Program-made: the position numbers and the translations under genes
Part shown: positions 1 to 64,000 of the stretch, piece by piece
Position numbering within the stretch: the stretch's first letter is position 1
Layout of the letters: each line of letters starts with the position of its first letter
Source of the DNA: a virus
Lineage: Duplodnaviria > Caudoviricetes
DNA length: 64,000 bases
Virus record (IMG/VR): IMGVR_UViG_3300025930_000011
Location: 475 to 64,474 of that record
Direction: 5' to 3' (one strand)
The notes under the pieces: model-generated
The model's input: only the letters and a program-made list of their open reading frames with translations
Databases searched by the model: none
Told to the model about the DNA's origin: nothing

Positions 1-218
1 CCGAGAAGCATTACACGGTAAAGGAAGTGGCGGAGCTGTGGAGTATTGGAGAGAACACGGTGCGCCGGTTGTTCGAGGATACGCCGGGGGTGTTGCGAAT
101 CTCGATGCCGACATTGACCAAGCGCCGGCATAAGCCCAAAGTGACGCTACGAATTCCGCTGTCTCTTCTGGAGCGGGCTCACGAGCAGTGGTCGAGAAAT
201 AGCGGTAGCAGCAGGTGA
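1..218 (+). CDS. excisionase-like helix-turn-helix protein (5'-truncated by window edge)
   Basis: Frame open from base 3: EKHYTVKEVAELWSIGENTVRRLF, an HTH_17/Xis-like pattern; converges on and overlaps the integrase 3' end. Confidence 0.7.
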   Translation, partial: EKHYTVKEVAELWSIGENTVRRLFEDTPGVLRISMPTLTKRRHKPKVTLRIPLSLLERAHEQWSRNSGSSR

Positions 219-1319
219 GGTGAAGTCGAGCAGGGAAGCCGCGGAATCGAGGATGGCCTGGTGCGCGGCGATGAAGTGAGCGTAATGTTTCTCGGTTGTC
301 TTGATAGATTCATGTCCCAACAATTGCTGAACAGTCCGGATATCGACTTCGTGGGTGAGCAGCTCCACGGCGAACGTGTGGCGGAACCGGTGCGGATGCG
401 CATGAACTCCGGCCTTCTTGCCGACCGTCGAAACCGTACGCCACAAGGTTTTCGCGCAGCTTTCCCAGTCTCCGTTCCCCGTCCAGAAAAAGTACTTGGG
501 ATTTCCGCCGGGCGCCGGAAGTTTGCGCAGCGCCTCGGCCGCCTTATCATTCAGCAAAATCTTCAAGGGCACACCATTCTTCGTGATCCTCAGCAGCAGG
601 TGGTTGTGTTCGAGGGCTGCCCGGGTGAGCTGCGTGACATCCGAGATGCGCAGGCCGGTGTAGAGCAAGGTGAGCATCAATGCCCGGGCTCTGTTGCGCA
701 CGTGCGGTGTCTCGCTTCTTCCCTTCGATCCCAACCGCTCACAGGCCAGCAGCAGCGCCTCGATGTCGGCCTTCGAATAAGGAAGCACCGGGCTGTTCTT
801 GATGATCGGGGCCTTGACGAGCTTCGCCGGATTCCGCGTGGTCCACTCCCGGACAATACAGAAGGCAAAGAAGCTCCTCAGGTACTCGATCTCCTTCCGC
901 TGGGTGCGCGGCGTCATCTCCCGCCGGCCTCGGAACCTGCTCACGTGCTCGGCCTTCACCTGGTCAAGCGGCAGATCCTTCACGCCTGCGACTTCGAGAA
1001 ACTGAGTCAGGGTGCGGGTGATACTCTTGAGGCTCGATTCCTGAAGGTTGCGATCGCGGGCATCTTTCAGGTAGGCGGTCACTGCCTCTTTAGTCGAGCG
1101 TGCGGGCTTCAGCGGGCAGAAGTCCTGATCCTCGCCGCGCTCCAGTCTTCCGATCCTGCGAAGGGCCAGGGGCATGTCCGTGGTGGCGAGGGACCGGCGA
1201 AATCTTTTCCCGTCGAGCTTCCCATCCGCCCAGATAGGACAAGTGCACAGGGTGTAGTTCCAGCCCTTCTCTTTGTGGTCGCAGCTATCGAGATGCCGGC
1301 GGTGCGCGGTGAGGGACAT
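147..1319 (-). CDS. int: tyrosine recombinase / phage integrase
   Basis: Catalytic motifs YTGLRISD, HPHRFRHTFA, LLGH, TTEKHY; N-terminal RRHxxxC..CxCP arm-binding-type domain; likely start ATG 1319 (ORF track extends to 1397). Confidence 0.95.
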   Translation of the reverse strand: MSLTAHRRHLDSCDHKEKGWNYTLCTCPIWADGKLDGKRFRRSLATTDMPLALRRIGRLERGEDQDFCPLKPARSTKEAVTAYLKDARDRNLQESSLKSITRTLTQFLEVAGVKDLPLDQVKAEHVSRFRGRREMTPRTQRKEIEYLRSFFAFCIVREWTTRNPAKLVKAPIIKNSPVLPYSKADIEALLLACERLGSKGRSETPHVRNRARALMLTLLYTGLRISDVTQLTRAALEHNHLLLRITKNGVPLKILLNDKAAEALRKLPAPGGNPKYFFWTGNGDWESCAKTLWRTVSTVGKKAGVHAHPHRFRHTFAVELLTHEVDIRTVQQLLGHESIKTTEKHYAHFIAAHQAILDSAASLLDFTSPAATAISRPLLVSPLQKRQRNS

Positions 1320-1352
1320 GGCGCAAATTCTATCACGCAGGTGGCCTGCTAA

Positions 1353-1892
1353 ATGGAACCCCGGATCTACCGTCGTCATCTGAAAACCTGCGGTCATCGT
1401 TCAGAGCGTGATTCGATGTGTATCTGTCCGGTTTGGGTCGATTATGCAATCAATGGCCGGCGGATTCGGAAATCACTGGATACCACGAGTCTCCAAGATG
1501 CTCAGGCGCACTTCGATCTACTGCCTCCTGGTCGTTCGGTTGAGCCGATTGACGAGGTTATGGTTGCGAAGGCTATTCTCGCGATCGATTCATTCAGGAC
1601 AAGTGCGGGGCCGGATCTGGTCTATTTTATCGGCAACTCCAGGGCTATAAAAATCGGTGTTTCGCGGGATGTCTATAACCGCTTGATGGATCTGCAAAGT
1701 GCCTCTAGTACAGAGATCCGAATCAGGCGCGTATTTGCCGGGGGATACCCACTCGAAAAGGAGCTTCATGCAATATGCTCCAGCTTCAGCACACGTGGAG
1801 AATGGTTCCGTCTGTCTCCAACTCTTGTGGCAATTATCAAGCGTGCGAAAGAACTAGTTTGGTACGGCAATTCGTTACAGGGTGCTGAGTGA
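1353..1892 (+). CDS. integrase-N-terminal-like domain fused to GIY-YIG-like (T5orf172/MUG113-type) domain
   Basis: N-term RRHLKTC..CICPVWVD..NGRRIRKSLDT matches the integrase N-term; C-term VYFIG..IKIGVS..RL..LQ..LEKELH..RGEWF. Confidence 0.75.
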   Translation: MEPRIYRRHLKTCGHRSERDSMCICPVWVDYAINGRRIRKSLDTTSLQDAQAHFDLLPPGRSVEPIDEVMVAKAILAIDSFRTSAGPDLVYFIGNSRAIKIGVSRDVYNRLMDLQSASSTEIRIRRVFAGGYPLEKELHAICSSFSTRGEWFRLSPTLVAIIKRAKELVWYGNSLQGAE

Positions 1893-2039
1893 CCATGCGT
1901 AAACTATTGATTACAATATATTTATACTTGGTGCGGAAGGTGGGAATTGAACCTCTTTCGCCTGTTTTTCGGCCTCAAGTTACTGATTCTTCGTTCGCCT
2001 TATCTTCCTCCAATTCCACAAACCTGCCCGTTTGGTACG
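1857..2039. promoter_or_regulatory. attP accessory sites: IHF-consensus sites and candidate integrase arm sites
   Basis: TAAACTATTGATT (1900-1912) is a perfect YAANNNNTTGATW match; CAAGTTACTGATT (1976-1988) has one mismatch; direct repeat GTTTGGTACG at 1857-1866 and 2030-2039 flanks the core. Confidence 0.65.
1929..1953 (-). other. attP core: 3' end of a tRNA-Leu-type gene
   Basis: Reverse complement GGTTCAATTCCCACCTTCCGCACCA = T-loop, 3' T-stem, acceptor 3' strand and ACCA; the 5' T-stem and rest of the tRNA are absent; lies next to the integrase module. Confidence 0.85.
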
Positions 2040-2070
2040 TATGTGACAAGCCGTTTCGGAGGGTTTCCGC

Positions 2071-2301
2071 ATGAGCCGCACCGTCCACTCCATCGCCCTC
2101 ACCGGCCAGGATCTCGACTCCGCTATCCGCATCCTCTTGGATCACCGGATACACCTGGACAGCATGATGCGCACCGCCTTACCTCCAGGAACGAAGTGCC
2201 CAGAGGACAGGATCGATCTCATCTGGTTTGACCAGGCAAAAGAGGATCACAAGGAAGCAGGCAGGCTGGTGAAGCTGCTGCAAGGGGAAAAGAAGGCATG
2301 A
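2071..2301 (+). CDS. hypothetical phage protein
   Basis: GGAGG RBS; ATGA overlap with the next gene. Confidence 0.6.
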   Translation: MSRTVHSIALTGQDLDSAIRILLDHRIHLDSMMRTALPPGTKCPEDRIDLIWFDQAKEDHKEAGRLVKLLQGEKKA

Positions 2302-2552
2302 GCACATCATCATCACCGGCTCCCCACTTCACCATTCACATCGCAGGCCCAATGATAGATGGCCTTCAGTGCTGCTCACGGTGTGGAGAAGTACTGGTCA
2401 ATTACCAGGGTGTGATGACCACTGACCCTCAGTATCAGGTACGGGGCTGGAGAGAAGGCGCGTTTGTGGGCTTTGGGAGAGGATGCTCCGTGTTGATGAA
2501 CCGGGATGCCCAGGAGATCGATGAGAGTTCGTGTGGAGGAATTTTGCAGTGA
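2298..2552 (+). CDS. hypothetical Cys-containing protein
   Basis: Coupled ORF with CSRCG motif. Confidence 0.55.
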   Translation: MSTSSSPAPHFTIHIAGPMIDGLQCCSRCGEVLVNYQGVMTTDPQYQVRGWREGAFVGFGRGCSVLMNRDAQEIDESSCGGILQ

Positions 2553-2773
2553 CGCATCTGAACGACACGATACGGGGGATCGCCAAGCGGCTTGTCGGGG
2601 GTGAGGTTACCGACCTGCAGATTACCACGGTCGCAAAAGCGGGAGGATGGGCCGGGCCGATCACTTCTTCGCTGAATGACCTCGATTTTCTCGAGCGCTT
2701 CATGCTCGGGAAATACATGGTCTCGCAGGCGGAGCGCTCCGGGTTGAGTATCGAGCAGATCGCGAGGTTGTGA
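2549..2773 (+). CDS. hypothetical protein
   Basis: GTGA overlap with the previous stop; GGAGG upstream. Confidence 0.55.
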   Translation: MTHLNDTIRGIAKRLVGGEVTDLQITTVAKAGGWAGPITSSLNDLDFLERFMLGKYMVSQAERSGLSIEQIARL

Positions 2774-2817
2774 AGTGAGCAGTTTATTTTTCAAACGAAA
2801 GAGAAGGTTCTAAAGCC

Positions 2818-3399
2818 ATGAGCGATAAAGCAGCAGCCGCAATCATCGACCCGCCTCAACCCGAGGGCAAAGGGGAATATCCATTATCCGATCTTCGTCC
2901 GAGCTACATTACCGAGTACTCGACGCACGAGGATTACGAGAAGGCAACGGGCAAGACGGCAATGTCCGACCCTCGGTTTCCAAAGAAGCGCTGGACGGAT
3001 AGCCGCCCTGCTACTGGGCCGATCACGACCTATACAACCGCGCACCTCGATGCATCGTTTCAAAAGCCGGTTGTCACGCAGATTCAGATTTCCTCTTTCA
3101 TGCAGGGCATCGTCAACATGCCTCCTGACAGTGGTGTGCATGATCCGGCGTGGGATAAAGCGGGAGAGTATTTGGTTCCTATCCGTGACCTGTTGCCCGG
3201 TGAGCAGTTGAATCCGCGGCAGATGGGATTGATAGATGTGGTCAATACGCTCATCTTTAACCCGTTCGCGCCTCCTCCCCCGGCGGCTGGTAGTGGTGGT
3301 GGTGCAGGGCTCACTTCGGACCAGGATTCGCGTCTCTCGCTGATCCTTGACACGGTTCAGCGGATTGCCGGAGTGATTGTTCCCCCGGCCTCGGCCTAA
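2818..3399 (+). CDS. hypothetical protein
   Basis: 193 aa ORF with Pro/Gly linker, followed by hairpins and a terminator. Confidence 0.7.
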   Translation: MSDKAAAAIIDPPQPEGKGEYPLSDLRPSYITEYSTHEDYEKATGKTAMSDPRFPKKRWTDSRPATGPITTYTTAHLDASFQKPVVTQIQISSFMQGIVNMPPDSGVHDPAWDKAGEYLVPIRDLLPGEQLNPRQMGLIDVVNTLIFNPFAPPPPAAGSGGGAGLTSDQDSRLSLILDTVQRIAGVIVPPASA

Positions 3400-3466
3400 A
3401 GGAAGAGTTTCCCTCTCCAAGGGAAAAGGCAATCGACATCAGATCGGTGCCTTGTGTGTGTGAATC

Positions 3467-3503
3467 GGGGCGTGCTCCCTTACCTGACCGCGCCCCATTT
3501 TTT
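3467..3503 (+). terminator. putative intrinsic terminator
   Basis: GGGGCGTG...CGCGCCCC stem followed by ATTTTTT. Confidence 0.45.
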
Positions 3504-3764
3504 AAAAAGGACTTCTGAATTCAGCATCTGCGTCGCGCTCTGGGGCAGTGTTACTGACGGAAAAGGCGGCGCTGTACTACCGGGCCAGGTGTTGAATTGA
3601 GCAGTTAAAAACTAGGGCGGGGTATACACCCGCAGAAAGCGAGGAAAGGCAAACTCACCTCAACTGGGCAATTGAAGACTGCGGAATCTGCTTCCGGGAG
3701 GGAGCACTCCGCTGGTGGTCGGGGCAAGAAAAGGGTCCCGGAGATCAGCAGAGGAGAAAAGTAA

Positions 3765-3863
3765 ATGGCCTGTCCAAAGAAATGCGTGTCCTGTAAGAAG
3801 ATCACCGGCTTCCGTCACTGTCCGCATTGCGGAGGCAATGCACTGCCAATTCCGGTGAAGTAA
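3765..3863 (+). CDS. 32-aa zinc-ribbon microprotein (not in ORF track)
   Basis: MACPKKCVSCKKITGFRHCPHCGGNALPIPVK with AGGAG RBS; CxxC...CPxCG. Confidence 0.65.
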   Translation: MACPKKCVSCKKITGFRHCPHCGGNALPIPVK

Positions 3864-3870
3864 CAATCTC

Positions 3871-4044
3871 ATGAAAGTAGAGATCCATATTAACGGAGCC
3901 TTACAGGTGATCTTAACCCCGGAGACTGCCGTAGAGAAGCTGGTGCTCGAGCAAATGCAGGAGAGTGCCGGGAAGGGTGGAGCGGTGAAGCTTGCCTCAT
4001 GGATACCGGATAAGAGCAGTGTGGTTGTGAGCGTGGAGGCCTGA
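3871..4044 (+). CDS. 57-aa hypothetical protein (not in ORF track)
   Basis: MKVEIHINGALQVILTPETAVEK...; fills the gap between neighbouring + strand genes. Confidence 0.6.
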   Translation: MKVEIHINGALQVILTPETAVEKLVLEQMQESAGKGGAVKLASWIPDKSSVVVSVEA

Positions 4045-4061
4045 AAAGGGAAGGGAATTCG

Positions 4062-4337
4062 ATGTTACTGCCAGTCACCAGTGCCGATCAGATACGAGCG
4101 AGAGCCATGGGCATCAGCTTAGTAGATCCCGAGTCACAGGAACGGTTGAAGGCCATGAAAGCAGATAGAGATGCGGCACTTGAGGATAACTTGCAGCTTG
4201 AGTTTCGGATCGCGGGATTGACTGGTGCGGTGAGGAAGTGGGAGAGGCGCTGGGTGTGGGCGATGTTCGGTGTGATGGTCGAGATGCTGGCGATTGTCGG
4301 CTTGGTGATCTTTTGGCCTCGTGGTTGGTTCCTATGA
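4062..4337 (+). CDS. coiled-coil protein with C-terminal transmembrane helix
   Basis: Hydrophobic WVWAMFGVMVEMLAIVGLVIFW segment. Confidence 0.6.
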   Translation: MLLPVTSADQIRARAMGISLVDPESQERLKAMKADRDAALEDNLQLEFRIAGLTGAVRKWERRWVWAMFGVMVEMLAIVGLVIFWPRGWFL

Positions 4338-4546
4338 TCATGACCATGCCCTTCGGTCCCCATAACGGAACACTTGTATCTGAGTTACCGGATGAGTATC
4401 TCTACCAATTAATTGAAGCTCAGTGCAGAGTGGTGAGGCCCTTGAGGCTGTGGGCTGAATTGGCAGCCGCAGTGGATGAGGAAGCTGAGAAGCGGGGTAA
4501 GTTGCGCAGGGCGGAGTCGGTGATGGCGATGCGGAGGGCGGCATGA
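4334..4546 (+). CDS. DUF3820 / exonuclease-X C-terminal-like small protein
   Basis: MPFGPHNGTLVSELPDEYL resembles MPFGKHKG..L..LP..YL. Confidence 0.6.
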   Translation: MIMTMPFGPHNGTLVSELPDEYLYQLIEAQCRVVRPLRLWAELAAAVDEEAEKRGKLRRAESVMAMRRAA

Positions 4547-5247
4547 GCGTGAAAGAGAGGCCGATTCTCTTCTCGGGTCCGATGGTGCGCGCCATCCTGG
4601 AGCGCCGGAAGACTATGACGCGGAGGGTGGTCGACCCTCAGCCAAAAGTGGAATTGTTTCCGTTTCTCGGCCAGGATAATAAGCCCACTGGCGAGTTTGC
4701 CTTCGTAGATCATCCGCGTGTGATCTCGAAGCATATTCGATGCCCTCATGGCGTTCCTGGTGATCGGCTGTGGGTGCGTGAAACATGGGTCACGTGTAAG
4801 GAATGGGATGCGCTTCCGCCGCGAGAGATTGATGCGATGTGGGTTCGGCAAACTGAAACCTTTCCAATTTGGAGATTGGCTGATGGGCCGAACGTTGCCT
4901 CGAAAAGCGGCGTCGATGGGAAAGTGCGCCCTGGTATTTTCTTGCCCCGGCGATTTTCGCGCCTCACCTTAGAACTTACTGAGGTGAGAGTGGAGAGGCT
5001 CCAGGACATCACTGAAGCTGATGCGATTGCGGAAGGCTGCGAGGCATGTGACATCACGGATGCAGATATCCGGGAGGCCCTTAACAATCCCATGGATGAG
5101 GGAGCGGCCTATATGGTCGCGTTCGGCCCGGGGACAATCACCGCAAAATGTGACTTCATTCAACTCTGGGACTCCATCAACGGCAAGAAGCATCCCTGGG
5201 AATCGAATCCTTGGATCTGGGTGGAAAGCTTTCGAAAGGTGAACTAA
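4543..5247 (+). CDS. ASCH/PUA-like phage protein
   Basis: KERPILFSGPMVRAIL..RKTMTRR, GDRLWVRET, VRVERLQDITEADAIAEG, LWDSING..WESNPWIW. Confidence 0.85.
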   Translation: MSVKERPILFSGPMVRAILERRKTMTRRVVDPQPKVELFPFLGQDNKPTGEFAFVDHPRVISKHIRCPHGVPGDRLWVRETWVTCKEWDALPPREIDAMWVRQTETFPIWRLADGPNVASKSGVDGKVRPGIFLPRRFSRLTLELTEVRVERLQDITEADAIAEGCEACDITDADIREALNNPMDEGAAYMVAFGPGTITAKCDFIQLWDSINGKKHPWESNPWIWVESFRKVN

Positions 5248-5255
5248 CGGAACAC

Positions 5256-5567
5256 ATGCGATTATTCGTCGGCGGTATATCTTACGCAACACAATCAGAT
5301 GAGCTTCAGAAGTACTTCGAGACTTACGGCACAGTCACAGAAGTAAAGCTCATCCATGACAGAGAAACGAGTCTTCCCAAAGGATTCGGCCTTGTCGAGA
5401 TGCCGGAGGCTGATGAGGCAAAAGCGGCAATTGCTGAATTGCACGGCAAAGAATTCGGAGGGCGGAACCTCACAGTAAACGAGGCGAAACCTGATCCAAG
5501 ACAAGCTCACGGTCGAGTGAACGGTCATCGCGGGCAGGGGCGGGATCGCAGAGGGGCGCGGGAGTAG
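5256..5567 (+). CDS. RRM (RNP-1) RNA-binding protein
   Basis: RNP2 LFVGGI, RNP1 KGFGLVEM, GRNLTVNEAKP, Gly/Arg-rich tail. Confidence 0.9.
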   Translation: MRLFVGGISYATQSDELQKYFETYGTVTEVKLIHDRETSLPKGFGLVEMPEADEAKAAIAELHGKEFGGRNLTVNEAKPDPRQAHGRVNGHRGQGRDRRGARE

Positions 5568-5615
5568 CGGTGAAGCTCTCTGGTTTTTGTAGGGGTCAAC
5601 ATTGCACGATCTTGG

Positions 5616-5646
5616 CTTGAGTCTGGCTCCCTCTGGTCGGTCGGGA
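5616..5646 (-). repeat. dispersed 26-31 bp repeat, copy 1
   Basis: Reverse complement TCCCGACCGACCAGAGGGAGCCAGACTCAAG. Confidence 0.9.
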
Positions 5647-5672
5647 GAGTACTTTGCTTTGCGCAGTCGTGA

Positions 5673-6047
5673 ATGGCGCAAGTGTTTCTGTGTCGAGGTG
5701 TCCCGGTGATAATGGACGCGCGTGAAAAAGAGTGGAGCGGCCTGCCGCTGGTACGCGCTTTTGTCGATGACAAGGAAGTGCCCCTTGCGTGGTATGCGGA
5801 CACTGAGGCGGGGATTGTCAAGGCCTATGTGACCGTAGATGGTCAGTACGCGCAGCCGTGTTGGGTGCACAACCCTGATCCCCGATGGGAAGACATTGGC
5901 GGTGTCTACTCTGAGACGCTTCATGGAGTCGTTCGATTGGAGCCAGCGGAGCCGCACAGTGAAATAAAATCCCGACCGACCAAAGGGAGCCAGTCTCAAT
6001 CACCGCAAGGTGAACTGCTCACCAAAATTAAGGAGCCTCGCGTATGA
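5673..6047 (+). CDS. hypothetical protein, paralog of 28366..28674
   Basis: Shared motif FVD.xE...WY.DTEAGIVKA. Confidence 0.65.
   Translation: MAQVFLCRGVPVIMDAREKEWSGLPLVRAFVDDKEVPLAWYADTEAGIVKAYVTVDGQYAQPCWVHNPDPRWEDIGGVYSETLHGVVRLEPAEPHSEIKSRPTKGSQSQSPQGELLTKIKEPRV
5970..5999 (+). repeat. dispersed 26-31 bp repeat, copy 2
   Basis: TCCCGACCGACCAAAGGGAGCCAGTCTCAA, inverted relative to copy 1. Confidence 0.9.
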
Positions 6048-6162
6048 TCACCCGCGCTCCCGGAACCAAGCCGGGGAAAAACGCCTCCCTCATCCGCCTG
6101 GACCCACAATATCGTCAACCCTCACATCACATCGAATATCCACCTGAAGACGGAAGGCTCAT

Positions 6163-6468
6163 ATGGAGGCAAAAACGGTCATGAATAATGAGCGCAGTTG
6201 CGCGGACTGCCACGAGCGAATCGAAGGCGCGTATGTGGGAAACGGAAACGGAACCGTAAGTCATCCAAGGTGCTATTACCTGCATCATCCTCCAAGAGTC
6301 GCGGTCAGTCTGGGAGATGTGGTTCATTCATCGGAAGACCCTGTGTTATCCCGGCAACTCTGTTTGCGATTTCTGAATCGATGTTTGACAGTCGGGGAGC
6401 GGAAAGAGTTTGTCAATCGATTCAATATCGAGATAGCCGCAGCGCACGCGCGAAGGATTGCCCAATGA
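6163..6468 (+). CDS. hypothetical protein with CxxC...HxxC zinc-finger-like motif
   Basis: CADC...HPRC. Confidence 0.55.
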   Translation: MEAKTVMNNERSCADCHERIEGAYVGNGNGTVSHPRCYYLHHPPRVAVSLGDVVHSSEDPVLSRQLCLRFLNRCLTVGERKEFVNRFNIEIAAAHARRIAQ

Positions 6469-6689
6469 TGGCTCAATCGACCTGGGAGCAAGTAGAGCGC
6501 GGCACTCACCGCTGGGAACTTCGGCATGGTGAGAGAAATGAAGTTCGAGCTACCGTGTGGCTGGAGCAAGGCTACTGGCACTGGTCTGTACCAGGAGGCG
6601 GTATTCCCAAGAGAGGAATGCGGAAAGTGTTTCGCGAGGCCACGGTGGAGGCTGAGGGTGAGGCGGCGAAGAAAGGGAAGAGGGCGTAA
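6465..6689 (+). CDS. hypothetical protein
   Basis: MMAQSTWEQ... coupled to both neighbours (3' part of the ORF-track entry 6198..6689). Confidence 0.5.
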   Translation: MMAQSTWEQVERGTHRWELRHGERNEVRATVWLEQGYWHWSVPGGGIPKRGMRKVFREATVEAEGEAAKKGKRA

Positions 6690-7306
6690 TGATCGAGGTC
6701 AGGCAAGCGGGGTTCTCCATCACCAGATCGCTCGTGCGGTTTTTGTTGGAGCGGGCCGCTAATTATAAGTGGTCGATTCAGGGATTCGGAATGCTTCGCC
6801 TGTATCTCGATGGTGACCACGAGCCACGTCTGAACATCTGGGATAGCCGGTATCGCATCCCGAACGTTTCAATGATGCACACTCACCCCTGGGATTTCGC
6901 GTCTCTTGTAGTCGCGGGTGAGTTGACGAATATCCGGTATGTCGAAGCCGCGCCCTCCGAGCAGCACAGAATCATCGAGGTTCACTCTTCGCAAATCAAG
7001 CCCGGGCCTGGTGGTGGGCTCCGGCGCCATGCTGGTGAAGTTCTGGAGGAGCGCGAGGTTTGCCGTTTCATGGCTCAGCGCGAAGAGGTGTATTGCCCCG
7101 GGGACGTCTATTTTCAGTTAGCAGACGAGATTCATGTCAGCCTGCCCTCTGATGGCTGTATCACGATCAATCTGAGGGAGCGAGTTGGTGCGGATGTTGC
7201 GAGAACATTTTGGCCTCGCGGAACTGATTGGGTCTCAGCGGAGCCTCGCGTGGCTACGGCGGAGGAAGTTGCCGATATTACTCAATTGGCATTGCGTGGA
7301 TTATGA
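6689..7306 (+). CDS. cupin-fold (cysteine dioxygenase-like) protein
   Basis: RLNIW...HTHPWDFASLVVAG...GDVY....DEIH metal-binding cupin pattern. Confidence 0.65.
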   Translation: MIEVRQAGFSITRSLVRFLLERAANYKWSIQGFGMLRLYLDGDHEPRLNIWDSRYRIPNVSMMHTHPWDFASLVVAGELTNIRYVEAAPSEQHRIIEVHSSQIKPGPGGGLRRHAGEVLEEREVCRFMAQREEVYCPGDVYFQLADEIHVSLPSDGCITINLRERVGADVARTFWPRGTDWVSAEPRVATAEEVADITQLALRGL

Positions 7307-8151
7307 CCGCCCTCGACTCTCTTCCCCCACTCGCTAACAAAACCACACTGCTGAAACAGTGCGGCTGGACTCCAGGCCTCATTACCTTGTTACTCGGGAA
7401 GCCAGATTTAGAGAAGCGAAAAGCCAAAGGCTCCTACCGCTGGGTAGAGCACCTGTACTCAAGAGATCGAGTAATGGAAGCGATGCGCGATCCCCGGTTT
7501 ATCGCACGAGCAGAGGCCCGTCAGCAGCGTGCAGAGCTTCAGGCACAACGGAAAGCTCAGATCCCCCAGCATTACGGCGGCAACTGGAGAGACGCGCTCC
7601 CGGAGGCCTGCGCAGGGATGTTCTCTTTAAACCGGTATGCCAAGCACCGGAGATGCTCCGAGCTTCATAAAGTCGAAATCTACCGGCTGAAAAATGCGCT
7701 CATCGAAGCACTTTACCGGCATGGTTACTGCTCGGCATCGTGGATACATCGGCTCGTGCTTGAGGCGCAACTGTGCCGCGGATGCGGAGGCGCTGGGGAT
7801 CTCGACTGTGAGCGGTGCGGAGGATCGGGGATCTATCGCAGCGCACGCACACTTGAATTCTGGTGCTTTCAATTTGAAGTTGCCGGGAAGCGGTTCTGCT
7901 GGCATCAGCCGCTCGATCTCGTGAAATTTTCGCCTCTCGCATCAGTACCTCCCCAGGAGTGGAAAGAGTTCGAGAAGGAAAAGCCTGTGCCGTTGAGAAA
8001 GGATCAGTTCGCGAGGGCGAAAGAGTTGCTCGATTGGGTGATCCGGGAGGCCGGTGGTAGCGGCGAGAACTGGGTGAAGCAGGAGGTCTCGCAAAGGGGA
8101 GCAGTTGGCCCTTTTGACTTGGCGCGGGTTGCTGGGTGGTCCGTTGTTTGA
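7303..8151 (+). CDS. YkyB-like protein with CxxCxGxG zinc motifs
   Basis: LNRYAK...IYRLKN...WHQP; CRGCGGAG and CERCGGSG. Confidence 0.55.
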   Translation: MTALDSLPPLANKTTLLKQCGWTPGLITLLLGKPDLEKRKAKGSYRWVEHLYSRDRVMEAMRDPRFIARAEARQQRAELQAQRKAQIPQHYGGNWRDALPEACAGMFSLNRYAKHRRCSELHKVEIYRLKNALIEALYRHGYCSASWIHRLVLEAQLCRGCGGAGDLDCERCGGSGIYRSARTLEFWCFQFEVAGKRFCWHQPLDLVKFSPLASVPPQEWKEFEKEKPVPLRKDQFARAKELLDWVIREAGGSGENWVKQEVSQRGAVGPFDLARVAGWSVV

Positions 8152-8202
8152 GGGTTTGGGAGGGAATGCATCGTGATGAAGGATTTGCGCAGAGGAGTTC
8201 GA

Positions 8203-8592
8203 ATGGCAGAACGAAATCAGGAAGATCAAACGGTGAAGGTGGAGCAGGCGGCTGATATTATCACGATCCTTGCCTCACTGAGTCGGGGAAACTTCATCGT
8301 GGAGACAGGCAGGAAGTGCTGGGAGCTGACAGAGGCGATTGTCGACGTCCGCGCCAAAGGAAAGCTGGTAATCACCCTCGATATTGAGCCGGGTGGATTT
8401 GCCAAGGATGGGCGAGTGAATCAGTTCGTGATTCGCCCGGAAGTGAAGATCACCAAGCCCGAGCATCCTCAGGGCAAGTCGATCTTCTTTGTGACCCCGG
8501 ATAACAAGCTAACGCGGAACGATCCGGACCAGGAAGAGTTGGAATTCTCATCATCATCAGAAAAGGAAGGCGATACGAATGGCAGACGTTAA
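8203..8592 (+). CDS. YfdP-like prophage protein
   Basis: KGKLVITLDIEP...KITKP..SIFFVTPDNKLTRNDPDQEEL, directly upstream of a YfdQ-like gene. Confidence 0.7.
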   Translation: MAERNQEDQTVKVEQAADIITILASLSRGNFIVETGRKCWELTEAIVDVRAKGKLVITLDIEPGGFAKDGRVNQFVIRPEVKITKPEHPQGKSIFFVTPDNKLTRNDPDQEELEFSSSSEKEGDTNGRR

Positions 8593-9472
8593 TATTGACG
8601 CGAATGTTTTGAGGGATGCGGTGGAGCTGGGCCAGCGGCTCGGTGAGCCTATGGTAGTGGGCGAAGGGATCGAGATCCCCTATGCGGTAGTGCCGAAGAA
8701 TGCGGACTTGGTTCCGCTGCTTCATCTGAAGTACCCCTACGGTCTGCCGCCGCGCAAACCGGATCATATCAAGGCATCAGTGGCGCTTGGGGATGCTGCG
8801 AGTTTCTGCCGGTACGTGAAGCTGTATCAGGATGAAACTACGCGAGTGTTCGCAAGTCCCGAGCAGTTCGGTTTTCGCGCCATTCTCGATTACCACCCGG
8901 CGATTCAGAAGCAGGTGGGCGATGGAAGCCCTGAGGCCGCCGATCTAGCCCCGGCGCCCGCCTCAGCTAACTTCACCGATCACAGTGCCACGCTGACCTT
9001 GAAGCGCTCGGACCAGTGGAACCTCTGGATGGCGAAAAACGAAAAGGCAATTCCACAAGCTGAGTTTGCGGAGTTCGTGGAAGACAACTACCGCGACATT
9101 GCGAGCCCTCCGCCTGCGGTGATGCTGGAAGTCGCCCGCGACCTAAAAGCCACCATTGATGTCAACTTTGCCTCCAAGGTTACGTCAAAGAATGGCGCGG
9201 TGCAGCTCGCCTACCAGGAAGTTGTAACTGCCGGAGTGGGTCCGGCGGGCAACATGGAAATACCGGATACCTTCTCAATTCTGATTCCAGTATTCTATGG
9301 CGAAAAGCCTGTTCAGATCGAGGCGCGCCTGCGATTCCGGATTGCCAATGGAAAGTTGACCTTCATTTACAAGCTATACCGGCCTTTGGAGCTTCTCGCG
9401 GATGCATTCCAGTTGGCCGCGGTAAAGATCGGGGAAACGCTGGGGACTGACGTACTGCTCGGCTCGCTCTAA
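8579..9472 (+). CDS. yfdQ: YfdQ / DUF2303 family protein
   Basis: AILDYH, QAEFAEFVEDN..DI, IPVFYG...IEARLRFRI..GKLTF.YKL.R. Confidence 0.85.
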   Translation: MADVNIDANVLRDAVELGQRLGEPMVVGEGIEIPYAVVPKNADLVPLLHLKYPYGLPPRKPDHIKASVALGDAASFCRYVKLYQDETTRVFASPEQFGFRAILDYHPAIQKQVGDGSPEAADLAPAPASANFTDHSATLTLKRSDQWNLWMAKNEKAIPQAEFAEFVEDNYRDIASPPPAVMLEVARDLKATIDVNFASKVTSKNGAVQLAYQEVVTAGVGPAGNMEIPDTFSILIPVFYGEKPVQIEARLRFRIANGKLTFIYKLYRPLELLADAFQLAAVKIGETLGTDVLLGSL

Positions 9473-9497
9473 AACTCACTCAAGGTCATTCCCCGGT

Positions 9498-9899
9498 ATG
9501 AAAACTCAGGACGAAAACCGCGCAGCATGGGCCGCGCACGTCGAATACCTGCGCACGCTTCCCTGCGAGAATCTCGACCCATCGACTCTCGATCAGGTGG
9601 AGCGTGCCATTCGGCGCTTCCCCTATCCCGCAATCTCCGATGCTGTGATGCAGATCAACGGCGGATGGATCTGTAGGCTCAAGTATGATTTGTGCCTCGC
9701 CTGGCTGCTGCAAAACGGCTGCATCGAGCCCTCTGGCTTCGGCGTCTTCCGGATCGACCGGCGAAAACTTCCTCTGATCGAAGTAGAGAATCCCATCGCA
9801 GATGCAATTGATGCGGCGCGGATTCCAGAGAGGCGATCGAGCGCGCCGGTAGAGCCGAGTAAAGCCGAGATTGCCGCGCAATGGGGGCTCTTTGCCTGA
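9498..9899 (+). CDS. hypothetical protein
   Basis: 133 aa ORF in the early operon. Confidence 0.55.
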   Translation: MKTQDENRAAWAAHVEYLRTLPCENLDPSTLDQVERAIRRFPYPAISDAVMQINGGWICRLKYDLCLAWLLQNGCIEPSGFGVFRIDRRKLPLIEVENPIADAIDAARIPERRSSAPVEPSKAEIAAQWGLFA

Positions 9900-9959
9900 T
9901 ACCGATTCCGCTTCCGCTCCCGCTGTTCCCCTGCCCGTAGTTTCGTTGGTGACCCACGA

Positions 9960-10790
9960 ATGAGCCTCTGGTTCCGGATGTACACCGGCATCGTCAACAA
10001 TGCCAAGATTCAATCTCTGCCCACGCCATTATTCAAGGCTTGGGTGAATTTATTGTGTCTCGCGAAAGACAACGGAGGCGCGCTCCCGCCTCTCCCGGAT
10101 ATCTCCTTCCAGCTCCGATGCACCGAGGCGCAGGCGAAGAAATGGATCTCGGATCTGTCTGACCGCCGGCTGTTCGATGAGTCAAGCGATGGAGCCGGAG
10201 GAAAGGAAATCTGCCCTCATGACTGGGAGCAGCACCAGTACGTTTCCGACGTTTCAACCAACCGCGTAAAGAAGTTTCGGGAAACGCAAAAGAAACTGCG
10301 AGGAAACGTTTCAGTAACGCACTCAGAGACAGAGCAGAGACAGAGCAGAGACAGAGCAGATTCAGAAACAGAAACTTTTGCGGCGGCTGCGGCGCACACG
10401 CCCAAGCCGCCGCCGCCGAGCCTCCAGGGATGGCCGGTGACGACGGAAAGAATCGCGCGGAGGTTCCCCTCAGTCGATGATGAGATGGTCTGCCGGATCG
10501 CCTCCGCCGCGTGCGCGATTGACCCTGGAATCACTGATGATTCTCTTGCCCAAGTGATTGATTCTGAATGGAAGCCCGGGCAAAACTCCGCCGCGCTGTT
10601 TCTCAAAACCGTACCCGCAATTCTGCGCAATCGGGCCGCCGAAACTGCGGTGCGCAAGGCGGCTGAGGAGCGCAATCTGCGTGATGCGGAGGCAAGAATT
10701 CTTGAGATTTATTCCCGATCGGATGCGGAAACTCGTCTTGATCTGGAAAAAAGTTGGCCAGAACTTTCGGACAAGTGGCCGAAAAAATAG
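9960..10790 (+). CDS. phage replication initiator / replisome organizer
   Basis: WFRMY..IVNNAKIQSL..FKAWVNLLCLA...HDWEQHQ..ST.RVKKFR followed by a low-complexity ETEQRQSRDR linker. Confidence 0.75.
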   Translation: MSLWFRMYTGIVNNAKIQSLPTPLFKAWVNLLCLAKDNGGALPPLPDISFQLRCTEAQAKKWISDLSDRRLFDESSDGAGGKEICPHDWEQHQYVSDVSTNRVKKFRETQKKLRGNVSVTHSETEQRQSRDRADSETETFAAAAAHTPKPPPPSLQGWPVTTERIARRFPSVDDEMVCRIASAACAIDPGITDDSLAQVIDSEWKPGQNSAALFLKTVPAILRNRAAETAVRKAAEERNLRDAEARILEIYSRSDAETRLDLEKSWPELSDKWPKK

Positions 10791-10795
10791 CAACT

Positions 10796-11053
10796 ATGCC
10801 ACGGAAATCTAGCAACAAATCCGCGAAAAAAGTTGAGCTACCCGCCGGGTGTTACGTCTGCAAGGGCGCTCCGTTTGTGAGTGGTGTTGACCTGTTCGGA
10901 AACCACGGCTCGCGGCGCTGCGACTGTGCGCGGGGCCGGGTACTCAGGGCGATCGACATCGCGCGAAATAACAAACAGCCTCAGCAGCAGAAGCTGACTC
11001 CGGCTGCCTCCGCCTCCGCGCCTCACTCAGCACAGACCGGTGGCGAATCATGA
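10796..11053 (+). CDS. small zinc-binding protein (CxxCxG...RRCxC)
   Basis: CYVCKG...RRCDC after the initiator gene; resembles a helicase-loader N-terminal zinc module. Confidence 0.5.
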   Translation: MPRKSSNKSAKKVELPAGCYVCKGAPFVSGVDLFGNHGSRRCDCARGRVLRAIDIARNNKQPQQQKLTPAASASAPHSAQTGGES

Positions 11054-11337
11054 GAGGCAACGTCTCTCGCTCGATCATGCTGGGACGTGCGCTCAGAGAG
11101 GTGCTGCAGCCTCCGCGCCACAAGCCCAAGGCCTGGGCGAGAGTCACGCTTCAGGCTCTCGCATATGTCAAGATCGGGAGGATTCATGTCGACTGGAGAT
11201 GCTCCAAGCTGCAGTGTCAGTACAGTAATTCGGCTTCGATGATCGTCCCGATCTCTGGGCCTCTCGTACCGTTCCTCGGCCGCTGTCCCTGGTGCTGCCC
11301 AAAGGCGCCAACCCCCACGATCAAACATTTGTCTTGA
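11050..11337 (+). CDS. hypothetical Cys-rich protein
   Basis: ATGA-coupled; CxxxxC...CPWC. Confidence 0.45.
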   Translation: MRGNVSRSIMLGRALREVLQPPRHKPKAWARVTLQALAYVKIGRIHVDWRCSKLQCQYSNSASMIVPISGPLVPFLGRCPWCCPKAPTPTIKHLS

Positions 11338-11363
11338 CAATCTTTTCACTTTCCTGTTAAACC
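11334..11363 (+). promoter_or_regulatory. sigma70-like promoter upstream of the packaging/late genes
   Basis: TTGACA (11334-11339) and TGnTAAACC (11355-11363). Confidence 0.45.
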
Positions 11364-11591
11364 TGTTATCCAGAAGCACGCAATGCAACACACGACGCGC
11401 CTCTTAGTTCCAATTGCAAAGTAGTAGAACGCGTACCACCACAGTCAACCCCCTGCCGCCACCTGCAACACGGTGAGCGTGCTCGTGTCTTCGGATACCA
11501 AATATCTGAGGCCACGAATGACGTCAGGCTGAAATAGTGCCTGGCGATCTCGGGCGCGAAATGCGCCTGAAACCAATCTTGGGCTGAATAG

Positions 11592-11954
11592 GTGGACGTG
11601 TCTAAAAAACAACATAAGAGGCAATCTGCTGTTACTGTGGCGAATCCTCCCATCGGTGGAGATACCCACGTGGACTATGCCACGGCGAAGCGGTATGTGC
11701 GCTGCGGTCGAGCCCGGTTCGATTCAAGCGGCCGGCTGGTGATCAAGTACGGCAGCTCCGTAGATCACGGAAGCGGCGGCCTCAGACTCAAGGGCAAGCC
11801 CAATCTACAACTGCTGGTCACTGAGTTCTCTGGTCTCGATGCATTCCCTGGTAGAGCCGTGATGCCTCCCTCTCCCACTGTGTTGCGCAATATGGGCGGA
11901 TCGTACCGTGGTCCGTTGCGGCCTCCGATGATGCGCTCGTCAAGTAACTGCTGA
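11592..11954 (+). CDS. hypothetical protein
   Basis: 120 aa ORF immediately before the HNH gene. Confidence 0.5.
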   Translation: MDVSKKQHKRQSAVTVANPPIGGDTHVDYATAKRYVRCGRARFDSSGRLVIKYGSSVDHGSGGLRLKGKPNLQLLVTEFSGLDAFPGRAVMPPSPTVLRNMGGSYRGPLRPPMMRSSSNC

Positions 11955-11956
11955 AC

Positions 11957-12451
11957 ATGCCGTCTCTTGCAAAGCGTCCGTGTTCGGTGTGTGGTCAGCT
12001 CGGCTGCAGTGCGCATCGGCGTGACTACAGCTATCGCAACACAACGGCAGGCCGAGGTTATGACAAGCGTCACAGGCGACTGAAGCTGCTCTGTCATATG
12101 CGTGACGAGTGGCGTTGTGTCGACTGTGGATGGGAGCCAGAGATTGTCAGGGATTTCCGGGAATCTGGCTTGGGACTGCCTTCGGTCGAGGCCATCATCG
12201 AGGCCGGAAAGATCGCGTTTGCGAAAGGCGAGCGCCACCTCCATGCAGACCATCAGATCCCAATTGAGCAGGCCGAAGACTTGAAGCTGGATCTCGACAA
12301 CTACAAGACCCGATGCAATGTCTGCCACGCCAGTAAGACAGCGCGTGAGGATGGCGGATTTGGTCACTCGGTAGTCGTTTCAAAGTCGCGCAATCCGCGT
12401 GATTCGAGCGCGCAAAGCGCCTCTGTGTCACCGTTTCAATCGGTCGTGTAG
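11957..12451 (+). CDS. HNH endonuclease, terminase-associated (HK97 gp74-like)
   Basis: RGYD, RDEWRCVDC, ADHQIP, N...CNVCHASKTARED; sits upstream of terS. Confidence 0.9.
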   Translation: MPSLAKRPCSVCGQLGCSAHRRDYSYRNTTAGRGYDKRHRRLKLLCHMRDEWRCVDCGWEPEIVRDFRESGLGLPSVEAIIEAGKIAFAKGERHLHADHQIPIEQAEDLKLDLDNYKTRCNVCHASKTAREDGGFGHSVVVSKSRNPRDSSAQSASVSPFQSVV

Positions 12452-12632
12452 ACGTGTGCAGACGTCAGCGGGTGGTTACATGCGACGTTGATATGACAGG
12501 GGTTGCGCTTCTAGCTACGTAGTACTACGTAGTAGGGCGGGGGGGAGGGGTGGGTCGAATCTCTGCATCGAAGGCCCCTGTGACCCTAGCTGGGGTTAAC
12601 GCGAAAAATCCCAGGTTATCGATGTCGAAGTT
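12452..12632. other. candidate cos / packaging-site region
   Basis: Non-coding gap between HNH and terS with a perfect 18-bp palindrome CTACGTAGTACTACGTAG (12515-12532) and a G-rich GGGGGGAGGGGTGGGTCGAATCTCT tract. Confidence 0.55.
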
Positions 12633-12635
12633 TTG

Positions 12636-13169
12636 ATGGGAATTCGTGGTCCAATTCCGAAATCAGCCGAGTCGAGGGAGTTTGAGGGTGGTGCAGCGCA
12701 CCGTCCGATGCCTCCGGGCCGTCCGCCGTCCGCCTTCGGAGTGCCAGAGAAGCCGAAGGGTATGCCGGCCGCGGCGAGGCGCTTCTGGGATTTCTACGTT
12801 GAGCAGATGCAGTTCAATGGAACCCTGCGGCCGATCGACGGGCCATGCCTTGAGATGGTCTGCACGCTCAGTGCCGACCTGCAGCAGCTTGAGCGGGAGA
12901 AGCGGAAGCTGATCCGACAGCGGAAGGCCCAGGCGAAAACCGATAACCGGGTGATCATGGGCGGCGCGACGCTCGAGTTCGAGGTTACGGTGGAAGGCCG
13001 GCGTCTTGAGCAGACGTTTAACGGCAAGCGGTCTCAGTTGCGGGCGCTGTGCGACCGATACGGGCTCAACCCCATGGCAGGATCCAGATTACAAACCGGC
13101 GAATCGGCTCTGGCGCCAGGCCGGGCAGTGCAGGCAGAAGTGAATGAAATTGAATCGCTCATTCAGTAG
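12636..13169 (+). CDS. terS: terminase small subunit (P27-like)
   Basis: MGIRGPIPK, P.KP..M...ARRFW, L.PID...L, YGLNP..GSRL. Confidence 0.8.
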   Translation: MGIRGPIPKSAESREFEGGAAHRPMPPGRPPSAFGVPEKPKGMPAAARRFWDFYVEQMQFNGTLRPIDGPCLEMVCTLSADLQQLEREKRKLIRQRKAQAKTDNRVIMGGATLEFEVTVEGRRLEQTFNGKRSQLRALCDRYGLNPMAGSRLQTGESALAPGRAVQAEVNEIESLIQ

Positions 13170-13239
13170 CCATCAGGAGCAGCTCGGCTTGAAGTTCCGT
13201 ATCGACTCCGGGTTGCCTCTTACGGTTTCCCCGCGATCA

Positions 13240-13497
13240 ATGGCAAGTGTCGCCCGCCGCGAATTCTCCTCAACTCCCGATGCTTCGCTCCCTGACCGCC
13301 AATTCAAAATCATGCGCTACGCGGAGAAGGTGGCTCTGTTGCGGAATCTGAGGCGCAGTTACCGGCGGGCCGTTCAGCGTAAAGCCGGCGGAAGTGCCGC
13401 TCTCTATGCAGCGACTCCGGAAGGCCGGCGGGTTCATCGCACCATGCAGACGTTGATGCAGCAAATTGCGGCGGAGCGCAACTCTCTGTGCGGGTGA
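13240..13497 (+). CDS. hypothetical protein between terS and terL
   Basis: Ends AAERNSLCG; start uncertain. Confidence 0.5.
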   Translation: MASVARREFSSTPDASLPDRQFKIMRYAEKVALLRNLRRSYRRAVQRKAGGSAALYAATPEGRRVHRTMQTLMQQIAAERNSLCG

Positions 13498-14040
13498 TCA
13501 GTGCCGAATCTCGGAAGTTGCTCATCGAGCACATGTGTGAAGTTATTCAGCGGGTTATCTCAACTGGCCAGAAGATTGACCTGTACATTCCAGCTCAGTG
13601 TTACCCAATGAGCATGGGTGACCAGGAGGGCGCGTTTTATGCCGCGCAGAGAATTTGCAACGCTTCCGGGCGGGTGTCCCGGCAATTCCGATCTGACGGT
13701 GATTGCATTTTTCCTAGAGGGGCAGATGCTGCGCAGTTGGCAGACCGGCGAGCTTTACGGTTGGAAAAAGAGCGTGCGGCTGAGGTAGTCCGTGTTGAGA
13801 AAGAAGCCGCTAGGCATCTGCGCGATCAGGAGATCCGGCAGAGGATTGCTTGCGGGCATTCGGTTGTTGATGTTGCTGAGCAGTTAGGGATTTCATCTCA
13901 GACGGTGCGCAACGTATCTGGTGTTAGGCGCCAGCGGCACTTTGAGCTTTCCTTTTCCCATGACCTGGAAGACATTCAGGAAATGTTACTTCGTATCGAC
14001 AGGCCGAAAACCGCGGCGGAGCGCAACTCTCTGTGTGGGT
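13468..14040 (+). repeat. 28-bp direct repeat pair (13468-13495 and 14013-14040)
   Basis: GCGGCGGAGCGCAACTCTCTGTG(C/T)GGGT, containing an RBS and GTG start. Confidence 0.9.
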
Positions 14041-14042
14041 AG
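13488..14042 (+). CDS. helix-turn-helix protein inserted before terL
   Basis: RDQEIRQRIACGHSVVDVAEQLGISSQTVRNV. Confidence 0.65.
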   Translation: MRVISAESRKLLIEHMCEVIQRVISTGQKIDLYIPAQCYPMSMGDQEGAFYAAQRICNASGRVSRQFRSDGDCIFPRGADAAQLADRRALRLEKERAAEVVRVEKEAARHLRDQEIRQRIACGHSVVDVAEQLGISSQTVRNVSGVRRQRHFELSFSHDLEDIQEMLLRIDRPKTAAERNSLCG

Positions 14043-15844
14043 TCCAATTCCTCCTTACCAGTCTGATGTTCGCTGCTGCATCTGAGAACGCCTCAGGCGC
14101 TGCTGTACCTCCCGTCATTCCCGGGCCGCGTGTTCAGGCCTCCGGATCGGCGCTGTTCGATTACCGCCCGGAGATCTGCGCCTACTGCAATACCGAGACC
14201 TGGTGTGAGCTGCGGGCGAATCAGCAGCGCCAGTGCCGCGGCTGCAAGGTGGTGCGGTTTTTCTCCCGGGTGCTCTATCCGCCTCTCGGGTATGAGTTGA
14301 TCGGGTGGCAGGAGAAAGTACTGCGGGACGTTTACGGCACCGTGAGGCCGGAGGATGGTCTCCGCCGGTACACGAGCGCCTTCATTGAAGTCGCGAAGAA
14401 GAACGGCAAAAGCTTTTTGATCGGCGGGATGCCGCTGTACAACCTGCTGATGGAGGATGAGCTGAACCCGGAGGCCTACGGCGCAGCCGCGGCGAAGGAC
14501 CAGGCCGGACTTGTCTTCAAGGCCGCTCAGCAGCTCGTCAACGCGAATCCTTACCTGCTCTCGAAGCTGAAAGTCCTGCCGAGCACCAAGCGCATCATCC
14601 GGAAAGACCGCGGCGGGTTCTACGCTGTCATCTCGGCAGACGGCGAATTACAGGATGGTATTGAGCCATCGCTGAGCTTGCGGGATGAGCTGCACCGCTG
14701 GAAAACTGCGCGGTCCCTGACACTGCGGGATGTGATGACGAAAGGGCAGATCTCCCGCCGGGAGCCGCTCGACATCGTGATCACGACCGCGGGCGCCGAA
14801 TACGAATCGCCGCTGTGGCTCGAAGAATACGAGCAGGCAAAGAGAGTGCTCGATGGCTCTCTCGTGATGGACAGCTTGTATGTCGCGGTCTTTGAGCCGG
14901 ACCTAAAGCGCCTCAACAGCGACTCCGAATACTGGAAATCGAGAGAAGCGCGGGTAGCCGCAAACCCGTCACATGAAGACCTGGGCGGGTTTCTCCGCGA
15001 TGCCGCGATTGCTGCTGAGATGCAGAAGGCGCTTGCGAATCCGCGGGCGAAATCGAAGTACTTCCGCTATAACCTGAACGTCCCGGTGAAGCAGCTCGAA
15101 GACCCGATCATCGAGCCTGACAAGTGGCAGGCGTGCGGCGGTGGAATTGATGTCCGGAAGGTGGTGAAGTACGAGCCTTCGTTGCTGGTCGACGCCTGGA
15201 AGCTCGGGAATGAGCAGTGCTGGCTGGGCGTCGATGCGTCCTGGACTACTGACTTGACCGCTGTGGTCGCAGTGTTTCCCCCGATCGCGGGCGGTCCCAC
15301 GGATGTCTGGAGCCTGCTTCCGTTCTTCTGGATGCCTGAGGAAAAGGTGGATCAACTGGAGCGCACCTGCCGCGTGCCGTTCTCCACCTGGATTGAGCAG
15401 GGCTTCATCACCAACACGGCTGGCGGTGCTATCGACCTACGCTCTGTGATCGAGCGAATCGAGTGGGCCAATCAGCAATTCTCGGTAGTCGAAGTCGCGT
15501 ATGACCGGATGAACTTCCGGGTCGAAGCGATGAACCTGATCGATAAGGGAATCACATGCTCAGAGGTTCCTCAGACGTTTCTCGGCTTGAGTGCGGCGAC
15601 GAAATTCCTGCTGAGTATCTATCCCGAACGGCAACTGCGCCATGCGAATAACCCGGTGCTTAACTGGATGGCCTCTTGCCTTCAGCTCCAGTACGACCAG
15701 AAAGACAACTGCCAGCCTTCGAAGCCCGAGCGTATGAAATCGAGCAAGCGGATTGACGGCATTCAGGGCGGCGTCACTGGACTCAGCCGGGCAATTCTGG
15801 AATGGCAGGGTTTCAGCCCCTATACGGGATTGAGGAGCGTCTGA
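14033..15844 (+). CDS. terL: terminase large subunit
   Basis: Walker A AKKNGKS, Walker B RDELH, ITTAG, nuclease LGVDAS...DLTA, KRIDG. Confidence 0.95.
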   Translation: MWVVQFLLTSLMFAAASENASGAAVPPVIPGPRVQASGSALFDYRPEICAYCNTETWCELRANQQRQCRGCKVVRFFSRVLYPPLGYELIGWQEKVLRDVYGTVRPEDGLRRYTSAFIEVAKKNGKSFLIGGMPLYNLLMEDELNPEAYGAAAAKDQAGLVFKAAQQLVNANPYLLSKLKVLPSTKRIIRKDRGGFYAVISADGELQDGIEPSLSLRDELHRWKTARSLTLRDVMTKGQISRREPLDIVITTAGAEYESPLWLEEYEQAKRVLDGSLVMDSLYVAVFEPDLKRLNSDSEYWKSREARVAANPSHEDLGGFLRDAAIAAEMQKALANPRAKSKYFRYNLNVPVKQLEDPIIEPDKWQACGGGIDVRKVVKYEPSLLVDAWKLGNEQCWLGVDASWTTDLTAVVAVFPPIAGGPTDVWSLLPFFWMPEEKVDQLERTCRVPFSTWIEQGFITNTAGGAIDLRSVIERIEWANQQFSVVEVAYDRMNFRVEAMNLIDKGITCSEVPQTFLGLSAATKFLLSIYPERQLRHANNPVLNWMASCLQLQYDQKDNCQPSKPERMKSSKRIDGIQGGVTGLSRAILEWQGFSPYTGLRSV

Positions 15845-15849
15845 TACAA

Positions 15850-17238
15850 GTGTTCCCTGAACTATTCGGGTATGCCAAGCGATTGCTCTCTCGGAATACT
15901 GAGCCATTGTCGATCGCAAATGAGATTAAGGCTGCCGGCGGAGTTTCGTTTAGTGCGATCGATGTCGCCTGGTATGCCAGAAACGGGTATCCCCAAATTG
16001 CAGCAATTCTGTCGGGTGGTGCTCCGGCCTGGTCGGGTGAATCGGTAGGCATCGAGACCTCTCTGAATCACTCCGTGGTGTGGGCCTGTAACCGGGTGAT
16101 CAGCGAGTCAATTGGCCAGACTCCGGCAGTGATGATGCAGCGCAAAGGGGCTTACACCCAAGAAGCAAAGCATCCGATGTTCAACGCAATGCGGTATGAG
16201 CCGAATTGCGAAATTACATCTCAGGAATTACGGGAGTTAAAAACAAGTCACTGTGCTCTCGGTGGTGATGCATTTTCACAGATCCTCAGGAGAAGCGGTA
16301 CCGGCGTGGCCTTCGAGCTGGACCCGCTGCTTCCGAATCAGGTTGAGGTGGACCGCGAAAAGCGCGGGCAAAAGCGACTCGTCTATCTTGTAAAAACTAG
16401 CGCCGGGGAGCAGGGAAAAACCTATACAGTCGAGCGCGGCAAACCTCAAGATATTCTCCATATCCGCGGGATTGGATGGGATGGCCTGCGCGGGATGTCG
16501 GTGATCAGTTATGCGCGGCAGTCTCTCGGCACAGCGCTTTCCGCAGAACGGCATGTTGCCCGGTTCTATGCGAACGGCGGCCGCGTCCCTTATACCCTGG
16601 AGCTGCTCCAGAACAACAAGTTCAAGAACAATCAGGAGTTTGATAAATTCCGCGCGGACTGGGAAAGAATCTACTCCGAACCTGAGCGGGCGCCGATTAT
16701 CGAGCCTTGGTTCAAATACAACCAGATCGGCATCAATGCCGTCGACTCCCAGATGCTCGAGACCCGGCAATTTACGGTGCCGGAGATCTGCCGATGGTTC
16801 CGTGTTTCGCCTGACATGGTTGCGGACCTCAGTCGAGCAACCTTTTCGAACATTGAGGAACTGGGTCTCCGGTTTGTCACCTACACGCTGAGCGCCTGGT
16901 TCACGCGATGGGAGCAGGCCTTCCGGCGTTGCGTGCTGACCCCGGAGGAAAAAGAGCAGGGCTTCTTCCTGAGCCATGACACCGACCAGTTCCTGAAGGG
17001 TGACATCGTGGCTCGGTTCGCCGCCTACGCCTCCGCCCTGCAAAACGGCCACATGAACCAGGATGAGGTTCGTGAGGAAGAAGGCCGTGACCCGCTGCCG
17101 AACGGTGAAGGTGAAAACTACCGCGTGCAGCTTAACATGCAAACTCTCGGCGCTCCGCCAGTTGTCGATCCCGCCGTGGAGCTTGCCAAAACCCGGGCAG
17201 CCAAAAAGCAAAAGCAGCAAAGGAGAATCGCAGCATGA
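15850..17238 (+). CDS. portal protein (HK97 family)
   Basis: VWACNRVISESIG, ILHIRG..WDGLRGMS, QMLETRQF...EICRWFRV.P, ATFSNIEE; start GTG 15850 after GAGGAG (track start 15802). Confidence 0.95.
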   Translation: MFPELFGYAKRLLSRNTEPLSIANEIKAAGGVSFSAIDVAWYARNGYPQIAAILSGGAPAWSGESVGIETSLNHSVVWACNRVISESIGQTPAVMMQRKGAYTQEAKHPMFNAMRYEPNCEITSQELRELKTSHCALGGDAFSQILRRSGTGVAFELDPLLPNQVEVDREKRGQKRLVYLVKTSAGEQGKTYTVERGKPQDILHIRGIGWDGLRGMSVISYARQSLGTALSAERHVARFYANGGRVPYTLELLQNNKFKNNQEFDKFRADWERIYSEPERAPIIEPWFKYNQIGINAVDSQMLETRQFTVPEICRWFRVSPDMVADLSRATFSNIEELGLRFVTYTLSAWFTRWEQAFRRCVLTPEEKEQGFFLSHDTDQFLKGDIVARFAAYASALQNGHMNQDEVREEEGRDPLPNGEGENYRVQLNMQTLGAPPVVDPAVELAKTRAAKKQKQQRRIAA

Positions 17239-18233
17239 AAACGAAACTACGGATGAAGCTCGAAATCAAAGAGATCTCGGCAGAGGGAACCTTCGAGGGT
17301 CTACTCTCTCCGTACGGTAACGTCGACGGCGGCGGTGACGTAGTGGAGCCTGGCGCCTACACCAAGACCCTGAAAGACCAGGGGAACGTGCGGCCGATGC
17401 TCTGGCAGCACAAGACGGATGTTCCGATCGGTGATCTGACGCTCGACGATCGCCCCGATGGTCTCTGGTGTAAGGGGGCGCTGTTGATGGCGCTGCCCGA
17501 GGCGCAGAAGGCTTACCTGCTGATCAAGGCGCGTATCGTTAAGGGCCTGTCGATCGGCTTCGAGGCGATCCAGGATTCGGTGCAGAACGGTGTCCGCCGG
17601 CTAAAGGAGATCAAGCTCTACGAGGGATCGATCGTCACCTTCCCGATGAACGAATCCGCGTTGATCACGAGCATTAAAGCGCGGAAGGAAACCAAGGGAG
17701 ACTTCAATGAGGAACTGGCCGAGATCCAGTTATCCGACGCACGCTATCAGATGATGGGTGCGCTCTCCTGCGCGCTCTCCTCTGTGATCTGGGCAGACCT
17801 GAACCGCGACGAGAAGATTACCGCGGCCGAAGCGACAATTCAGCAATTCTCTGATGCCTTCATGGGGTTGCTGCCGGCCTACCTCGACATGCTGACTCAG
17901 CAGTACGGCGCGATGGAGACCTGGAACCAGAAGCTCATCGAAACGAAATCAGGCCGCAAGATCAGCGCGGCGAACAAAGAAACTCTCAAGGCAGCCCACG
18001 CGCATATGGATGAAAGCTGTAAGGCCGCGAAGAGCGCCATGGATGCAATTTTTCCACTGTTTGACGACGGAGCCGAGGAGGAGGACGACGAAGAAAAGTC
18101 GAAGCCTCTGGTCATCACTCCACCGCCGGCAGCCGGATCCAAGCCCGAGCCGGTCAGTGATCACTCGGCATTTCTCGCAGCAATCGATAAATTCACGAAG
18201 GAGATTACATGGACCCCCTCGAGCAGAAACTAG
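17235..18233 (+). CDS. prohead protease (HK97 family) with long C-terminal extension
   Basis: FEG..S.YGNVD..GDVV.PGAY, MLWQH, GLSIGF, LYEGSIVTFPMN. Confidence 0.93.
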   Translation: MKTKLRMKLEIKEISAEGTFEGLLSPYGNVDGGGDVVEPGAYTKTLKDQGNVRPMLWQHKTDVPIGDLTLDDRPDGLWCKGALLMALPEAQKAYLLIKARIVKGLSIGFEAIQDSVQNGVRRLKEIKLYEGSIVTFPMNESALITSIKARKETKGDFNEELAEIQLSDARYQMMGALSCALSSVIWADLNRDEKITAAEATIQQFSDAFMGLLPAYLDMLTQQYGAMETWNQKLIETKSGRKISAANKETLKAAHAHMDESCKAAKSAMDAIFPLFDDGAEEEDDEEKSKPLVITPPPAAGSKPEPVSDHSAFLAAIDKFTKEITWTPSSRN

Positions 18234-19417
18234 TCGAACTGACCGGCGTCATTACTACCTTCCGCGACAAAGCGCAGGAAGAGATGAAGACGCTCGGAAC
18301 CACCACCACGGAGACCGCCACCAAATTGGCAGCACTCCAAACGCAAATTGACTCGATCGACGCGAAGATGGCTGACCGCCAGGTTGCCGAAGAGCCGGCG
18401 TCGACCGTCGAGAAGGAGTTTAAGGAGAACGAGCAGATCCAGCGCCTGATGCGGGACAAGTCGGGTCGTGCTGTCATCCATCTCACCGAAAAGACCGCGC
18501 GCCAGATCTTCGCCCAGAAGACCACGATCACCTCCGGAGCGATCGGTTCGGCAACTTCCGGCGTCTTGCAGATTGACCGCACTCCCGGAATTACCGGTGA
18601 GGCTCGGCAGGCTCTCAAGGTTCGCGATGTTCTGAGCGCCCGCCCGACTCAGATGCAGGTGATCGACTTCGTGAAGGTGCTCTCCCCGCTAATCGCAGCC
18701 TCTCCGGTTTCGGAAGGCAGTCAGAAGCTCGAGAACGCTCTGACCTTCACCTCCGCCAGCGAGCGCGTGAAGACGATTGCGACCTGGATTCCGGCGTCGA
18801 AGCAGATCCTCTCCGACATGGGAGAACTGATGGGCTTCATCGAGACCAGCCTGCCCTATTACGTCAATCTGGCGGAAGAACAGCAGCTTCTCTCGGGCGA
18901 TAACACCGGGGAAAACCTGCACGGTTTGATTCCCCAGGCGACGGCCTTCAATACCGGCCTTCTGGTCGCGGCGGCCGGATGGAACAAGATCGATATCATC
19001 GGTCGCGCAATCCAGCAGATCACCGCGGCGAAGGAACTCGATCCAACCTTCATCGTTCTCCATCCGAATGACTGGTGGGGAATCCGCCTGACCAAGGACG
19101 GCTTCGGGCGTTACATCCTGGGAGATCCGCAGCAGCCTTCGAGCGGCGGCACAACCGGAACCGATGTTCGGCCCAATATCTTCGGCCTCACCGTGGTGCA
19201 CACTACCAGCATCACCACCGGCACCTTCCTGATTGGCTCGGGCTCTCCGATCGCCTCCGAGATTCGGGACCGCCTGGAGATGCAGGTCGAGGTATCAACG
19301 GAACATTCCGATTACTTCACACGAAATCTTGTTGCAATACGAGCCGAAAAGAGACTTGCGTTAGTCACTAAGAGGCCAGCTTCGTACGTTACTGGCACAT
19401 TTACAACCAGTCCGTAG
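18209..19417 (+). CDS. major capsid protein (HK97 fold)
   Basis: Coiled-coil delta domain, VKTIATWIPASKQILSD, EEQQLLSGD, HPNDW, FTRNLVAIRAEKRL. Confidence 0.95.
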   Translation: MDPLEQKLVELTGVITTFRDKAQEEMKTLGTTTTETATKLAALQTQIDSIDAKMADRQVAEEPASTVEKEFKENEQIQRLMRDKSGRAVIHLTEKTARQIFAQKTTITSGAIGSATSGVLQIDRTPGITGEARQALKVRDVLSARPTQMQVIDFVKVLSPLIAASPVSEGSQKLENALTFTSASERVKTIATWIPASKQILSDMGELMGFIETSLPYYVNLAEEQQLLSGDNTGENLHGLIPQATAFNTGLLVAAAGWNKIDIIGRAIQQITAAKELDPTFIVLHPNDWWGIRLTKDGFGRYILGDPQQPSSGGTTGTDVRPNIFGLTVVHTTSITTGTFLIGSGSPIASEIRDRLEMQVEVSTEHSDYFTRNLVAIRAEKRLALVTKRPASYVTGTFTTSP

Positions 19418-19419
19418 TC

Positions 19420-19448
19420 TGGACTATTTCACCAGTAATTGGTATACT
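19420..19448 (+). promoter_or_regulatory. sigma70 promoter of the free-standing HNH gene
   Basis: TGGACT-17 nt-TATACT with extended -10 TG. Confidence 0.6.
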
Positions 19449-19478
19449 GTTTACGGGGGATGGAGGAGTCCCCCGTAG

Positions 19479-20126
19479 ATGGACAAAAAGGAATATTTCA
19501 AACAGTACAAAGAAGCCAACAAAGAAAAGCTTGCCGAGAAGGCTAAGGAATACTATGCAAAGAACAAGGATAGGATGGCCGAGCAGAAACGAGCCTACTA
19601 CCTTGCCAACCGGAAGCGTTTCATTGCGAGGGCCAAAGAGCGTTACGAGGCTGATCCGCAGGCTGTTATTGATAGAGCTGTCGCGTGGAACAGAGACCAC
19701 CCCGAAGAGCGTAGTGTCATCAATCGAAAATGGGAATCCGCCAATATCGAAAAGCGCAACAAGTACTGTAAGGACCATCGCGAGCGCTACCCCGAATTTC
19801 ACAAGAAGCGTCTTGTTGAATGGCGGAAGAGTAACCCCCTCCTGGTGCGCATGTACTGTGCCAACCGTCGCGGCCGGATCGAAGCGAGCGGAGGAGAAAT
19901 CACTCCGGAGCAAGTTGAGGCGCTCTACGAAAAACAGTCTGGCAAGTGCGCGGCATGCAAAAAGGATCTCAACATGCAGTACCAGTTAGACCACGTAATG
20001 CCGCTGTCGCTTGGCGGAGAACACAAGATCGAAAACGCGCAGATCCTGTGCCGAAAATGCAACCAAATGAAGCATGCCATGCACCCCGACGATTGGGCCG
20101 CTCGCATCGGCAAGCTATTCGTGTAA
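19479..20126 (+). CDS. free-standing HNH (homing) endonuclease
   Basis: Basic helical N-term; Q.GKCAAC...LDHVMPLSLGGEH..EN.QILC.KCNQMKH. Confidence 0.9.
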   Translation: MDKKEYFKQYKEANKEKLAEKAKEYYAKNKDRMAEQKRAYYLANRKRFIARAKERYEADPQAVIDRAVAWNRDHPEERSVINRKWESANIEKRNKYCKDHRERYPEFHKKRLVEWRKSNPLLVRMYCANRRGRIEASGGEITPEQVEALYEKQSGKCAACKKDLNMQYQLDHVMPLSLGGEHKIENAQILCRKCNQMKHAMHPDDWAARIGKLFV

Positions 20127-20179
20127 AGCCGGAGCTGGCCTCTCGTTTGCAGTAGAAGTTCCGAAGGAGTATTACCAAT

Positions 20180-20500
20180 ATGTCCAACGAATCAGTTTTA
20201 CGAACAGGCTTCACGCCTGGAGAAGTAATAGCCGGGCCTGGAGTTGAAAAGACTCATCCCTCTTCCGGTCAGGTATCAACCTCGGGAATCACGGCCTCAC
20301 CGCAAGTCCCCACCGGAACGATCCGCTTCAAGCTCGATGGTGTGGTGAAGACTATCAATGGCCCTGTTACTGGAGCGCAGCTTCACAAGATGGCGGGCTC
20401 CGTCGACGGATACCCGGTAGAACTCAACGGAGTGCCGGATACGAACGATCCTTACCCGCTTCACCAAGATCAGGAACTGGCCACTTCAAAAGCCAAATGA
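20180..20500 (+). CDS. hypothetical protein with ubiquitin-like (multiubiquitin-type) C-terminal segment
   Basis: IRFKLDG......VTGAQLHKMAG. Confidence 0.5.
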   Translation: MSNESVLRTGFTPGEVIAGPGVEKTHPSSGQVSTSGITASPQVPTGTIRFKLDGVVKTINGPVTGAQLHKMAGSVDGYPVELNGVPDTNDPYPLHQDQELATSKAK

Positions 20501-20787
20501 AGCTTGTCTGCATCGCCCAGCAGCTCACCGGGGAGTACGGAACGGTGACTGCTGGGCAGGAGTTCGAGTGCCGCGAGGATATCGCGATGCAGTTGATTCG
20601 TAGTGGCTCAGCGAAGAAGCCCGGGAATCCTCGCGTGGTGTACGAGACCAAGCCCAAAACCTTCGAAACTCCCGAGGTGAGTCCGCGGCAACCGTTTCGT
20701 GACAGCTCTGTGCCTGACAAGAAATCGGCCTCAGTGGCTCCCAAAAGCGATCCGGTGCTTTCAGGCTCAGACGTACCCGCACCTTGA
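20497..20787 (+). CDS. small capsid-region protein
   Basis: GTVTAGQEFEC.EDIAMQLIRSGSA pattern, typical of genes following the major capsid gene. Confidence 0.65.
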   Translation: MKLVCIAQQLTGEYGTVTAGQEFECREDIAMQLIRSGSAKKPGNPRVVYETKPKTFETPEVSPRQPFRDSSVPDKKSASVAPKSDPVLSGSDVPAP

Positions 20788-21301
20788 AATGTTGATCGTA
20801 GCGGACGGTCAAGACGTTCGGGACCTACTGCCGAGTAGTGACGATCGAATCAGGTTGCTGCATGTTGAAGGAAATTCATCCATTGGCGAAAAGCGAAACT
20901 TCGGCTGCCAGCAATCGGCCGGCAGCGTCATTATCCACTTCGATGACGATGACCATTCCGCGGATGGGAGAGTTTCTGACCAGGTTGAGCGCCTCATGGA
21001 AACCGGCAAGGCCGTCACTGGTTATCATCGGCTCCGATTTACTGACGGAACTCACTGGTGGCAGTTCTCCGGCGCGCTCGACCGAGCACTCGGAACCTCC
21101 CTCTGCTACCGGAAAGCCTGGTGGGAGCATAGCCGGTTTCTCTCCCTTAACGTGGGTGAAGACAATATTTTTGCTTTCAACGCCTCTTGTGCCGGCCAGC
21201 TTTCGACCGCTGATGCTCAAGATCTGATGTACGCAACGATTCACCCCGGAAATACAAGCCCCCGAGCCCTAACTGGAAGTGATTGGAGTTTACTGTCATG
21301 A
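20699..21301 (+). CDS. glycosyltransferase family 2 (GT-A); possibly expressed by +1 frameshift from 20497
   Basis: VTALCLTRNR..WLPKAI..F..QTYP, IGEKRNFG, IIHFDDDDH, GED. Confidence 0.88.
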   Translation: MTALCLTRNRPQWLPKAIRCFQAQTYPHLEMLIVADGQDVRDLLPSSDDRIRLLHVEGNSSIGEKRNFGCQQSAGSVIIHFDDDDHSADGRVSDQVERLMETGKAVTGYHRLRFTDGTHWWQFSGALDRALGTSLCYRKAWWEHSRFLSLNVGEDNIFAFNASCAGQLSTADAQDLMYATIHPGNTSPRALTGSDWSLLS

Positions 21302-21636
21302 AGCTGAGTATGAAAAGACGATTTCTCTTTCTCCTGCTGCTGTTTTCCGTGTTCCTGATGGCCGGCAGCCCCGGCGGCGACATCACCGGGACTGGCGCCA
21401 CGGTGCAGATCGCGAGCAGTGGCAGTGCCAGGTGGGTGCAGATCATCGCGGACAGTACAAACAGTGCGGTCGTTCGTACGGATCAGGATTCCTCTGTAAG
21501 TTCCACTGTGGGGCTCAAGATCCCGGCTGGAGGCGGCTTCCTGTATCCGCCTCAAGGGCAGAATTACCGGCTGGCCGGCATCTACGTCTACATCGCTAAC
21601 GGGGACAAGATCAGCGTGATTTGGGGAAATCAGTAG
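21298..21636 (+). CDS. small beta-rich protein with signal-peptide-like N-terminus
   Basis: MKRRFLFLLLLFSVFLMA followed by a beta-strand-rich body. Confidence 0.7.
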   Translation: MKLSMKRRFLFLLLLFSVFLMAGSPGGDITGTGATVQIASSGSARWVQIIADSTNSAVVRTDQDSSVSSTVGLKIPAGGGFLYPPQGQNYRLAGIYVYIANGDKISVIWGNQ

Positions 21637-21662
21637 GTAGGAATCCGGCCTCGGTCTAGTTC

Positions 21663-22340
21663 ATGTATCCTACTTTCGGAAACTCGTATCCGTGGTACGA
21701 CACCTACGCCTCCTATGGGACGCTGGGCCTCACGGTCACCTCGCCGCCCCAGGTCTTTACCGAGCCCTTCACGCTCGATCAGGCGATCAGCTTCCTGAGA
21801 CTTCCTCCAACGGCTCCGGCGAATCCTGGCCGTGACGATGATCTCAGGGACATGATCGTGGCGGCAAGAGTGCAGGCGGAGCTGCTACAGAACCGGGACC
21901 TAGTGGTGAAGTCCTTCGATTTATCGCTCGATTACTGGCAGAACACTTCAATCGAACTGCGGCCTCACTTGAGGACGGTTGACCTGGTGCAGCAGAAGGA
22001 CTCGACTGGCGCCGTCATCGCTCTTACCGAAGGAACCCAGTACGTGGTCGATACCAGTAAGCAGCCAGGTACGATCTCGCCGCCCTGGAGTATTGGAGCG
22101 TGGCCGAGTTACACTCCGTGGCCCTCTTCCTCGATTTTGATCCGTTTCACTGCGGGCGTTTCCTCTGACGATGCGTTCTGGTCAGATACCGGGGCCACGG
22201 TCAAGATGGGGATGCGCCGGCTGATCAACGAATGGTTCAGTAACCGGCTGCCTCTCTCGATGGGGAAGAGCGCGATCGAGGGATATCCGGACATCATTAC
22301 TGCTCAGCTTTCGTATGGCGCTATCACGAGGGTTCGGTAG
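21663..22340 (+). CDS. head-tail connector / adaptor (gp6-like)
   Basis: EPFTLDQAISFLRL...DDDL..MIVAARVQAE, IRFTAG, LINEWFSNR. Confidence 0.85.
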   Translation: MYPTFGNSYPWYDTYASYGTLGLTVTSPPQVFTEPFTLDQAISFLRLPPTAPANPGRDDDLRDMIVAARVQAELLQNRDLVVKSFDLSLDYWQNTSIELRPHLRTVDLVQQKDSTGAVIALTEGTQYVVDTSKQPGTISPPWSIGAWPSYTPWPSSSILIRFTAGVSSDDAFWSDTGATVKMGMRRLINEWFSNRLPLSMGKSAIEGYPDIITAQLSYGAITRVR

Positions 22341-22730
22341 GTGGCGCAGAACTACCGCCGGCTGGTGGATATCTCGAGCGGCGAGCCGGTAATCGACTCG
22401 GGCAAGATGCGGCACTCGATCACCATCGAGAGGGACGTGGTTGCAAGTCCTCCTGAGATCAACGAAGGCGGCGTGGTTTCATCGCCTCAAACCATAACCT
22501 CTGCCAATGCGGCCTTCGAGACGTATAACACCGCGGATCAAATCCGGGATGGCCAGATCACCTCGCATATGGAAACGGTGGTTGCCATGTGGTATCAGCC
22601 GGGAATTTTAGGGGGCGACCGGGTGATCATGCCAAGCGGCAATAAGTTGATCGTGGAGGATTTGGATAACGTTCTGCAGATGGATATCGTGCTGGTGTTG
22701 ACGTGTACCGGCCTCGGAACCAATGTCTGA
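22341..22730 (+). CDS. head closure / head-tail adaptor protein
   Basis: IDSGKMRHSITIE...WYQPGI...DRV...L.LTC. Confidence 0.8.
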   Translation: MAQNYRRLVDISSGEPVIDSGKMRHSITIERDVVASPPEINEGGVVSSPQTITSANAAFETYNTADQIRDGQITSHMETVVAMWYQPGILGGDRVIMPSGNKLIVEDLDNVLQMDIVLVLTCTGLGTNV

Positions 22731-23409
22731 TTTGACGAAAAGCAGCAATCTTCCCCTGGTGACCGCCCTCTGCCTCACAAGACAGAGAAAACACTGGCTT
22801 CCTCAAGCAATCGACTGCTTCAACCTGCAAACCTACCCGAATAAAGAACTGCTGGTGTTAGGGGACTCAAGAGAAGATCTCGAAGGATTGACATTTCCTC
22901 CAGGGTCACTGGTGAAATATACCGATGGCGCCCAGCTGGTGGTAGGAGCAAAACGGAATGTCGGCTGCCAGGCGGCGAGAGGCGAAATCATCGCCATCTG
23001 GGACGATGACGACCACTCAGAACCGGGAAGGTTATCGCAGCAGGTGGAAATATTGCAGACGTCTGCAAGGTCCGTTACTGGATATAGAGAAATGAAGTTC
23101 ACCGACGGCCGGGAGTGGTGGAGATACCCGGGACCGGGAAAAGACTTCGTGCTGGCGACTTCCCTCTGCTTCCGGAAAGAGTGGTGGATGAAGCACCGGT
23201 TTGCCGAGATCCAGTGCGGACAGGATGAGCAGTTTGCGGCGGAAGCGGGGCGGTTGGGGCAGCTCGTCGAGTGTCCCGATATGGATCTGATGTATGCGAC
23301 GATTCACCCTGGAAATACTTCAGTGAGGCAGTTGAATGGAGGGCCGTGGTTGAAGATGCCAGCGGGGTTCCAGTGGAAGAAGGAAGCCCGCGAGGAGCAG
23401 GCGGCATGA
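22723..23409 (+). CDS. glycosyltransferase family 2, paralog of 20699..21301
   Basis: PLVTALCLTRQR, VGAKRNVG, IAIWDDDDH, MYATIHPGNTS shared with the first GT2. Confidence 0.9.
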   Translation: MSDLTKSSNLPLVTALCLTRQRKHWLPQAIDCFNLQTYPNKELLVLGDSREDLEGLTFPPGSLVKYTDGAQLVVGAKRNVGCQAARGEIIAIWDDDDHSEPGRLSQQVEILQTSARSVTGYREMKFTDGREWWRYPGPGKDFVLATSLCFRKEWWMKHRFAEIQCGQDEQFAAEAGRLGQLVECPDMDLMYATIHPGNTSVRQLNGGPWLKMPAGFQWKKEAREEQAA

Positions 23410-24131
23410 CCCCTCAAGGAACAGTGCGGATGGGACTCTCTGTCATCATCCCGAGCAAGACGGCCTCGAATCTGGTGCCCTGTATGGACGCGCTGAGGAA
23501 GCAGCAGCCGGGCATTAATATCTTCGTTGCGGACGATGGTGTGGACTGGAAAGCTATCATGCTGTGGGTTGAGGCTGATCCGGGATTCACGGTGGGTTGG
23601 TGCTCAAGGCCATTTATCTACGCTAAAAACTGCAACTTTGGAATCTCTAAAACCTGGCAAGATGACATCGTTCTCTTGAACGATGACGCGATCCTTGAGA
23701 CCCCCGGAGGCTTCACCGCGATGCAGCAATTCTGCTATGAGCATCCCGAGTACGGCCTCCTGTCAGCGCGGGTCAAAGGCAACGCGCATCACATTCACGC
23801 CTACAAGGAAGGTCTGACCGGTATCTCCGAAGGCGGCTTGGATGTCCCCTTCGTCTGTGTGTATATTCCGCGAAAAGTACTGGACAAAGTAGGGCCTCTC
23901 GATGAGCGCTTCACTGGCTCAATCGATGGAGAAATGGTGTACGCAGGAGAAGACACAGACTACTGTATGAGAATCCGGCATGCAGGGTACAAGCTCGGAG
24001 TGTTTAACGAATGCGTGGTCGATCATGGGACTCTGCCGAGTACTTTCCGGGGTCTCAATGGGAGCCTGCCGATCAATGCCACGATGAAGCGCTTCTATGA
24101 GATCCACGGCTTCCCCATGTGGAGCAGATAA
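23406..24131 (+). CDS. glycosyltransferase family 2
   Basis: LSVIIPS, DIVLLNDD, VGPLDERF...EDTDYC.R. Confidence 0.88.
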   Translation: MTPQGTVRMGLSVIIPSKTASNLVPCMDALRKQQPGINIFVADDGVDWKAIMLWVEADPGFTVGWCSRPFIYAKNCNFGISKTWQDDIVLLNDDAILETPGGFTAMQQFCYEHPEYGLLSARVKGNAHHIHAYKEGLTGISEGGLDVPFVCVYIPRKVLDKVGPLDERFTGSIDGEMVYAGEDTDYCMRIRHAGYKLGVFNECVVDHGTLPSTFRGLNGSLPINATMKRFYEIHGFPMWSR

Positions 24132-24134
24132 CCG

Positions 24135-24623
24135 ATGCTTAAGCTCAACCTGGGCGCGAATGATGACCGGAAATCGGGCTTCGTCTCGGTGGATATCTGC
24201 GAACCGGCAGATGTGGTCCATGACCTGAACTACCACTGGCCCTGGGAAAACTCGACCGTGGATGAAATCTATGCCCACGATGTTTTTGAGCACCTAGGAC
24301 CGAGCAAAATCTGGCCGATGAATGAGGCCTGGAGGGTGTTGAAGCCCGGCGGCATCCTCGATTTGGCAGTACCGTGCGTGATGCTGGCCGATGGAAGAGT
24401 GAACCCGGGAGCCTTCGCAGACCCGACGCATCGAACCTTCTGGACCCTGGATGATCAGTACTACTTCATGGAGCCATGGAACCATCCGGGAGGGGAAAGA
24501 GGAAGATTGGGACCGGCGTATGGGATTCAGGCGCTGTTTCGGGGTGAGTGGCGGATGGTTGAGTACGGAGCATCGAATGAGCGGAGGAGTAAGATTCTGG
24601 CTCACCTTACGGCGGTGAAGTAG
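24135..24623 (+). CDS. class I SAM-dependent methyltransferase
   Basis: KLNLGA, DVFEHL, EAWRVLKPGG, DPTH. Confidence 0.88.
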   Translation: MLKLNLGANDDRKSGFVSVDICEPADVVHDLNYHWPWENSTVDEIYAHDVFEHLGPSKIWPMNEAWRVLKPGGILDLAVPCVMLADGRVNPGAFADPTHRTFWTLDDQYYFMEPWNHPGGERGRLGPAYGIQALFRGEWRMVEYGASNERRSKILAHLTAVK

Positions 24624-24680
24624 ATGGGCGGAAAAGGCGCGGTTGTTGATTTGGTGGAGGGTTCACCTCGCCGCACCTGG

Positions 24681-24706
24681 GTCTGGCTCCCTTTGGTTGG
24701 TCGGGA
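24681..24706 (-). repeat. dispersed 26-31 bp repeat, copy 3
   Basis: Reverse complement TCCCGACCAACCAAAGGGAGCCAGAC. Confidence 0.85.
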
Positions 24707-24881
24707 CTTGGTTTTGATGTGATGACCATCCGCATATTTCTGCTGCTGAGCGCGATTATGGCCTTCTGTTGCCGGGATGGGGTGCGCTGAATTACATGTC
24801 TGAATATCAATTTGGCGTCGTGTCCGGTGTGCTGATGGCGGGTTGCGTCATCCTCTTGGTTATTCGCCTCCGGCGCAATTA

Positions 24882-25505
24882 ATGTTTCACCTCACTCATA
24901 AAGAGCTATTGGAGCTGGCCTTCTGGCTGCGTTGCGACATGCAGGCTGAGGGTGTGCAGCTATTCCGGTATCTCGATGTCCTGAAGATTCCTTCGCCGGA
25001 GCAGAGTATCGGGGAATTTGTTAGCGCGTCCCTGCCGCGGCAAATCCTCGAGATCGGCACTGGGCCTCACTGGGGACTATTGCCCTTCATCGAAGCCGAT
25101 CTGAAATTCGGAGTCGATCCCCTTTATCCGGCATATGAAGCAGTCGGGATCCTGGAAGAACGAAACGGCATCCGGCGAGTGGATGAACCGTTCGAACACT
25201 GGGACACGGATCAGCAATTTGACCTCATCCTAACGACCAATGCACTGGATCACGGAGAGATGGGATTCTACCTGCTGCCGAAGATCTGGAGGATGCTGAA
25301 GCCCGGCGGCCGGTTCTACCTGCACGTGCATCTGAGGCCAGAGGAACTGAAAAACCTCCTTCACGATCACCCTTTGACAGAAGAGCAGCTCGACAAGCAT
25401 TTGGGATATACCGATCTGATTCAGGAGCGGAGAGAGTTGCTCGATAAGGATCTCGATGGGTTTGAGAGTAAGACACTGATCGGGGTGTGGAGGAAGCCGG
25501 AGTGA
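24882..25505 (+). CDS. class I SAM-dependent methyltransferase
   Basis: ILEIGTGP, GVDPL, FDLI...NALDH, RMLKPGG. Confidence 0.88.
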   Translation: MFHLTHKELLELAFWLRCDMQAEGVQLFRYLDVLKIPSPEQSIGEFVSASLPRQILEIGTGPHWGLLPFIEADLKFGVDPLYPAYEAVGILEERNGIRRVDEPFEHWDTDQQFDLILTTNALDHGEMGFYLLPKIWRMLKPGGRFYLHVHLRPEELKNLLHDHPLTEEQLDKHLGYTDLIQERRELLDKDLDGFESKTLIGVWRKPE

Positions 25506-26092
25506 CCATCGGCAAGATTCAGCAACTGAGCACGCAGGCCCCCGCCCTCGTTGCTCCGCCGCGTCCCCCGGAAATTCGCGCCATCACCCCCTTCGAGCGC
25601 TGGGACCATCACACCATCCGTGGGCTTGAGCGTAATTCCATCCGGGAATTCGTCACGAGGCACAAAGATCTGTTGACAGGCCGCGTGCTCGACTTCGGCG
25701 CAGGGAAAGAAGGGACCTGTTTAAAGCCTCAACCCTACCGTGACTTAGTTTCAGGAGAGTACGAGCCCTGGGAACCCGATGACAAGTGGCCGGTTCCAGA
25801 ATATGATGCGATCCTTTGCACGCAGGTGCTGCAATACGTTCCAGATCCGGCGCTTGTCATCCACTGGTTTCATGGATGGCTGAAAGAGGGCGGGTATCTG
25901 GTGTTGACAGTGCCGACTTGCTGGGACGAAGTGGAAGCCTCTGACTTGTGGAGGTGGACGAAGGCCGGGATCGAGAAGCTGCTGACTGATCAGAAGTTCG
26001 AAGTGCTTCAAGTCGAGCGGAGGGCGGAGATCGAGCTGGGAGGCTTTAAGTTTCCTCTGGGGTATGGAGTGGTTGCGAGGAGGAGGGGATAG
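25502..26092 (+). CDS. class I SAM-dependent methyltransferase
   Basis: VLDFGAG..PYR, YDAILCTQVLQYVPDP, LKEGG.LVLTVP, DLWRWT..G. Confidence 0.88.
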   Translation: MTIGKIQQLSTQAPALVAPPRPPEIRAITPFERWDHHTIRGLERNSIREFVTRHKDLLTGRVLDFGAGKEGTCLKPQPYRDLVSGEYEPWEPDDKWPVPEYDAILCTQVLQYVPDPALVIHWFHGWLKEGGYLVLTVPTCWDEVEASDLWRWTKAGIEKLLTDQKFEVLQVERRAEIELGGFKFPLGYGVVARRRG

Positions 26093-26178
26093 CCGGGAGC
26101 ACCAATTGGCGGTGAAGTAAGCCATCCGGGATGTCAACTCCGGACCCAATCCAAACTCCCGGTGACATTGGAAATTAT

Positions 26179-26745
26179 ATGACACGAGCAGGTTTTTTAC
26201 AATCCCTCGCGGCGGTTGCGACTGCTGCGATTTCACCGAAGGGAGAGGCGGTTCACGCGGAGGCCTCCATCACGGCTGAAGAGTTCGTTCCAGAAGGGAA
26301 GCATTTTATCCTGAGCGTCCCTGGAGCACTGAGTCTATCGGCGTATGGGCAGGTACGGCGATGCTGCGATGAGGAGTTCCCGGGCTGCAAAGTTACGATT
26401 CTATCCGGCGGTGTGCGCCTTGAAGAAGTGCGTCCGCTTGGTACCGCCGATATCGCCTCTGCTGTGGAGTCGGGCGTGAGGCGTGCGCTCGAAGCGGATC
26501 GGGCCGAGCAGGAGGCGGACAGGGCACGTGTTGCCCGAGAGTTGGCGGAAGCCGAGGAAAGGAAGCCCCTGTTCTTTTACGATGCCTTTACTCAGGGTAT
26601 TGATGCGGGAAGGTATCGAGCGGCGGGCTACCGGCTGGTGGAAGTGAGGCGTGCCGGAAAGTTGCGCGACAAGGCCGCATGGCAGGAGTGTGTGGATCGC
26701 CTCAATCGTGAGCAGCGCCTCCCGACCACGGATATCTACGCTTAA
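26179..26745 (+). CDS. hypothetical protein with Tat-like leader and portal-like internal segment
   Basis: MTRAGFLQSLAAVATAA; ILSVPGALS...FPGCKVTILSGGVRLEEV. Confidence 0.55.
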   Translation: MTRAGFLQSLAAVATAAISPKGEAVHAEASITAEEFVPEGKHFILSVPGALSLSAYGQVRRCCDEEFPGCKVTILSGGVRLEEVRPLGTADIASAVESGVRRALEADRAEQEADRARVARELAEAEERKPLFFYDAFTQGIDAGRYRAAGYRLVEVRRAGKLRDKAAWQECVDRLNREQRLPTTDIYA

Positions 26746-26748
26746 AAC

Positions 26749-27582
26749 ATGACCGCCGCGGCTCCAAATCGCTGCTATACCTCCTTCTCAGCAGATGAGA
26801 GTGCGATCCTCCTAACACAGAAGATCCAAGCTCAGGAGCCCTTCTTCTTCGTTCGGTATGGAGACGGAGCCCTGGAATGCATGGCAGGAAAATCAGGGAT
26901 GACCTGCGACCTGGAGCAGTATTCCGTGGACCTGGGTTTCCAGCTTCAATGGGCCTTCGAAACTCTGATGCGCGGGGGGCGCTGTAGCGCGCTTAATCCT
27001 GCTTGGTGTCGCGCGCCTCAGGAGCCATGTGCTAAAGGCAAAAATGACCTGCGAAAGTGCCGGATTTACCCCAAGGTGTATGTGGGAGACTGGCTTTCGG
27101 CCTCATTCGACGCAGGCTCAGAGCATGCACGGTATGCGCAGCAGTATGCTGAGCTAATCGGATCAGGTACTCCTGAATTCATTCACTTCGAAGCCCTGCT
27201 GCTAATGCGGGACTCTCGGGCGCTGCTCGACTTCTACAAGGCTGTGAAAGTGGATACCCGCCGCAAGCTCTACATGGGGCCACTTGATAATGAGTCCGCG
27301 GCGAAGATGCTTGGCGCTGAATTTATTCCTACGCCGATGCGCGATCTGTTCCGATTCTCGGAAGTCTACAGTAGGGCTCTGCTCGATCGCGAGTTCGACA
27401 TTCTGCTGTACGGCGCCGGAATGGCCGGCAATCTTCCAGTGGTCAAGTGCTGGCAGCAGTATCCAGGGAGAACGTACATCAATCTTGGCTCAGCTCTCGA
27501 TGTTCTGTTCCAGGGTCACAAGACACGAAGGCAGCAGTTGACCCCGGTTGCCGCGCGTCGGCTGTTCCAGGAGTTGCTGTAA
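26749..27582 (+). CDS. GT-D fold (DUF1792-like) glycosyltransferase
   Basis: FVRYGDG, ILLYGAG, INLGSALD. Confidence 0.7.
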   Translation: MTAAAPNRCYTSFSADESAILLTQKIQAQEPFFFVRYGDGALECMAGKSGMTCDLEQYSVDLGFQLQWAFETLMRGGRCSALNPAWCRAPQEPCAKGKNDLRKCRIYPKVYVGDWLSASFDAGSEHARYAQQYAELIGSGTPEFIHFEALLLMRDSRALLDFYKAVKVDTRRKLYMGPLDNESAAKMLGAEFIPTPMRDLFRFSEVYSRALLDREFDILLYGAGMAGNLPVVKCWQQYPGRTYINLGSALDVLFQGHKTRRQQLTPVAARRLFQELL

Positions 27583-27596
27583 AAAGGAGTATTTCC

Positions 27597-27788
27597 ATGT
27601 TTCCAGCTTTTCTCATTCAAGTTATCGTGGTGCTGATCATTGTGGGCCTGTTGTTATGGATCGTCCAGCAGATTCCAATGGATGCAGCGATTGCCCGGAT
27701 TATCCGGGTTGTGGCTGTGGTCGCGGTTTGCCTCTGGCTGATTTCAATTCTGCTCGGCTATCCTCTGGTGTATCCCGTCAGGCGCTGA
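27597..27788 (+). CDS. small two-helix membrane protein (Thivi_2564-like)
   Basis: LIIVGLLLWIVQQIPMD..I.RII.VVAVV.VCLWL. Confidence 0.75.
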   Translation: MFPAFLIQVIVVLIIVGLLLWIVQQIPMDAAIARIIRVVAVVAVCLWLISILLGYPLVYPVRR

Positions 27789-28369
27789 TGATCGACCTCA
27801 AGCAAGTAACCGCCATCATCGTCACAAAGGGAGATCGGGAGATCACTCCTGTTCTCGATTCGCTCTCTTGTTTCGGTGTGGTCTCAGCCTGGGATAACTC
27901 GCGATGCAAGGATCGAAAAGTGTTCGGGCGGTATCTTGCGGCGTTCTCAGCGTTGACGGATTTCATCTACGTGCAGGACGATGACTGCCTGGTGGACGGC
28001 GCGCGCCTCTGCCGCGAGTACGATCCAGCGTCGGGAGAACTTCTCTGCAACATGCTCAAGGGGCATCAGGCGGATTATCTGAACTGGCCTGGAGTGGCAC
28101 TGGTAGGGTGGGGCTCGATCTTCCCTCGGTCGATGGTTGACTTCTCGCCGTACCTTTCGAGGTATCCCGAAGATGAGCTGTTTTACCGGGAGTGCGACCG
28201 GGTATTCACATACTTGAACCGGAAGAAAACGCGCCTCATCGATATCGGAGTTACCCATCTTGAAATCGCCCATGGGAAAGACAGGCTCTCTTTGGACCCC
28301 CGGCATGGAAATCACATGAGAGAGATTTACCAGAGGCTTCAGGGGATCGAAAGGCAGGCGGCGGCGTGA
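27788..28369 (+). CDS. GT-A fold glycosyltransferase-like protein
   Basis: VTAIIVT, GRYLA, IYVQDDD, LVGWG, CDRVF. Confidence 0.7.
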   Translation: MIDLKQVTAIIVTKGDREITPVLDSLSCFGVVSAWDNSRCKDRKVFGRYLAAFSALTDFIYVQDDDCLVDGARLCREYDPASGELLCNMLKGHQADYLNWPGVALVGWGSIFPRSMVDFSPYLSRYPEDELFYRECDRVFTYLNRKKTRLIDIGVTHLEIAHGKDRLSLDPRHGNHMREIYQRLQGIERQAAA

Positions 28370-28674
28370 TCATCGATCTCAGGGCTCGGCGTCCCCATAC
28401 AGCGGAGGAGGCAGAGGTGATCAAGCGTGCGGAGGACAAGAATCCATGCCGGTGCTTCGTGGACGGTGTTGAGATCCAGAAAGTCTGGTATGTGGACACC
28501 GAAGCGGGAATTGTGAAGGCGGATTTTGATGCGGGTAATGGCGAGACCCTTCACGTTATGCGCTGGGATCGAGTGGCTGATCTGATTGAATCCGCTCGCA
28601 AGCAGGGCCGCGAAATATGCGACGAAGGGCAAGTTATTACTGAGATTTACCGTGGAAGGGTGGAGTTGGTTTGA
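28366..28674 (+). CDS. hypothetical protein, paralog of 5673..6047
   Basis: FVDGVEIQKVWYVDTEAGIVKA. Confidence 0.65.
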   Translation: MIIDLRARRPHTAEEAEVIKRAEDKNPCRCFVDGVEIQKVWYVDTEAGIVKADFDAGNGETLHVMRWDRVADLIESARKQGREICDEGQVITEIYRGRVELV

Positions 28675-29276
28675 AGCTGTTACTGTCCCCCCACAACGAT
28701 GACGAGGTTTTGTGGTGCGCGTACACAATTATGCGCGAGAGGCCCACGGTGTGCGTGGTATTCGATTCCTACGTGCAGCCGTCGCGTGGCCTGGGGTCGT
28801 GTATTGCGGGGCGGCGTCGACAGGAAACAATCGATGCGCTGGTGGAGTTGACCCGGGAGGAATACTGTAACGCGATGATAGCAGGCACCGAAGTCGAGCC
28901 CGACTTCCTCGGCTTCCGGGACGATGACAAATTCTCAATGGACGGCCTGGCCAGTCTGACCGCCGCGCTTCATGGGCACTATAGAAACGTTGAGCAGTTA
29001 TGGGCTCCCGCGATTGAGCAGGATGGCCACGAGCAACACAATATGGTGGGAGCCGCCGCGGATGCCGCCTTCCCGGGCCTCGTCACCCACTACCTGACGT
29101 ACACGCGGAAAGTGGATGGGAAATCGCGCAACGGTACCGAGGTCCTGCCGCGCTCAGGAGACGACATCGCACGAAAGCTCCGCGCTCTGTCCTGCTATAG
29201 GTCGCAGCTCCAGATGGACCCGCGGCTTGGGTGTTGGCCTCACTTTGTGAATGATCTCCGGGAGTACGTGATCTGA
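28671..29276 (+). CDS. PIG-L / LmbE family N-acetylhexosamine deacetylase
   Basis: LSPHNDDE, RRQE...A, GHEQH, KLRALSCYRSQL. Confidence 0.85.
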   Translation: MKLLLSPHNDDEVLWCAYTIMRERPTVCVVFDSYVQPSRGLGSCIAGRRRQETIDALVELTREEYCNAMIAGTEVEPDFLGFRDDDKFSMDGLASLTAALHGHYRNVEQLWAPAIEQDGHEQHNMVGAAADAAFPGLVTHYLTYTRKVDGKSRNGTEVLPRSGDDIARKLRALSCYRSQLQMDPRLGCWPHFVNDLREYVI

Positions 29277-30181
29277 TGACCACTTCCATTTCAGAGAAAG
29301 GAGATAGCGCGGAAGTAACGAGCCGGAGCACGGTGGGGCCGCTCCAGGCGGCCTCATCACTAGTCTCCAAATCCTCAGCATTGACCATGATCGACCTCCT
29401 TTATTTAACCTACAACCGGAAAGACTTCACTGCTGCTTCACTCAAGGCGCTGAAGCAGAATACCAACTGGTCCCTCGTCCGCAGATTCTCGGTGTACGAT
29501 GACTGCTCGATCGACGGCACGCGGGAGCTGGTGGAGCAATTTCTGAACGAGCTGCAATCCATGGAAGGAGGCGGGCCAATTTGCACCTTGACCGTAGGAA
29601 AGCTCGGCGGGCCGGTATCGGTGATGGCCGAATTCCTCCGCGAGAAGAGTGACCTCGATCTGTTCTGCAAGCTCGATTCTGACGTGATTGTGCCTCCCGG
29701 ATGGCTCGATAGCTGCCTTTCTGTGATGAAGCGGAATCCTCTGGTCGACTTGCTGGGAATCGAGCCATGGCAAAGCAGAACGCCTCCACCGTGGGCCGCC
29801 GGTGTGCGCTCCGACCTCGATCAGGATAAGCACCTGACTGCCTGGACGCAGGGGAAACCCGGCTTCGCAAAGTGTGACTCCATCGGCGGTATCGGCCTCA
29901 TGCGACGAAAAGCCTGGGAAGGCAGAGGCTCCATGACTGTGCATGGTCCCAATGGAGTAGGGGGGTTTACCGACTGGCAGGTAGCGCACCGGGATGTCGT
30001 GAAAGGGTGGGTGATTCCCCCCTTGAAGCTGTTCCTGCTGGACAGGCTGCCGATGGAGCCGTGGAAGACCTTGAGTGTCCGGTATGAGGCGAAAGGCTGG
30101 CAGCGGCCGTGGAGCCGGTATGGAGTTGATGCGGCAGAGTTGTGGGGCTGGTGGATCAATGCAGATAACGGTAAACATTAG
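29276..30181 (+). CDS. glycosyltransferase family 2 (alternative start 29387)
   Basis: LTYNR, VYDDCSIDGT, KLDSDVIVPPGWL. Confidence 0.85.
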   Translation: MTTSISEKGDSAEVTSRSTVGPLQAASSLVSKSSALTMIDLLYLTYNRKDFTAASLKALKQNTNWSLVRRFSVYDDCSIDGTRELVEQFLNELQSMEGGGPICTLTVGKLGGPVSVMAEFLREKSDLDLFCKLDSDVIVPPGWLDSCLSVMKRNPLVDLLGIEPWQSRTPPPWAAGVRSDLDQDKHLTAWTQGKPGFAKCDSIGGIGLMRRKAWEGRGSMTVHGPNGVGGFTDWQVAHRDVVKGWVIPPLKLFLLDRLPMEPWKTLSVRYEAKGWQRPWSRYGVDAAELWGWWINADNGKH

Positions 30182-30599
30182 CGGCTTGCAGGGCGTGGAG
30201 GATGCTCTCCATGATGCAGGCCCGAAGCTCGCAAAAGCGGCGCTTCGGAAGGGGCTAAGGGCCGGCGCGGACATATTCATAGCGGATGCAAAATCCCGCG
30301 CTCCCATTCTAAAAAAGCCTCATCCTCACCGGAATCCCGGAGACCTGAAAGACTCCATTGGCGCGGTGATCAAAATGTCTCCCAAGCAGGAATACGGTAC
30401 CGTGCATGTGGGGCCGAAGAGGGAGCGCGGAAAAGGTAGTGAACAGCCTGGAGTGTATGGCATGTTCGTCGAATTCGGTACCGATGATGCTGCGGCGCAA
30501 CCGTTCATGCGGCCGGCGTTTGATTCGAAGCACCAGCAGGCACAAGAGGCGTTTACGGCTGAGATGAAGGCTGGCGTGGAGGCGCTCGGTAAGAAGTGA
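30159..30599 (+). CDS. HK97 gp10-like tail completion protein
   Basis: ISGL.GV..AL, G.LKDSI, FVEFGT...AAQPFMRPAFD. Confidence 0.9.
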   Translation: MQITVNISGLQGVEDALHDAGPKLAKAALRKGLRAGADIFIADAKSRAPILKKPHPHRNPGDLKDSIGAVIKMSPKQEYGTVHVGPKRERGKGSEQPGVYGMFVEFGTDDAAAQPFMRPAFDSKHQQAQEAFTAEMKAGVEALGKK

Positions 30600-30985
30600 T
30601 TGAAGAGGGCCTCGTGAAGCTGATGATCGCGAATGCCGGAATCTCAGCGCTGGCGGTGACTCAGGGAATGCACGCGCCACTGCCCGAGAATGCGACGGTC
30701 CCCGGATGGTCGTACCAGTTTGCCTCGAATTCGGGTGACTACACCCTGGACGGAGACCGCGGCATCGACTATACCCGGGTGCAGATCAATTGCCATGGAA
30801 ACAATGCGGCGGAGGCGATCCGCCTGGCTGCCGCGATCGACTCTCTGCTCAGCGGCTATTATGGCGTGCTCACCGATTCCGATCACACCTTTCTGCAGGG
30901 CTGCTTTCAGACGAACCTCGTAGATTTTTTCAATGATGCCAGCCGGAGCTACCGGCGGGTTGTCGACTATCAACTCTGTTTCTAA
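30596..30985 (+). CDS. tail terminator (DUF3168-like)
   Basis: MIEEGL..L, RVQINC, A..LAAAI..LLSGY. Confidence 0.8.
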   Translation: MIEEGLVKLMIANAGISALAVTQGMHAPLPENATVPGWSYQFASNSGDYTLDGDRGIDYTRVQINCHGNNAAEAIRLAAAIDSLLSGYYGVLTDSDHTFLQGCFQTNLVDFFNDASRSYRRVVDYQLCF

Positions 30986-31052
30986 AGCTTCGGCTCCAGT
31001 ACTCCCGCATCAATCCCGCATTCCACAAATTTCCCATTAGGAGAAAACAGCA

Positions 31053-31514
31053 ATGGCAAAGTCTCGCGCTACCCTCGGCTATCTCGCTACTCTGGAGATC
31101 GCCCGATATAACTACTCCGACAGCCCTCCCAGCTTGGGCTCCTATTTGAAGCTGCTCGAGGTAAAGTCGATCGCCCCGAGTGATTTCACGGTCCCTGTGG
31201 TGATCGTCACACACCTCGAATCCCCCAACGCAACGGAAGAGAAAACCCCCGGCCTGATCATGCCCGGGACTCTCGACGTCTCCGGCAATTTCATCGGAGA
31301 TGAGTCTCAGCTCCTGCTGCCCGAACTGGCCCAGGGTCGCGAAGTTGTCAGCTATCGCCTGACCGCCAAAGTCGACAAGGGAACCAAGACCTATACCCAG
31401 ACTGCGGATGGGTTCGTCGGTGACTTCGCGGGTGGCCCTTTCGAGCCCAGCAAAACCAGCGAATTCAAGATGAAGATGGAAGTCGCCGGGAACATCACCT
31501 ACGAGGTCGTGTAA
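31053..31514 (+). CDS. major tail tube protein
   Basis: EVKSIAP...VTHLESP..EE..PGL..PG.L.V.GNF. Confidence 0.85.
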   Translation: MAKSRATLGYLATLEIARYNYSDSPPSLGSYLKLLEVKSIAPSDFTVPVVIVTHLESPNATEEKTPGLIMPGTLDVSGNFIGDESQLLLPELAQGREVVSYRLTAKVDKGTKTYTQTADGFVGDFAGGPFEPSKTSEFKMKMEVAGNITYEVV

Positions 31515-31523
31515 TTCATCGAT

Positions 31524-31916
31524 ATGGCGTCTCCTATCACTGAAAAACTGACCCAGAAAGTCGAGATCAAACTCGACGGCAAGACCTGGCCGCTTGTGCT
31601 CGGCACTAACGAGCTGATCGAGTGCGAGAAGTTGACGGGCCTCAATATGTTGACCGGCGAAGTCAACATCACGAAGCCCAGCATGGCCTTCGTACGGGCG
31701 GCGGTGTATGTCTGCCTTGCCCGCTGCAAAGCAAGGCACGAGGTGGACGGCAAGATGAAGCCCTACACCCTGGACGAAATAGGTTCTCTGATCCATCCCG
31801 GTAATCTCGAGACCGTGTCTCTGGGTGTGATTACGGCGTACATGGCTTCAAAGCCTGAGGACGAACCGGAGGCAGTGGAGGGCGAAGAGGAAGACCCTAC
31901 GAAGGCGGGGACCTAG
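31524..31916 (+). CDS. tail assembly chaperone (G)
   Basis: Lies between the tail tube and tape measure genes; acidic C-terminus ending EDPTKAGT. Confidence 0.8.
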   Translation: MASPITEKLTQKVEIKLDGKTWPLVLGTNELIECEKLTGLNMLTGEVNITKPSMAFVRAAVYVCLARCKARHEVDGKMKPYTLDEIGSLIHPGNLETVSLGVITAYMASKPEDEPEAVEGEEEDPTKAGT

Positions 31917-32218
31917 ACCCGCCTCAAACCTGGATAGAACTCTGGTCGATTGCCCGCTATGACCTGGGGATGTCGAGCAAAGAGTGGCTCGATAGTACTC
32001 CGCGCATGATTCAGGAGCTGATGAAGCGGCGGCTCAAGCGCATCCAGCGCGAAGAGTTCATGATGAGCACCATCGCTTCGACTGTTGCCAATTTCTCCAT
32101 CTGCCGGCCTGAGCCTCCCCTCAAGCAAGCTCACTTCATGATGAATCCGGAACCGGAGAGGCCGATTACCGGCGAAGAAATCATGGCCATCTTCGGGCAC
32201 AAGATGCCCGATAAATAA
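31895..32218 (+). CDS. tail assembly chaperone extension (T), -1 frame
   Basis: The -1 frame is open across the G stop: PYEGGDLDPPQTWIELWSIARYDLGMSSKEWLDSTPR. Confidence 0.7.
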   Translation, partial: PYEGGDLDPPQTWIELWSIARYDLGMSSKEWLDSTPRMIQELMKRRLKRIQREEFMMSTIASTVANFSICRPEPPLKQAHFMMNPEPERPITGEEIMAIFGHKMPDK

Positions 32219-32242
32219 CGCCTTTCCCAAAAGAACATCATT

Positions 32243-35200
32243 ATGTCCGTCGTAATCGGAACACTCACGATCGACCTGAAGGCGAATACCGCCTCATTTT
32301 CCCAGGGCATGGACAAGATGGCGTCTCTGTCCGCGAAAACGGCGACGGATATTTCTCGATCTCTCCAAAAGATCAGTGCGGCGGCTCTTGCCATGGGTGC
32401 GGCGGTTGTTGGCGGGACCGTCGCGCTTGTTAAAAGTGCTATCGATTCTATCGACGCGATGGGTAAACTGGCCCAGTCGACGGGCACCACGGTCGAAACT
32501 CTCTCAAGGCTTAGCTATGCCGCAAGTCTGAGCAACGCCTCTACCGAGCAGCTCGCGGTGGGACTCGAAAAACTGAGCAAGAACGCCTTCGCCGCGCAGA
32601 ACGGGAATGAGGGGCTGGCGAGAATCTTTAGCCGGCTGGGCGTGAGTATCGTCGACTCGACCGGTCATCTGCGGGACAGCGGCGTCATGATGGGGGATCT
32701 CGCTGCAAAGTTCTCGAAGATACAGGATGGAGCAGGTAAAACGGCTCTGGCTATGGAGCTGTTCGGGAAGTCGGGAGCGGGCCTCATCCCGATGCTCAAT
32801 CAGTATGGGGCGGAGCAGGCCAAAGTCAACGAGGAAGCTCATCAGTTTGGCCTGGAGGTTTCGACCAGCACCGCAGAGGTGGCCGGCGCGGCGCATGATA
32901 ACCTCGATCGCCTCAGCGGTGTGTTTAAGGGGATGGGCTATGCGCTGCTTGGGGCAACTCTGCCGGCGCTCGCCAAGCTGTCAGACAAGCTGATCGAGGT
33001 GGCAAAGGCTTCGAATATTCCGGACCTTGCGCGCTCCTTTGGCGAGCACGTTTCCTCCGCTGTAACGGCGCTTGGGGATGCGCTTCAATTCGTCACCAAG
33101 CATGCCCACGCTTTGAAGGTTGCCCTTGAAGCCCTGGTGGCGATTAAGATCGCGAGTATCGCAATCCCGGTTTTAGCTACGGCGAATTGGGCCGCGGCCG
33201 GAGCGGGGATTGAGAAATTCGTCGTCGGCCTGCTCGGGATCCAGAAGCTGCTCCCGATCATCACGAGCTTTGCCGGGACTGTTGCCGCTGCAATTCCGCT
33301 ACTTGCAGAGGCGGGCGGCGTTTCCTACGTTTTCGGAACGGCACTCGCTGCCATTGGCGGCCCGATCACGCTTGCGATTGCCGGGATCGTAGCTCTCGGC
33401 GCCACGGTCTACCACTTCCGGGATGCCTTGTTTCAGTTTGAGGGTGAAACCTATCACGTCGGAGACATCTGGTCTGCAGTCTGGATTCAGATGGAGAAGC
33501 CGATGCAATGGCTGTCTGACCGGTTCCACGCCATTGTCAATCTGATGGGTAAGGCTTGGGATGCTTTTGCGAATGGGTTGCGTACGGCGATCGTGGGGGC
33601 GATCAGTAATATCTCGCCAATCTTTGCCGCGCTGATTCCCGGGTTTGATAAAGCTTTGGCAGAGGCGAAGCGCCGGCGGGAAGCGGCGGGATTTAAGGTG
33701 AATGGCCCGCCAACACCAGGCCCGACCCAGAGTCTCGCTCCGGCAGTGACCGCGGGTCTCGGTCCCGAAAAGAAAGACGTCTACGCTGAGGCGATCGCCA
33801 AAATCAATCAGGCGATTCTCGCGCAACAGCGGTTTGCTTCTGTGCTTCACGGCACTCCGGACGCGATCTCCGGCGTGAACGTCGCGATGAAGGCAGAGGC
33901 GGAAATCCTCAAGCTGAATACCGAGCGGATGGATGCGCACCTTCCCAAGCTCACTGCGATTCAGGAGGCGACAATTCGTCAGAGGATGGCGTTTGAAGAG
34001 TCGCTTGCTGTCGTTAACGCCTATGGAAAAGAGCTGGTCTCGCAGTCCCAGGCTTCCGAACTTGCAACGATCCAGGCCCGCAAACTGGCAGCGGCGACGC
34101 TCGAGGGGGATGAGGCTCTTGAGAGAGCGGCTATCGAAAATGAGATGCTGGCCCGGACCTGGGGGAAGTCGGAGGCGGCAATTAAGGCATTGAAGCTGGA
34201 ACTCGATGATTTGAAGACTAAGCTCCAGGATGCGGCGGTAGCCCAGAAAATCCTCGCTGCTAATAACGATACGAAGAACATTCTCGAAGAAATCGCCGCG
34301 CGCGAGGGGATGGTGGCTGCCATCTTCGGCGGCGATCAGGCAATGCGAGAGGCCTCGCTCAATGCCAAAGTCTATGCGCTCGATCAGAAGATCCTGATGG
34401 AAACCGACACCCAGGTGCGGGATGCTCTGGTGCGAAAGAAGCAGGCCATTGTCGATCTGACGCACGCGGAATGGGGTGAGGCGGATGCTCAGAAAGCAGT
34501 AGCGCTCTTTTCCCCGGTGGAGCGGCTACAGAGGGAGCTTGACAGCCTGCGAGGCGCCACTGAGGCACTGAAGAAGCTCGACGGCGGAACCCTGACCTAT
34601 GGCCATGCGCTCGAGCTGGCCGCCAAGCAGCAGGAGCTGTTCAATAAGGCGATCGATGAGACGGTGGCCTCGCTGCTCAGGCAGGACTCTGCAAAGGCCG
34701 GGATGACGGCGTTCTTCCTCGATATGCAGAAACAGGCGAAAACTACGGCTTCTATCATCTACGATGCGTTGCACTCCACCTTCGAAAAGTTAGCCGACAA
34801 TCTCACGGAGCTGCTCACCGGAGGAAAGGCCGACTTCGGAAAGATGATGCAGGATATCGGCAAGCAGATGGTGAAAAGCTCGATCCAGAAAGGCCTGCAG
34901 GAAGGGATCGGGGCGATCGGGAAAGCATTCGGGGTCGACCTTGGAAGCGCGCTTGGCGGCAAGCCTGATGGTTCATCTGAGTCCTCCGCGCTGTGGGTCC
35001 GGATGGCGAGTGCGGGCGCGGGGGGCGGCGGAAGTCTCGGCGGCGCTCTAGCTTCTGCCGGCGCGGGTGGAAAGGGAATCGGTGAGGCGCTATCCGGGGC
35101 AGTTGGTAAGCTCGGCGGTGCCTTTAGCGGGATCGGTAAGGGCATCGGTTCGCTATTCGGCAAACTGTTCGGCGGCGGGGCTGGCGGCGGTGTTGACTTC

Positions 35201-35503
35201 GGAGGCTTCTATGCAACTGGCGGTTACGTCAGCCCAGGAAAAGCCTATATCGCAGGAGAAGGCGGCCGTGCGGAACTGATCACCGCCGGACCAGGCGGGG
35301 ACAGCGTCATGAGTAACGCAGTGGCACGTAGGACCTTTGGCGGTGGGGGAGTGACTCATACGGGAAATATTAACGTCGATGCCCGCGGAGCACAACAGGG
35401 CGTTGAGCAGCAGGTCTACCGGGCCATCCGGGCAGCGCATGATTCCTCGATTGCCATGTCTCTTCAGGCAAGCCAGGAGCGTATGCAAAGGGTGCCTCAA
35501 TAG
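32243..35503 (+). CDS. tape measure protein
   Basis: 1086 aa, IGTLTIDLKANTASF start, Ala-rich helical, C-terminal ATGG.V..G..YI.GE.G.AEL. Confidence 0.92.
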   Translation: MSVVIGTLTIDLKANTASFSQGMDKMASLSAKTATDISRSLQKISAAALAMGAAVVGGTVALVKSAIDSIDAMGKLAQSTGTTVETLSRLSYAASLSNASTEQLAVGLEKLSKNAFAAQNGNEGLARIFSRLGVSIVDSTGHLRDSGVMMGDLAAKFSKIQDGAGKTALAMELFGKSGAGLIPMLNQYGAEQAKVNEEAHQFGLEVSTSTAEVAGAAHDNLDRLSGVFKGMGYALLGATLPALAKLSDKLIEVAKASNIPDLARSFGEHVSSAVTALGDALQFVTKHAHALKVALEALVAIKIASIAIPVLATANWAAAGAGIEKFVVGLLGIQKLLPIITSFAGTVAAAIPLLAEAGGVSYVFGTALAAIGGPITLAIAGIVALGATVYHFRDALFQFEGETYHVGDIWSAVWIQMEKPMQWLSDRFHAIVNLMGKAWDAFANGLRTAIVGAISNISPIFAALIPGFDKALAEAKRRREAAGFKVNGPPTPGPTQSLAPAVTAGLGPEKKDVYAEAIAKINQAILAQQRFASVLHGTPDAISGVNVAMKAEAEILKLNTERMDAHLPKLTAIQEATIRQRMAFEESLAVVNAYGKELVSQSQASELATIQARKLAAATLEGDEALERAAIENEMLARTWGKSEAAIKALKLELDDLKTKLQDAAVAQKILAANNDTKNILEEIAAREGMVAAIFGGDQAMREASLNAKVYALDQKILMETDTQVRDALVRKKQAIVDLTHAEWGEADAQKAVALFSPVERLQRELDSLRGATEALKKLDGGTLTYGHALELAAKQQELFNKAIDETVASLLRQDSAKAGMTAFFLDMQKQAKTTASIIYDALHSTFEKLADNLTELLTGGKADFGKMMQDIGKQMVKSSIQKGLQEGIGAIGKAFGVDLGSALGGKPDGSSESSALWVRMASAGAGGGGSLGGALASAGAGGKGIGEALSGAVGKLGGAFSGIGKGIGSLFGKLFGGGAGGGVDFGGFYATGGYVSPGKAYIAGEGGRAELITAGPGGDSVMSNAVARRTFGGGGVTHTGNINVDARGAQQGVEQQVYRAIRAAHDSSIAMSLQASQERMQRVPQ

Positions 35504-36133
35504 ATGCCATTCGGCTGGAATCAAGTAGCATTACCTGTGAGCCCGCCAGCTCCGGCCTCCATTGAATGGAGCGCTCAGGATATCGTTGGCGAAACGGTGA
35601 ACCCCTTCACCGGGCAGCAGCAGACGTACCACTGGGGAGCGGCGTGGCTCGAAGCTTCTGTGATGTATCCTCCGATGCCGGATTCGCAGGTTCGCGCCTG
35701 GATCGGGTTCCTGATGGGTCTCCAGGGAGTCGCCAATGTCTTTCAGATGGGAGATCCGCTGGGGAAAACCCCGCGGGGAAGCGCTCTCGGAGCGCCAGTC
35801 GTTGCGGGCTCAAACCAGACAGGCTTCACGCTTACCACAACCGGATGGGTTGGGGATCAGTCGCGCGTGCTCGCGAGCGGAGACTGGATCCAGATCGGCT
35901 TGCGGCTCTATCGGATGACGGCAGACGCGGCGGCGGACCATGACGGGAATGCTACTCTCGCCATCTGGCCCAACCTTCGGGAGTCTCCGAATCAGGGAAG
36001 TCCTCCGCTGATCGATACGATCACGACTCACAACACGAAGGGCCTGTTTCGATTGAAGGGCAATATCCGTAAGTTCCCGGTGCAGGGTGACCGGTTCTAC
36101 CGTCTACAGTTCGATATCCGGGAGGCGATTTAG
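35504..36133 (+). CDS. distal tail protein-like
   Basis: PFTGQQQ...W, W.GFL..LQG....F.MGDP, I.PNLR. Confidence 0.7.
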   Translation: MPFGWNQVALPVSPPAPASIEWSAQDIVGETVNPFTGQQQTYHWGAAWLEASVMYPPMPDSQVRAWIGFLMGLQGVANVFQMGDPLGKTPRGSALGAPVVAGSNQTGFTLTTTGWVGDQSRVLASGDWIQIGLRLYRMTADAAADHDGNATLAIWPNLRESPNQGSPPLIDTITTHNTKGLFRLKGNIRKFPVQGDRFYRLQFDIREAI

Positions 36134-36136
36134 CCA

Positions 36137-36715
36137 GTGCCGCGGAAGATGTCAGCGGACATGCTGGCAGCCATTCAGGCGAAAGCCCTGTACCCGATCG
36201 TCTTCGTGTACGGGACGTTTCTTACTGGTCCGGTTTACGTGTGGAGCGGTTATGGGCCAACGACCTGGAATGGGCATGTTTGGCAGGGGGTTGGATCGTT
36301 GCTCGGCATATCCGTTATTGAAGAGGGAACTGATGTTGAACCTCGGGCTGTCACTCTGACGCTTTCCGGTTTCGATTCAAATCTGCTGAATTTGGCGCTC
36401 GGAGAAGTTCGGCAGGGGCTTCCCGTGGGGATCTACTTCGGCCTCCGCTACGCCAGCTCGCCGCCGGCTATCATTGTAGACCCGTTGATTTCCTGGGCGG
36501 GACGAATGGACCAGCCGGTATTCAACGCCGATGGAACCACGGCGAGTATTTCCCTGAGTTGTGAAAACCGCCTCGCCTATATGAATGTGGCCGTCGACCG
36601 GCGGTACACGACCGAAGACCAGCAACGGGACTGGCCGGGTGATGCGGGCTTGAGCTTCGTTTATGGCATGCAGGACCAGCAGATCATGTGGGGGCGAACT
36701 GTAGGGCAGAAGTGA
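36137..36715 (+). CDS. minor tail / hub protein
   Basis: WSGYG..TWNG..WQGVG.L, TLTLSG, GRMD, RYT.EDQQR..PGD.G..FV. Confidence 0.75.
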   Translation: MPRKMSADMLAAIQAKALYPIVFVYGTFLTGPVYVWSGYGPTTWNGHVWQGVGSLLGISVIEEGTDVEPRAVTLTLSGFDSNLLNLALGEVRQGLPVGIYFGLRYASSPPAIIVDPLISWAGRMDQPVFNADGTTASISLSCENRLAYMNVAVDRRYTTEDQQRDWPGDAGLSFVYGMQDQQIMWGRTVGQK

Positions 36716-36717
36716 GG

Positions 36718-37569
36718 TTAATCTGCGGGATTGCGGAAAGCAAAGCTTTCCTGTCTTTGTCGCAGTTTTAGATGGCCAAAAGGCTTGTTTCCTGGGGCGA
36801 TGGTTCCGTTTCGATAACACTCGGTCATTGCCATCCACTCTTCGTATGAATAGCGGTCTCCCTTTGAAAAATTGCAACGGACGCAGCAGGCTACTAAATT
36901 CTCAACCGTGTACCCGATTTCGTTGTCTTTGCGGTCCATGTGATGCCCGGAATCGGTTTTGTGTATTGCGTGTTTGGCCCACGTAACCGGGACGTGACAA
37001 TAATGGCATTTCCCGGTTTCTACGATCGACAGGAAGTCTTCAAACGTCAAGGTAAACTCTCGTGCTTTCGCCCTGTCGTATCGCCCGAGGATTCGGTCTC
37101 GTGCGGTATTAAATACGGCTTCATATGGCCGCTTTTGGTTCTTGTTGGAGCACTTTCTGCATCCCTGGCAGCGCTTCATCTCTGGTACGCTCATCGGTTT
37201 TTCAGTACCACATTCACATCGACACATCCAAGAGACGTCTTTTCCGGTTCTTTGCTCGACAGGAATTCTATAGAGTGCGGTCCATCGCCCAAATGTCTGG
37301 CCGGCTAGATCGTCAAACGTTGAGTTCTGCGCGGCGCACTTGAGGCATCGTTTCGCACTTCCCCTTCTAAGTCTGAAGCTACTAAGTCTCGCGCGCCGCC
37401 CACATTTACATTGGCAATTGTAAAAGGAATCACTTGCTCCCGTTTTCTTGTCAGCCTTAGAAAGTACCGTCCAGTCCCCGAAAACGGTACCGATGGCGAT
37501 TTCGATTTGAGGGCGGCCTATTATCCGAGTTGCCACAATTTCAGCTTTATCGAGTTCTGTTGCCAGCAC
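36718..37569 (-). CDS. antisense free-standing HNH-type homing endonuclease
   Basis: Two FG.WT.L...C.C.CG DNA-binding repeats; CHYC...DRKDNEIGY..EN.V.CC..CN..K; lower GC than flanks. Confidence 0.85.
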   Translation of the reverse strand: MLATELDKAEIVATRIIGRPQIEIAIGTVFGDWTVLSKADKKTGASDSFYNCQCKCGRRARLSSFRLRRGSAKRCLKCAAQNSTFDDLAGQTFGRWTALYRIPVEQRTGKDVSWMCRCECGTEKPMSVPEMKRCQGCRKCSNKNQKRPYEAVFNTARDRILGRYDRAKAREFTLTFEDFLSIVETGKCHYCHVPVTWAKHAIHKTDSGHHMDRKDNEIGYTVENLVACCVRCNFSKGDRYSYEEWMAMTECYRNGTIAPGNKPFGHLKLRQRQESFAFRNPAD

Positions 37570-37622
37570 ATTTTAATGCTAGCGATTTAGCGTAAAAAAA
37601 CCAATAGAACTAAGGTAACTAA

Positions 37623-38057
37623 TTGACACTGCAAAGACTTCCGGACTGGCCAGAACGCCTCGAAAGGTTTTTCGCGGCCAATCAATCCCGGAAATTTCAG
37701 CATGGCACCTGGGACTGCTGCCAGATGGCGGCGCAGGCAATCGAGGTGATGTGCGATATCGAAATCGAATCCTTCGCAGGCCGCTACACCTCATGGAATC
37801 AGGCGATCGGGATTATCCGCAAGGTCACGAAGCAATCGCAGGTGCGCGCGATCGTGACTCACGTCATGCAGCGATACGGATGCATTGAGCGAAATCCCAA
37901 TCTTGCGCAGCGCGGAGACCTGATGCTGATCTGGCGCGGTAATACCCGTCGTCATTCGGTAGGGCTGCTCGATATGAGCGGCATGATCACAGTTTTAACT
38001 GATGCCGGGATGGCGCGGATTCCCCGCGATCGTGCGGTTACTTCCTGGTCCATCTGA
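37623..38057 (+). CDS. NlpC/P60-like (DUF6950-type) tail-associated protein
   Basis: RLPDWPERL, F.HG..DCC, AQRGD. Confidence 0.75.
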   Translation: MTLQRLPDWPERLERFFAANQSRKFQHGTWDCCQMAAQAIEVMCDIEIESFAGRYTSWNQAIGIIRKVTKQSQVRAIVTHVMQRYGCIERNPNLAQRGDLMLIWRGNTRRHSVGLLDMSGMITVLTDAGMARIPRDRAVTSWSI

Positions 38058-38097
38058 TTTCCCTCTCTTTCCTCCCCTCCTCCTCTCTTTAATATCA

Positions 38098-41000
38098 ATG
38101 TCGAAGTTTGTTGGCGTAATCGTTGGTGGCCTGGAAATTGCAGCAGGCGCTGCCGCTGCGTTCTATGGTCAGAGTGCGCTGGCAAAAGCCCTGATTGTCG
38201 CAGGCGCCGGCACTCTGATTAACGGCCTCGGCACTCTCTTATCCAAAGGACCGCTCGGCGGCAGCGTCAGTTCAAGCAAAAACCCCATCGCCCCCTGGGA
38301 GATCAACTACGGTCGAGTCTGCCACGGCGGAACCGACGTCTACATGAATGCCTGGGGTACCGGGAACAAGTACCTCGACATGATCTTCGTGGTCGGGGCC
38401 ACGTCGATGAAGGGCATCAACGGCCTGCGCTTCGACGGAAAGCGCATCCAGCTCGATACGACGGCGACCCCGCCCGGTGTTCAGCCCTCCACCTTCCCGT
38501 TCATCAACGGCGGCAGTTCCTTTACTCCAGTCCAGCAAACCATCCCCATTGGAACGATCTCCCGCTTCAACAACACGGTAACCATAGCTCTCGGCGCCAA
38601 TGTACCCCTGCTCCAGGTAGGAGATTGGGTGGAAGTCTCAGGAGTCAGAAACATCGTCGTTGAGGATCTCCAGGATGTGAACGGCCTCTGGCAGGTCTCA
38701 AACATCGTCAGCCAGGTCTTCAGCTCCGGAAGCCCTCCAACCTCCGGCACGATTGTGTTTCAGTACACGAGTCCCGGCGCGGATCTCTCGGGCTATGTCA
38801 TTGGCGGCGGCGTCGTCAAGACCCAGTGGCCCGACTACGGCCGCAAGATCTACATGGAGACGCTCACCGGGAAGCAGACCCTGGGAGAAACATTCTGGGG
38901 GATGCTGCAGGGTACTCCGAAGGATGGAGACCCATCGACGCTGATTCATCCGGATGTCGCGAACTGGACCAGCGTCTGTTCCTTGCAGGGAAAATCCGCA
39001 GTCTTCTTGCGCCTCACGTACGATCAGTTCTATTTTTCAAACGGCATCCCGGAAATCTCCTTCCTGATGTACGGCAAGGACGATATCTATGATCCGCGGA
39101 ACTCTCCTCCAACCTACGGCTACACCGAGAATGCCGCGCTCATCGTTGCAGATTATCTGAATCAAGGGTATGTCGATCCTTTCGCAAGCCCTCCTATCAC
39201 AGGTGTTCCGCAATGGGGCTTCGGAGCGGCCTATGGGACAGAGATCCCGATCCCGGAGCTGATCAACGCAGCAAACATCTGCGACGAAAGAATTTCCCTT
39301 GCGATCACGATTGAAACCCTCTTCAGCCCGAGCTTCGATTCAGAGCCGCGCTATGCCTGCAATGGCCATTTCCCGCTATCGGTGAGGCGCGGAGAGATCC
39401 TGGCCAACCTGCTGACCTCGATGGCCGGCAGGATCACGTATGCGAATGGCCAGTTCATCATTTGGCCCGCGGCCTGGTACGGCGGAGGGATCACCAATGT
39501 GCCCACGTTGCGCGGCCGCGGCGCACTGATGGGGGCATTTACGACCGGTGTCATCCCCGAGACGCAGGTGATCTCGACGATGTTCATCGGCAAGACGGCC
39601 GCCACTTTCAAGGCGCCTCCCGGGACCAACTATTTACAGCTCGGCATCAACGGGAAAGTGGGTCTCGGAGATGGCCAATACGACGTCCAGGTAACTGTCA
39701 ACGGGGCTGATTTTTTCGCTACGGTAAGCGCGAATACCATCAACTGGAACTATCCGTTCAATGAGCATGCTCCGTTCCAGGTAAGTGTCAATGGAGGGCT
39801 GCCGATCGAGAGCGCCATCGGCTTCGATCAACCGCAGTACATCCCGTGCAGTGGAGGGGACACGGTAAAGGTGACCTATATCGGAGGCCTCGTACAGGCT
39901 CAAGGCCTCGCCGCGTATACCGATGCGGATGGAGATTTATCAAACCTTGCCGGCGGCGTGGGCGGTAATGATGAACGGGTGCCCTCGCACTGGACGATCA
40001 CCTATTATCCCGGGGACACTTTCACCATCCCGACGCCGTTGCCGGTGCTTGCGGGGCCATTCACCTGGGTGCCGAAACGGAAGGCGCGTGATCTTTTCAA
40101 TGGGGTGAAGGGGAAATTCGTTTCTCCTGTGAACAACTGGCAGCCGGCGGATTTTCCTCCGTACTGCGAAGACGGGCGACACGGCTTCGTTGGCTCATCC
40201 GGGCGCTACGAAAACGATATCTACCTCGAGCAGGATGGCGGAATCAGGATCTGGAAGGACATCCAGCTTCCGTTCACCATCAGCTATGCGGCGGCGCAGA
40301 GGATCGCCTGTATCGAGTTGAGGCGATCCCGGCAGCAGGGGACCGGCACCTTCCGATTCAATATGTGGGGCTACCAGTTAACGGTGCTCGACATCATGAG
40401 TGTCACCTTCTCGTTCCTCGGATGGACGGATAAGCTGCTCGAAGTCGTCAAGCATCGGTTCCTGATCAATGAGAGGGAAGACAACGGCGTGAAGGTGATC
40501 GACCTGTCAACCGAAGTCGACGTGAACGAGACAGACCCGAGTGTTTACGCCTGGGACGGGTTCAGCCAGCAGCTTTCGCCCATGGGGTATCAGCAGTCGG
40601 TGATGCCGTCGACGGCGCCGAATCCTGATTTCGTCTTCACGACTTTGGGTATGGCTTCTGGTCCGAAGAACTCGATCGTGGGGGCAGATGGAGTCAGCCG
40701 GGCAGCGATTGCGCTGAAATGGCCGAAGCCTACCGATGGCTGGATGCAGCAGGGTGGCATGGTGCAGGCGAGATATACCCGCACTGCGGATCTTGCCCAG
40801 GCGTTTTACGCGGTTCCTCCAACGTCGCCGCCGACTTATTTTGTGCCTCCGCCTGAAGCGGATGCTGTGTGGGTGCTGATTCCCGACATCAACCCGTATG
40901 TTGTGGAGTACAAATTCGACTTCGAACTGGACTCCTCCTCCTATGTGAGGGTTCAGATGCGGACTGTGAACTGTGCCGGAGTCCCGTCGAACTGGGTGGA

Positions 41001-41112
41001 CTGTATCAATACGGAATTGCCCCATGACCCGCCGTTTTATACCTTGCTCCCTCACCAGACCGCCTCGCGGATCTCTCCCGCCGATGCCCTTGCTGTCAAC
41101 GGACACCTGTAA
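38098..41112 (+). CDS. central tail-tip / host-specificity protein (gpJ-like)
   Basis: YGRV..GG, G.PEISF..G..IYDPR, N.AL..ADYL, AAN.CDE, RY.CNG, FNGVKG.F, AAQRIA. Confidence 0.85.
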   Translation: MSKFVGVIVGGLEIAAGAAAAFYGQSALAKALIVAGAGTLINGLGTLLSKGPLGGSVSSSKNPIAPWEINYGRVCHGGTDVYMNAWGTGNKYLDMIFVVGATSMKGINGLRFDGKRIQLDTTATPPGVQPSTFPFINGGSSFTPVQQTIPIGTISRFNNTVTIALGANVPLLQVGDWVEVSGVRNIVVEDLQDVNGLWQVSNIVSQVFSSGSPPTSGTIVFQYTSPGADLSGYVIGGGVVKTQWPDYGRKIYMETLTGKQTLGETFWGMLQGTPKDGDPSTLIHPDVANWTSVCSLQGKSAVFLRLTYDQFYFSNGIPEISFLMYGKDDIYDPRNSPPTYGYTENAALIVADYLNQGYVDPFASPPITGVPQWGFGAAYGTEIPIPELINAANICDERISLAITIETLFSPSFDSEPRYACNGHFPLSVRRGEILANLLTSMAGRITYANGQFIIWPAAWYGGGITNVPTLRGRGALMGAFTTGVIPETQVISTMFIGKTAATFKAPPGTNYLQLGINGKVGLGDGQYDVQVTVNGADFFATVSANTINWNYPFNEHAPFQVSVNGGLPIESAIGFDQPQYIPCSGGDTVKVTYIGGLVQAQGLAAYTDADGDLSNLAGGVGGNDERVPSHWTITYYPGDTFTIPTPLPVLAGPFTWVPKRKARDLFNGVKGKFVSPVNNWQPADFPPYCEDGRHGFVGSSGRYENDIYLEQDGGIRIWKDIQLPFTISYAAAQRIACIELRRSRQQGTGTFRFNMWGYQLTVLDIMSVTFSFLGWTDKLLEVVKHRFLINEREDNGVKVIDLSTEVDVNETDPSVYAWDGFSQQLSPMGYQQSVMPSTAPNPDFVFTTLGMASGPKNSIVGADGVSRAAIALKWPKPTDGWMQQGGMVQARYTRTADLAQAFYAVPPTSPPTYFVPPPEADAVWVLIPDINPYVVEYKFDFELDSSSYVRVQMRTVNCAGVPSNWVDCINTELPHDPPFYTLLPHQTASRISPADALAVNGHL

Positions 41113-41118
41113 CTTTTA

Positions 41119-42633
41119 ATGGCCCGACTTGTAGACTTTCGAGACGACGAACCCGCTGCGCCAAACCGGCAGCAGAACGTCAAATGGCAGAAGGGAACCT
41201 CCGATATCGGAGGGCGGATCATCAGCACCGCAAACAGCGGGACTTCGGTCACCTTCGTGACGGAGCTACCGCATAACCTGCACAATGGCGATCTGGTATT
41301 TGTCCAGGCGGGATCGGACCAGGGATCGAGCGGTACGTGGGCAGTTGAGGTGTTAGGGCCGTCGTCTTTCACGATCCCTGCAATCTCAACGGGCGAGAGC
41401 TTCCCGGGGGACGGGCTTGCGGTTTACGGAGCAGTTAAGTTTTCCGCCTACCTGACGGACTTCATCGGAGATGGCGGCGGTACATCACTTCTGTCGCCTC
41501 CGGAGTCTCCACCGAATGGGGGGCTCGGCGGTGGAGTGCCGGCGCCTCCGGCCGGTTCGGCAGCAGCGGGGATGTTTCTGTACGCCGGGGGGACGTGGGA
41601 AACTCCAGGCTCAGTCGGCTCACCTCCGATCCCGAACACGCGGCGGATCGATACCCTGTATCCCCTCGAAGGCGGCGGCGATCTATCGATTGATCGGGAG
41701 CATAGCATTGCCGTGTTCGTGGGGGCTTACGGCTCTCCGCCTTCCTCGCCTCCGACTGGCGGATTACCAGGGGCTGTTCCTGCACCAGGTCCGGGCGACG
41801 TCGGTAAGGTGCTCGGGGCTGATGGAGGCTGGATCGATGTTCCTCCCGGGGCCGGGAGTGTTCCGGAAACGCGGAGAGTGGATACAGCAGCGCCGCTCAC
41901 AGGCGGTGGGGATCTCACTGCGGATCTCGATCTCGGCATTACCGACTTCGTTGGAGATTCCGGCTCTCCTCCAACCGGCGGCGCGCGGGGAACAGTCCCG
42001 GCTCCAGCTCCAGGAGATGCCGCGGCGCAAAGGGTGCTCGGAGCTGGTGGGGGATGGGTCGATACGACTCCTCCGACCAGGCGCGTCGACGCCGAACTTC
42101 CTCTGATCGGAGGCGGTGAGCTATCAACTGATCTCGACCTGGGCATTAATGATTTCACGGCAGACGCGGTTTCGCCTCCGGCAGCAGGCCTCAGGGGGAC
42201 AGTTCCGGCTCCCGCCTCAGGAGATACAGCGGCTGGTAAGTTTCTGGCTACCACCGGGTGGGAAGTTCTCCCGGGAATTGGGGCTCAGCCTTATGACGTG
42301 ATCTGCGCGTTTGTGGGGAAACCGGGGGCGGGGGCAATCGTGTTTCTGTATACCCCACCGCGGACCATCAGCTTTCCGGTGAACTTCAGCGGGGCATCGG
42401 GCTCGGCGTCAGGTACGGCGGGGACCAATCCCAGCTCAACCGCAACCTACACGATTAAGAAGAACGGCTCCACCGTTGGGACTGTTTCCGTTAGCACGGG
42501 AGGTGCCTTCACGTTCGCCACGTCAGGAGGTGCTTTCTCAATCGGCACTACTGACCGGCTAGTTGTAGTCGCGCCAAGCTCGCAGGACGCAACATTATCT
42601 GATGTGACGTTCACTCTCCCGGGAACCCGGTAA
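41119..42633 (+). CDS. tail fibre-like protein with about 80-aa internal repeats
   Basis: Repeats of RRVD...PL.GGGDL..D...DF.GD..SPP.GG..G.VPAP..GD. Confidence 0.7.
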   Translation: MARLVDFRDDEPAAPNRQQNVKWQKGTSDIGGRIISTANSGTSVTFVTELPHNLHNGDLVFVQAGSDQGSSGTWAVEVLGPSSFTIPAISTGESFPGDGLAVYGAVKFSAYLTDFIGDGGGTSLLSPPESPPNGGLGGGVPAPPAGSAAAGMFLYAGGTWETPGSVGSPPIPNTRRIDTLYPLEGGGDLSIDREHSIAVFVGAYGSPPSSPPTGGLPGAVPAPGPGDVGKVLGADGGWIDVPPGAGSVPETRRVDTAAPLTGGGDLTADLDLGITDFVGDSGSPPTGGARGTVPAPAPGDAAAQRVLGAGGGWVDTTPPTRRVDAELPLIGGGELSTDLDLGINDFTADAVSPPAAGLRGTVPAPASGDTAAGKFLATTGWEVLPGIGAQPYDVICAFVGKPGAGAIVFLYTPPRTISFPVNFSGASGSASGTAGTNPSSTATYTIKKNGSTVGTVSVSTGGAFTFATSGGAFSIGTTDRLVVVAPSSQDATLSDVTFTLPGTR

Positions 42634-42639
42634 TTAAAG

Positions 42640-43710
42640 ATGGCCTTCACTCAAACCTATACCGTGGCGATCGACCGCACCAAATGCGGATCGAGCAACC
42701 TGACGAACTTCCCGGTGCGGATCTTCGCCTCGAATTCGAGTTTGAAATCGACAGCGCATGGAGGCGACGTCACCAGTGCGAGCGGCTACGACATTGTAGT
42801 TCTGGCAGACGACGGCACACTCTCAACCCTGCTTCCCTGGGAAGTCGACACCTGGGACCCGGTAAACGGCGGCATCAATATCTGGGTGCAGATCCCCTCT
42901 GTGAACGGATCATCCGCCGGAGCAAACACCACGTTCATCGTGGCCTGGGGAGATTCGGGGATCACGACCCAGCAGAACGTGGGGAGCTTCGCGCCCTCTG
43001 CCGTCTGGGACTCCGATTACAAGATGGTGATCCATTTCGGAGACGGCGCCACGCTGAACCTCAATGACTCGACGACAAACGGGAATAACGGAGTTGATGC
43101 TTTCTCGGGAGGAATCGTTGCGACGACGGGATTAGTCGGCGGTGGTGTGTTCGTCGGATCAAGCGGCGGGGTGCGTGTTCCGGCATCAGGGACTCCAAGT
43201 AATACTCCGAGCGGTGCGGATGTGATGACGATGAGCTGCTGGTTCACTTGCGCCTTGGCGGGAGGCGATAAGTTCGCCATGGCCCTCGGTAGCGGCTCAA
43301 CCACAAACCGCGGATATCTGATCGAAGCGCACAACGGTGGCGTACATGGAGGACTTGTCGGCAATGTCATCCCGGGCATCGGAATTGCGAGCATCTTTCA
43401 CTACGTGGTGGTGACATATGACGGGACCCAACAGAGGCTTTATGTTGATGGCGTAGAGCCTGCGGGATCGCCAAATACGCAGACGGCAAATATCGACGCA
43501 AGTCTAGGCATTTTCACAGGTGTCGGTCTAAATGGAACAGTAGATGAGGCGCGAGTCTCGAAGGGTGTGGCCCGCAGTCTCGACTGGGCACTCACGGAGT
43601 TTCATAACCAGAATGCGCCGGGAAATATCGGAAGTCCTGATTTTCTGATCTGGACTTCAGGGGCGGTTCTCAGTACGGGAGTCCAGCCTCAAATGTTCGT
43701 CATGACCTAG
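42640..43710 (+). CDS. DUF2341-like plus LamG/ConA-like lectin domain protein
   Basis: LTNFPV, GYDI, WVQIP, VWDSDY..V.H.D; YVVVTYDG...LYVDG, G.VDEAR. Confidence 0.8.
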   Translation: MAFTQTYTVAIDRTKCGSSNLTNFPVRIFASNSSLKSTAHGGDVTSASGYDIVVLADDGTLSTLLPWEVDTWDPVNGGINIWVQIPSVNGSSAGANTTFIVAWGDSGITTQQNVGSFAPSAVWDSDYKMVIHFGDGATLNLNDSTTNGNNGVDAFSGGIVATTGLVGGGVFVGSSGGVRVPASGTPSNTPSGADVMTMSCWFTCALAGGDKFAMALGSGSTTNRGYLIEAHNGGVHGGLVGNVIPGIGIASIFHYVVVTYDGTQQRLYVDGVEPAGSPNTQTANIDASLGIFTGVGLNGTVDEARVSKGVARSLDWALTEFHNQNAPGNIGSPDFLIWTSGAVLSTGVQPQMFVMT

Positions 43711-43737
43711 CTAGGGGAAAAAGGGGGTAATCACGAT

Positions 43738-44760
43738 ATGAAAAGATTTGTAATTACGTCGCTGTTTTTGCTCACCGTGTTCGTTGCGGCTTTGTCGCAG
43801 TATTCGCCCCCCTCGGGTAGTACCGGAGGGGGTGGTGGGGTTTGGGGTGCGATCACTGGAACTTTGAGCACTCAGAGTGACCTGCAGGCGGCTCTGAACG
43901 CAAAGGCCGCTCTCGCCTCACCGACATTCACAGGTACGCCGGCTGCGCCAACTCCAAGCGCCGCAGACAACAGCACGAAGCTGGCGACGACTGCCTATGT
44001 GGACGCGGCGGATGCACTCAAAGCAAATCTCGCCTCTCCCACCTTCACGGGAACGCCGGCAGCTCCAACCCCCAGCGCCTCAGACAACAGTACCAAGATC
44101 GCGACAACAGCTTATGTCGATGCCGCGGATGCGCTCAAGGCGAATCTAGCATCTCCGGCCCTGACGGGGAACCCGACCGCACCAACGCAGACGGCGGGGA
44201 ATAACAGCACCCGGGTTGCGACGACGGCCTACGTGGATAGCAGTCGAGCAATGACGCTCATCTCAGACCAATTGCTGGGGTCCGCTGTTGCGACGGTTAC
44301 CTTCTCCTCGATCCCCGGAACATACAAGCATCTGAGGCTGATCATTGAGGCGCGAAGCAGCACCGCGGCAACCAACGATATTGTGTATCTGCAGGCCAAT
44401 GGCGACACGACCCTGAATTACGCGGTCCAGTCCGTCTACGGGAACAATGCCACGGCGAGTGCAGGTCAATCTCTGAGCGCAACAGCGGAGCTTTTCGACA
44501 TACCGGGATCTACTGGATCGGCAAATGATTCCGGTGTGGGAGAGATCACTTTTGTCAATTACGCGGCGACTACTTTCCTCAAAAAGGCGTTCGCTCACAA
44601 TGGGACCGTAATCGGAGCAAGTGTCACTAACAACATGTTCTCGATCGACCGCATGTGGCGCTGGGGAAGCACGTCGGCAATTACTTCTCTCGTGTTCGGC
44701 CTCACTGGTGGCGGGAACTTCATCACGGGATCCAGATTCACCCTCTATGGCATCAATTAA
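43738..44760 (+). CDS. tail-fibre-repeat protein with Sec-type signal peptide
   Basis: MKRFVITSLFLLTVFVAALS-Q; three ASP.FTG.P.APT...NST..ATTAYVD repeats; FSSIP..YK.L C-terminal domain. Confidence 0.8.
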   Translation: MKRFVITSLFLLTVFVAALSQYSPPSGSTGGGGGVWGAITGTLSTQSDLQAALNAKAALASPTFTGTPAAPTPSAADNSTKLATTAYVDAADALKANLASPTFTGTPAAPTPSASDNSTKIATTAYVDAADALKANLASPALTGNPTAPTQTAGNNSTRVATTAYVDSSRAMTLISDQLLGSAVATVTFSSIPGTYKHLRLIIEARSSTAATNDIVYLQANGDTTLNYAVQSVYGNNATASAGQSLSATAELFDIPGSTGSANDSGVGEITFVNYAATTFLKKAFAHNGTVIGASVTNNMFSIDRMWRWGSTSAITSLVFGLTGGGNFITGSRFTLYGIN

Positions 44761-46519
44761 AATCCTGATTCCGATTCTGCTAGCGGCCTCGCTGCTGGGC
44801 CAATACAGCCCCCCCGCCGGTGGAGGAGGCGGTGGGGGAGGGACCGGCGTCACGGGTCCGCTCGGCTTCGGGTACACCTTCTACCTGACAAGCGGGACTT
44901 ACTATGCCAGGAACAATGCTACGCACGCGGTGGATTACTCGGGCTCCGATGCGGGAGTGGTGATCCGCTCAGCGATCGCGCACAATGCGGCAGTCTGCGG
45001 GCATCTGTACTTCACCTCGGCGGTCTACAATATCAACTCCCTGGTGCAGGAAAACACCGGAGGGTACAGCCACTACTACGGAATCGGATTTCCTCATTCG
45101 GCAGCAACCGGGTTCAAGTGTCAATGGACCGTTGAGGGCGATTCGACGCTCGTGCCTCTCGATCAGTTTGCGGCGCCGGCACAGACCAACGGCGCAATCT
45201 TCTATGTGACTCCGACCGCAGTAGCAACCGTTTCCAGTACCACGGAGATCATGGCCTTCTGGACGCGCCCGGATGCCACCTACATCGTGGGTCCAGTTCT
45301 GAGCTTCAAGAACATCGGAGTGCGATTTCCCGACAATCAGCGGGGTTCCGAGACAGCCATCAACTCAACGCAGGCGGCCTCCGTCGACTATGAGAGCGTC
45401 ATGGCAGACTTTGCCACGGCTGAGAACGACCTCCAGTTCCCGGTTGCCGGATCACATGGGCTTTACGGTATCACTACCACCGATTCTGTGCATGAGCAGA
45501 ATTACATGCGCAACACCTACGCCTTCGGGTATGACCACTGTCTGGACATCCAATCGGAGCACTCCGTATTAATTAATTCCTATGGGGCAAGGTGTAACTA
45601 CGCGATCGATTATGGGGTGCGCGGAACGGGCGGAGTGTCGCATGCATCCTCCTGGATGAGTTCCGGTTGGGGAGAGTGCGCTCACGGGTTGACGCTGGGC
45701 TCTATGATGCAGGCGGGCTCAATGCTCGACATCTCGGGCCTCGACATTGAGGATGCGACTACGGGAACCTGGGTGCCGGTTGCCCACGCATCAGAGGCGC
45801 ATCCCGGGTATACCTTCGGCAGAATCTCCTATTCGAGGGTATATCAGGCTGTTGGCTTGTCGCCTCTCGCCTTTCTCTTCGATGGTGGCGGCGGGGGCTC
45901 ATTCGAGCTGAAAACCTCCAGCCCCACCGGAACCTACGTCAGCTTCGATACCTTCGTTGGAACAGCGGGGACACTGCTCTCTGCGCACACGAGCAACACC
46001 GGGGGGACCTGGACGCTCTACAACCCGATCTCAGGGGACCCGTCTAACACCATCAAACTCAATGGAGCGGGGGGAATTGTTGCGACGGATACCACCGGAA
46101 CGGCCTATTCCGATTACATTTATTCCTTCGTCCCAGGCTCCGCAGATTATACAGTCGCGGCCAATATCACATTTGTCGGTGGTGCGGCCGGGACCTTTAA
46201 ACTGGCCGGCAGGATGGATAACGCAGTCTTCACCGGATACATCTCAACCTACTCAGTAGGTGTCGGTTTGAAGCTGTTCCGGTGTGTGTCCGCGAGTTGC
46301 GCTCAAGTGGGCTCCACGTTCTCTCTGAGCTGGCCGAGCGGATCGAGCCACTCTATTTCGATCACCTTTGCAGGCGGTGTCATCACGTGTCATGCCGATG
46401 GTGTTCAGTGGATCAGCTACACCGATAGCTCCCCGATCGCTGGACCAGGGCAGGCGATGATCAGCGTGCAGACCATCGCTCCGACCGTGATGACTATGAC
46501 AAATTTCGGGATTCAGTGA
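44747..46519 (+). CDS. tailspike-like beta-rich protein with signal peptide
   Basis: MASIKILIPILLAASLLG-QYSPP; beta-helix-like middle and beta-sandwich C-terminus. Confidence 0.65.
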   Translation: MASIKILIPILLAASLLGQYSPPAGGGGGGGGTGVTGPLGFGYTFYLTSGTYYARNNATHAVDYSGSDAGVVIRSAIAHNAAVCGHLYFTSAVYNINSLVQENTGGYSHYYGIGFPHSAATGFKCQWTVEGDSTLVPLDQFAAPAQTNGAIFYVTPTAVATVSSTTEIMAFWTRPDATYIVGPVLSFKNIGVRFPDNQRGSETAINSTQAASVDYESVMADFATAENDLQFPVAGSHGLYGITTTDSVHEQNYMRNTYAFGYDHCLDIQSEHSVLINSYGARCNYAIDYGVRGTGGVSHASSWMSSGWGECAHGLTLGSMMQAGSMLDISGLDIEDATTGTWVPVAHASEAHPGYTFGRISYSRVYQAVGLSPLAFLFDGGGGGSFELKTSSPTGTYVSFDTFVGTAGTLLSAHTSNTGGTWTLYNPISGDPSNTIKLNGAGGIVATDTTGTAYSDYIYSFVPGSADYTVAANITFVGGAAGTFKLAGRMDNAVFTGYISTYSVGVGLKLFRCVSASCAQVGSTFSLSWPSGSSHSISITFAGGVITCHADGVQWISYTDSSPIAGPGQAMISVQTIAPTVMTMTNFGIQ

Positions 46520-46526
46520 CCATCCC

Positions 46527-46778
46527 ATGATCTCCCTCCTTCAGAAGAACTTCGCCACCCTCGCCATGCTGCTGGCGCTCGGCATGATCCTCGGTGCTCT
46601 GGTGCTGATGTTGTGGCAGAAGATGATCGGTCCGGACTCCGCAACGGCCACGGCTCTTGTGACCTCCATCGGGACCATCGTGGGAGGGATCGCGGGCTAC
46701 TCGATGCACAAGCGTGAAGACTCCACCATGCAGACTCAGCAGGGAGTCCAGATTACCAAGTCGGAGACAGGAGAGTAG
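46527..46778 (+). CDS. holin-like membrane protein
   Basis: Two hydrophobic helices and a charged tail, upstream of the endolysin-like gene. Confidence 0.55.
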   Translation: MISLLQKNFATLAMLLALGMILGALVLMLWQKMIGPDSATATALVTSIGTIVGGIAGYSMHKREDSTMQTQQGVQITKSETGE

Positions 46779-46786
46779 GTAAAGCC

Positions 46787-47059
46787 ATGATCCAGGTAGA
46801 CAATGTGACAACGAATCAGCTCGGAGAATTATTGCTCGAGGTGAAGCGGAGCGGGCAGGCGACGGTGAGCCCGACGGATGGCTTCTCGGGTGTGATCGTC
46901 GCGGAGGCGCATATCGGCTTTATTTCTGTCCATGCCCATGCAAAATATTCTCTCGACCAGGCAGGAACACTGACAGTTGAGTCGGACCGTGGAGAGGACA
47001 AGATTGAGAAGCTGTTGAGGGCGAAGCTTGCCGAGATCCGGATGCGGGACAGTTTGTAA
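46787..47059 (+). CDS. hypothetical protein
   Basis: In-operon ORF with RBS. Confidence 0.55.
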   Translation: MIQVDNVTTNQLGELLLEVKRSGQATVSPTDGFSGVIVAEAHIGFISVHAHAKYSLDQAGTLTVESDRGEDKIEKLLRAKLAEIRMRDSL

Positions 47060-47086
47060 GCTTCCTGGTCCTGGGGTAGGCCAACC

Positions 47087-47275
47087 ATGTCCGATTCAAA
47101 TTTCGCTTCCGTTTCCGCTTTCCTGTCAGAGCTTGCCGACCGGTTAGAAAAGAAGCCAAGCTTCTCTCCGGATGAGGCGAAGAAGCTGGCCCACGATTGC
47201 CGCAACCAGGCGCAAGTCGCTTCACTGATGTCAGAGGTCGGAAAGTTGCCCGCCACAACGAAGAAGCAAAAATGA
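47087..47275 (+). CDS. hypothetical protein
   Basis: ATGA overlap with the next gene. Confidence 0.5.
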   Translation: MSDSNFASVSAFLSELADRLEKKPSFSPDEAKKLAHDCRNQAQVASLMSEVGKLPATTKKQK

Positions 47276-47976
47276 ACTCCTCAGACCCACTGCTACTCCG
47301 GTGTCTCGCTTTGACGGGCGCCTTTGAAACTGGCAAGCTCCCGCCGGCGTGCTTCGCGTCTGTTGCCGGAGACTTCGATGGCCAGGGCTTGAGCTTCAGT
47401 GCGCTGCAATGGAATCTGGGGCAGGGGACGCTTCAGCCGCTGTTGCAGCAGATGTTCTCCAAGCATCCGATCGTGATGGCAGGCTGTTTTTTTGAGGCTC
47501 ACAGCGCGGACCTGCAATACCTTCTCGGCCAGCCAAAGAACGTGCAACTCGCCTGGGCGCGAAGCATCCAGGGATCGACTCATGCCCTTTCCGCCGACTG
47601 GGCGAAATCCTTCAATGCTCTCGGCTTGACCCCGGAGTGGCAGGAGGTAGCGCAGACATCAGCGGCAGGTTACTTCGACCGGGCCAGGTTTCAGGCCGGG
47701 CAACTCGAGGTTCGTTCCGATCGGGCAATCGCGCTACTGTTCGATTGTCAGGTCCAGAATGGAGGCGTGCCGCGGTTGCAGCTCGAGCATTGCCTTGATA
47801 CGTTCTTGCCGTCATGGGGAGAAGCCGAAAAGATGCGTTGTATCGCCAATGCTGTAGCGGATTCGGCAAACCCGAAATGGGCCGCTGATGTTCGGGCGCG
47901 GAAACTGACGATCGCCAACGGGTCTGGGATCGTGCACAGGATGTCTTTCGATCTCGCAAAATCGTTCGCATTGTAG
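47272..47976 (+). CDS. putative endolysin (lysozyme-like fold)
   Basis: FETG...GDFDGQGLSF..LQWN.GQG.LQ, AL.FD..VQNG, DV..RK..I..G. Confidence 0.65.
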   Translation: MNSSDPLLLRCLALTGAFETGKLPPACFASVAGDFDGQGLSFSALQWNLGQGTLQPLLQQMFSKHPIVMAGCFFEAHSADLQYLLGQPKNVQLAWARSIQGSTHALSADWAKSFNALGLTPEWQEVAQTSAAGYFDRARFQAGQLEVRSDRAIALLFDCQVQNGGVPRLQLEHCLDTFLPSWGEAEKMRCIANAVADSANPKWAADVRARKLTIANGSGIVHRMSFDLAKSFAL

Positions 47977-47998
47977 TTCGCAATTCAACAGGAGCATT

Positions 47999-48640
47999 AT
48001 GGCTGCACTCGCCAGAAGCACCCCGGGGGGACCGTTTCCAATGGCAACTTCAGACGCCAATACCAACAAAATATTGACGGCAATTGAGGATGGCAAGAAA
48101 GAGAACCGTGATGCGCACGAGAAGAACCGGGAGGCGATCGGGACGGTCACTCTAACGGTAGCCCAGCTCAGTGCCGATGTTGGTCACATGGGCGAGGCGA
48201 TCACGGAACTGCGGACCACGGTCGGGAGTCTCGATAAGGAGAAGGTATCGCGCGCCGAAGTGGGGGCGATCGAGGAACGGCTGGAGCGCGGACTCGACCA
48301 GTACCGGGTTCAGAACAAGATCGACTTCGACCAGTACCGGGTGCAGAACAAAATCGATTTCGACCAGTACGGTAAGCAGGTCGACGCAAGGTTTGAAAAC
48401 GTCAACAAATCCAAGATTGACAAGTCTGAAATGAACCCCGGCACAATTGATGACGTCCTGGAACGTCTCGGCCATGTAGAGCAAAAGGCCGAGGATAACG
48501 AAAAGAAAATTAAGACCTGGGAGGATCGGGCGGAGGGTGGCTGGACGGTGCTTGCCAAAATCGGCCTCGTGCTCAGCGCGCTTGTCAGCTCCGTTGCTTT
48601 CCTGATTCACGAATTCCTGGCAATCGGCAGTAAACGCTAA
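47999..48640 (+). CDS. coiled-coil protein with C-terminal membrane anchor
   Basis: Heptad-rich, with C-terminal hydrophobic helix. Confidence 0.7.
   Translation: MAALARSTPGGPFPMATSDANTNKILTAIEDGKKENRDAHEKNREAIGTVTLTVAQLSADVGHMGEAITELRTTVGSLDKEKVSRAEVGAIEERLERGLDQYRVQNKIDFDQYRVQNKIDFDQYGKQVDARFENVNKSKIDKSEMNPGTIDDVLERLGHVEQKAEDNEKKIKTWEDRAEGGWTVLAKIGLVLSALVSSVAFLIHEFLAIGSKR
48296..48370 (+). repeat. 33-bp in-frame tandem repeat (about 2.3 copies)
   Basis: Encodes DQYRVQNKIDF twice plus DQY. Confidence 0.85.
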
Positions 48641-48717
48641 AACTGTTCCCTTTCATTTCCCTTCCTTTCCCCGGCTTCACAACTCCACAATTCCAACCGA
48701 AAGAGGTTAAACCCCGC

Positions 48718-51441
48718 ATGGCAGTAAAACACAAGTACTTGAATCTGTTCTTCGCTCTGGCCCCACTCGTGTGCTTTAGTCAGAATATGCCACCGAGCAC
48801 CAAGCCAGACCCCGCCCACATCGGGCCTCTCGCGCCTGACCCGCACTTGAAGACAACTGCTCAGCATCCACAGCCCAAGCTTGCAGAGGTTTCCGAGGCT
48901 ATGGGCGCGCGCACTTTCCACGTTTCCGTGATCGACCCTAAGATTCCGGGAATCTCAATAGACGAGCAGTACATCAGGAATGCGTCTGACCGGGCCGTGA
49001 TTGCGCTGGTGGTCCGGTGTGAATATACAGACGGCACAACTGTACGCTTCCATGAAGACGGCCTGACCACACCATTCGAGGGGATTCCGGAACATGGCGG
49101 CAGTATGTATTCTCCCAACAGTGGGGGGCTTAAAGGGGGCGATTTGAAGTCGCTTTCGATCGAATGGCTCTTGTTCTCGGATGGCAGCTTCTATGGATCG
49201 CAGGAGGATGCAGAGGCGCTTGCGGTCAAAGCTCGCGTTAGAAAGCAGTTCTATGTCGATCTAATGAGGGCGCAGGATCGTGAGGCGTTTCTCGCGCCAC
49301 TCGAAAAATGCGGGCAGGATGTTGAGTGCGCCAAGGCTTCGGGTCGACCGTACAACGAATGGAACGAGCTGAACAGGGTCATCCGCGGATACCGCAAGCA
49401 TGACCGAATGTATCGGCAGAATGGCCGCTCAGAAGAGATCCTGAAGCGCTTCGCCTTGGCGCATAAATCCTATCCGCCGATTCGTCGCGTAACTCCGTTG
49501 CCTGTGACATCCGCCTCCGGTTCGGTAAAGCCTGAATCTCAAGCTGACGGGTGGGAGTTCTTCAGTCTGACCGCGACCTGTAATCAATTGGCGCCGCCGG
49601 CCATGAGCACGATCTCAGGCAACAACGCCGGAACAATCATCGGCGCATACAATACTACAATCGATTCCCCGCATGGAAGATGCGGATATTCGACCTTTGA
49701 CAATCCCGCCAGCAGACAGACCACGTTCGGTACGTTAATCATTGACCCGGGCGGCGATAAGCTGACCAGCGGGGTCTTTCGTGTTGAGGCAAAGGCATCC
49801 TGCTACAACGTTGACACCCTCAAGACCAGGCCGATCAACCCGTTTTTCAGCCAAGGGACTCTCATTTCAGGCAGTGTTATTCAGTGGGCTCCGCGGTACT
49901 ATGCTGAAACTGAAATCAATACGGACTGGACGCCTTCGTGGGATGGAAGCACGCTGACTTTCTCGGTGGCCTTCGGGTGGGACGAAACCAAGTCTCCCTT
50001 AGCGCAGTTGGACCCGGGGCATACGGACGTTTTTGTGCGCTACCGACCGCCGTTTGGCCTTTACCCTAACAACACCATCAGCGGATTGCCTGGTGCGGGA
50101 ACTGGTCCCACAGGATTATACCTGATTCCACTGTTGGGACCCAACACAACGGACGCCCTCATTCTGAATTCGTACGGTTACATGATTGCCAATTACGAGG
50201 CGGACTATCACTGCGCGACCGGAGACTATGTTGCGGATGTCTCGCCGGCAGTGACAATCGATCCTCCACCCTACGCCGCGCGATTTGGTATTGTGGCATG
50301 GCCCAAAATCCATAACGGGCCTGTCGATTTAAGAATTGATCACTACCAGGCGACAAACGAAGCGAACAACATCGGGGTATGTGATGCCGTCCATGAATTC
50401 TGCTGCTGCATGTCAACATTCGGGGATCTCAATTACTGTCTCTGGTTAGGACTTCCCCCATCGGATTCCTGCTCGATCGTTGCTGCTGCTAGAAGCCATT
50501 TGCAGACTCTCGGGGTAAGCTACTCACCTACGGGTGATTCCGGTGGGTTCGCTGGAGGAAACAGGGCACCTTCAAAGTTGGGAGTGGCGCGCCGCAGTTC
50601 TCAGATTTTCATGCTCGACTCGACGGGACTGAATCAGTATCAGGCGGGGGTTACCAAGATCGATACCTTTATTCCGCCCGGTGGAATCCAGGCCGGTGAT
50701 GTTCCGGTATCGGGAGACTGGAACGGGAATGGCCAGACGAAAGTTGGCTTCTTCCGCAATGGAACGTGGTATCTCGACCAAAACGGTAACGGAATCTGGG
50801 ATGGAGTGGCCGGCGGGGATCTACAGTACCAGTTTGGTGGCGGCATTGCTCCCTTTGGGCAGCCGAACACCTCGGGCTATGTCCCCGGAGATGTGCCAAT
50901 TGTCGGTGACTGGCAGGGCGGCGGAAAAGATTGCGTCGGAGTGTTCCGTTACGGGTACTTCTGGATCATCGACAGCAACTGCGATGGCGCCTACCAGACC
51001 GGCGACAATGCCTTCTCCTTTGGTGGAATTCTCGGTGACACTCCGGTAATCGGAAAGTGGGGCGGATTCTCCAATTCACAGGTTGGCGTTGTCAGGTGCT
51101 ATATCGATCCGACAACCAATGTTTGCTCGGGTGCTCCGTATTACTGGGTTCTCGATGCTGGAAGCCCGATGTCCGCTTGGCATGGAGTTGGTCAGGGTAT
51201 TGGTTGCGGACTGAGCAATCCACTTTCCTGGTCACAGTGTGTTACGCCGGCGCCTTTCGCCTTCGGCGGCCTCAATGGCGACGTATATCTTTCTGGAGAC
51301 TGGGTCGGTACGGGTGTGTCCTTCCCTGGCTTGTACCGCAATGGTCAATGGGTGCTCGATCTCGACGGCACGCAGCAGCATCTTCAAACCTACAACTTCG
51401 GCGGTCTTTCCGGCGACGTTCCCTTAGTCGGCAAGTGGTAG
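48718..51441 (+). CDS. large secreted protein with C-terminal FG-GAP/VCBS-like beta-propeller repeats
   Basis: Signal peptide ending VCFS-Q; repeats GDVPV.GDW.G.G...VG.FR.G.W.LD. Confidence 0.8.
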   Translation: MAVKHKYLNLFFALAPLVCFSQNMPPSTKPDPAHIGPLAPDPHLKTTAQHPQPKLAEVSEAMGARTFHVSVIDPKIPGISIDEQYIRNASDRAVIALVVRCEYTDGTTVRFHEDGLTTPFEGIPEHGGSMYSPNSGGLKGGDLKSLSIEWLLFSDGSFYGSQEDAEALAVKARVRKQFYVDLMRAQDREAFLAPLEKCGQDVECAKASGRPYNEWNELNRVIRGYRKHDRMYRQNGRSEEILKRFALAHKSYPPIRRVTPLPVTSASGSVKPESQADGWEFFSLTATCNQLAPPAMSTISGNNAGTIIGAYNTTIDSPHGRCGYSTFDNPASRQTTFGTLIIDPGGDKLTSGVFRVEAKASCYNVDTLKTRPINPFFSQGTLISGSVIQWAPRYYAETEINTDWTPSWDGSTLTFSVAFGWDETKSPLAQLDPGHTDVFVRYRPPFGLYPNNTISGLPGAGTGPTGLYLIPLLGPNTTDALILNSYGYMIANYEADYHCATGDYVADVSPAVTIDPPPYAARFGIVAWPKIHNGPVDLRIDHYQATNEANNIGVCDAVHEFCCCMSTFGDLNYCLWLGLPPSDSCSIVAAARSHLQTLGVSYSPTGDSGGFAGGNRAPSKLGVARRSSQIFMLDSTGLNQYQAGVTKIDTFIPPGGIQAGDVPVSGDWNGNGQTKVGFFRNGTWYLDQNGNGIWDGVAGGDLQYQFGGGIAPFGQPNTSGYVPGDVPIVGDWQGGGKDCVGVFRYGYFWIIDSNCDGAYQTGDNAFSFGGILGDTPVIGKWGGFSNSQVGVVRCYIDPTTNVCSGAPYYWVLDAGSPMSAWHGVGQGIGCGLSNPLSWSQCVTPAPFAFGGLNGDVYLSGDWVGTGVSFPGLYRNGQWVLDLDGTQQHLQTYNFGGLSGDVPLVGKW

Positions 51442-51476
51442 TTTTCCCCTCCTCGTAAGCAAAAGGCTTTCCTCTC

Positions 51477-51878
51477 ATGGAAGGCGTCACCTCAAACACT
51501 ACCTCCAGACGTCTGACGCGCCGCGAAATCTCGTTGATCCAAGGGGTGATCGACGGGAAGAGCAATAAGGCGATTGCGGCGGACCTTGGGCTCAGTTGCA
51601 ACTCCATCAAGGTTTACTTCTCCCGGATTTTCGACAAGCTCAGCGTGGGTAATCGGTCGCAGCTCGCCAACTGGGGCCGCGCGTATGGGGCGGCGAAAGG
51701 GCTCGTCGACCGCAGGTATAAAGAATTGCATCCGGATGCCGAATTAGCAAAGCGGCCCATCTTCGAGGGTCTGGACCTCGTGGAGTTCGAGGTGTTTCGC
51801 GCGATGGCCCTCCAGATTGTTCTGACTCCCCAGCAGGTGGAGGAGATCATCTTCATCCTGGACAAGAAAAGAACTTAG
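51477..51878 (+). CDS. LuxR-type helix-turn-helix regulator
   Basis: LTRRE..L...V.DGKSNKAIAADLGLS..SIKVY..RIFDKL.V.NRSQL. Confidence 0.9.
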   Translation: MEGVTSNTTSRRLTRREISLIQGVIDGKSNKAIAADLGLSCNSIKVYFSRIFDKLSVGNRSQLANWGRAYGAAKGLVDRRYKELHPDAELAKRPIFEGLDLVEFEVFRAMALQIVLTPQQVEEIIFILDKKRT

Positions 51879-51916
51879 AGTTTCGTTTTAAAGGAGGTGG
51901 AGATATTTTCGAAAGC

Positions 51917-52435
51917 GTGAGATTTGAAGTTCACCACTACCACCACTTTCCCGATGCAGTCCCGCACGATTCGCGGCTGGATCAATTACTAACCCTCGTA
52001 ACCCAACTCAAAGGAGATACAACAAAACTTATGGCAAATGACCAAATCCTCATCGATGCCTTGAAAAAGGTCGACGCTACAACTACGCAGCTTGGAACCA
52101 ATCTCCAGGCCATCGCAACCACCACGGGCAATATTTCCACCGCTCAGGACAAAATCACGGCCACCGTTACTACCATCAGAACCGAGGTCGACTCCCTGGT
52201 GTCGGCGCTGCAGAACGCCGGCGTGAGCCAAGCCATTGTCGATCAAGCCGTAGCACTTAGCGGCAAGCTTGATGCCGTGGCCGCCACTTCGGGCAACGTC
52301 GCCTCGGCTTCCAGTTCGATCGCGGATGCCTCCCAGGCGCTAGTGCCGGTGCTCGAAGGGATTGCGGCGAAGGGTGCCGTGGACGTGATCCCTGTTCCCC
52401 CGCCGCCGCCTCCGCCGCCGCCTCCGGGGCTGTAA
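51917..52435 (+). CDS. coiled-coil protein with poly-Pro tail (alternative start 52031)
   Basis: AGGAGG RBS; helical Ala/Thr-rich body. Confidence 0.65.
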   Translation: MRFEVHHYHHFPDAVPHDSRLDQLLTLVTQLKGDTTKLMANDQILIDALKKVDATTTQLGTNLQAIATTTGNISTAQDKITATVTTIRTEVDSLVSALQNAGVSQAIVDQAVALSGKLDAVAATSGNVASASSSIADASQALVPVLEGIAAKGAVDVIPVPPPPPPPPPPGL

Positions 52436-52439
52436 TCAT

Positions 52440-55400
52440 ATGGGGCTGAGACTCAAAAAGGGCGCTTCGCTTCAGTGGGGCGCCCTTGCCCTTTTACTAT
52501 CGATCGCAGCCGCGCAAACACCCGTCACCAAGAAGCCATACATCTATTGGTGGGCTCCTGGTGATGCGGCCTATACCTGGAAGCCGCTCGTGGTCGACCC
52601 GCCGCTTACTGTCACAGTGGATGCGACGGGGCAATTCCATCTTGGAATCACCACTGCGCCTCCCGCCGCCGCTGCCACTCGGACGGTTTGCGCTTCCGGC
52701 TGTGGCTATACCACCATCCAAACTGCGTTCAATTCCGCCAGTCCTGGCGACACCATCCAGGTAACCTCTGGCTACACCGCAGCGGGGCCACTTACAATAC
52801 CAGGCGGATCGCACGGACTGACGATCAAGTCATCGCTGATCGATACCTACCCACGGAATACGAGAATCAAGCGCAACTCTGCGTATACGGCGAAGGTCGA
52901 CCAGGTGACTATTGGCGATTCTCGAGCGTTCGGCCTGCTGCCCTCGGCCTCCTCGATCATCACAACTCAATCCCCACATGGGTTCAATGTTGGCGATCCC
53001 GTAGTTGTGGGCGCGGAGCGCTTCTCTGCCTACTACTGCGGAACTCTTTTCCAGCCTCCATACGATACGCTGTACGGCGGTGCTGCTGGATCAGACAAGC
53101 TCACCTGCGCCGCATCGCGCGTAGGGTTTATCAACATCCGAACAGACACAGGGCTATCGAATGGAAAGACGGTCTACTTCACTGGCCGCACCCTTCCTCC
53201 TCCGCTTGTTTCCGGCAAGCCCTACTACATCGTGAACTTCGCGATTGGGAATTCCTGGCCGCTCAATGCAGACCAGTTTCAGGTGTCGCTCTCCCCCGGT
53301 GGAAGCCCCGTTTTGCTGGGGCCGAATTGGCAGAACACCTCGATCTCGGGAGTGCCCTTTGACCCCACAGGCCAGGACTTCAACATCGTCGTACCGCCAC
53401 TCCCTGCGATGGACCAGCAGACGATGTACATAGTGGGCACTCCAACTCCTAGCCAGTTGCAGCTATCCACCACACTGGGAGGGCAGCCTGTCAATTTCGC
53501 GCAAGCCGCAAAGGGCTATAACGGCTCCGGATTCTCGCTCGGTTTCTACGTCACACGCAACTTTCCGGTGTGGGATATCACCTTCGATGGAATCGAGTTT
53601 TCGCCCCCCACGGACAACCAGGTCTACTACGTCTTCTACATTCAGAATTCAATCAACTCGGATGCGGGAGAGTCTCACGACATTCGCATTCTACGCTGCT
53701 GGGGCCATGGCCACGATGACCAGGAAGACTTCCCTTTCTCGATCTTTTACCTTACGGGCCGGGATATGGAGGTGGGCTGGAGCATCGCAGAGGGAACCTA
53801 CGCGACGTACGCCGACACGACCAATATTGGCATTGTGTCCACCGGCAACGTGTGGATTCATGACAATGAGCTGGTCGCAGCCACGGAGGGTATCTTTTCC
53901 GGCGGAAACTATCCTTGGTTCGCCAACGTGAAAAACACGACGGGAATTCGGGTAGAGCGGAACTTCATCTGGAAGCGCCTGAAGGATTTTCATGGCCTCT
54001 GGCCCTATCTCATCGACGCCAACCATTTCAGTTTGCAGGTGCTCGAGTCTGGGGGGTCCGATTGTGCAGCTAATGCATCTTCTCCAAACCTTGGATTGCA
54101 ATGCTACTGGTGGGAGACTGACGAATCGAGTCCGGATTACACACCAGCGAATCCGAAGATCAGCAGGCATATTTGGGATAAGACCCCGGCCGATTCCATG
54201 TTCGCGGTGACAGGCGGAAGCGCGGCGTGGTGTCCGCAATACCTTTCAGGGCAAGGGCTCGGTCAATGGGGTTGCGGGTTCATTTACTCGCTCAATGGCC
54301 AGATCCACATGGACTATTCATTTACCGGTTCTGTCACGTGTCCATCCGGCGTCGTCTGCACCTATGTGTCCCAGCCATTCTTTCCTGCCGCTTCGTCCCG
54401 GCTTGGCATGGCCATGATGAACTTCGGAGGCTTTCAATCCGATTTCTATATGCAAAACCGGCATGTCTATCAGAAGACTGAAATCGAGAGCAAGTATGCC
54501 GATAAGTGGTGCATTTCCGGCAACGTCTTCCAGCACCAGAGTAACTGTGATGGCGGGACAAGTTGCCAATCCGAGGCGATTCACTGGACGCTTGGAGGAA
54601 ACGGCAGCGGCAACGGCGAACCGATCAATTCCGCTGTTTCGACCAGCGATTCGATCGCGACCAATAATATCTTTCGTGGCCTGGCATCGGGAGTCGGTGG
54701 AACAGGTGAAACCTACGGGATAAACATTGGGGCCCGGGGTGCCACTTACGAGTGGCAGGGATTCGGCAAGAGCGTGAACAATCGCATCGTAAACAACCTG
54801 TTCTACGACATCGGCTCGAGTGAATACACCCGGTTTTCGAACGATGGATATCTGAACTCGCAAACGAATGCCGGTTACAAGAGCACGCAGCAGCCCACGA
54901 TCGGCGGATGGGTCGTCAGTCACAACACTGCGGTGGACGTCCGCAGGTTTGTTGTCCCGAACAATCTTTCGGGTGGCGTGTTTGAGTCCAATGTCGTCGT
55001 TCCATACAGGTTCGGCGGCGAGAATCCGGCATCGGGAACTTTACTGCCCTGCCCTGGTCCGAACTGCCCGTACACTCACGTGGCCGCATCGACCCACATA
55101 GGAGTGCAGGATGATATCGGGAATGGATGGGCGCCGAGTTTTGGCGGGGGGTTCGTGCAGGCTCTGCAACAAGGTCTGATCGATTCCACAACCACGCTGC
55201 GCAACAACATTCTGATGAACCGGCCGGGAATCGTCTATACGACAACGGTGCCGACTAACTATCCCAACGGCACATATCTTGTGCAGGAGTCCGACAGGAT
55301 GCCGGGCGGTCTCGTCCCTGATCCTTCGATCTTATTCCAGGTCTGGCACGAACGCGACAACGCACAGCCCCCAACCGGCCTCAATTACCGGAACAGCAAC

Positions 55401-55820
55401 TTTCGCTTGGCGCCGGGTATGGCTGCCACTTATCCATCCGCTGATGCGCGGGTCATCGGCGCGGATATTGATGAGATCGAGGCGATCACCGGACCGGCCG
55501 GCTTCGATGTGGAGCAGGGCCGCGCGAAGTTTAGCGACCGATCGGCCCGCCAGATTTCCGCCGGGTCGACCACCGCGGTGATTTCCTATGTCCCCGATGG
55601 TCAAACTTGCGCAATTCAGCTTTGGCCGAACAGCTCATACAGCGGAGCACCCGCGGCGAGTCTAACGGATAGCGGCGCTCCGATTATCAATGGCAGGATA
55701 TCGGTTACAGTGGCGGGACTTTCCCCGGGGACCTACTACCAGGGAAAGCGGATTTGTGGAGTACAGGGGAGCTTGACCGCGGGGTACGACATCCTCTCAT
55801 TCACGACATCGCTGAACTAG
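52440..55820 (+). CDS. large secreted right-handed beta-helix (pectin lyase-like) protein
   Basis: Signal peptide ending AAA-Q; CGYTTIQTAFNSA.PGDTI, repeated I..N.F motifs, GADID, C-terminal FnIII-like GL.PGT.Y. Confidence 0.75.
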   Translation: MGLRLKKGASLQWGALALLLSIAAAQTPVTKKPYIYWWAPGDAAYTWKPLVVDPPLTVTVDATGQFHLGITTAPPAAAATRTVCASGCGYTTIQTAFNSASPGDTIQVTSGYTAAGPLTIPGGSHGLTIKSSLIDTYPRNTRIKRNSAYTAKVDQVTIGDSRAFGLLPSASSIITTQSPHGFNVGDPVVVGAERFSAYYCGTLFQPPYDTLYGGAAGSDKLTCAASRVGFINIRTDTGLSNGKTVYFTGRTLPPPLVSGKPYYIVNFAIGNSWPLNADQFQVSLSPGGSPVLLGPNWQNTSISGVPFDPTGQDFNIVVPPLPAMDQQTMYIVGTPTPSQLQLSTTLGGQPVNFAQAAKGYNGSGFSLGFYVTRNFPVWDITFDGIEFSPPTDNQVYYVFYIQNSINSDAGESHDIRILRCWGHGHDDQEDFPFSIFYLTGRDMEVGWSIAEGTYATYADTTNIGIVSTGNVWIHDNELVAATEGIFSGGNYPWFANVKNTTGIRVERNFIWKRLKDFHGLWPYLIDANHFSLQVLESGGSDCAANASSPNLGLQCYWWETDESSPDYTPANPKISRHIWDKTPADSMFAVTGGSAAWCPQYLSGQGLGQWGCGFIYSLNGQIHMDYSFTGSVTCPSGVVCTYVSQPFFPAASSRLGMAMMNFGGFQSDFYMQNRHVYQKTEIESKYADKWCISGNVFQHQSNCDGGTSCQSEAIHWTLGGNGSGNGEPINSAVSTSDSIATNNIFRGLASGVGGTGETYGINIGARGATYEWQGFGKSVNNRIVNNLFYDIGSSEYTRFSNDGYLNSQTNAGYKSTQQPTIGGWVVSHNTAVDVRRFVVPNNLSGGVFESNVVVPYRFGGENPASGTLLPCPGPNCPYTHVAASTHIGVQDDIGNGWAPSFGGGFVQALQQGLIDSTTTLRNNILMNRPGIVYTTTVPTNYPNGTYLVQESDRMPGGLVPDPSILFQVWHERDNAQPPTGLNYRNSNFRLAPGMAATYPSADARVIGADIDEIEAITGPAGFDVEQGRAKFSDRSARQISAGSTTAVISYVPDGQTCAIQLWPNSSYSGAPAASLTDSGAPIINGRISVTVAGLSPGTYYQGKRICGVQGSLTAGYDILSFTTSLN

Positions 55821-55888
55821 AAGACCGGAAAGCAAAGGGGCGGCTGAGAGTATTTCTTTCTCGGTAGTGTCCTAAGGTTGTGTTGGTC

Positions 55889-56245
55889 TTAGATTGTAGG
55901 ACGGTTAACAATAAAATCGATTAGGATCGTGACATCGTATCCGTGGACCTGCGTGAGGATCTCCGGTCCGCCGACTTGGGCTTGAAAAATAACGGGTTGT
56001 TCGAGTTTTTGGCGCAGCTCCGGTCCGACGAAATTCGAGATTACTTTGCCGGATATAAAGCGGGGAAGACGGCTCCCGATATTGCCAAGGCCGAGCGCTG
56101 CACCCATGTCGCGTTGGCTGATGACAGCGGTCCTGGCTTCGTCGTTTAGAACGTAACAATCGTATTCGCGACCTTGAAGATAAGCAGTTTGACAAGCTCT
56201 ACGAGGACCACAAGGAGACCTGGGGGCCGCTGGCAAAGACAGCAC
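55889..56245 (-). pseudogene. truncated N-terminal fragment of a P63C-domain-type phage protein
   Basis: CYVL.D..RT.VISQR.M..ALG...HGYDVTILID followed by an early stop; no C-terminal domain. Confidence 0.5.
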
Positions 56246-56441
56246 ACCATTATGCGAAGGAAAACATCACCGGGGGAAACGAGCCACGCCCTGACGACAT
56301 TGCCAAAGTGCTACATCCGATGCTTGAGGTGCACGCGACCCTACGTGCGCACCAAGAGGATAACAAAGCGCGCGCAGGGCGCTACGTGGACTGGTTCGCA
56401 GAGTATATTATAGACAGAGCACTTTTGAATGGAGGGCGCTC

Positions 56442-56600
56442 ATGAGTAAGGAACAAAAGATTCAGGCGAACATTGAACCCGCTAGAGCGTACGTAGATCG
56501 GCAACTTCAGACCATGAGGCAGCAAGGGGCCGTTTCGGATCTCACCCGTGAGCAATACGACGCACTGGTTAGAAAAGTAGCCCTCGCAACGAGCAAGTAG
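56442..56600 (+). CDS. 52-aa hypothetical protein (not in ORF track)
   Basis: GGAGG RBS; MSKEQKIQANIEPARAYVDRQL... Confidence 0.55.
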   Translation: MSKEQKIQANIEPARAYVDRQLQTMRQQGAVSDLTREQYDALVRKVALATSK

Positions 56601-56624
56601 CGAGGGCAAGAGAGCAGTCTTGAG

Positions 56625-56659
56625 AAGGGGCCCATCGGACTCACCGAACGGCCCCTTTT
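56625..56659. terminator. hairpin between convergent genes, putative terminator
   Basis: AAGGGGCC...GGCCCCTTTT. Confidence 0.55.
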
Positions 56660-56759
56660 GCATTCTCCGCCACCGCAACCGTGCCTCACCAAACCCCCTC
56701 TGCATAAACAACCAACACAACCTTAGGACACCACCTCTTCCTCGCCGCCCTTGTCCCAT

Positions 56760-57311
56760 TTATGCCGCCCTCTCGTGGTGGTGAAACTGCTGCTGCTGGT
56801 GAGGGTCTTTTGAAGCTTGAATGTAAAGGGTTGCGGCGAGGGCTCGGACATCTTGAGGGCCGAACTCTACCGGGATACCTTTCGATCGCGCGTAGGCTTC
56901 GGCATGCTTTACGGCGTCAATGGCGGCAATTAGGGCATCGCCCATCAGGAGAGAGGGTACTACCGGGGCTGAGGCTGGTGTGGCCGAGATGCTGGTGCGG
57001 TGTACCGGGATCGGGGCCGGAGTTCCGCGCGGAGGCGGTGAGGGCTTTGCAGACGTCTGCACTTCGAAGTATTCGGCACCCTGGGGCGTTTTCCGCTTGC
57101 AGAGGGTGAAGAACTCCCGGGGCTGAATCTGCAACTGGCTGATCGCTTCGAAGGCGGGTGGAGTCAGGAAGGCTTTGTCGAGGCTTCCATCCTGGTACAT
57201 GATCGAGTACATGTAGGTGGGTTCCTGTCTTCCGGGATGGTGGTAGGGTTTCGGATCGAGGCGGGTGAGTGCGATCGATACGGGTTCGTTGAGCTTGAGT
57301 GAGAGTGCCAT
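56760..57311 (-). CDS. hypothetical protein
   Basis: 183 aa with AAAGGA RBS; C-terminal DVRALAATLYIQ. Confidence 0.7.
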   Translation of the reverse strand: MALSLKLNEPVSIALTRLDPKPYHHPGRQEPTYMYSIMYQDGSLDKAFLTPPAFEAISQLQIQPREFFTLCKRKTPQGAEYFEVQTSAKPSPPPRGTPAPIPVHRTSISATPASAPVVPSLLMGDALIAAIDAVKHAEAYARSKGIPVEFGPQDVRALAATLYIQASKDPHQQQQFHHHERAA

Positions 57312-57375
57312 GTTGTTTGGTTTACGGTTTTCCTTTCTGTTTTGGGTGTGAGCTTCGCACCGAGCCTCGGCTCAG

Positions 57376-57401
57376 GTCTGGCTCCCTTTGGTCGGTCGGG
57401 A
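57376..57401 (-). repeat. dispersed 26-31 bp repeat, copy 4
   Basis: Reverse complement TCCCGACCGACCAAAGGGAGCCAGAC. Confidence 0.9.
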
Positions 57402-57419
57402 TGTTTCACGCTCTGCGTT

Positions 57420-57749
57420 TTATCCTCTGATCGCCGGTGCGATTTCCGCGAGCCATGAGGTTAGTTCTTCCACTGACGTGAAGGTGTGATCTTCGGTCAC
57501 TTCGCGGTACTGGAGTAGTGTGGCGCGGTATTTTCCCTCTGCTGTTTTCCAGCCATATGCGAGGCCATAATACTCAGGTACGCTGACCACTTCACCCTTC
57601 TCGATGCTTTCCCTTGCAATGGCCGGATCAAATTCATCACTGTTGAACTCCTTGTGGGTCCCGTCGTCAGGGATATCGGTCTTGGGGACGGGGCGTTGGT
57701 GGATGCCCGCCGCGAGCACCATTCCTGTATCGAGCCGTAAATGATTCAT
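57420..57749 (-). CDS. hypothetical protein
   Basis: ATGA-coupled to the upstream gene. Confidence 0.6.
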   Translation of the reverse strand: MNHLRLDTGMVLAAGIHQRPVPKTDIPDDGTHKEFNSDEFDPAIARESIEKGEVVSVPEYYGLAYGWKTAEGKYRATLLQYREVTEDHTFTSVEELTSWLAEIAPAIRG

Positions 57750-58090
57750 GCTGCTTTTCCTTTCTCCTTCTCATACCGCCGGGCGAACCCGGCAATCAGT
57801 TTAAGCCTATCGAGCCCCCAGTGGGACCAGAATCTTTTTTGCAATACATGCTGCGACTCAGGACCCTGCACATGATGCGCCGGACACAAGGGAAGAGCTT
57901 CGTAATCGCTGCACTTCTGGCCCAGTCCGCGCATGCCCACGTGGGCCGCTTCCACATACCGCCGAGTTCCGCAACAGATACACGGCTGCTTTCGGAGCCA
58001 CGCCAGATATTCTTCATCATGCACCCGGCCTTTGCGCGGAGGGCCGACTCGGATCTTACGCACCGGGCAGCGCGGGGAGAAGGGCGGCAT
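57746..58090 (-). CDS. DUF968/Ref-like HNH-type nuclease
   Basis: YLAWLR.QPCICCG...EAAH...GLGQK.SD...LPLC..HH. Confidence 0.8.
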   Translation of the reverse strand: MPPFSPRCPVRKIRVGPPRKGRVHDEEYLAWLRKQPCICCGTRRYVEAAHVGMRGLGQKCSDYEALPLCPAHHVQGPESQHVLQKRFWSHWGLDRLKLIAGFARRYEKEKGKAA

Positions 58091-58091
58091 C

Positions 58092-58418
58092 TTACGCCAC
58101 CCTCTCCGAAGCTTTCCCGATCTCCCGCCCTGCTGGCTTGCGCCTCACAAACTCTACCAGTTCCATATCACAGGCGATGCATCCGGGGCATGACACAACT
58201 TCCGTTTGATCGACATCGATGTAGCGTTCTTCCAGGATCCCGGACCCGTCGCAGTATTGAGGCATTCCCGACAGTTCGGCAATCACCTGCTCGCGAGAAA
58301 GATCATTGTCCTGCCAGTCCCGCATGTCGCGTTCTTCTCTCTGGCGCTCACTGCGCTCATATGCCAATTCGTCATTCATCCAGGTCTGTTCCGTGTCTCC
58401 GATGTCGTAGAAGGCCAT
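58092..58418 (-). CDS. hypothetical acidic protein with Cys motifs
   Basis: GGGAG RBS; CDGSG...CPGC..C. Confidence 0.6.
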   Translation of the reverse strand: MAFYDIGDTEQTWMNDELAYERSERQREERDMRDWQDNDLSREQVIAELSGMPQYCDGSGILEERYIDVDQTEVVSCPGCIACDMELVEFVRRKPAGREIGKASERVA

Positions 58419-58448
58419 GTGTTTATCTCAGCTCCCTGTTACTCTTCT

Positions 58449-58552
58449 ATTATCATCTAGCCGCTTATTGAAATCAATAGGCGAATGAAAAGAGAATATC
58501 GGGATAGTACTATAACCTTCTGGTTGCATTGTTTGAAAAAGCGGCTTATACT
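58449..58552. promoter_or_regulatory. divergent sigma70 promoters sharing a spacer motif
   Basis: Minus: TTGATT-17-GATAAT (58477-58449); plus: TTGCAT-17-TATACT (58524-58552); both spacers contain AAGCGGCT. Confidence 0.65.
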
Positions 58553-58561
58553 CGCGGTTTG

Positions 58562-58756
58562 ATGGCAAAGAAGAAAAGCAAGGGTCCCAGTCAATCCCAG
58601 ATATCAGAGGTGATGAGGGAGCTGGGAAGGCGTGGGGGTGAGGCGAAGGTTCCGAAGGGGCTGGCCTCGGTCAGTCCCGAGCGCCGCGCGGAGATTCGCG
58701 CCAAGGGACTGAAAACGCGCCTCACGAAGAAGAAAGCTGCTGCAAAGAAGAAATAA
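58562..58756 (+). CDS. small basic protein with KGG-like motif
   Basis: MRELGRRGG...SPERRAEI; probably leaderless. Confidence 0.7.
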   Translation: MAKKKSKGPSQSQISEVMRELGRRGGEAKVPKGLASVSPERRAEIRAKGLKTRLTKKKAAAKKK

Positions 58757-58762
58757 ACTTTG

Positions 58763-58838
58763 GTCCCTTTAGCTCAGCGTATAGAGTGCCCCGGTCCTAA
58801 CGGGGAGGTCGCAGGTTAGAATCCTGCAGGGGACACCA
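58763..58838 (+). tRNA. tRNA-Arg (anticodon CCT)
   Basis: Acceptor GTCCCTT/AGGGGAC, D-stem GCTC/GAGT, anticodon stem CCCCG/CGGGG with loop GTCCTAA, T-stem GCAGG/CCTGC, ACCA end. Confidence 0.9.
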
Positions 58839-58845
58839 ACCTTTT

Positions 58846-59232
58846 ATGGCTATTCCATCTAGTATTAGTTTAAGTGAGCGCCAGTCGTTTCCTGTTGTCC
58901 AGAAGTCGCTTGAGCATCTCGGGCACTTTGATCGCAATACCGGAGAAATTGCGATTAGAAAAGATCAGCCGGAAGCGGGCAAGCACGTCATCCTGCTACA
59001 CGAATTACTTCACTTTACAGCCGAAGTCCTAATTCAGGGGCGCGTCATCAAGAGGCAGCCAGACGAGGCATTTATCGCCAATGCCGCTCCGGTATTGCTG
59101 TTGATGTTGGTACGGGCGGGGCTTTGGACCGGAGTGAGTTACAGGCAACTGAAGGCGTTCATGCAAAAGCAATCCGTGGCAGCAGCTCGGGCGAAGAAGC
59201 GCGGGAAGGGTAACAAAAAGAAAGGGTCGTAA
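58846..59232 (+). CDS. HExxH metallopeptidase-like (ImmA/IrrE-like) small protein
   Basis: LGHF....EIAI......VILLHELLH...DE. Confidence 0.65.
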   Translation: MAIPSSISLSERQSFPVVQKSLEHLGHFDRNTGEIAIRKDQPEAGKHVILLHELLHFTAEVLIQGRVIKRQPDEAFIANAAPVLLLMLVRAGLWTGVSYRQLKAFMQKQSVAAARAKKRGKGNKKKGS

Positions 59233-59233
59233 C

Positions 59234-59560
59234 ATGGCCACCTTAGAGCAACGCGCCAAGAAATACTTCCTTGGCTTTGAGCAGGCTCCCATTGAACTTC
59301 CGCCCTGCGATGGATGGCGGCGCTTTGATAATGGGCCGGTGACGATCACAACAAGTCGCAAAGTTCACCACTTCTCTGCAGTCGAATTCTGGGGACGCGA
59401 AGCTCTGAATGATCAGAATCCAGAGAAGTACCGGCCTATTGATCCAGTGATGCGCCGCCGGGCTCTCGCGCTCAAGCATAGAATACGGAATATGTCAGAT
59501 GAGATTGATGCTGAGATGAAGAAGCGCGGGAAGGCAGCAGGGAAGAAGAAGGAAAAGTGA
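59234..59560 (+). CDS. hypothetical protein with Lys-rich tail
   Basis: In-operon ORF. Confidence 0.55.
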   Translation: MATLEQRAKKYFLGFEQAPIELPPCDGWRRFDNGPVTITTSRKVHHFSAVEFWGREALNDQNPEKYRPIDPVMRRRALALKHRIRNMSDEIDAEMKKRGKAAGKKKEK

Positions 59561-59570
59561 GGGCTGGCAA

Positions 59571-59753
59571 ATGACCGAAGTCGAAGAACTCCGTGCGCAG
59601 GTCGAGCAGTTAAAAGCAGAACTGGCGGAAAAGACCAGACTGGCAGCCTTCTTTGAAGAACGCGCCGAGTTTTTCGTCAGGGAGTACACGCTGCAACATA
59701 ACCGGGCTGCGGACCTGGAAACTCGATTACGGTATCAGGTAGCAGTAAAGTGA
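59571..59753 (+). CDS. small coiled-coil protein
   Basis: EVEELRAQVEQLKAELAE. Confidence 0.6.
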   Translation: MTEVEELRAQVEQLKAELAEKTRLAAFFEERAEFFVREYTLQHNRAADLETRLRYQVAVK

Positions 59754-59756
59754 CTA

Positions 59757-59787
59757 TCCCGACCGACCAAAGGGAGCCAGACTCAAG
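59757..59787 (+). repeat. dispersed 26-31 bp repeat, copy 5
   Basis: TCCCGACCGACCAAAGGGAGCCAGACTCAAG. Confidence 0.9.
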
Positions 59788-59881
59788 CTCCAAGGGCCAG
59801 TGCAGAATTGACCCATAAAAAAGCCGCGACTTTTGCAGCAGCTCGGGCGAAGAAGCGCGGGAAGGCAGCAGGGAAGAAGAA

Positions 59882-60082
59882 ATGAAATGGTTACGTGCTA
59901 TTCAGGTCGGCCCGGGAAGATACGGAATCCTAACTGTATTATGGCTCGTGTCCGCATATCGCTTTTGGGTACTTCCCATGTCGCATTTCACGATGGGATG
60001 GTTTGCCTTTTCTATGTGGGCCGCATCGGTTAACTTTGATGAACTACTCAACAGCCTAAGCCGTTCTGACAACAGACAATAG
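59882..60082 (+). CDS. small membrane protein
   Basis: Two hydrophobic segments. Confidence 0.45.
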   Translation: MKWLRAIQVGPGRYGILTVLWLVSAYRFWVLPMSHFTMGWFAFSMWAASVNFDELLNSLSRSDNRQ

Positions 60083-60097
60083 CGACTGAAGCCCGCC

Positions 60098-60451
60098 TTA
60101 CTCCCTCAGCTTAAATGAAATGTCGACTGTCGCCTTCCACCTGACCGGCACTCCATCCTTCGTAGCCGGATAGAAGATCCATTTTCGCAGTGCCTCAATC
60201 GCCTTCTCATCGAGACCTTTGCCGAGTGATCTTTCTACCTTGATGTCCACTGCTTTTCCATCGGTATCCACAACGCAGTTGAGGGCCACGAGCCCTTCGA
60301 TCCGGGCAAGTCGCGCCTTTGCCGTGTATCTCGGATTGACCTTGAAGCGGACTCGGGGCAAGGTGTCTTTGGGTGTTGGATCGGCTGCCAGTGGGGCGAG
60401 AGCAAAAATCAGGCTGAGGAGCGCTGAGAGTCTCAATTTGAAACCTGCCAT
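60098..60451 (-). CDS. stand-alone TonB C-terminal domain protein with signal peptide
   Basis: P.YT.KAR.ARIEG.V.L..VVD.DG....IKVERSLG.GLDEKAIEALRKW.F.PA.KDG.PV. Confidence 0.9.
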   Translation of the reverse strand: MAGFKLRLSALLSLIFALAPLAADPTPKDTLPRVRFKVNPRYTAKARLARIEGLVALNCVVDTDGKAVDIKVERSLGKGLDEKAIEALRKWIFYPATKDGVPVRWKATVDISFKLRE

Positions 60452-61491
60452 GTCGCCGGAATCTCCGCTGCTTCCACGACGGGCGCCTTCGCCCTCCGCG
60501 CCTCCGCAACTTTCTTCGCTAACCGGTGTCCCAGTCTCTGAAGCGGCCCATCTACCAAATGCCAGCTCACTGAAGCAAACGCAAATGCCGCTACCACGTT
60601 AACCGGCGTCCTCTGCCACCAATGCGGCGAGTGGATAACCTGCACCAAAAACACTCCCTGCCACAAATACAAGCCATAGGAGATCTTTCCGATATACCGC
60701 AGCACTCCATTGTCGAGCACCTTACTCGCGAACCATTCCGGATGCGCGGCCGTGCTTGAGATCAGAAACGGAAACATCACCGCGAACAGCAGCCGGTGAA
60801 CCGCCGAGGCGTCGAATTGGCCAATCGAAACGTACAGAAACAGGAAGGGAACGGCCTCTTTCAAAGCTTCGCGCCTCTGCAACACGAACCCGAAGACGCA
60901 TCCCCACAACAGTGAATCCATCCGGTAATCGGTCCGGTAGGGAGCAAACGCACCAGGAAACAGACCAGGGAAATAGTGAGACGCGACCGCCCGCCACAAC
61001 CCAACGGCTACAGCTCCCACCATGGCCGCGCTCTGCCCATACTTTACCGAAACCCCGACGAGCAGCGCGGGCCAGATCAAATAAAAGTGCTCCTCTACTG
61101 CCAGGGACCAAAGATGCGCGGTGTACGGGCCTCCGGTGTCGAAGTAGTTGCGGAGGAAGAACAAGCTGCTCAATCCCTCGGCTCGATTCCAGATGAGGCC
61201 CAAGGCTCCCAGGGTTGCGAGGTAGATGAATGCCGGCGCCTGTACCCGGAAGCAGCGGCGGATGTAGAACGCTTTGAGACTGATCCGGCCAGTGGTCAAG
61301 TGCTCCTCAAGCAGCAGGCGAGTGATCAAGATGCCGCTCAAGGCAAAGAACACGTCGACACCCAGGGCGCCGAGCTTTGCATAGTTGAGGTAGTCGCTGC
61401 CCGGCGCGAAGATGGAGCCCGCCGCGTGATCCGCGATCACCAGCAGAATGGCAATCGCCCTCCAGCCGTCCAGGGTACTGATTCTTTTCAC
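60433..61491 (-). CDS. acyltransferase family 3 (OafA/Oac-like) membrane O-acyltransferase
   Basis: LDGWRAIAILLV..DH, GVDVFFALSG.LI, FYIRR..R, HLWSLAVEEHFY, GKISYGLYLW. Confidence 0.93.
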   Translation of the reverse strand: MKRISTLDGWRAIAILLVIADHAAGSIFAPGSDYLNYAKLGALGVDVFFALSGILITRLLLEEHLTTGRISLKAFYIRRCFRVQAPAFIYLATLGALGLIWNRAEGLSSLFFLRNYFDTGGPYTAHLWSLAVEEHFYLIWPALLVGVSVKYGQSAAMVGAVAVGLWRAVASHYFPGLFPGAFAPYRTDYRMDSLLWGCVFGFVLQRREALKEAVPFLFLYVSIGQFDASAVHRLLFAVMFPFLISSTAAHPEWFASKVLDNGVLRYIGKISYGLYLWQGVFLVQVIHSPHWWQRTPVNVVAAFAFASVSWHLVDGPLQRLGHRLAKKVAEARRAKAPVVEAAEIPATWQVSN

Positions 61492-61595
61492 TCAGCCAAG
61501 CAATAACGGTTTATAGCCGGAGGTTCAATGCTATCTTTAGGAAATATACTCACGCCTGTTTATTTTCATTTTCCGAGTAATCCTCGAGCACATCA

Positions 61596-62108
61596 TCAAG
61601 CATCTTTTCGGCGAGGTCCGCGCTTTGTCTGATGCTCCTTATCAATGCGCGTAGCGTCTCGTCTGATGTCGACAGCTTCCTGGAGGGTTCGATCCGCTGA
61701 GGTCCCTCCGTGCGGCTGGGGCCTTTCCGGCTCACCTGTCGGCGGGGCATACTGCCCTCCATCCAGCTCCGTCAGTCGGGCAAATGCCTCTAAATTCTTC
61801 TTTATCGAGGGGGACGCATACGGGTTGTCTGCCTCTAAAATGTGCAACAAATATAATACCCACTGTCGGAATTCCTCGGGGATTAGCGTGACGCGATTCG
61901 AAGATTCTACCACGCCATCAGGTTTTCCATTAATACCAAAGTTTGCATGTCCGTGATTTTTTAACCACACTGAAACAGCTTCTTCTACCAGGATATTCAC
62001 GCCCGTGGAGTTGCCGGACATGGTTTTCTCGTGCGCAATCTGCCTCAGAGACCGTAGCAGGTCCGACGAAAATGACAGGTTGAACTTTTCCCGCTTGATA
62101 TTTGCCAA
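61596..62108 (-). CDS. putative repressor with N-terminal ribbon-helix-helix domain
   Basis: KREKFNLSFSSDLLRSLRQIA...VNILVEEAVSVWL; CI-like position and orientation. Confidence 0.6.
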   Translation of the reverse strand: MANIKREKFNLSFSSDLLRSLRQIAHEKTMSGNSTGVNILVEEAVSVWLKNHGHANFGINGKPDGVVESSNRVTLIPEEFRQWVLYLLHILEADNPYASPSIKKNLEAFARLTELDGGQYAPPTGEPERPQPHGGTSADRTLQEAVDIRRDATRIDKEHQTKRGPRRKDA

Positions 62109-62156
62109 ACTTATAACCTCATTAGCTTAATTCATAACCCCATAGTTAAATAACTC

Positions 62157-62186
62157 TTGACTCCTATGACCCTAGGTGCCTATACT
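62157..62186 (+). promoter_or_regulatory. early rightward promoter
   Basis: TTGACT-18 nt-TATACT, with ATG 8 nt after the -10 box (leaderless). Confidence 0.65.
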
Positions 62187-62194
62187 TTTTACAG

Positions 62195-62383
62195 ATGGCA
62201 AGCAACCACAAACCCAAGGTATCACAGGGCGAAGGCCAGATCATGGCGATGACCCTTCGGCTCGATGAGCCCATGTGGAGAGCTGTAAAGCTGCACGCTA
62301 TCGATGAAAAGACATCGGCTCAGCAGGTGATCAGAAATGCGATCACCGCGTATCTTGAAGCCGAAAAATCCTCTGCCGCTTAA
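62195..62383 (+). CDS. ribbon-helix-helix regulator in Cro-like position
   Basis: MTLRLDEPMWRAVKLHAIDEKTSAQQVIRNAITAYL. Confidence 0.8.
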   Translation: MASNHKPKVSQGEGQIMAMTLRLDEPMWRAVKLHAIDEKTSAQQVIRNAITAYLEAEKSSAA

Positions 62384-62397
62384 AGGAAATCCACCAC

Positions 62398-62739
62398 ATG
62401 CAGAATCCTACAGCCAAATTAGCGCTCACGAATGAGCCTTCAGTGAAACCCGCTGAAAAGAAAGCATGGCGGGTCAAACGGAAGTCAGTTCCCGCCGAGC
62501 TTCAAGCCCCGGCAGTGCGCGTCGTTGCCCATGACATCTTTGCAGTGAGGCCCAATACTGACGCGATCGGACAGCAGTTTGGTAACTCCCGGGTCGACAT
62601 GGTGGATGCCGTGATGTACGAGCTGCACCGCCGGGTGTCGCGGGTCGAGTCCATGCTCGGGCTTCCTGCGCCTGGCACTGCACTTCCGATCCGCTGCACC
62701 GCTGGCATGGTCCTTTCCATCGGACGGAGGGCTGCATAA
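62398..62739 (+). CDS. hypothetical early protein
   Basis: AAAGGA RBS. Confidence 0.6.
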   Translation: MQNPTAKLALTNEPSVKPAEKKAWRVKRKSVPAELQAPAVRVVAHDIFAVRPNTDAIGQQFGNSRVDMVDAVMYELHRRVSRVESMLGLPAPGTALPIRCTAGMVLSIGRRAA

Positions 62740-62913
62740 ATGCGACACGTAGCTGAGAACTTTCTCATCATCTTCGGCACCGCAGTGTTCGGCCTCTTTG
62801 TCTTTCGCGGCGCGATCCGCTTGATGGATGAAATCTTCGGCGCCTCACTGCGCTACCACAATAAGCAGGCCGCGCGTCTCGGAGTCACCCTCTACAAAGG
62901 GAGGCAGTTCTAA

Positions 62914-63285
62914 ATGCAGACCGGCTACCCGAATACCCGCGAGTCCGAAATGGAGTTCGAACTCCGCCAGCCGCGCTACGGCGTTGACCGGCGGCTTCAC
63001 CTGGTGCTGAGCCTCGACCGGCTAACAGAAGGCGTCCCCTACACCTCAGCCCCTGGCGTGCCCATTCTCAATTATCTAATCTTGTCCGTCATGCTGATCT
63101 TCACTTTTTTGATGTATCAGCAGGCCAGAGCTTCGCACGCGGCAGTGGCGGTCCCGAGCTTCGATTCCAGCCACGGTACTCACCAGCAGCAGAAGAATCA
63201 CAGTTCTCCTCCTCCGAGCGCTGTGGCGGTTCTTCGGCTCGCTTCGTGCGCAGCTCTGGCCAATCATCAGGGAGAGTGCCGGTGA
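62914..63285 (+). CDS. hypothetical protein with one transmembrane helix
   Basis: GGGAGG RBS; ILNYLILSVMLIFTFLMY. Confidence 0.45.
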   Translation: MQTGYPNTRESEMEFELRQPRYGVDRRLHLVLSLDRLTEGVPYTSAPGVPILNYLILSVMLIFTFLMYQQARASHAAVAVPSFDSSHGTHQQQKNHSSPPPSAVAVLRLASCAALANHQGECR

Positions 63286-63473
63286 AGGCGATGAGGATGA
63301 CTGAGCAGGTGGCGCTTGCCTTCTGTACCGGCCTGGCTCTGATCGTGGCGGCAGTTTTGTTTGGATTTGCAATGGGGGCGAGGTTTTAAGTTTCAAGCGA
63401 ATTTCATCGAGTGTTCCGTTCCGTTAGGTAAGTGTGGGCGCGTTTCAAAACTTTGCAATAAAGTTCCTCTGTT

Positions 63474-63511
63474 GGCGGGCCTGAGCGCATCATTCCAGAG
63501 CCCGCCTTTTT
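63474..63511 (+). terminator. putative intrinsic terminator
   Basis: GGCGGGC...GCCCGCC followed by TTTTTT. Confidence 0.55.
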
Positions 63512-63555
63512 TGGCTAACTTTGCAGACGCTTGCAATTAAAGGTTTGGAGAGTGC

Positions 63556-63861
63556 ATGAAGAAAGAAGCGGCAGTTCCAGTAGTAGCAAAAGAGAGAGCA
63601 GTTCTCGTCACGACCGTCCATAAGGGCGTCTTCTTTGGGTTTGCATCCGAGACTGGAGGGAGCACGATCAAGCTGCGCGCCGCGCGATGCTGCGTCTACT
63701 GGTCGGCTGATCTCCAGGGCTTTATGGGCCTCGCCGCGATCGGACCAAATTCAAGCTGCAAGATTGGACCATCGGCGGATATGGAACTGCGCGACATCAC
63801 TTCAGTGGTTGAGGTAACACCCGAAGCCATTGAGAAATGGGCCAGGGCTCGATGGGCCTGA
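63556..63861 (+). CDS. DUF6948-like (Sm-like) phage protein
   Basis: VLVTT.HKGVFFG...IKL..AR...YW...GLA..GP. Confidence 0.7.
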   Translation: MKKEAAVPVVAKERAVLVTTVHKGVFFGFASETGGSTIKLRAARCCVYWSADLQGFMGLAAIGPNSSCKIGPSADMELRDITSVVEVTPEAIEKWARARWA

Positions 63862-64000
63862 TTTTCGGGACATTGCCTCATTGGACTGAGGCGTTTTCCG
63901 GCTACGGCGATGGCTCCGGCTACGGCTCCGGCTCCGGCTACGGCTCCGGCTCCGGCTACGGCGATGGCTCCGGCTACGGCGATGGCTCCGGCTCCGGCTA
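63852..64000 (+). CDS. Gly-rich (GYGDGSG) repeat protein, 3'-truncated by window edge
   Basis: MGLIFGTLPHWTEAFSGYGDGSGYGSGSGYG... encoded by GGCTAC/GGCGAT/GGCTCC hexamers. Confidence 0.75.
   Translation, partial: MGLIFGTLPHWTEAFSGYGDGSGYGSGSGYGSGSGYGDGSGYGDGSGSG

Follow-up and report, generated by a model that had tools for sequence, protein, structure and literature searches.

A conserved UUU_CGU junction in a soil phage suggests that a glycosyltransferase is made by +1 ribosomal frameshifting as a fusion to a small domain predicted to bind the capsid

How does a phage express a glycosyltransferase gene that begins inside the gene before it, in another reading frame, and without a properly spaced ribosome-binding site? 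This question arises from a window of 64,000 nucleotides (positions 475 to 64,474 of the IMG/VR record IMGVR_UViG_3300025930_000011, Caudoviricetes), in which ORF A runs into a GT2 glycosyltransferase (GT) gene lying in the +1 frame, with an overlap of 89 nt. A sequence-only reading of this window had proposed that a Phe-tRNA slips from TTT to TTC, so that a minority fusion product tethers the transferase to a head-associated protein and targets glycosylation to the capsid. In this study, the locus was compared with related viral, bacterial and metagenomic loci. We found that the described arrangement is correct in all its coordinates, and that the frameshift interpretation is supported, more strongly by comparative data than by the arguments first offered for it. 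The features are collected in the table.

Table. Coordinates of the features at the locus, in positions of the window, with the observations on which each rests.
Position	Strand	Feature	Observations
18209..19417	+	HK97-type major capsid protein gene; predicted binding partner of the N-domain	Pfam PF05065 9.5e-32; phrog_10 7.5e-52; a homologue lies upstream of the junction in 60 of 63 related loci
20497..20697	+	N-domain coding part of ORF A (67 codons, ending in Phe TTT), shared by the short product and the fusion	Profile of 5 homologues finds 189 cluster representatives at E<=1e-3; AF2 fold of four strands plus a helix, pLDDT 78 alone and 91-96 within the fusion model
20497..20787	+	ORF A, zero-frame product (ATG, 96 aa): N-domain plus a 29-residue tail read across the start of the transferase gene	Most relatives have a 45-47 codon tail; the TGA at 20785 reads CGA (T>C at 20785) in contigs from X3 and X7; relative L002 has a longer 113-aa ORF
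20665..20698	+	Conserved 5' sequence element (GAA ACT CCC GAG GTG AGT CCG CGG CAA CCG TTT C)	SD-like GAGGTGA at 20674-20680; GAG used in 42/42, CGG in 50/50 and TTT in 58/58
20678..20680	+	TGA that closes the transferase frame 6 codons before its first Val codon	The same 6-codon opening with no start codon occurs in many relatives
20692..20700	+	Proposed +1 shift cassette CCG_TTT_CGT: E-site Pro, P-site Phe, zero-frame A-site Arg	CCG TTT CGT GAC occupies 20692-20703
20699..21301	+	GT2 (GT-A fold) glycosyltransferase coding sequence in the +1 frame (GTG, 200 aa); C-terminal part of the 267-aa fusion	PF00535 5.7e-16, 59.3 bits against a cut-off of 23.3; DDDD motif at residues 82-85
22723..23409	+	Paralogous GT2 gene with its own ATG and a 12-residue leader before the same Val	48% identity to the first GT; begins MSDLTKSSNLPLVTALCLTRQR

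With reference to the arrangement itself, no ATG, GTG or TTG lies between the TGA that closes the transferase frame and the GTG at 20699, and the 3' end of GAGGTG (20674-20679) lies 19 nt before that GTG. Reading CCGT as one step gives ...EVSPRQPFVTALCLTRNR..., a 267-aa product (P0274). Two of the arguments of the sequence-only reading are weak, however, as the missing ribosome-binding site says little when only about half of 14 inspected gene starts in this phage have an SD-like motif, and the N-terminal strand said to be restored by comparison with the paralogue amounts to only Met versus Val at one position. A single window of a metagenome-derived viral contig cannot by itself exclude that the frame offset is an assembly or sequencing indel, which had been named in advance as a condition that would overturn the reading, or that the gene is decaying. 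We observed that contigs from three runs cover 20500-20900 with 0 indels, of which X1 may be the source of the window, whereas X3 and X7 come from other studies and differ by 8 and 29 substitutions. Since the same offset also recurs in dozens of diverged loci, far beyond chance, with both reading frames intact and conserved, this explanation is already contradicted and is considered very improbable.

Conservation of the overlap and of the TTT-C site in related phages had likewise been set beforehand as a test of the frameshift, and its outcome was favourable. Related loci were collected with an alignment of the GT, and in 69 of the 80 rows examined the N-domain lies in the -1 frame relative to the GT, leaving 63 unique viral loci after the removal of 6 duplicates. 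TTTC is found at the junction in 59 and TTTT in 2 of these 63 loci, and the pattern also holds in 6 Acidobacteriota genomes and in 17 of 24 metagenome loci, with TTTC or TTTT at the junction in 6 of 6 and 17 of 17, respectively. The slippery P-site codon followed by a pyrimidine, which allows tRNA-Phe to re-pair in the +1 frame, is present in this family of at least 86 loci. The Phe codon at the site is TTT in 58 of 58 loci, whereas Phe elsewhere in these GT genes is TTC 262 times and TTT 114 times (30% TTT). With regard to the zero-frame A-site codon, CGT accounts for 70 of 1104 Arg codons (6%) in the related GT genes, but this leaves undecided whether it is slowly decoded, because the codon is also forced by the overlapping Val codon, rarity was measured in phage genes only, and host tRNA levels are not known. 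One carrier, L095 among the related loci, is a prophage in a cultured strain, Acidobacteriaceae bacterium KBS 96.

The strongest rival explanation is that these are two ordinary overlapping genes, with the transferase starting on its own at GTG 20699, perhaps coupled to translation of ORF A, and with no functional fusion being made in this phage. In its favour, GTG is over-represented at this position (41 of 63, 65%, against 27% of Val codons elsewhere in the GT genes), which could mean that some lineages, the window included, also start the transferase independently. Most gene callers predicted proteins of ~198-202 aa from this codon, and about half of the genes in this phage lack an SD anyway. 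Several related loci (L024, L025, L034, L039 and L045) also have an ATG 19-27 codons upstream in the GT frame, and gene callers used such starts (predicted proteins P0089 and P0033). Despite this, the first Val codon of the GT cannot serve as a start in 20 of 63 viral loci (GTC 16, GTA 2, ATC 1, GCG 1), 3 of 6 genome loci and 8 of 17 metagenome loci, yet the GT stays intact and conserved. Of the 20 viral loci, 18 have no ATG, GTG or TTG upstream in frame, and in 7 the next start lies 67-129 codons downstream, as was checked by eye in the related loci L012 and L095. The start-capable state changed at least 13 times on a tree of 62 GTs, which is the behaviour of a Val codon rather than of a conserved initiator. 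By contrast, stand-alone relatives without the N-domain, in further support of the frameshift, carry their own ATG or GTG 1-6 codons before a GTC, GTA or GTT Val. The downstream gene thus lacks an independent route of expression in many conserved relatives, though this feature is not decisive for the window itself, which has GTG, and independent initiation at 20699, a further refuting condition named at the outset, cannot be excluded in this particular phage. Overall, we regard the two-gene explanation as unlikely.

Natural in-frame fusions of the two parts also exist. The protein P0081, of 265 aa, occurs on 4 contigs and has the junction ...SPRRPF-VTCVCLTRNR, with an N part that matches ORF A residues 1-67 at E 4e-27, while P0231 has ...EHPF-VSALCL, so that both carry the predicted PF-V junction; P0257 is also a fusion, joined as ...EPGL-VTCLC. 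These came from the GT search and the profile search, as a homology search for longer proteins related to ORF A found none. A metagenome scan with P0081 did not recover its own contig, so the DNA of the in-frame junction was not seen, and a tblastn search of P0081 against 50,697 GenBank phage records gave no match. The fusions are only indirect evidence for a trans-frame protein, since no protein, ribosome-profiling or reporter data exist, no RNA data set was listed among the sequencing runs, and expression was not examined. Current gene callers miss the fusion and call a truncated or wrongly started transferase, the window's own gene having been called as 170 aa.

Synonymous sites just 5' of the site are strongly constrained, with an excess codon homozygosity of +0.31 over the last 12 codons, against +0.04 for the earlier codons of the N-domain (from its start to 20 codons before the shift site) and +0.03 to +0.09 in the GT gene, and this constraint is present whether the Val codon is GTG or GTC. 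The SD-like GAGGTGA within this element lies 14 nt before UUU, and its role is unexplained. No 3' RNA structure is conserved: RNAalifold on 54 sequences from -60 to +110 gave -2.3 kcal/mol with 0 covarying pairs, a sliding 60-nt MFE scan over the loci retained after filtering showed no local excess of folding energy near the site, and Rfam gave no match at E<=1 in 20400-21000. The window's own 92 nt downstream fold to -29.1 kcal/mol with z -1.8, and 11 of 200 shuffles folded as well. There is also no case for selection on the zero-frame tail, as synonymous constraint in the overlap is +0.09, only marginally above the +0.03 and +0.08 in the rest of the GT, and an open run of 45 codons has probability 0.24 at the background stop density.

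It is further possible that recoding is real but proceeds by another route, such as transcriptional slippage, a tRNA that reads four bases, or initiation at a non-standard codon just upstream of the Val, and no experiment distinguishes these. However, three T's are too short for polymerase slippage, and the only tRNA gene found in the phage is tRNA-Arg(CCT), not a Phe tRNA, leaving no candidate four-base decoder. In the common 6-codon opening, the GT-frame codons (GCG CGC GGC AAC CGT TTC type) hold no near-cognate start. These routes are considered improbable, and re-pairing of tRNA-Phe on UUU_C is the simplest reading and has precedent.

This precedent comes from several systems. UUU_Y is a known +1-prone site in bacteria (PMC5009743), with the Yersinia YopN-TyeA fusion and ICE FseA as examples, but those are chromosomal or ICE regulators, whereas the present case is a phage structural-module gene pair with its own conserved 5' element. 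The mass-spectrometry-proven influenza A PA-X site, UCC_UUU_CGU, has the same UUU_CGU core, with P-site tRNA-Phe moving from UUU to UUC, a seldom-used CGU in the zero-frame A site that is also fixed by a Val codon in the +1 frame, a Phe-Val junction and no requirement for a 3' pseudoknot (PMC3498833); the cassette has also been proposed in amalgaviruses, fijiviruses and chronic bee paralysis virus. Here, the setting is a bacterial (Acidobacteriota) phage translated on 70S ribosomes, the E-site codon is CCG or CCC rather than UCC, about 30 nt upstream are constrained, the proposed product is an enzyme fused to a putative capsid-binding domain, and the efficiency was not measured. E. coli prfB (RF2), mentioned in PMC3498833, is a bacterial +1 P-site slip with a slow A site and an SD-like sequence upstream; in prfB, the stimulatory spacing is 3 nt, whereas at the present site the A-site codon is a sense codon and the spacing is longer, as given above. 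In Listeria phage PSA, as is proposed here, a phage morphogenetic gene yields two products that share an N-terminus in a set ratio (PMC5009743), though PSA shifts on CCC, next to a pseudoknot or a stop codon, and adds structural extensions, while here the added part is a complete GT-A enzyme.

The enzyme part belongs to glycosyltransferase family 2 by profile match and by its GT-A Rossmann-like fold with an acidic DxD-type motif. The fusion P0274 also scored 58.2 bits against PF00535, and the AF2 model (pLDDT 93.8) matched SpsA, WrtF, TarS and heparosan synthase in Foldseek at E 1e-11 to 1e-9. In its acidic motif, D82, D84 and D85 are invariant and D83 nearly so. Sugar transfer was not assayed, and neither the donor nor the acceptor is known. 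In mycobacteriophages, glycosyltransferase genes near capsid genes sit inside the structural module and are thought to glycosylate capsid proteins (PMC11256854), but no frameshift or fusion to a capsid-binding domain is reported there, and our literature searches found no description of the present system.

The sequence-only reading called the upstream protein head-associated, which was a guess and now has model-level support only. A complex model of the N-domain with the major capsid protein scored 0.61 against a best control of 0.10, a mark that was reached by 58 of 80 solved complexes and 2 of 110 mismatched pairs. The three runs, made with our own alignments, gave 0.61, 0.00 and 0.63, so that two of three passed, with agreement in contacts of at least 0% and partner pLDDT of at least 51; the outcome supports binding without deciding it. 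ORF A starts less than 150 nt after the capsid gene in 30 of 60 loci. Lambda gpFI, a packaging chaperone that bridges capsid and terminase (PMC13595911), and the DUF7210 small phage proteins are also encoded by small genes placed directly after the major capsid gene, but gpFI is not fused to an enzyme. Neither sequence nor fold settles a relationship with them: DUF7210 matches 13 of 35 members weakly (best E 0.0041, below the gathering score) and gives no hit to the window's own copy, phrog_2616 matches at only E 1.6e-4, and no sequence comparison with gpFI was made. The N-domain model superposes on the gpFI C-domain (2lsm, Z 4.5, rmsd 1.2 over 42 residues), but bL9 and GINS domains score as well or better (Z 5.2-5.3), and the BFVD hits, several of them named DUF7210, have E of 4e-3 or weaker.

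Taken together, we consider that ORF A and the glycosyltransferase form one recoded gene, with a probability of roughly 0.85. Sequence comparison establishes the site, the frame relation and the inability of many relatives to start the transferase on their own, whereas the mechanism is drawn by analogy. In this view, ribosomes start at ATG 20497 and translate the N-domain; with peptidyl-tRNA-Phe on UUU (20695-20697) and the rare Arg codon CGU waiting in the A site, a fraction of them re-pair the tRNA with the overlapping UUC, continue in the +1 frame with GUG, and make the N-domain-GT2 fusion with the junction ...SPRQPF-VTALCLTR.... Ribosomes that do not shift would make the short protein, which is the N-domain plus an unconstrained tail. 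The element in the roughly 30 nt before the site is under selection and probably tunes the shift, though how it acts is unknown. In the lineages without a start codon, the fusion is probably not a minor by-product beside an independently started transferase, as first proposed, but the only way in which the enzyme can be made. Binding of the N-domain to the HK97-type major capsid protein is inferred from a model; on that reading, the shift sets a fixed low ratio of enzyme-bearing to plain N-domain protein, and places the transferase on or near assembling capsids in a phage whose head-tail module also carries two more GT2 genes and three methyltransferases.

Well-supported +1 programmed frameshifts in bacteria and their phages are few, comprising prfB, some IS elements, Listeria phage PSA and a handful of fusions. 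This study adds a large family of at least 86 diverged loci in which comparative data alone nearly force the conclusion, because the downstream enzyme often has no start codon. It indicates that the UUU_CGU cassette, proven in a vertebrate virus, is also selected on bacterial ribosomes, and offers a natural series of variants (E-site codon, 5' element, in-frame revertants) for working out how such simple sites are tuned. A more far-reaching possibility, which is only tentative, is that a large, uncultured family of Acidobacteriota phages uses the same minimal cassette as PA-X, helped by a so-far unknown kind of 5' sequence stimulator, to make a fixed small fraction of a capsid-binding protein carrying a glycosyltransferase, which would thereby be delivered to assembling capsids and would glycosylate the virion in situ or travel with it. 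For phage biology, our data suggest a way of coupling a glycan-modifying enzyme to capsid assembly in a fixed ratio.

In this study, the junction between ORF A and the GT2 glycosyltransferase was examined in a 64,000-base window of a 64,474-bp IMG/VR virus record that is rated as complete by CheckV. The junction lies within an HK97-type head module, and the features of this module and of the junction itself are listed in the table below. The sequence-only reading had described a glycosyltransferase (GT) gene overlapping a small upstream gene by 89 nt in the +1 frame, with the GT frame closed shortly before a GTG that lacks a properly spaced ribosome-binding site, and all of these features were found where it had placed them, so that the observation is confirmed. 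The overlap is 89 nt, the transferase is in the +1 frame, the closing TGA lies 6 codons before the GTG at 20699, and the motif GAGGTG ends 19 nt before that GTG.

Coordinates of the features in and around the ORF A-glycosyltransferase junction, and of a tRNA gene elsewhere in the window, in the order in which they lie in the window
Feature	Position	Family match or remark
Portal gene		PF04860
S78 prohead protease gene
Major capsid protein gene	18209-19417	PF05065
HNH endonuclease gene	19479-20126	PF14279/PF01844
106-aa gene		unknown function
ORF A	20497-20787
TGA closing the transferase frame	20678-20680
CCG TTT CGT	20692-20700
GT2 glycosyltransferase gene	20699-21301
Zero-frame stop (TGA) of ORF A	20785-20787	polymorphic
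Small hydrophobic protein gene
225-aa gene	21663-22340	no family match
Head-completion gene		PF05521
Paralogous GT2 gene	22723-23409
Third GT2 gene	23271-24131
Three methyltransferase genes	24135-26092
tRNA-Arg gene	58763-58838	anticodon CCT

An assembly indel at the junction had been put forward beforehand as an alternative that sequence coverage should exclude, and we compared the window with contigs assembled from three public rhizosphere runs (X1, X3 and X7), which cover 20500-20900 without any insertion or deletion. X1 may be the source of the window, whereas X3 and X7 come from other studies and differ by 8 and 29 substitutions, respectively. Both carry T>C at 20785, which removes the early zero-frame stop of the window, and this matches the 92%-identical relative L002, whose ORF A is 113 aa; most relatives stop 45-47 codons after the shift site. 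The HNH endonuclease gene, which sits between the capsid gene and the 106-aa gene in the window, appears to be absent from the 92%-identical relative. In the related locus L011, the capsid gene ends at 1880 and, by coordinate offset from L002, the 106-aa gene starts about 100 nt later. The HNH gene is probably a mobile insertion.

Conservation of the overlap and of the TTT-C site in related phages had likewise been named as a test of the frameshift reading, and it was examined with a GT alignment (A4), which retrieved 80 IMG/VR loci out of 218 confirmed matches. The N-domain (the part of ORF A preceding the shift site) and the GT were located in each with HMMs. The rows examined were 78 of those 80 loci, plus the locus L008 and the window, while L076 and L086 were dropped because the GT match lacked its N-terminus. 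In 69 of these 80 rows the N-domain lies in the -1 frame relative to the GT, and in nearly all of them its last codon, Phe, ends exactly two bases before the first Val codon of the GT. After the removal of 6 duplicates, 63 unique junctions were left, of which 59 have TTTC and 2 have TTTT at the junction, 1 (L042) has TTTC displaced by one extra codon, and 1 (L069) has neither. The Phe codon is TTT in 58 of 58 aligned loci, whereas elsewhere in the same GT genes Phe is encoded by TTC 262 times and by TTT 114 times. TTT followed by a pyrimidine is what a +1 slip of tRNA-Phe needs, and TTC would not do.

The competing possibility, that the transferase starts independently at its first Val codon, was assessed from the identity of this codon across the 63 loci, which is GTG in 43, GTC in 16, GTA in 2, ATC in 1 and GCG in 1. 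Of the 43 GTG loci, 41 have TTT-Y exactly at the junction. Among the 20 loci without a start-capable codon, 18 have no ATG, GTG or TTG in the GT frame back to the preceding stop, and in 7 the next canonical start lies 67-129 codons downstream, beyond or close to the DDDD motif. Two cases were inspected by eye: in the locus L012 the GT frame reads ...CARGRCFVTCLCLTRNRR..., with its first Met at codon 110, and in L095, a prophage in the cultured strain Acidobacteriaceae bacterium KBS 96, the codon is GCG. On a FastTree of 62 GT proteins, the start-capable state changed at least 13 times. The same pattern holds outside IMG/VR, as 6 Acidobacteriota genome loci have GTG (3), GTC (1), GCG (1) and GTA (1), and 17 of 24 metagenome loci, all with TTTC, have GTG (9), GTC (6) and ATC (2); of the other 7 metagenome loci, 4 have a truncated GT and 3 lack the N-domain. 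By contrast, GT relatives that lack the N-domain carry their own ATG or GTG 1-6 codons upstream of a GTC, GTA or GTT Val, such as L085 (ATG GTC ACC TGC) and L100-L108 (ATG or GTG, CTC, GTC), and the Val is therefore a residue of the first beta-strand, not an initiator. In some relatives (L024, L025, L034, L039 and L045; proteins P0089, P0033, P0093, P0048 and P0094), however, the GT frame stays open far upstream and holds an ATG 19-27 codons before the Val, and gene callers therefore predict GTs with an N-terminal extension read from the +1 frame of ORF A (MPPHPAWNTKPKL...RFVT), although it is unknown whether these starts are used. Moreover, the public gene call for the window's own transferase (P0001) is 170 aa and covers 85% of the 200-aa query, so it is shorter than the ORF from GTG 20699, which shows how annotation pipelines mishandle this junction.

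Natural in-frame fusions were also found. Among the GT homologues, P0081 (265 aa, seen on 4 contigs) reads ...ETPEVSPRRPF/VTCVCLTRNR... (the slash marking the join), and its first 67 residues align with ORF A at E 4e-27. A profile search with the N-domain found 189 cluster representatives at E<=1e-3, most of which are 108-125 aa, that is, the N-domain plus a tail of about 47 residues, and it disclosed two more fusions, P0231 (269 aa, ...EHPF/VSALCLTRNR) and P0257 (262 aa). P0119 (293 aa) may be a fourth, but its N-terminal similarity is weak (E 0.27). The same search also matched P0152, a 1976-aa protein with 15 matched stretches to the N-domain profile, whose Pfam hits are weak and unrelated (DUF4399, Sigma70_r1_2), and which may be a repeat protein built from the same small module, or a low-complexity artefact. 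The PF/V junction in P0081 and P0231 is exactly what a slip on TTT_C predicts, and for the window, reading one four-base step gives a 267-aa product, ...SPRQPF/VTALCLTRNR....

Codon choice in the last 12 codons before the shift is strongly constrained, with an excess codon homozygosity of +0.31, compared with +0.04 for the N-domain codons from its start to 20 codons before the shift, +0.09 for the GT codons in the overlap, +0.03 for GT codons 48-100, and +0.08 for GT codons from 100 to the end. Individual codons are nearly fixed, including Glu GAG in 42/42, Arg CGG in 50/50, Ala GCT in 36, and Ser AGC in 24 of 29, and the consensus is GCT CCC GAG GTG AGC SCG CGG CAA CCS TTT C. This element contains GAGGTGA, which is complementary to the 16S 3' end, but it is kept in both GTG-type and GTC-type loci, so it is not simply a ribosome-binding site for the GT. 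It lies 14 nt before the TTT, further than the spacing that stimulates the +1 shift in prfB, and neither its mode of action nor the efficiency of the shift was established here. No conserved 3' structure was found at the junction, and Rfam gave no match. The zero-frame A-site codon CGT makes up 6% of the Arg codons in these genes (70 of 1104), though it is also dictated by the overlapping Val codon; the only tRNA gene found in the window by ARAGORN, tRNA-Arg with anticodon CCT, does not read CGU, and it may be a phage tRNA or mark an attachment site. The zero-frame tail of ORF A shows no clear added constraint, and its open length is unremarkable, and we therefore regard it as run-off rather than a functional domain.

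With reference to recoding that is already known, the review by Atkins et al. notes that an ICE regulator uses a UUU shift site. Firth et al. (PMC3498833) proved by mass spectrometry that influenza A PA-X is made by a +1 shift within UCC_UUU_CGU, with a junction peptide, ...DSF/VSPR, that has the same Phe/Val join, and argued that tRNA-Phe pairs better with UUC than with UUU, and that the seldom-used CGU may help. The phage cassette CCS_UUU_CGU shares the UUU_CGU core with PA-X, but differs from it in the E-site codon, in being translated on bacterial ribosomes, and in having a 5' conserved element. We found no description of this phage system in the literature searched, and a search of 50,697 GenBank phage records gave no match at all.

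The GT is a GT-A fold GT2 enzyme. The AF2 model of the natural fusion P0081 has a pLDDT of 93.8 and a pTM of 0.87, and Foldseek matches SpsA, WrtF, TarS and heparosan synthase at E 1e-11 to 1e-9. The N-domain is a unit of about 50 residues, four strands and a helix, followed by a conserved Pro-rich linker (YETKVIxPEAPEVSxRxPF), and its similarities are all weak. In sequence, DUF7210 was matched in 13 of 35 members (best E 0.0041), together with phrog_2616; among viral structural models, many small uncharacterised phage proteins were matched; and among solved chains, the bL9 N-domain (Z 5.3), the GINS B-domain (Z 5.2) and the lambda gpFI C-domain (Z 4.5) were matched, with middling scores that could reflect a common small fold. 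gpFI bridges capsid and terminase (PMC13595911). ORF A follows a capsid gene in 60 of 63 loci, the other 3 having too little upstream sequence to tell, and it starts within 150 nt of the end of the capsid gene in 30 of the 60. A complex prediction of the N-domain with capsid protein residues 105-402 supports binding, with a score of 0.61 against a best control of 0.10, a mark that was reached by 58 of 80 solved complexes and 2 of 110 mismatched pairs. The three runs, for which our own alignments were used, gave 0.61, 0.00 and 0.63, with at least 0% contact agreement and a partner pLDDT of at least 51, and this is model support, not a measurement. The predicted interface involves capsid residues 225-246, 335-341 and 395-397, and N-domain residues 7-19 and 29-38.

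Taken as a whole, the interpretation proposed by the sequence-only reading, a +1 frameshift that joins the small upstream protein to the glycosyltransferase, is well supported for the family and, by homology, for this phage, with a probability of about 0.85. The frame offset and its recurrence at the TTT-Y junction are read directly from the sequences compared, while the use of the shift in this phage is inferred from its relatives, and the capsid link from a structural model only; some independent initiation at the window's GTG is not excluded by these data, and whether the fusion really acts at the capsid was not assayed. The closest genomic carriers (genome contigs L091-L096) are all Acidobacteriota, comprising Acidobacteriia, Candidatus Sulfopaludibacter, Bryobacteraceae, Pyrinomonadaceae and the cultured Acidobacteriaceae bacterium KBS 96, and the runs that hold the window are rhizosphere metagenomes, which points to Acidobacteriota as the likely hosts. 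In addition to the transferase at the junction, a second GT2 paralogue (48% identity), a third GT2 and three methyltransferase-domain genes lie inside the head-tail module, and this looks like a glycan synthesis and modification cluster for the virion.
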